From the NCBI GenBank assembly GCA_016875955.1, contig VGOH01000001.1:1-24699 (forward strand): a stretch of 24,699 nucleotides of DNA, given 5' to 3'. The stretch comes from Chloroflexota bacterium (GTDB lineage Bacteria; Chloroflexota; Dehalococcoidia; Dehalococcoidales; RBG-16-60-22). Shown here one piece after another: positions 1-24,699 of the stretch; within the stretch, counting starts at the first letter, position 1, and every line of letters begins with the position of its first letter. The notes below the pieces were generated by a model. That model made no database searches. It worked only from the letters and a program-made list of their open reading frames with translations, and was not told where the DNA came from. A program made the translations under genes and the position numbers.

Positions 1-31
1 AGGTAATAAAGGTGAATAAGGAGGTGAAGCA

Positions 32-499
32 ATGAGGTTACCAAAAAGGGGCGAGAAGGGGTTCACCCTGATTGAGCTGCTCATCGTGGTCGCCATCCTG
101 GGCGTGCTGGCCGCAGTGGTCATCCCCAACGTGGGCCGGTTTATCGGCCGGGGTGAGCAGGAAGCGTGGGAAACCGAGTTTTCCAACGTCCAGTCCGCGG
201 TGGTGGCCATGATGACCGACAACCAGTTGGATACGCTGCCGACGGCGGTAAACGCTACCGCCACCAGGAACATGCACGTCTTCCCCGATACCACCACAGC
301 CGCCAACAAGGGAAATGACGCCAATGGTGTCAACTTCACTGTCGGTGACGGGAATGGCTTTGTGCTCTACCAGCACGATATAACCGGTGGCGGTGCCAAC
401 ACCAGCCTGGTCAACTATGTGGCTACCCAGTACACCAAGGGCACCTACACCTGTGACGCGCTGGGCACGGTAACTCAGGTAACCACGGGGTACGAGTAA
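32..499 (+). CDS. pilA: Type IV major pilin, copy 1 (155 aa)
   Basis: Class III signal peptide MRLPKRGEKG|FTLIELLIVVAILGVLAAVVIP with Glu5 and a hydrophobic N-terminal helix. SD AGGAGGTGA at 19-27. Confidence 0.93.
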   Translation: MRLPKRGEKGFTLIELLIVVAILGVLAAVVIPNVGRFIGRGEQEAWETEFSNVQSAVVAMMTDNQLDTLPTAVNATATRNMHVFPDTTTAANKGNDANGVNFTVGDGNGFVLYQHDITGGGANTSLVNYVATQYTKGTYTCDALGTVTQVTTGYE

Positions 500-536
500 T
501 CTATGTATCTACAATATGAGAGGAGGAGGTGAAGCA

Positions 537-1004
537 ATGAGGTTACCAAAAAGGGGCGAAAAGGGGTTCACACTGATTGAGCTGCTCATCGTGGTCGCCA
601 TCCTGGGCGTGCTGGCCGCGGTGGTCATCCCCAACGTGGGAAGGTTCATCGGTCGGGGTGAAACGGAGGCCGGGGAAACCGAGCTCTCTAACGTCCAGGC
701 AGCGGTGGTGGCCATGATGGTTGATAACCAGCTCAGCTCGCTACCGACGGCGGTAAACGTTACCGCCACCAAAAATATGAGCATGTTTCCCGATACCACC
801 ACGAATACCAGCAAGTCACCGGATGCCGATGGAGACAACTTCACCGCCAGTGACGGCGGGGGCTATGTGCTCTACCAGCACGATATAAACGCCGATGGCG
901 CCAACACCAGCCTGGTCAACTATACCGCCACGCAGTTCACCAAGGGCACCTACATCTGTGATGCTTCCGGCACGGTTACCCAGGTAACCACGGGGTACGA
1001 GTAA
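537..1004 (+). CDS. pilA: Type IV major pilin, copy 2 (155 aa). Start is ATG 537 rather than the track's 516.
   Basis: Same signal peptide and the same SD context (AGGAGGTGAAGCA-ATG) as copy 1. 126/155 residues identical to copy 1 by manual ungapped count. Confidence 0.93.
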   Translation: MRLPKRGEKGFTLIELLIVVAILGVLAAVVIPNVGRFIGRGETEAGETELSNVQAAVVAMMVDNQLSSLPTAVNVTATKNMSMFPDTTTNTSKSPDADGDNFTASDGGGYVLYQHDINADGANTSLVNYTATQFTKGTYICDASGTVTQVTTGYE

Positions 1005-1079
1005 TTAACAATGTGTGATGGCGGTGGATGTGGGGCGGTGGAAAACAACATGGGTGAGGTAGTGGAGGGGGTGAGGTCA

Positions 1080-1114
1080 GAGAGAGAAGCCCGTTTTGGG
1101 CTTCTCTCTCTTTT
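1080..1114 (+). terminator. Intrinsic terminator after the pilin pair
   Basis: Perfect 13-bp stem GAGAGAGAAGCCC / GGGCTTCTCTCTC with a 5-nt loop, followed by TTTT. Lies between convergent genes. Confidence 0.8.
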
Positions 1115-1180
1115 CCTAACCATTCAGACGCTAAGCATCCGGACAACAAGAGAAGGATAGCTTATCAAGTCAATAATTCA

Positions 1181-2722
1181 CTACTTGCTGGTCTGGGTTG
1201 TCAGCATGATAGGACCACTGGTGGTATACGGGTAACCTTCCGGAGGAGGTATGGGTGTGGCGAAGCGTCCGCTGGCCTCAAGCGCCGTAAGATAATCACG
1301 AAAAGATATATAATCAGCCGCCTGACAGCTAATATTGATGTTTTTGCCCCCGTGTGATATTGAACTCACCTCCACGCCCAGTTTTGCCGCCTCCTGCACA
1401 ATTACCTTGATATCGTCGGTGAAGCTCTTGTCCCTGACGATAATTGAGTGGTATTCATCAATGGCCTTCTGCAGTGGGTCACGCCGCTCTATTTCCGCCT
1501 TCTTCTTCACCAACTGGGCATTGAGGGCAACGTCTTTCATTTGCAGGGCTGAAGTCTTCTTCATTTCCTCGGTGGTAAGCTGCCACAGGGGAAAGACCAG
1601 AGCCACGGCGGCTATGATGATAATGACTGAGTAGATTTGCTTTAAAGTGGGCCGCCAGGGCTGATAGGCGTGAGGCAGCAGATTCACACTGAGTGTTGAG
1701 CTTCCAGCACCACTATTGCCACTGACATCCCTCATGGACATTTCTTTACGCATGGCGAGCCCGATATTCGCCGCATACTGGGATACCGGCAGGAACACGG
1801 GGCAACCCAGCGGTGATGCCAGTGGCTCTATATTAAATTCAAGCCGGCTCTTTAACCCCTCCATCAGCTCCGGTTTAACCGATAACTGTCCGGTGATGTA
1901 AAGCGGAGCGGACATATCAAACGGCCGGCCAACACGGCCGGCGTTATAATGTTCCACTATCATATCAAGTTGTGCTGCCAGATACTCGGTGGCGTCTTCC
2001 GTGCCCATGCTATCCGGTCGCCAGGCCAGTGAATGTATGATTTCAGGCACACCATTAGACAAAATAACTATGTCAAAGTTTGTGAGTTCAATATTCAAAA
2101 TCAAAGCTTCCTTTTTACCGACGGCCCTGGCCAGCGCCATCGTCTTGAGCTCAATGGCCTGAGTACTGATACCCGCCGCCTTCAGAGCACGCACTTTGTC
2201 ATCAATAACATCTCTGGGCACACCGGTAGTGAATACGTGGCTGCCCCCTTCCGCAGTGTTCAATGCCTGCCAGAAAAAGTAGACCGTGTCCCTGGGAACC
2301 GGAATTATGTCCCGGGCAATCTCATTAACCGACTCATCAAGCGTCGGTGCTGGTGGCAGACCGGACGTGGGTATGAAGCGACTTATTGTGTAGAGGCCGC
2401 TTATGCTAATAATCACTTTGCTGGCTTTGATACCGCTTGACCTCATCAGCCGTCTGACGATGGCCCCCAGGTCGGACTCGCCTTTGCCACCTGCTGGCGC
2501 CGCTTCTTCTGATTCAAACGAGGCATCAGCCCATCTTCTAATCGTTCCACCACGCGTCTCCATGATGCTCACGCCAGCGGAACTGATATCCAGGGTAACC
2601 ACTTTCCCGGAAACAAAGCGCGCCAGCAGTCTCTCAATTATGTTCCCGAGCTTCCTGACCGCAGTGCTCAGGTCAAGGGCCAGGACGCCTTGAGATTTAA
2701 CTTTGCTTTTCTGCTCTGCCAA
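1181..2722 (-). CDS. pilMN: PilM-PilN fusion (type IV pilus alignment complex), 513 aa
   Basis: N-terminal actin-like PilM (VTLDISSAGVSIME ... AANIGLAMR), a Gly/Ser linker, the PilN motif VNLLP (aa 346-350), one TM helix (aa ~363-380), a coiled coil and a PilN-like domain. TTG start with GAGGTGG SD. Confidence 0.85.
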   Translation of the reverse strand: MAEQKSKVKSQGVLALDLSTAVRKLGNIIERLLARFVSGKVVTLDISSAGVSIMETRGGTIRRWADASFESEEAAPAGGKGESDLGAIVRRLMRSSGIKASKVIISISGLYTISRFIPTSGLPPAPTLDESVNEIARDIIPVPRDTVYFFWQALNTAEGGSHVFTTGVPRDVIDDKVRALKAAGISTQAIELKTMALARAVGKKEALILNIELTNFDIVILSNGVPEIIHSLAWRPDSMGTEDATEYLAAQLDMIVEHYNAGRVGRPFDMSAPLYITGQLSVKPELMEGLKSRLEFNIEPLASPLGCPVFLPVSQYAANIGLAMRKEMSMRDVSGNSGAGSSTLSVNLLPHAYQPWRPTLKQIYSVIIIIAAVALVFPLWQLTTEEMKKTSALQMKDVALNAQLVKKKAEIERRDPLQKAIDEYHSIIVRDKSFTDDIKVIVQEAAKLGVEVSSISHGGKNINISCQAADYISFRDYLTALEASGRFATPIPPPEGYPYTTSGPIMLTTQTSK

Positions 2723-2758
2723 AGTAAACCACCTCTTGTAATATAGCCGCCAGTATAA

Positions 2759-3709
2759 TTACCCTCCGGGCGGTTTAAAATACAGCTCAACCGCTAACCT
2801 GGCCACGGTGTCATAGACAGCCTCTTCACTGCCAAAGAACTCCGTGGCTGTTTCCACATCTGGCCCATCAAACTGCCGGACGGTGCCATCTGCCTCACAG
2901 GTGTAATAATATTCTGTAACCGATTGGTCAATATAGTTCATCTCCTGGTAAACGGATGTATTGTCCGCCGTTATCCGATCGTGCCCATAAAGCAAATAAC
3001 CTTCTGAGGGCGTTCCCTTCCCGGTATATCCCTTTTGTCTGGCGGTGGTGATAGCATCGGGGAAAGCCGTCATTTTATTCGTCGCCACCCCGCCTTCATG
3101 ATTTATCGGGTTGGGAATCCTGTCAAGACGGTTGTCCTTCATCATGCTGGATACCGCCTGTATCACGGCGCTGAATTCAGCTCTGCGCGCCGCTTCCTCT
3201 GCCTCCAATTGCAGCTTTACCCAGCTGAGGTCCACCTTTTTCAGAATCATGGTTTCCATCGTGGTGCCGGCATCAAGGTCAGATATGAAAGCCATAATGG
3301 CATTAAAATCAGCTTGGGCCCTGATATCGCCAAAGGCTAGCACTTTATAAGTGCGCTCCCCCATTTTTCTGGCCGAGGGTCCACTCGGTGGGGAAATGTG
3401 GAACATGCCACCCTCCGGGCTGACGTCAATGCCGCTTTTTCTGGCGATATCAACAATAATCGCCAGAGCTTCAGGCGTTTCCACCGGTACCAAAGCTTCG
3501 TTTACCTTATCGTATTTGGCCTGCAACTCCTCCATACTCGGTAAAGGCTTGTTCACCACCACCAGGGTTTTCCTTATCCTTTCTTCAAGGTCCTTCTGTT
3601 GTGGTCCCTGTTGCATATAAACAAAGCCGAGTCCGACGTAGATGATGACGCAGACACCCACCACGACGAGAAACCCCATCCGGCGTATCCTGGTCAAAAT
3701 CCCCTGCAT
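2759..3709 (-). CDS. pilO: PilO-like membrane protein with an inserted pilin-like globular domain, 316 aa
   Basis: N-terminal TM (aa ~13-31), coiled coil, PilO-type alternating helix/strand pattern, and position next to pilMN. aa ~172-280 align to the pilin head (see findings). AGGAG SD. Confidence 0.7.
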   Translation of the reverse strand: MQGILTRIRRMGFLVVVGVCVIIYVGLGFVYMQQGPQQKDLEERIRKTLVVVNKPLPSMEELQAKYDKVNEALVPVETPEALAIIVDIARKSGIDVSPEGGMFHISPPSGPSARKMGERTYKVLAFGDIRAQADFNAIMAFISDLDAGTTMETMILKKVDLSWVKLQLEAEEAARRAEFSAVIQAVSSMMKDNRLDRIPNPINHEGGVATNKMTAFPDAITTARQKGYTGKGTPSEGYLLYGHDRITADNTSVYQEMNYIDQSVTEYYYTCEADGTVRQFDGPDVETATEFFGSEEAVYDTVARLAVELYFKPPGG

Positions 3710-3781
3710 TTATGCCTGCTCCTAATTCTGGCGCACTTTACTCCATATCCGTCAATGAAATAAAACCCAAATACCCCCCGA

Positions 3782-4177
3782 TTACTTCCACCGCTCGCGA
3801 AATGCTCGCTGCACTGTTTCCTCAATAGTTTCCTCTATGGTCTTGGTTACTTTCCTCTCTCTCTTGTCTTTCTCGTCCGCTTCTTCTATTGCCTTTTGCA
3901 ACCGGTCCAGCTCATCATCGTAGAAAGACCAGTATAGCTGTCGTCCGCGCCTCCAGCCCACCACCCAGACCATCACCAAGCCAAAGAGAGCTATTGGGGC
4001 CACAATCCCAATGTTAATATCCTGAAAAAGCAGGATGATGACGATGATAAGTACGACAAAGAGAAATACCGCTACATCAAGATCCCACCGGGCAATTCTG
4101 GCCTTCTCTTTCGCCCGGCGAGCCGCTTCCCGCTTTGTTTCTTCTCCGACCGGCCCGGATTCTGTCTCCTGGCTCAA
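3782..4177 (-). CDS. Hypothetical membrane protein, two TM helices and a charged C-terminal coiled coil (131 aa)
   Basis: TTG start with AAAGGAGG SD. Hydrophobic segments VAVFLFVVLIIVIILLF and IGIVAPIALFGLVMVWVVGW. Co-directional within the pil cluster. Confidence 0.7.
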   Translation of the reverse strand: MSQETESGPVGEETKREAARRAKEKARIARWDLDVAVFLFVVLIIVIILLFQDINIGIVAPIALFGLVMVWVVGWRRGRQLYWSFYDDELDRLQKAIEEADEKDKRERKVTKTIEETIEETVQRAFRERWK

Positions 4178-4367
4178 GATGTGCCTCCTTTCACCCCGTT
4201 AACACGGAGCCAGTTATTATGCTGCCATTAATTACCGGTTCAATTAAGGGAATCATTTACCTGACGGAAATGTTATCCGACGCCTTTCTATTTTAGTCAG
4301 TCTGGTGTTCTTTGACTCTAATACCGGCAGCCTTTTAAATCCACGATGGGTACATATTTCTGCCATC

Positions 4368-4396
4368 AGTGTAAATGGTGAAGGAGCTTCTGTCAA
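4368..4396 (-). promoter_or_regulatory. Sigma70-type promoter inside the pil cluster, upstream of hyp-pilO-pilMN
   Basis: On the minus strand TTGACA (4396-4391), 17 nt, TACACT (4373-4368), starting immediately after the pilC stop codon. Confidence 0.6.
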
Positions 4397-5647
4397 TTAG
4401 CCGAAGGCGCCGGTGAGCGTATACATAGGCATAATCACGGAGAGGGCAATGAAGCCAACCAAAAGGGCGATACCTATGGTGCTGATAGGGCCAATCATGC
4501 CCACCATGGCAGACGTTCTCTCCGCCGCCGTCGTTTCAAAGAAATCAGCCACCACCCCCATGGTGAAATCAAGGGTGTTGCTTTCCTCTCCCACGGCAAC
4601 CATCTGCACCAGCAGAGGCGGAAACAAACTTATTCGGGACATCGGCTCCGCCAGCCCCTCACCTAGTAGCAACCGCTCGTTCACATTGCTCAGGGCATCC
4701 CGGAAGACAATATTAGTTGTCGATTGCGGCAGTATCTCCATTGATTCCTGTAGTTTAAGTCCGGCGCTGACCATCACCGACAGCGTCCTGGCGAAGCGTC
4801 CCAGTTCTGACATAAGTGCCGGAGGCCCGATAATCGGTATGCTGATACGCAGCCGGTCCAGTATCCGCCTGCCGGAAGGCCTCTTCACCATCCAGAGCAT
4901 GACAGCAAATAATACCGCACCGGCAATGATAAGATGCAGCGGATATTTCTGCACAAACTGTGTCAGCGAAATAAGTATTCTGGTGGGCAGAGGTAATTCT
5001 ACCGCCATCGCCGTAAACATAGTGAGCAGCTTGGGCATGACCACGGTAATCATCATAATGACCACGACGATGCCAACGCCAATGACTATCACCGGGTAGG
5101 TCATCGCTTTCTTAACCTGCTGGGTCATTGACTGGTGTTTCTCCAAAAAACTAGCCATCTGGTTAAGCACCATGTCCAGATTTCCCGTTTCCTCACCAAC
5201 GGCAATGGTACGGCAGTAAACTTCACTGAAGGCTTTGGGATGCTTCTTGACTGCCTGTGAGAAAGAACCTCCGGAGCGGATGTCATTAACCACGCTGAAC
5301 AAAATGGTTTTAAAAGCGCGGCTGCTGGCCACCTGCCCCTGCAGGATTTCCAGCGCCGGCAGCAGTGAAATGCCGGAGCGCAGTAAAGTGGCCAGCTGGC
5401 GGGAAAAAACGATGATATCACGTTCCTTTAGCCGGAAGAGTGAAGGGAGGGCCTCCTCCAGGCTGAACATGGACGGGGCCACTTCCACATGCTCTGGAAT
5501 GTAGCCCTTGGCAATGAGCTGTCTTTCGGCGGCAATCTCGCTGGGCGCCTTGATATTGCCCTTTACCAGATTACCTTCTCTGGTGGTCGCTATATAGCGG
5601 TAGGTGACCTCTCTCAGTTTTCCGGTTCCTTCAATTGTTCTGGCCAC
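4397..5647 (-). CDS. pilC: Type IV pilus / T2SS inner-membrane platform protein PilC (GspF family), 416 aa
   Basis: Motifs FSRQLATLLRSG, GEETGNLD, KAMTYP and VAVGEES, two GspF-type repeats and three TM segments. GTG start. Confidence 0.95.
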   Translation of the reverse strand: MARTIEGTGKLREVTYRYIATTREGNLVKGNIKAPSEIAAERQLIAKGYIPEHVEVAPSMFSLEEALPSLFRLKERDIIVFSRQLATLLRSGISLLPALEILQGQVASSRAFKTILFSVVNDIRSGGSFSQAVKKHPKAFSEVYCRTIAVGEETGNLDMVLNQMASFLEKHQSMTQQVKKAMTYPVIVIGVGIVVVIMMITVVMPKLLTMFTAMAVELPLPTRILISLTQFVQKYPLHLIIAGAVLFAVMLWMVKRPSGRRILDRLRISIPIIGPPALMSELGRFARTLSVMVSAGLKLQESMEILPQSTTNIVFRDALSNVNERLLLGEGLAEPMSRISLFPPLLVQMVAVGEESNTLDFTMGVVADFFETTAAERTSAMVGMIGPISTIGIALLVGFIALSVIMPMYTLTGAFG

Positions 5648-5656
5648 TGTTGCCTC

Positions 5657-7360
5657 TCAGCTAATGGAGAATACGTTACGCATGACCTCATATGGCGTGG
5701 TGATTCCCAGTTTAACTTTCATCATCCCGTCATGCCACAGGGATATCATGCCTTCCTGAATGGCCTGCCGCCGCATTTCATCGGCATCGGTGCTTTTGAC
5801 AACTATGCGGCGGATGGCCTCAGAGATGACCAATACTTCAAAGATGCCGGTTCGTCCCAGATAGCCGGTGCCAGCGCAGAAATTACAGCCGGCACCGACA
5901 GTAAATTCAGAGCGTTTTTCCCCCATTTCTGCTTCATAAGCTTCCCTCTCGTCAGGGGCGACTTCAGCAGGGCGAGAGCAGTACGGGCAGACACGCCGCA
6001 CCATCCTCTGGGCAACAACACCAATCAACGCCGAAGAAATGAGGAACGGCTCAATGCCCAGGTCAACCATCCGGATGATGGTGCTCACAGTGTCATTGGC
6101 GTGAACCGAAGACAGCACCAGATGGCCGGTAAGAGCTGCCTGGGTGGAAATCTGCGCTGTTTCCGCGTCACGTATCTCACCGACCAGTATCACATCAGGG
6201 TCAAGCCGCATGGTGGCTCTCAGCCCGGTGGCGAAAGTGACATTGGCCGTTGGATTGACCTGCATCTGGTTTATGTTGGAAAAATGGTACTCCACCGGGT
6301 CTTCAATGGTGATAATCTTGCGGCCAACTGAGTCAAGTGTATTGACCGAAGCGTACTGGGTGGTCGTTTTACCGGAACCGGTAGGGCCGCTTATCAGTAT
6401 CATGCCGAAAGGCGTCTTCAGCATCATCAGGTATCTTCCCAGCATCTGGGGCAAGAAACCGATGTCTGGCAGAGGCATAAAGGCAAAGGCCTTGTCCAGT
6501 ATTCTCAGCACCGTCATTTCACCGTATATCGTGTTGGAGGTGGCCACACGGATATCCACCTCACGGTCACCCATGTCAAAGGTTATCTGCCCGTCCTGCG
6601 GGCGGCGGCGCTCGGCGATGTTCAATCCGGCCATGATTTTCACCCGCGAGAGCAACGGTGCATGGACACTTAATGGCAAGCCCATTACTTCGTTCAGAAT
6701 CCCGTCAATCCGGTATCGAACGCGCAATCTGTCCTCCTGAGGTTCAATATGCACATCGGAGGCGCGGTCCCGCACCGCCTGTTTTATAAGCAAGTCAATG
6801 GCGCGCACTACTGGAGCCTGGGCGATTGTTTCCGGGGAAAGCCGGGCTTCTCTCAGCCCGGCGCTGCTGCGATACCGGGTGGGAATCTGACTCAACTGTT
6901 CTTCAAGTTCACCGCCGATGCGATAGTTCAGGTCTATCATTTCCTGAATGTCCTGAGCCGTGCTGATGACCGGCTCAATCCTTTTCAGAGTTATTGCCGC
7001 CAAATCTTCAATGGCCTCTATATCCTTGGGGTCTTCCATGGCGATCACAATGGTCCCGTCTTTCAAAGCCACCGGGATGATGCCGTATTTCCTGGCCACA
7101 GATTCCGGAATTAATTTCACCGCGTCAGCCTTCACGCCTTCTCTTCTCAGGTTGATGAACGGTATGCCCAGCTGCAAGCTGAGAAAAAATGCCAGTTGCT
7201 GCTGTGTCACCATACGTTGCTGAATTAAAATATGTTCTGGCCGGTCACCTGTCTTCTGCTGCAGTTCCTGAACACGCTGCGCCTGCTCGTCACTGATAAT
7301 TCCAGCTTCAGCCAGAATATTCACAACGTCTTTTTTAACGCTTTTTGCCGGTGCTTCCAT
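5657..7360 (-). CDS. pilB: Type IV pilus assembly ATPase PilB (GspE family), 567 aa
   Basis: ASDVHIEP, Walker A GPTGSGKTT, TIEDPVEY, Walker B DPDVILVGEIRD, His box TGHLVLSSVHAN, and zinc motif CPYC...CNFC. Confidence 0.96.
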   Translation of the reverse strand: MEAPAKSVKKDVVNILAEAGIISDEQAQRVQELQQKTGDRPEHILIQQRMVTQQQLAFFLSLQLGIPFINLRREGVKADAVKLIPESVARKYGIIPVALKDGTIVIAMEDPKDIEAIEDLAAITLKRIEPVISTAQDIQEMIDLNYRIGGELEEQLSQIPTRYRSSAGLREARLSPETIAQAPVVRAIDLLIKQAVRDRASDVHIEPQEDRLRVRYRIDGILNEVMGLPLSVHAPLLSRVKIMAGLNIAERRRPQDGQITFDMGDREVDIRVATSNTIYGEMTVLRILDKAFAFMPLPDIGFLPQMLGRYLMMLKTPFGMILISGPTGSGKTTTQYASVNTLDSVGRKIITIEDPVEYHFSNINQMQVNPTANVTFATGLRATMRLDPDVILVGEIRDAETAQISTQAALTGHLVLSSVHANDTVSTIIRMVDLGIEPFLISSALIGVVAQRMVRRVCPYCSRPAEVAPDEREAYEAEMGEKRSEFTVGAGCNFCAGTGYLGRTGIFEVLVISEAIRRIVVKSTDADEMRRQAIQEGMISLWHDGMMKVKLGITTPYEVMRNVFSIS

Positions 7361-7439
7361 CTCGCTTACCCCCCAGATTAGCCCAGTAGTTTCAGTTCTA
7401 ACTTCTCCGACTCAGTGTTTAGCCACCGTTGACGAACGC

Positions 7440-8309
7440 TTATTGATTCCGCGCTGAAACGGTTATCCGCCGCACTCCTCTTCTGCTCCCCACGTAATCC
7501 TTTACTTCCGGACGCCCCGGTGAAATGTTAGCCTCGGGCAGCTTGGCAACGAGCATAGCCAGCAAGGGAACTGGCTTCTCCATCATTACGGTTATGGTGC
7601 TTCCCTTATTCCAGGAACCCACGGTACGGACAAATTTCACTTCGGGCGTGGTCTGCAAGAAGTTATACAATTTGGCTACCAGCGTGGGCTCAATCGGCAC
7701 CTCAACATTTATATCAACCTCGCCGGTATACGGTGACAGGCTTTCCTCTTTGGTTAAAACCACCTCTGGGGTTTCCCCGGTCACGGTGCCTCGTTTTTTA
7801 CCCGCCTTTCTGGGCTCCATCACTGCCGCCGTCGGCTCAACAATAGCCGGGTCCTCAGGCAGCGATACGGCTTCTGCCGCCACCGGCTCCGCAACCTGAC
7901 TCTCAAGCGGCTCCGGGACTGGCTCTTCTCCCGTCTCGGCAGCGACCGGGCCGGCTGAGGCAGCCATAACTTCCGCCGTCTCTTCCGGAACCGGCCCATT
8001 TTGGCTTTCTATTTTTCCCGCTCCCTTTTTAGCCTCAGCGATAATCCTGTCCGCTGCCTGCTGGGCCTCGGCTACAGCCTGTGTTCTGACACTATCAATA
8101 ATCTGCTCAGCACTGCTTATCGCCGCCTTGAGTATAGAGCGTACCGAGGCCGAAACCGAAACGCCGCGCTGGTCAATAATACCGTTCACTGTCTCAACCA
8201 GTTGTTCCGTATCTCCCCTGTCTTGAACCACCCCACCCCCCTGACTTTCCCCCCGCTTTTTGTTTTCCGTTGCCTTGGCTTCACGCTTCCGGCCGGATAA
8301 CTTGAACAT
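7440..8309 (-). CDS. Hypothetical protein with a DivIVA-like coiled coil, an acidic Glu/Pro/Ala linker and a C-terminal alpha/beta domain (289 aa). Start at ATG 8309 is preferred over the track's 8558.
   Basis: Heptad segment AEQIIDSVRTQAVAEAQQAADRIIAEAKK. GAGGA SD 9 nt upstream of 8309 and a promoter at 8365-8393. The track's upstream extension runs through repeat DNA. Confidence 0.7.
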   Translation of the reverse strand: MFKLSGRKREAKATENKKRGESQGGGVVQDRGDTEQLVETVNGIIDQRGVSVSASVRSILKAAISSAEQIIDSVRTQAVAEAQQAADRIIAEAKKGAGKIESQNGPVPEETAEVMAASAGPVAAETGEEPVPEPLESQVAEPVAAEAVSLPEDPAIVEPTAAVMEPRKAGKKRGTVTGETPEVVLTKEESLSPYTGEVDINVEVPIEPTLVAKLYNFLQTTPEVKFVRTVGSWNKGSTITVMMEKPVPLLAMLVAKLPEANISPGRPEVKDYVGSRRGVRRITVSARNQ

Positions 8310-8364
8310 GCCGTGCCATCCTCTGCTCTTCCCTGAGCAGTTGCCAATTTGATTTACATAAACA

Positions 8365-8393
8365 ATATTAGTTTGCCGAGTATTAAATGTCAA
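8365..8393 (-). promoter_or_regulatory. Sigma70-type promoter of the pil operon
   Basis: On the minus strand TTGACA (8393-8388), 17 nt, TAATAT (8370-8365). Confidence 0.6.
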
Positions 8394-8440
8394 GAGTAAG
8401 ACAATAGGGTTCTGTTTGCCTATGGTTGGCAGTTGACGCT

Positions 8441-8618
8441 TCACCCCCGACCCCTCTCCAGCCAGAATCACTGGTAAATGACCGCAGGCTTTAATGGCTG
8501 GAGAGGGGAGTATAGAGGAGGGGGCGGAGCCCCCTCTTAAACTCTTTCCCCCTCTCAAACATGATTAAAATGGAGCGCAAAAGACAAACCTGTTTGAGAG
8601 GGGGAGCAAGGGGGTGAG
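8441..8618. repeat. Palindromic REP-like element, cluster A
   Basis: 14-bp perfect inverted repeat 8451-8464/8495-8508. GAGGGGGC-GGA-GCCCCCTC hairpin at ~8518-8536. 15-bp perfect inverted repeat 8547-8561/8591-8605. Bounded by TCACCCC and GGGGTGA. Confidence 0.85.
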
Positions 8619-8731
8619 CAAAAGAATAACCAGAAGCAAATAGTACCCATTTGAAAAGATGGTGCTTTTGCGTTATAAATATAAGAGCATTCTATTATTC
8701 CATCTGGTTAAAAATCAGAAAGGACTTAAAC

Positions 8732-9991
8732 TTGGCCAAAAAGAAAGCGGAGAAAGCACAGCATATAATGACGCCGCGCCAGATTTCACGCTGGGAGCAG
8801 CAGCAAAAGCGACAGCGCCTGATCTTTATCACCGGCATCGCTATCATCGCTCTGGTGCTGGTTTTTGTCGGCATGGGCTGGTATTATGGCCAGTATAAAC
8901 CGAGGCATGAGACCGCCATTGAGGTCAATGGCACCGAGTTCACCATGGGTTATTTTGTGGATATGCTGAAGCTGGAGAGCGCTTATCATCAAGGAGTTGA
9001 CATTTCATCGGTTGCCGATACGGTAATAGAAAATATTCAACGGAGTGAATTAATCAGACAGGGTGCCCTGAAACTGGGCATCAGCGTTGACGATGAAGAA
9101 GTGAAGAGGGCTATTGAGAAAAATGACCTGCCTGATAAAGAGGTCTATCGCGCTCTGGTCAGCTATCAGCTGCTTACTGAGCGTTTGCTGGACAAGTATT
9201 TTGACCCCGAGGTGCCCCTGTCTGCGGAACAGAGGCAGGTTATGGCCGTGATGCTGGAGAGCGAACCGCAGGCCCTGGAGGCCAGGGATAGACTGGTGAA
9301 CGGGGAGGACTTTGGCGAACTTGCGGAAGAACTGAGCCTGGAACTGATTACCAAGAACAAGGGAGGCGACCTCGGCTGGGTGCCCAAGGTTATCTTGCAG
9401 GACATGCTGCAGACGTCAATAGTCGATGAAATCTTCAGTCAAAAGGTGGGAGAGCTGAGCCAGCCGATATATGATGGAGAGGCGGAAAAACAGGTTGGCT
9501 ACTGGCTGGTTAAGGTGCTGGAACGGAACCAGGACGAAGACGAGACCCACCTTCAACTAATGCTCCTGGGCAGTGAGGAGGAAGCGCAGAACATCAGGCA
9601 GCAACTGGAGGCAGGCGCTGACTGGGGTGAGCTGGCCGTGGCCCATTCCCAGGTCAAAGGAGTCGAAACAAACCTGGGTGAGTATCAATTTTCCCAAGGC
9701 ATGGCGGCGCCGCCAATCGATGAATATGCCTATAACCCTGATACGCAAATAGGCGAAATCAGTGAGCCACTCCGCGATGAGGACATAGCCACAAAGGGTG
9801 GCTACTGGCTGATAAAAGTCCTTGACGAAGATGCTGACCGGCGTGTTGATACCGGCTACCGGGAGTACCTGAAAACCAAAGCCTTTGACGAGTGGACGGC
9901 GACACTGGTCAACAGCAAAGACAATGAAATCGTAAATTACATTGACCCGGAGAAGAAGGCCTGGGCGATTGAGCAGGTGACGAGAGGTTAG
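8732..9991 (+). CDS. SurA/PrsA-like membrane-anchored foldase with two parvulin (PpiC) domains, ~419 aa. TTG 8732 is the preferred start.
   Basis: Basic N-terminus plus a TM helix, SurA-N-like region, and motifs GEDFGELAEELS..GGDLGW and GADWGELAVAHS. AAAGGA SD upstream of 8732. Confidence 0.8.
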   Translation: MAKKKAEKAQHIMTPRQISRWEQQQKRQRLIFITGIAIIALVLVFVGMGWYYGQYKPRHETAIEVNGTEFTMGYFVDMLKLESAYHQGVDISSVADTVIENIQRSELIRQGALKLGISVDDEEVKRAIEKNDLPDKEVYRALVSYQLLTERLLDKYFDPEVPLSAEQRQVMAVMLESEPQALEARDRLVNGEDFGELAEELSLELITKNKGGDLGWVPKVILQDMLQTSIVDEIFSQKVGELSQPIYDGEAEKQVGYWLVKVLERNQDEDETHLQLMLLGSEEEAQNIRQQLEAGADWGELAVAHSQVKGVETNLGEYQFSQGMAAPPIDEYAYNPDTQIGEISEPLRDEDIATKGGYWLIKVLDEDADRRVDTGYREYLKTKAFDEWTATLVNSKDNEIVNYIDPEKKAWAIEQVTRG

Positions 9992-10012
9992 CAACCACAG
10001 CGAGGTAGCGGT

Positions 10013-11317
10013 ATGAAAAATAGAAGCATAGGCATCGGCCTGATGGGCCTGGGGATAATCGGGGGGCAGGTGGTCAAGGTCCTGACCGAAAAAGCGGACA
10101 TGCTCGCCGGGCAGACTGGCGGACCCCTGGTCCTGCGCAAAATAAAGGTGCTGCCCGTTGACCTGAAGAGACCACAGGCCAGAGAGATGCCAGCCGGCCT
10201 CCTCACCACGGACGAAGAGGAATTTTTCAATGCGCCCGGCATTGATATCGTGATTGAGGCCATAGGCGGTGAGCACCCGGCCCGGGAGTACCTGAAGCGG
10301 GCCATCACCAGCGGCCGATACGTGGTAACCTCAAACAAGGAGGTCATCGCCAAGCATGGCGCCGAACTGCAGGCCCTGGCCCAGAAGCATAACGTCGGGC
10401 TGCGCTATGAAGCCAGCGTTGGCGGCGGCATTCCACTGATTGCGCCATTCAAGTACGACCTGGTGGCCAACGACATAACCGGCATTTTCGCCATCATTAA
10501 CGGCACGACCAACTACATTCTCACCCGCATGGCGCGCGAGGGCATTGACTTCCCCCAGGCGCTGAAGAGCGCCCAGGAGCTGGGCTATGCCGAAGCCAAC
10601 CCCGAAAATGACATTGAGGGCATTGATGCCAATTACAAGCTGGCCATCCTGGCCTCCCTGGCTTTCCAGACGGTGGTCAGGCCGGAAGATATCTACCGGG
10701 AAGGCATTTCCCGGATTGGCAGCCGGGACTTCCGCTACGCCCGGGAACTGGGCCTGGCCATTAAACTCCTCGCCATCGCCAAGCGCGCTGACAACTCTAT
10801 TGAGGTACGGGTGCACCCGGTCCTTATTCCGGAGGACTCGCTTCTGGCCAAGGTCGATGGCGTTTATAATGGCATTCTGGTGGAAGGCGACCTCATTGAG
10901 AAGGTGCTGTTTTACGGCCAGGGGGCTGGTCCGCTGGCCACCAGCAGCGCCGTGGTCGCCGATGTCGTGGCTTCGGCACAGGACATTACCTTTGGTGTGG
11001 GCAACCGTCTCAAATGGACGCCGGGGTCAGGCAAACGCATCAAGCCCATGGATGAGATTGAGACACAGTATTACCTGCGACTGAACTGTGCCGACCGTCC
11101 CGGCGTGCTGGCCCAGATTTCCAAGATACTGGGCGATAATATGATAAGCATCGCCTCGGCAATCCAGAAGGAAGCTGACGAAGCCGCCCAGACCGCGGAA
11201 CTCGTCCTGACTACCCACCCATCTCCGGAAAAAGCGATGCGGCAGGCCCTGAATCAGATAGAACGGCTAGAGGTGGTCAAGGAAATAGGCAACTTCATCC
11301 GCATAGAACACATTTAG
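10013..11317 (+). CDS. hom: Homoserine dehydrogenase with C-terminal ACT domain, 434 aa
   Basis: Rossmann motif GLMGLGIIG, VVTSNK, YEASVGGGIP, INGTTNYIL, GYAEANPENDIEGID, and ACT motif DRPGVLAQIS. Confidence 0.97.
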   Translation: MKNRSIGIGLMGLGIIGGQVVKVLTEKADMLAGQTGGPLVLRKIKVLPVDLKRPQAREMPAGLLTTDEEEFFNAPGIDIVIEAIGGEHPAREYLKRAITSGRYVVTSNKEVIAKHGAELQALAQKHNVGLRYEASVGGGIPLIAPFKYDLVANDITGIFAIINGTTNYILTRMAREGIDFPQALKSAQELGYAEANPENDIEGIDANYKLAILASLAFQTVVRPEDIYREGISRIGSRDFRYARELGLAIKLLAIAKRADNSIEVRVHPVLIPEDSLLAKVDGVYNGILVEGDLIEKVLFYGQGAGPLATSSAVVADVVASAQDITFGVGNRLKWTPGSGKRIKPMDEIETQYYLRLNCADRPGVLAQISKILGDNMISIASAIQKEADEAAQTAELVLTTHPSPEKAMRQALNQIERLEVVKEIGNFIRIEHI

Positions 11318-11345
11318 TGAATGCTGAAATAAGGGGTTCAGCACC

Positions 11346-12401
11346 ATGATGAAAAAGGGCGTCCTCTATAGATATAAAGACCTTCTCCCCATCACTCCCC
11401 GAACGCCGCTTTTTTCTCTGGGGGAGGGAGACACGCCGCTGGTCAGATGCGACCCGCTGGCGAAGGAAATCGGCTGCGGGGAACTGTACCTCAAGCTGGA
11501 AGGATGCAACCCCACCGGCTCCTTCAAGGACCGGGGCATGGTGGTGGCGGTGGCCAAGGCGCTGGAAGCAAAGAGCCGGGCGGTCATGTGCGCCTCCACG
11601 GGCAATACCAGTGCCTCGGCGGCGGCCTATGCGGCCTTCTGCGGCCTAATGGCAATCATCGTTGTCCCCGAGGGTAAAATCGCCCTGGGCAAGCTGGCCC
11701 AGGCCATTATCTACGGCGCTAAAATCCTGGCCATTGACGGCAACTTTGACCAGGCGCTGCAGATTGTCCGCCAGCTCACCGAGAAACACCCGGTCACCCT
11801 GGTCAACTCCCTGAACCCGTACCGCATTGAAGGGCAGAAGACCGCTGCCTTTGAAATCATTGACATGCTGGACAATGCTCCAGACTACCTGTTCATACCC
11901 GTGGGCAATGCCGGCAATATCACGGCCTACTGGAAGGGCTTTAAAGAGTACTATGAACTGGGAAAGGCGAGTAAAAAGCCGATGATGATGGGCTTTCAGG
12001 CAGAAGGCGCCGCCCCCATCGTCCGCGGCCACCCGATTGAAGCGCCGGAGACAGTGGCCACCGCGATACGCATCGGCAACCCGGCCAGCTGGCAGAAAGC
12101 GGAAGCGGCGCGTGACGAGTCCGGCGGCCTCATTGACATGGTCAGCGATGCCGAAATCATGGCGGTGCAAAAGCTCCTCGCCACCAGGGCGGGCGTCTTC
12201 GGCGAACCAGCGTCGGCGGCTTCCGTGGCCGGGCTGGTCAAGCTCTCCCAGCAGGGCTGGGATTTTAAAAAGAAGATAATCGTTGGCGTAATTACCGGTA
12301 CCGGTCTTAAGGATACCGATGCTGCCCTGAAAGATGCCCCACCATTTCTGCAATTGCCCGCCGATATAAAGGAAGTGGAGAAGGCGCTGGGCTGGGCATA
12401 A
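11346..12401 (+). CDS. thrC: Threonine synthase (PLP-dependent), 351 aa
   Basis: [18 protein letters not shown] (PLP lysine), [17 protein letters not shown], and [12 protein letters not shown]. Confidence 0.97.
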
Positions 12402-12420
12402 CAACGGGTTTCAGGAGGCG

Positions 12421-12990
12421 ATGATGTTTGACGAGGCCAGAATCAGAAAAGCGATAAAAGAGATTATTGAAGCTATTGGCGATGACCCGAAGCGGGAAGG
12501 TCTGGCGGAGACCCCGGAACGCGTCGCCGAGATGTATACCGAGCTGTTCGCCGGCATGAAACAGGACCCCAAGGAAGAGTTGAGTGTCGGCTTTGAGCTC
12601 GGTCACCGCGAGATGGTGGTGCTGCGGGACATCCCCTTTTACTCCATGTGCGAGCACCACCTGCTGCCCTTTTACGGGGTCGCCCACATCGGCTATATCC
12701 CCAACCATGAGGGCCGAATCATCGGCATCAGCAAGCTGGCCCGTGTGGTGGAAATCATCTCCAAGCGCCCCCAGCTTCAGGAGAGGATGACCACGGAGAT
12801 TGCTGATGCCATCATGGACGCCATCAAGCCGGAAGGCGTGGCAGTGGTCATCCAGGCGGAGCACCTGTGCATGATTATGCGCGGCATCAAGAAGCCGGGC
12901 AGCAACGTGATTACCTCGGCCATCAGGGGCATATTCAGCCGCAAAGCGGCCAGCCGGGCGGAGTTTTTCTCCATAATTCAGGGGAAATAG
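12421..12990 (+). CDS. folE: GTP cyclohydrolase I, 189 aa
   Basis: [40 protein letters not shown], and [16 protein letters not shown]. Confidence 0.97.
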
Positions 12991-13043
12991 AGATTTCTTC
13001 AGCCTTAAACATTTTCTTGTTGGCTTTCAGTTTCTCCTGCGAT

Positions 13044-13364
13044 GCTCACCCCCTGTGTCCCCCTCTTAAACAGATGCCGCTGTGCTGATGAGCTATGCGC
13101 ATTATGCTTGAGAGGGGGAGAGTTTTTGAGAGGGGGTTTCATAATAAAATCCCCCTTAGTCCCCCTTTTCCAAATGAGGAAACCGGGCAGAGGCACCATT
13201 ACGTATGCGGGGGGAGCTTGAGGGGGCGCCAGCCCCCTTCCTTTTCCTCCCCTTCTCTTTGGTAAAGGGAAGGGGATGCAGGGGTTAGGATTTCCTGCTC
13301 CTGAGGGTGGCAGAATAGTAAAGGATAACGGAGAAAGGCTGGAGAGGGGACAGGGGAGAGGTAA
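13044..13364. repeat. Palindromic REP-like element, cluster B, between convergent folE and gyrB
   Basis: 13044-13140 resembles the reverse complement of cluster A. Hairpins at 13058-13072/13105-13119, 13221-13238 and 13248-13276. 13337-13350 is identical to 8496-8509. Confidence 0.85.
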
Positions 13365-13385
13365 GCACAGAACGGCAGATGCGCC

Positions 13386-15344
<1,959 letters not shown>

Positions 15345-15441
15345 TTAAGTCTCCGTTATGAGGAAAAAGGAAAAAGCAAGCTCTCAACATAATCATGAGC
15401 CTGCCTTTCAATCGTAGATGCTACACATGCACGCACTTTTA

Positions 15442-15470
15442 AATATAGCACAAATCAGCTTCAAAGTAAA
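15442..15470 (-). promoter_or_regulatory. Probable gyrB promoter with extended -10
   Basis: On the minus strand TTTACT (15470-15465), 17 nt ending in TGC, TATATT (15447-15442). Confidence 0.5.
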
Positions 15471-15531
15471 GACGGGGGGCGCATTAAACCCCAGTTCGAG
15501 GAGCATATTATTTTATAGAAATAAGGCTGAG

Positions 15532-15909
15532 TTAAAGTACCCTACGGACTCCACCATTTGGATAGAGGAAATATGCAAAAGGGCGAGTAATTGTTTGGTC
15601 TACTTTTTCTAACCATTTCCACTTTACCAATATGAGACGCAACATCTGCGCTAAATACTCGTTTCCACTCGTAAGAAACACTATACCTACCTTCTCAGCA
15701 ATTATCGTGTCTCTTTCTACAGGAACTTCTAGCATTTTTTTATTACAACTGAAAACAAGCCAACCCTTCTGTCCCACAAGCTTAAGCCATTCTACATCAG
15801 GTCTATGAAGCCCAAAACCAGATTCGAGGAATGATATGGCCCTTAGTCTAACGAGCTTTAATGCTTTGGGAACTCTGGTGCCTATATCCTCGTCGCACAG
15901 TAATATCAT
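15532..15909 (-). CDS. PIN-like toxin, VapC45/DUF5615-type, 125 aa
   Basis: LLCDEDIG...PDVEWLKLVGQKGWLVF...VPVERDTI...PFAY pattern. ATGA overlap with the upstream DUF433 gene. AT-rich. Confidence 0.75.
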   Translation of the reverse strand: MILLCDEDIGTRVPKALKLVRLRAISFLESGFGLHRPDVEWLKLVGQKGWLVFSCNKKMLEVPVERDTIIAEKVGIVFLTSGNEYLAQMLRLILVKWKWLEKVDQTITRPFAYFLYPNGGVRRVL

Positions 15910-16595
15910 GTGATATAGTTGTCGGCATATTGAAGAGTGGTTTCTACTAAAGAACGCGATAATTTAAAGTCAGAAGCTATGAAACTGATAGTTTGCCCTG
16001 CTTTCCAACGCTTAAATATTGTCTCAATCGTGAGCCTTCTATCTGGAATGGTAGGTTTCCCTGCACCAAATCGTGGGTCAATAACTATGGGTACATTTCT
16101 GCCTATGGGATACCAGCGCGAAGCAAATTCTTCTTCATACTCAAAAAGTTCTAATGCTTGTATTACTTCACCTGGCAGAGTCCACTGACCAAATTTATCT
16201 AATGCCAGCAACGTCTCTCCAGGCTCTCTATCCTGAAATACACCAAGTACATGAGCTCCATCCGTCTTGAGTTTTAACCACGCAAAGGGGTATTCTATAT
16301 GCAAAAATTCGCGCGCGAATTGATGAGCTCTTCGTAGTCGTTCTAACTTAACACGTCTTTTACGAAAACGACTCACGACAACGATTTCTGCTAGTTGGAG
16401 GAAGGAGACTTCAACCTTTGCTTCTTTAGTTTTTTCTCTTTTTCCGAAAACAGGCCGCATTCTGCGCGGTTGTTCGCTTCCATATAACCAACGCCGCACG
16501 GTAGTAGTTGAAGTTCCCGCTAGTTTTGCTGCTTGAGCTATAGTATATTCAGGCCTGATGCGCCATGACTCCAGCGGTTTTGCCATGGTTATCAT
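15906..16595 (-). CDS. HTH + DUF433 antitoxin, VapB45-like, 229 aa
   Basis: N-terminal HTH YTIAQAAKLAGTSTTTVRRW, middle VSFLQLAE, and C-terminal DUF433 IVIDPRFGAGKPTI...GQTISFIASDFKLSRSLVETTLQY. AGGGAG SD. Confidence 0.85.
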   Translation of the reverse strand: MITMAKPLESWRIRPEYTIAQAAKLAGTSTTTVRRWLYGSEQPRRMRPVFGKREKTKEAKVEVSFLQLAEIVVVSRFRKRRVKLERLRRAHQFAREFLHIEYPFAWLKLKTDGAHVLGVFQDREPGETLLALDKFGQWTLPGEVIQALELFEYEEEFASRWYPIGRNVPIVIDPRFGAGKPTIPDRRLTIETIFKRWKAGQTISFIASDFKLSRSLVETTLQYADNYIT

Positions 16596-16748
16596 CTTTT
16601 GCTCCCTTTATATACCTCAGAAGACTTAGACAACTTGCCCGAAGTATATAGGCAAAATTTAATATCCCCATCCCGTTGCCCGATATTATCATAACTATCT
16701 GAGTATTACAATATTTTTTGATTTCTTTTACGATATCTAGATACCTTA

Positions 16749-16778
16749 AGAATAAAGCGAACTAATGTTCTATGTCAA
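16749..16778 (-). promoter_or_regulatory. Probable promoter of the TA pair
   Basis: On the minus strand TTGACA (16778-16773), 18 nt, TATTCT (16754-16749). Confidence 0.5.
16758..16771. promoter_or_regulatory. LexA (SOS) box, Gram-positive/Chloroflexota type GAAC-N4-GTTC
   Basis: CGAAC-TAAT-GTTCT lies inside the spacer of the minus-strand promoter. Confidence 0.6.
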
Positions 16779-16796
16779 GATATATTTTATAAATTA

Positions 16797-16825
16797 TTGA
16801 AATAATACTTTAAATCTGTTATATT
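16797..16825 (+). promoter_or_regulatory. pyr operon promoter with extended -10
   Basis: TTGAAA (16797-16802), 17 nt ending in TGT, TATATT (16820-16825), directly upstream of the PyrR site. Confidence 0.7.
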
Positions 16826-16839
16826 AATTCAGGACAAAA

Positions 16840-16928
16840 CCTTTAAGCTGGTCCGGTGAGGCTGGCAAGGAAAAGATAGAGACACCGCAAAGTTAACCTC
16901 TTGCCAGCCCCGGCAAGGGGTTATTTTT
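16840..16928 (+). promoter_or_regulatory. PyrR-binding attenuator leader RNA
   Basis: CCTTTAAGCTGGTCCGGTGAGGCTGGCAAGG matches the PyrR binding-loop pattern (CUUUAA...GUCCNGNGAGGCU...AAGG). Antiterminator pairing 16860-16869/16900-16909 is 10 bp perfect. Confidence 0.88.
16894..16928 (+). terminator. Attenuator terminator hairpin
   Basis: Stem 16894-16905/16912-16923 (12 bp with one G-U), 6-nt loop, then TTTTT ending at the pyrR ATG. Confidence 0.75.
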
Positions 16929-17537
16929 ATGGCCAGAAAAATCATCATGAACGGGGAGGACATCCGGCGCACCCTGGCGCGCATCGCCCATGAAATCATC
17001 GAGCAGAACCGGTCAATAGACCACCTGATACTGGTGGGGATGCGGACGCGGGGGGTGCCTCTGGCCAGGCGCCTCGCCGCCAATATCCAGAAATTTGAAA
17101 ATATAACTGTCCCCGTGGGCGCCCTGGACTTCAGCCTCTACCGCGATGACATTTCCCACCTGGACAAGCAGCCCGTGGTCCAGCATACCGACATCCCGGC
17201 GAGCGTTGACGGGAAATCAATCCTGCTCGTTGACGATGTGCTTTACACCGGGCGCAGCACGCGGGCGGCCATGGACGCGCTCATCGACCTCGGGCGACCT
17301 CGCCAGATTCAGCTGGCGGTGCTCATTGACCGCGGCCACCGCGAGATGCCCATCCGCCCCGACTACATCGGCAAGAACATACCCAGCGCCCGCCACGAGG
17401 AGATACAGGTACACCTTGTGGAGACCGACGGCGTTGACGAAGTGGCCATCATCAGCCACGAGCCAAATACTTCAGACCGGGACCAACGGCACCCGGTGCC
17501 TGCCGGGAAAAGGAGGGGCCATGACGTTGGCAAATAG
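16929..17537 (+). CDS. pyrR: Pyrimidine operon regulator / uracil phosphoribosyltransferase PyrR, 202 aa
   Basis: [37 protein letters not shown] motif [13 protein letters not shown], and [19 protein letters not shown]. Confidence 0.97.
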
Positions 17538-18942
17538 GAGTCTGGTGACCATTGATGACCTTTCCTGTGGCGAGATTGAAGCCCTCTTCAAGCTGGCGGA
17601 CGAGATGGCCGGGGCCATGGATGAGCAGTACGGGCTGTGCCAGGGCAAGATTATGGCCAGCCTCTTCTTTGAACCGAGCACCCGGACCAGGCTCTCCTTT
17701 GAGACGGCGATGCACCGTCTCGGCGGGAGCGTTATCACCGCCGCCGACGTGGGGGCAACCTCGCTGGCCAAGGGCGAGAGCATCGCCGATATGGCCAGGG
17801 TGGTCGGCAGCTACGTTGACATGATTGTCATCCGCCACCCCTGGGAAGGCGCGGCCAGGGTGGTGGCTGATTACGCCGGTGTGCCGGTCATCAATGCTGG
17901 CGATGGCGGTCACCAGCACCCCACCCAGACGCTGCTCGACCTCTACACCATAAATAAGGAGAAGAAGACCTTAAAAGGGCTGAAAATCGGGCTGTGGGGC
18001 GACCTGAAGTACGGGCGGACGATACACTCGCTGATTTTCGCCCTAGCCAAGTTCGGGGCCAATATACTCTTCTACCCCACCCGGGGGCTGGAGGTGCCTG
18101 AGCATGTGCTGGAAAAACTCACCACTGAATACGGCGGCGAACTGGAAAAATTTACCGCGCGTGACACAACAGCGAAAGAAAAGCTGTTCCCCCTTGATGC
18201 GGTTTACCTGACGCCGAGCAGTCCCCACCAGCTGGCCATGATGCCCGACGTAAATATCCAGGTTGAACTGAAGACGGGAATCGATGCCCTCTACGTTACC
18301 CGACCCCAGAAGGAGCGGTTCACCGCCGCCGAGAAAGGCAAAGAGCCGAAAGAGCAGTCCCCCGTGGTGGACAAGAAACTGCTCAAGGGCAAGGAGTTTA
18401 AAAAGACGCTGGTGATGCACCCGCTGCCCCGCGTTGATGAGCTGGCCCGGGAGCTTGATGCTGACCCGAGGAGCATGTACTTCAAGCAGGCGGCGCGCGG
18501 GGTACCAGTGCGGATGGCGCTAATCGCCCTGCTGCTGGGGTTGAAAGACGTGGCCATATCACCGGAAAAAACACCGCCAATTACATATCCTTTTTACCGT
18601 CGCGATTACGGCCCTAGATGCTCCAACCCGCGCTGTGTCTCGGTGCAGGGAACGGAAATCAAATATCTCCGGCCCGAATATAAAATCGTCAACCGCAGAC
18701 CGCTTACCCTGCGCTGCACGTACTGCGAACACGGCTTTGAGCCGGAATATGTCGCCAGCTCCGACTGGCACGAGGGCAAAACGGCGACCAAGAAGTATCA
18801 CAGCGCGTCAAGCCACTGGGCAAGAAAAATAAGGCCCGAGAACCTGATTGTCTTTCGCTCCAACCAGGATGCAGAGACCCTCGGCTTCAAACCAAGCCGA
18901 TATGTTAAAGTACGGCGTCGCAGAAAGGGCACGCAGCAATGA
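17521..18942 (+). CDS. pyrB: Aspartate carbamoyltransferase fused to a PyrI zinc domain and an Ada-like domain, 473 aa. Start is ATG 17521 rather than the track's 17146.
   Basis: [34 protein letters not shown], and MHPLP. C-terminal CSNPRC...RCTYC. AGGAGGGG SD at ~17511-17518. Confidence 0.93.
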
Positions 18943-20243
18943 GAGCACTGCTTATTAAAGACGGCCGGATTATTGACCCCGGCCAGGGCATAGACGAGCG
19001 GGGCAGCCTGCTGCTCAGCGAGGGAAAAATAGCCTGGCGGGGAGCATCCCCACCCCAGGCTGATTATGACATTTTGTATGCGGAAGGGATGGTGGTCTGC
19101 CCGGGCTTCGTTGACCTGCACTGCCACCTCAGGCAGCCCGGTTTTGACCAGAAGGAGACTATCGCCACCGGCACCCGGGCGGCAGCGCGGGGAGGCTTCA
19201 CCACTGTCTGCTGCATGCCCAATACCAATCCCGCGCTGGACAGCCGGGAAACGATAGAGTATGTCAAAGCCGAAGCCGGGAAATCGGCGGCTATCCGGGT
19301 GCTGCCTATCGGCTGCGTGACTAAAGACAGAAAAGGAGAAGAGCTCGCTGACATGGCGGCCCTGGCGGGGGCGGGAGCCATCGGTTTCAGCGATGACGGC
19401 AGCCCGGTGAAAGACCCGGAGCTAATGCGCCAGGCGCTGGCCAAAAGCCAGGAGCTGGACCTGCCGGTGATAGACCACTGTGAGGAGCCTTCGCTCATTG
19501 AGGGCGGGCAGATGAACGAGGGAGAGCTTGCCCGGCGACTCGGCCTGCGCGGCATACCGCCGACTTCCGAGGAAATCATGGTGTCGCGGGATATCATGCT
19601 GGCCAGGATGACCGGCGGGCACGTGCACATCGCCCACGTCAGCACGCTGGGCGCGGTGGCCCTCATCCGCGACGGCAAAAAGCAGGGAGTGGCCGTGACC
19701 GCCGAGGTCACCCCCCACCACCTCACCCTCACCGAGGAAGAGTGCAACGGCTACAACACCAACGCCAAGGTCGCGCCGCCGCTGCGCACGCGACGTGACA
19801 ACCAGTCGCTGCTCAGGGGGCTGAAAGACGGCACCATTGATATCATCGCCACCGACCATGCTCCACACGCCAGAGCAGACAAAGAGTGCGATTTTGCCAA
19901 GGCGGCCTTTGGCATCAGCAACTTTGAGACGGCGCTGGGCAGCCTGCTCAACATGGTACACGGCGGCCAGCTCGCCCTGAATATGCTCATCGCCAGGCTC
20001 ACCTGCGACCCGGCGAAATTTTTGAAAAATGAAATGCTGGGCACGCTGAAAATCAATACGCCGGCGGATATCACCATCTTTGACCCGTATAAAGAGTGGC
20101 CGGTGGACCCGGAAGCCTTTGCCTCCAAGGGGAAGAATACGCCCCTTGCCGGCCGCGTGCTCAAGGGTAAGACGATGGCCACCATCTATGGCGGCAGGCT
20201 GGTCTATAAAGACGAATCCATTACGTTTATCGGGGAGTTGTAG
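18939..20243 (+). CDS. pyrC: Dihydroorotase (type I, multifunctional-complex type), 434 aa
   Basis: PGFVDLHCHLRQPG, GGFTTVCCMPNT, FSDDG, DHCE, HIAHVS, EVTPHHL, ATDHAPH, and SKGKNTP. ATGA overlap with pyrB. Confidence 0.96.
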   Translation: MRALLIKDGRIIDPGQGIDERGSLLLSEGKIAWRGASPPQADYDILYAEGMVVCPGFVDLHCHLRQPGFDQKETIATGTRAAARGGFTTVCCMPNTNPALDSRETIEYVKAEAGKSAAIRVLPIGCVTKDRKGEELADMAALAGAGAIGFSDDGSPVKDPELMRQALAKSQELDLPVIDHCEEPSLIEGGQMNEGELARRLGLRGIPPTSEEIMVSRDIMLARMTGGHVHIAHVSTLGAVALIRDGKKQGVAVTAEVTPHHLTLTEEECNGYNTNAKVAPPLRTRRDNQSLLRGLKDGTIDIIATDHAPHARADKECDFAKAAFGISNFETALGSLLNMVHGGQLALNMLIARLTCDPAKFLKNEMLGTLKINTPADITIFDPYKEWPVDPEAFASKGKNTPLAGRVLKGKTMATIYGGRLVYKDESITFIGEL

Positions 20244-20295
20244 ATTGACAGGACTACAAAACGGGGTGTCAAAGAGGAGATGAATTTTAGAATCA

Positions 20296-20389
20296 GGGGC
20301 GTTTAAGAGGGGTGAAACCCCTCTTCCCTAAAACCTCCCCCTCTCCTTTGCAGGAGAGGGGGACACAGGGGGTGAGGTAGATAAACAAA
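20296..20389. repeat. Palindromic REP-like element, cluster C
   Basis: AAGAGGGGT-GAA-ACCCCTCTT (20305-20325) and an 11-bp hairpin 20336-20346/20353-20363. 20355-20376 is the exact 22-nt reverse complement of 13045-13066. Confidence 0.85.
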
Positions 20390-20395
20390 AAGACT

Positions 20396-21505
20396 TTGCT
20401 GGTCCTGGCCAACGGCTCAGTTTATGAAGGGCTTTCCTTCGGCGCCGAGGTTGACGCCTACGGCGAGGTGGTCTTCAACACCAGCATGATTGGCTACCAG
20501 GAGATGCTGACCGACCCCTCTTATGCCGGGCAGATAGTCGTGCCCACGTACCCGCTAATCGGCAACTACGGCACCAGCCCGCATGACGTTGAGTCAAATA
20601 AAATCCAGGTCAGGGGTTTTGTAATTAGAGAGGGGTGCACACAGCCCAACCACTACCTGAACCAGAAGACGCTGCACGACTACCTCTCTGAAAGCAATAT
20701 CCCCGGCCTGCACGGCATTGACACGCGGTCGCTCACCCGCAAGCTGCGCGCCTACGGGGTGATGATGGGCTACCTCACCAGCGAGAAGTCACCAGAGGAG
20801 GCTCTGGCGGCACTCAAAAGGCTGCCCGACTATGGCAGCGTTGACTTCGTGCGGAAGGTATCCACTGACGCCCCCTACCCCTGGGAGCCGGAGGCTGACG
20901 ACAAAGACCGGCCCCACGTGGTCGTGCTGGACTGCGGCCTGAAGTACAACATTTTGAGACTTTTGAAAAAGCAGGGCTGCCGCGTCACCGCCGTGCCCTG
21001 CACTACCTCCGCCGCTGACATTTTGAAAATGAAGCCCGACGGCATTCTGCTGTCCCCCGGCCCCGGCGACCCCGAGCTTTTGGATTATATCGTGGCGACG
21101 GTGAGGGGGCTTATCGGGAAAAAGCCTATTATGGGCATCTGCCTGGGGAACCAGCTCATCGCCCGCGCCTTCGGCGGGAAAAACTTTAAATTAAAGTTCG
21201 GCCACCGCGGCGGCAACCACCCGGTCAGGGACTTAAAAAATGGCCGGATACACATCACCGCCCAGAACCACGGCTACGCCGTTGACCCGGACACGCTGAA
21301 GGACGGCCTTGAGGTAACGCACATTAATTTAAATGACGGCACGGTGGAGGGTTTAAAACACAGGGAGCTGCCCATCTTCTGCGTCCAGTACCACAGTGAG
21401 GCCTCCCCCGGCCCCCTGGATAATACCTATCTCTTTGAGGACTTTATGAAGATGGTGAAGGGGGAAATCCCCCTTTGTCCCCCTTTACGAAAGGGGGAAA
21501 CATGA
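20396..21505 (+). CDS. carA: Carbamoyl-phosphate synthase small (glutaminase) subunit. Start uncertain: TTG 20396 or ATA 20381.
   Basis: GEVVFNTSMIGYQE.LTDPSY, GIDTR, LSPGPGDP, catalytic GICLGNQ, FGHRGGNHPV, AQNHGYAV, and VQYHSEASPGP. Confidence 0.96.
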   Translation: MLVLANGSVYEGLSFGAEVDAYGEVVFNTSMIGYQEMLTDPSYAGQIVVPTYPLIGNYGTSPHDVESNKIQVRGFVIREGCTQPNHYLNQKTLHDYLSESNIPGLHGIDTRSLTRKLRAYGVMMGYLTSEKSPEEALAALKRLPDYGSVDFVRKVSTDAPYPWEPEADDKDRPHVVVLDCGLKYNILRLLKKQGCRVTAVPCTTSAADILKMKPDGILLSPGPGDPELLDYIVATVRGLIGKKPIMGICLGNQLIARAFGGKNFKLKFGHRGGNHPVRDLKNGRIHITAQNHGYAVDPDTLKDGLEVTHINLNDGTVEGLKHRELPIFCVQYHSEASPGPLDNTYLFEDFMKMVKGEIPLCPPLRKGET

Positions 21506-21565
21506 TAGCTTCTCCCTTTGGTAAAGGGAGAGCGAGAGGGATTTCAACCAAAGGGGGTGAGGTAG
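21458..21565. repeat. Palindromic REP-like element, cluster D, overlapping the carA 3' end
   Basis: Hairpins 21478-21486/21490-21498 and 21511-21519/21523-21531. 21516-21529 is identical to 13257-13270. Ends in GGGGGTGAGGTAG like cluster C. Confidence 0.85.
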
Positions 21566-21586
21566 AGATGGCGAAGGAGGGATAAT

Positions 21587-22430
21587 ATGTCTATCGCGGA
21601 AAATAGCGGTAAATTAAAGGAACTAAAAGTGTTCCTGAAGGACCTTAAATCCTACCAGAAACTACTAAACTCTAATACAGGACTTTCGCCGATTCAGCAA
21701 GGCCGGAAAGAGGGTCTACGGTGTAAGCTCCTAGAGAGACGGGGACCACTTGGGCGAACAATAGTTTCGTTAACCGGAAAGGGACTCTTGAGAACACCAC
21801 AATGGGGCAGAACCACTAACATGTGGGATGATGGCCTAAGTACCTCCAACCTAAGGAACAGCGAGGCACTTAAGTTTTGCATAGATGCTACAATTGAGGC
21901 TATTGGTACACTAAAGTCAGACATTGACAAGGGTGTTAGAGACGAACAAGGAAACTTAATAGATAAAGAGAGCACTAAGGAAAGCCTTACTCCAAAAGCC
22001 TTCATTGCCCATGAGGGAGAAACAAGGGCATTAAATATGTTAAAGGAGTTCTTGGAAGCTCTGGAGATTCAATATTTTATTGCAGAGTCAAAGGCAAGTA
22101 ATGGCAGGAGCATAGAAAAACAAGTTGATTGGACGCAAGAACTAGCTGACTTCGCAATTATCCTAGCCACGAAGGGGAAAGCAATAAACAGAAAAACTGG
22201 TAAGCATTATATGGGCCTTAACGTGGCAGATGAATTAGGTAGGGCTCGGCAGGTCTACGGAAATCATATTATCTTGTTAGTACAAAAAGGAGTTGAAGTA
22301 CATACCAATATAAGAGAAATCGTTCACGAGAATTTCACAACGACCAACATGGAAGTTGCGTTTATCAAGATAATTAAAGAGCTTAAAAATTGGGGATATA
22401 TAACAATAGGGAAGCTACAGGAGTACTCAC

Positions 22431-22450
<20 letters not shown>
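21587..22450 (+). CDS. Protein with an unknown N-terminal domain and a C-terminal TIR-like nucleotide-binding domain (Cap12/Pycsar TIR type), 287 aa
   Basis: KAFIAHEG...[13 protein letters not shown]...GRSIEK...DFAIILAT...NVADELG (putative catalytic Glu216). AAGGAGGG SD. Roughly 40% GC in hand-counted lines, against 60% or more in flanking genes. Confidence 0.72.

Positions 22451-24699
<2,249 letters not shown>

Follow-up and report, generated by a model that had tools for sequence, protein, structure and literature searches.

ATCase is a classic model of allosteric regulation, and the pyrB locus studied here raises the question of what an additional C-terminal domain contributes to an ATCase chain that lacks the PyrI allosteric domain. 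In the window, by which we mean the whole stretch of 24,699 nucleotides that was analyzed, pyrB lies in the gene order pyrR-pyrB-pyrC-carA. The locus is defined by two features:

16836..16930, + strand: PyrR-binding leader, RF00515 (52.1 bits against a gathering score of 54, E 5.9e-6, full model length)
17521..18942, + strand: pyrB open reading frame, 473 aa plus stop (ORF and start call; matches to TIGR00670, OTCace_N, OTCace, and PyrI_C)

The best start of pyrB is the ATG at 17521, which is preceded by GGAGG; the first 17 nt of the gene (17521-17537) overlap the end of pyrR. The pyrB stop codon (18940-18942) shares the sequence ATGA with the start of pyrC (18939-18942). The two overlaps suggest translational coupling along the operon. 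Since the near-threshold leader is located directly upstream of pyrR, the four genes are probably controlled by PyrR attenuation. The stretch from 18748 to 18942, for which the original prediction had proposed an Ada-type domain and a basic tail, is the C-terminus of the single pyrB reading frame and codes for residues 410-473. Its translation is exactly the peptide that had been quoted, running from YVASS to GFKPSRY and continuing through VRRRRK and GTQQ to the stop. The encoded protein is arranged as follows:

17521..18540, + strand: catalytic chain, residues 1-340, class-B (PyrI-dependent) type, judged by the closest solved chains
18541..18585, + strand: linker, residues 341-355, weakly conserved by column conservation
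18586..18744, + strand: PyrI C-terminal zinc domain, residues 356-408 (PF02748, four Cys, fold matches)
18745..18906, + strand: predicted ADA_N-like or "sunset" domain without a zinc site, residues 409-462, 54 aa (profile searches, hhalign, dN/dS)
within 18745..18906, + strand: DWHEG loop, residues 415-419, clade specific
18799-18801, 18811-18813, 18895-18897, and 18904-18906, + strand: former ligand columns H427, S431, S459, and V462, respectively
18907..18939, + strand: basic extension of 11 residues, 463-473 (charge, dN/dS, pLDDT)

PyrB scored 311 bits against TIGR00670 in an HMM scan, and its OTCace_N (residues 6-145), OTCace, and PyrI_C matches each exceeded their own cut-offs in a Pfam scan. 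The best PDB matches of the catalytic chain were the class-B chains of P. abyssi (1ml4, 273 bits), M. jannaschii (2rgw, 262 bits), and E. coli (237 bits); B. subtilis ATCase reached 137 bits in the same comparison. The OTCace match is split into two stretches by approximately 35 to 40 extra residues at positions ~211-252 (window ~18151-18276), and a Lys/Glu-rich loop precedes HPLP at residues 269-280 (window 18325-18360). Both the insert and the loop were modeled with pLDDT values below 50, the segments of low pLDDT in the full-length model being 214-222, 234-249, and 269-280. The fused C-terminal module could use the aspartate-domain insert and the loop as partner surfaces.

Downstream of the linker, PF02748 (PyrI_C, residues 366-407) was matched with 31.3 bits against a cut-off of 23.4. 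The four cysteines C367, C372, C399, and C402 are invariant in the homologs compared, and the fold resembles PyrI chains 2yww and 2be7, albeit as weak Foldseek matches. A short conserved linker, CEHGFEP-YVAS, connects the zinc domain to the tail. With the class-B holoenzyme (PyrB plus PyrI; E. coli, P. abyssi, and M. jannaschii), the protein shares the PyrI-dependent catalytic type and the four-Cys zinc domain. Unlike the holoenzyme, it has no allosteric nucleotide-binding domain (PF01948), and PyrB is joined directly to the zinc domain, which is itself followed by the ADA_N-like domain. It also differs from the fused PyrBI of Thermotoga (NF009916), since it scored only 94.4 bits against that model, which has a cut-off of 800.

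The identity of the tail was addressed with a profile built from 24 PyrB tails only, which was searched against 1.84 billion representative proteins. This search yielded 652 matches at an E value of 1e-3 or less and 50 at 1e-10 or less, a resemblance to the Ada-like module that, at the level of sequence, is far beyond chance. The matches other than PyrB contain one to six copies of a YVGS.NS.KYH.P.C.WAKKIKPEN.I.F.S..EAE..GY.PC..C module, mostly with an H-C-C(-C) ligand set. These Cys-type modules were reached with E values down to 1e-30 for multicopy proteins and 1e-6 to 1e-12 for single copies, so that the tail shows the homology to zinc-type members by which the ADA_N-like group is recognized. 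Ada_Zn_binding was present in all 10 longer matches that were scanned against Pfam, together with SNase domains (four proteins), metallo-beta-lactamase domains (two), and DUF6233 (two). As predicted, the tail and the Ada-type module of nucleases and competence proteins are homologs.

To compare the zinc site, 245 domain instances were aligned to the profile. In most of them, the H427 column holds His, and the columns of S431 and S459 hold Cys. According to these alignment columns, C38, C42, C69, and C72 of Ada correspond to H427, S431, S459, and V462 of the PyrB tail. Replacement of the Cys ligands, with Ser at two of the positions, had been anticipated and was found at the C42 and C69 columns (S431 and S459). 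The residue at the C38 column is His in the Cys-type modules too. Degenerate HS.. variants exist outside PyrB as well, and a full Cys ligand set was found in none of the fused orthologs examined. The E. coli Ada N-domain (PF02805; 1eyf, 1u8b, and 1zgw) thus has a Cys4 site where the PyrB tail reads H, S, S, V; in addition, the tail lacks the methyl-acceptor Cys38 and the following HTH and is C-terminal rather than N-terminal. The family motifs KKYH, WA[RK]KI[RK]PEN, and F.S...A...GF.P are retained. Because the Cys ligands have been lost, the domain should fold without zinc.

On its own, the tail of the window remained under the thresholds of both relevant families, with 15.3 bits (E 0.021) against PF02805, for which the gathering threshold is 23, and 19.8 to 20.4 bits (E 4-6e-4) against the sunset model NF051437, for which the cut-off is 27. 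One ortholog cleared the latter with 28.4 bits. When 68 orthologous tails were compared at an E value of 0.01 or less, 57 matched NF051437 and 30 matched PF02805 (best, 1.8e-6). The only other families matched were the NCBIfam "sunset domain variant" models of L17, L20, and S2 and the Ada protein, the last by two tails. Alignment of the 68 class-wide tails to 16 canonical sunset domains by hhalign gave a probability of 97.1% and an E value of 5.9e-11. The canonical sunset domains of Dehalococcoidia (IKGN..GEKIYH.PG...Y.....F.TEEEA.AAG.R) are also without Cys at the ligand positions. In two larger Dehalococcoidia genomes, they occur as tandem pairs in single ORFs of approximately 320 to 375 aa.

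It should be noted that zinc-less C-terminal ADA_N-like or sunset domains have already been described by ECOD and NCBIfam. In 2025, ECOD listed domains of its ADA_N-like X-group at C-termini, often with deteriorated zinc sites (PMC12353581), and the NCBIfam sunset model is Cys free. Therefore, a Cys-free module is not peculiar to PyrB. In common with the ADA_N-like and NF051437 domains, the PyrB tail has a small N-Ada fold, a position at the extreme C-terminus of a host unrelated to the others, a deteriorated zinc site, and the core motifs YH and F.[ST]..EA...G[YF]; it is Cys free and ends 11 residues before the stop. It differs from them in that the host is a metabolic enzyme, that it comes after the PyrI zinc domain, and that it adds a clade-specific WHEG loop of 6 to 7 residues. 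Its sequence resembles the Cys-type "WAKKIKPEN" modules more than it does the IKGN..GEKIYH.PG sunset consensus. No description of an ATCase-ADA_N-like fusion was found in the literature searched (Dehalococcoides ATCase and PyrI zinc-domain fusions), and a search for "sunset domain" by name returned no relevant paper.

Structure models were consistent with this assignment. An AF2 model of the last 120 residues showed pLDDT values of mostly 78 to 86 for the tail and about 61 for the loop at 414-423. The full-length model reached a pLDDT of 81 and a pTM of 0.84, with values of 82 to 90 for the zinc domain and 81 to 91 for residues 411-460; this increase is confounded by the deeper alignment used (68 sequences versus 24). 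The modeled tail has the small beta-sheet and short helices of the N-Ada fold that characterizes ADA_N-like domains in ECOD. Foldseek returned nothing at an E value of 0.001 or less. The only coherent rows were PyrI chains for the first half of the C-terminal region and N-Ada (1zgw and 1u8b) for the second, and with E values of 0.07 to 3.7, these rows were weak; homology therefore rests on the tail-profile search of the representative proteins. PDB sequences gave no match to the tail profile at an E value of 10 or less, and the ESM Atlas gave no usable match to the tail.

A homolog search restricted to residues 345-473 retrieved 462 proteins. The best 120 of these, which carry an annotated PyrI_C, are mostly full-length chains of approximately 465 to 480 aa, plus a few truncated entries; both carbamoyltransferase domains are present in all but one of the truncated entries, and the named homologs come from MAGs of Dehalococcoidales, Dehalococcoidia, and Chloroflexi. 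Among the 111 longest homologs, most tail positions from 410 to 461 are at least 90% conserved, including Y410, A412, S413, D415-W-H-E-G419, K424-K-Y-H427, S431-H-W433, K436-I437, E440-N-L-I443, F445, S447, A451, and G455-F-K-P-S459. Class-wide invariance is limited to residues of the fold core (F445, A451, Y426, N441, S447, and G455). The WHEG loop is invariant in the clade and missing from the general ADA_N-like family; deep-branching fused forms lack it and are nearer to the generic module (..AGS..T..FHKAG......N.V.FES.EQA...GYRPG). For ten close relatives without indels, the dN/dS of the tail (409-462) was 0.061, compared with 0.075 in the catalytic core, 0.118 in the zinc domain, and 0.234 in the basic extension. 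The conservation of the tail in orthologs and its dN/dS rule out read-through of a lost stop. A coupled change at positions 427 and 432 was also observed among orthologs, with HS..SHW in 39 sequences and YS..S(F/Y)M in 13. This suggests that the two residues pack together at the former zinc site, and the substitution may represent a single clade event.

The PyrI_C-plus-tail unit was identified in 63 of 301 sampled Dehalococcoidia genomes, representing 45 of 192 genera and several orders. The tail comes after the zinc domain in every examined fused gene with its 3' end inside the contig. Neither ten genomes of a family of the same order with small, single-contig genomes nor the other Chloroflexota classes sampled yielded a match to the unit. 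With an Ada profile match obtained and the tail kept across PyrB orthologs, the proposed Ada-type domain stands. Taken together, we assign a probability of roughly 85% to residues 409-462 being a genuine, selectively maintained ADA_N-like/sunset domain within a PyrB-zinc domain-tail architecture.

The PyrI allosteric domain (PF01948) was detected neither in the window's own genome, a 78.6%-complete MAG, nor in any of the 301 Dehalococcoidia genomes, while the control was positive in 7 of 14 reference genomes. No PyrI-related arrangement other than the three-part ATCase was seen in the sampled class. The tail had been proposed to stand in place of the missing allosteric domain. The absence holds, but the tail is not a positional replacement, because it is C-terminal to the zinc domain, whereas the allosteric domain is N-terminal to it. 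Genomes of the same order or class that lack the fusion encode a non-fused PyrB with an open frame of approximately 330 to 340 aa (five loci in five genomes were compared). Since these proteins are only about 40% identical to the fused form, their sequences indicate two distinct ATCase types within one order. A homolog search from a deep-branching fused form returned 17 close relatives only, and so neither an intact-Cys intermediate nor a member outside Chloroflexota was found.

The basic extension behaves differently from the domain that it follows. It comprises VRRRRK (18910-18927) and GTQQ before the stop and is disordered in the models, with pLDDT below 50. A net charge of +5 to +8 was found in 15 of 15 close relatives of the window and in 3 of 53 more distant sequences. 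Across the 68 orthologs, its length ranges from 0 to 34 residues, and its net charge is zero or negative in 20. VRRRRK, which had been noted alongside the Ada-type module, is found mainly in the close relatives of the window and was rejected as a family feature. Given this variation in charge and length, sequence comparison marks the extension as a later, lineage-specific addition.

What does the domain do? We hypothesize that the zinc domain would dock on the catalytic trimer in the manner of class-B holoenzymes and that the ADA_N-like domain would act as a protein-protein or structural module within the ATCase oligomer. It would either stabilize docking of the zinc domain or contact a neighboring chain or trimer, contacts that are normally provided by the PyrI allosteric-domain dimer, which is missing here. 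In that case, the PyrR leader would be the main means of pyrimidine control. We tentatively favor this intra-oligomer role over polyanion binding, at somewhat less than even odds. The confident full-length model, the clade-invariant WHEG loop, and the near-neutral charge of the domain in many orthologs argue weakly for it. Against it, we know of no ADA_N-like domain that mediates oligomerization, the basic motif is more than 95% kept in close relatives, and the family occurs on DNA- and RNA-handling proteins, the latter two points favoring polyanion binding. A PyrI zinc domain on its own is reported to bind the catalytic trimer and change its kinetics; a fused zinc domain would therefore be plausible as a constitutive modulator of ATCase.

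It is possible, though on balance rather unlikely, that the tail instead binds a polyanion (NTPs, RNA, or DNA) as a new regulatory or localization input replacing CTP/ATP sensing by PyrI, assisted in the lineage of the window by the poly-basic extension. Homologous modules are found on Ada, which binds DNA, on SNase nucleases, and on ComEC-like metallo-beta-lactamase proteins, NCBIfam holds sunset variants of the ribosomal proteins L17, L20, and S2, and ECOD places the domain on L4 and ComEC (PMC12353581). Conservation in close relatives is at least 95% at K424, K425, R/K435, K436, and R/K438, which match conserved basic positions of the family; the strongly charged extension of these relatives and the absence of the PyrI allosteric domain point in the same direction. 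However, the net charge of the domain averages only +1.6 across the 68 orthologs (range, -2 to +6), 20 of the 68 extensions have a neutral or acidic charge, some orthologs have no extension, and class-wide invariance does not extend beyond the fold core. ECOD describes the function of the family as undetermined (PMC12353581). The DNA contacts of Ada are R45 and R71 (PMC4437013), but their register on the tail is unreliable owing to a one-residue indel. We consider it distinctly unlikely that a class-wide, zinc-less ADA_N-like domain functionally replaces nucleotide sensing by relaying a polyanion signal through the zinc domain to the catalytic trimer. If true, ATCase would have an allosteric input of a new kind, and the sunset family would gain its first assigned function.

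Rebuilding of the old zinc site as a His-based metal site, formed by H417, H427, H432, and a carboxylate, appears improbable. The three histidines are 98 to 100% conserved in the 111 closest homologs, but wider orthologs replace H427 with Y, H432 with F or Y (13 of the 17 sequences with Y427), and W433 with M, substitutions that suggest aromatic packing rather than metal ligation, and the deep-branching forms lack the loop that carries H417 entirely. A non-functional remnant or read-through product, as might be supposed from the lost zinc ligands and the sub-threshold scores of the window's tail, is highly improbable given a dN/dS as low as that of the catalytic core, the spread across genera and orders, a stop codon fixed in the ATGA overlap with pyrC, and the confident models.

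These findings describe a widespread natural ATCase that has retained only the zinc domain of PyrI and carries a small domain of another type in addition. The genes are labeled simply "catalytic subunit" in current annotation, which hides the two extra domains. The intra-oligomer role that we tentatively favor aside, this arrangement opens two questions to study, namely the action of the zinc domain when no allosteric domain is present and the role of ADA_N-like/sunset domains, which also sit on ribosomal proteins, nucleases, and ComEC.
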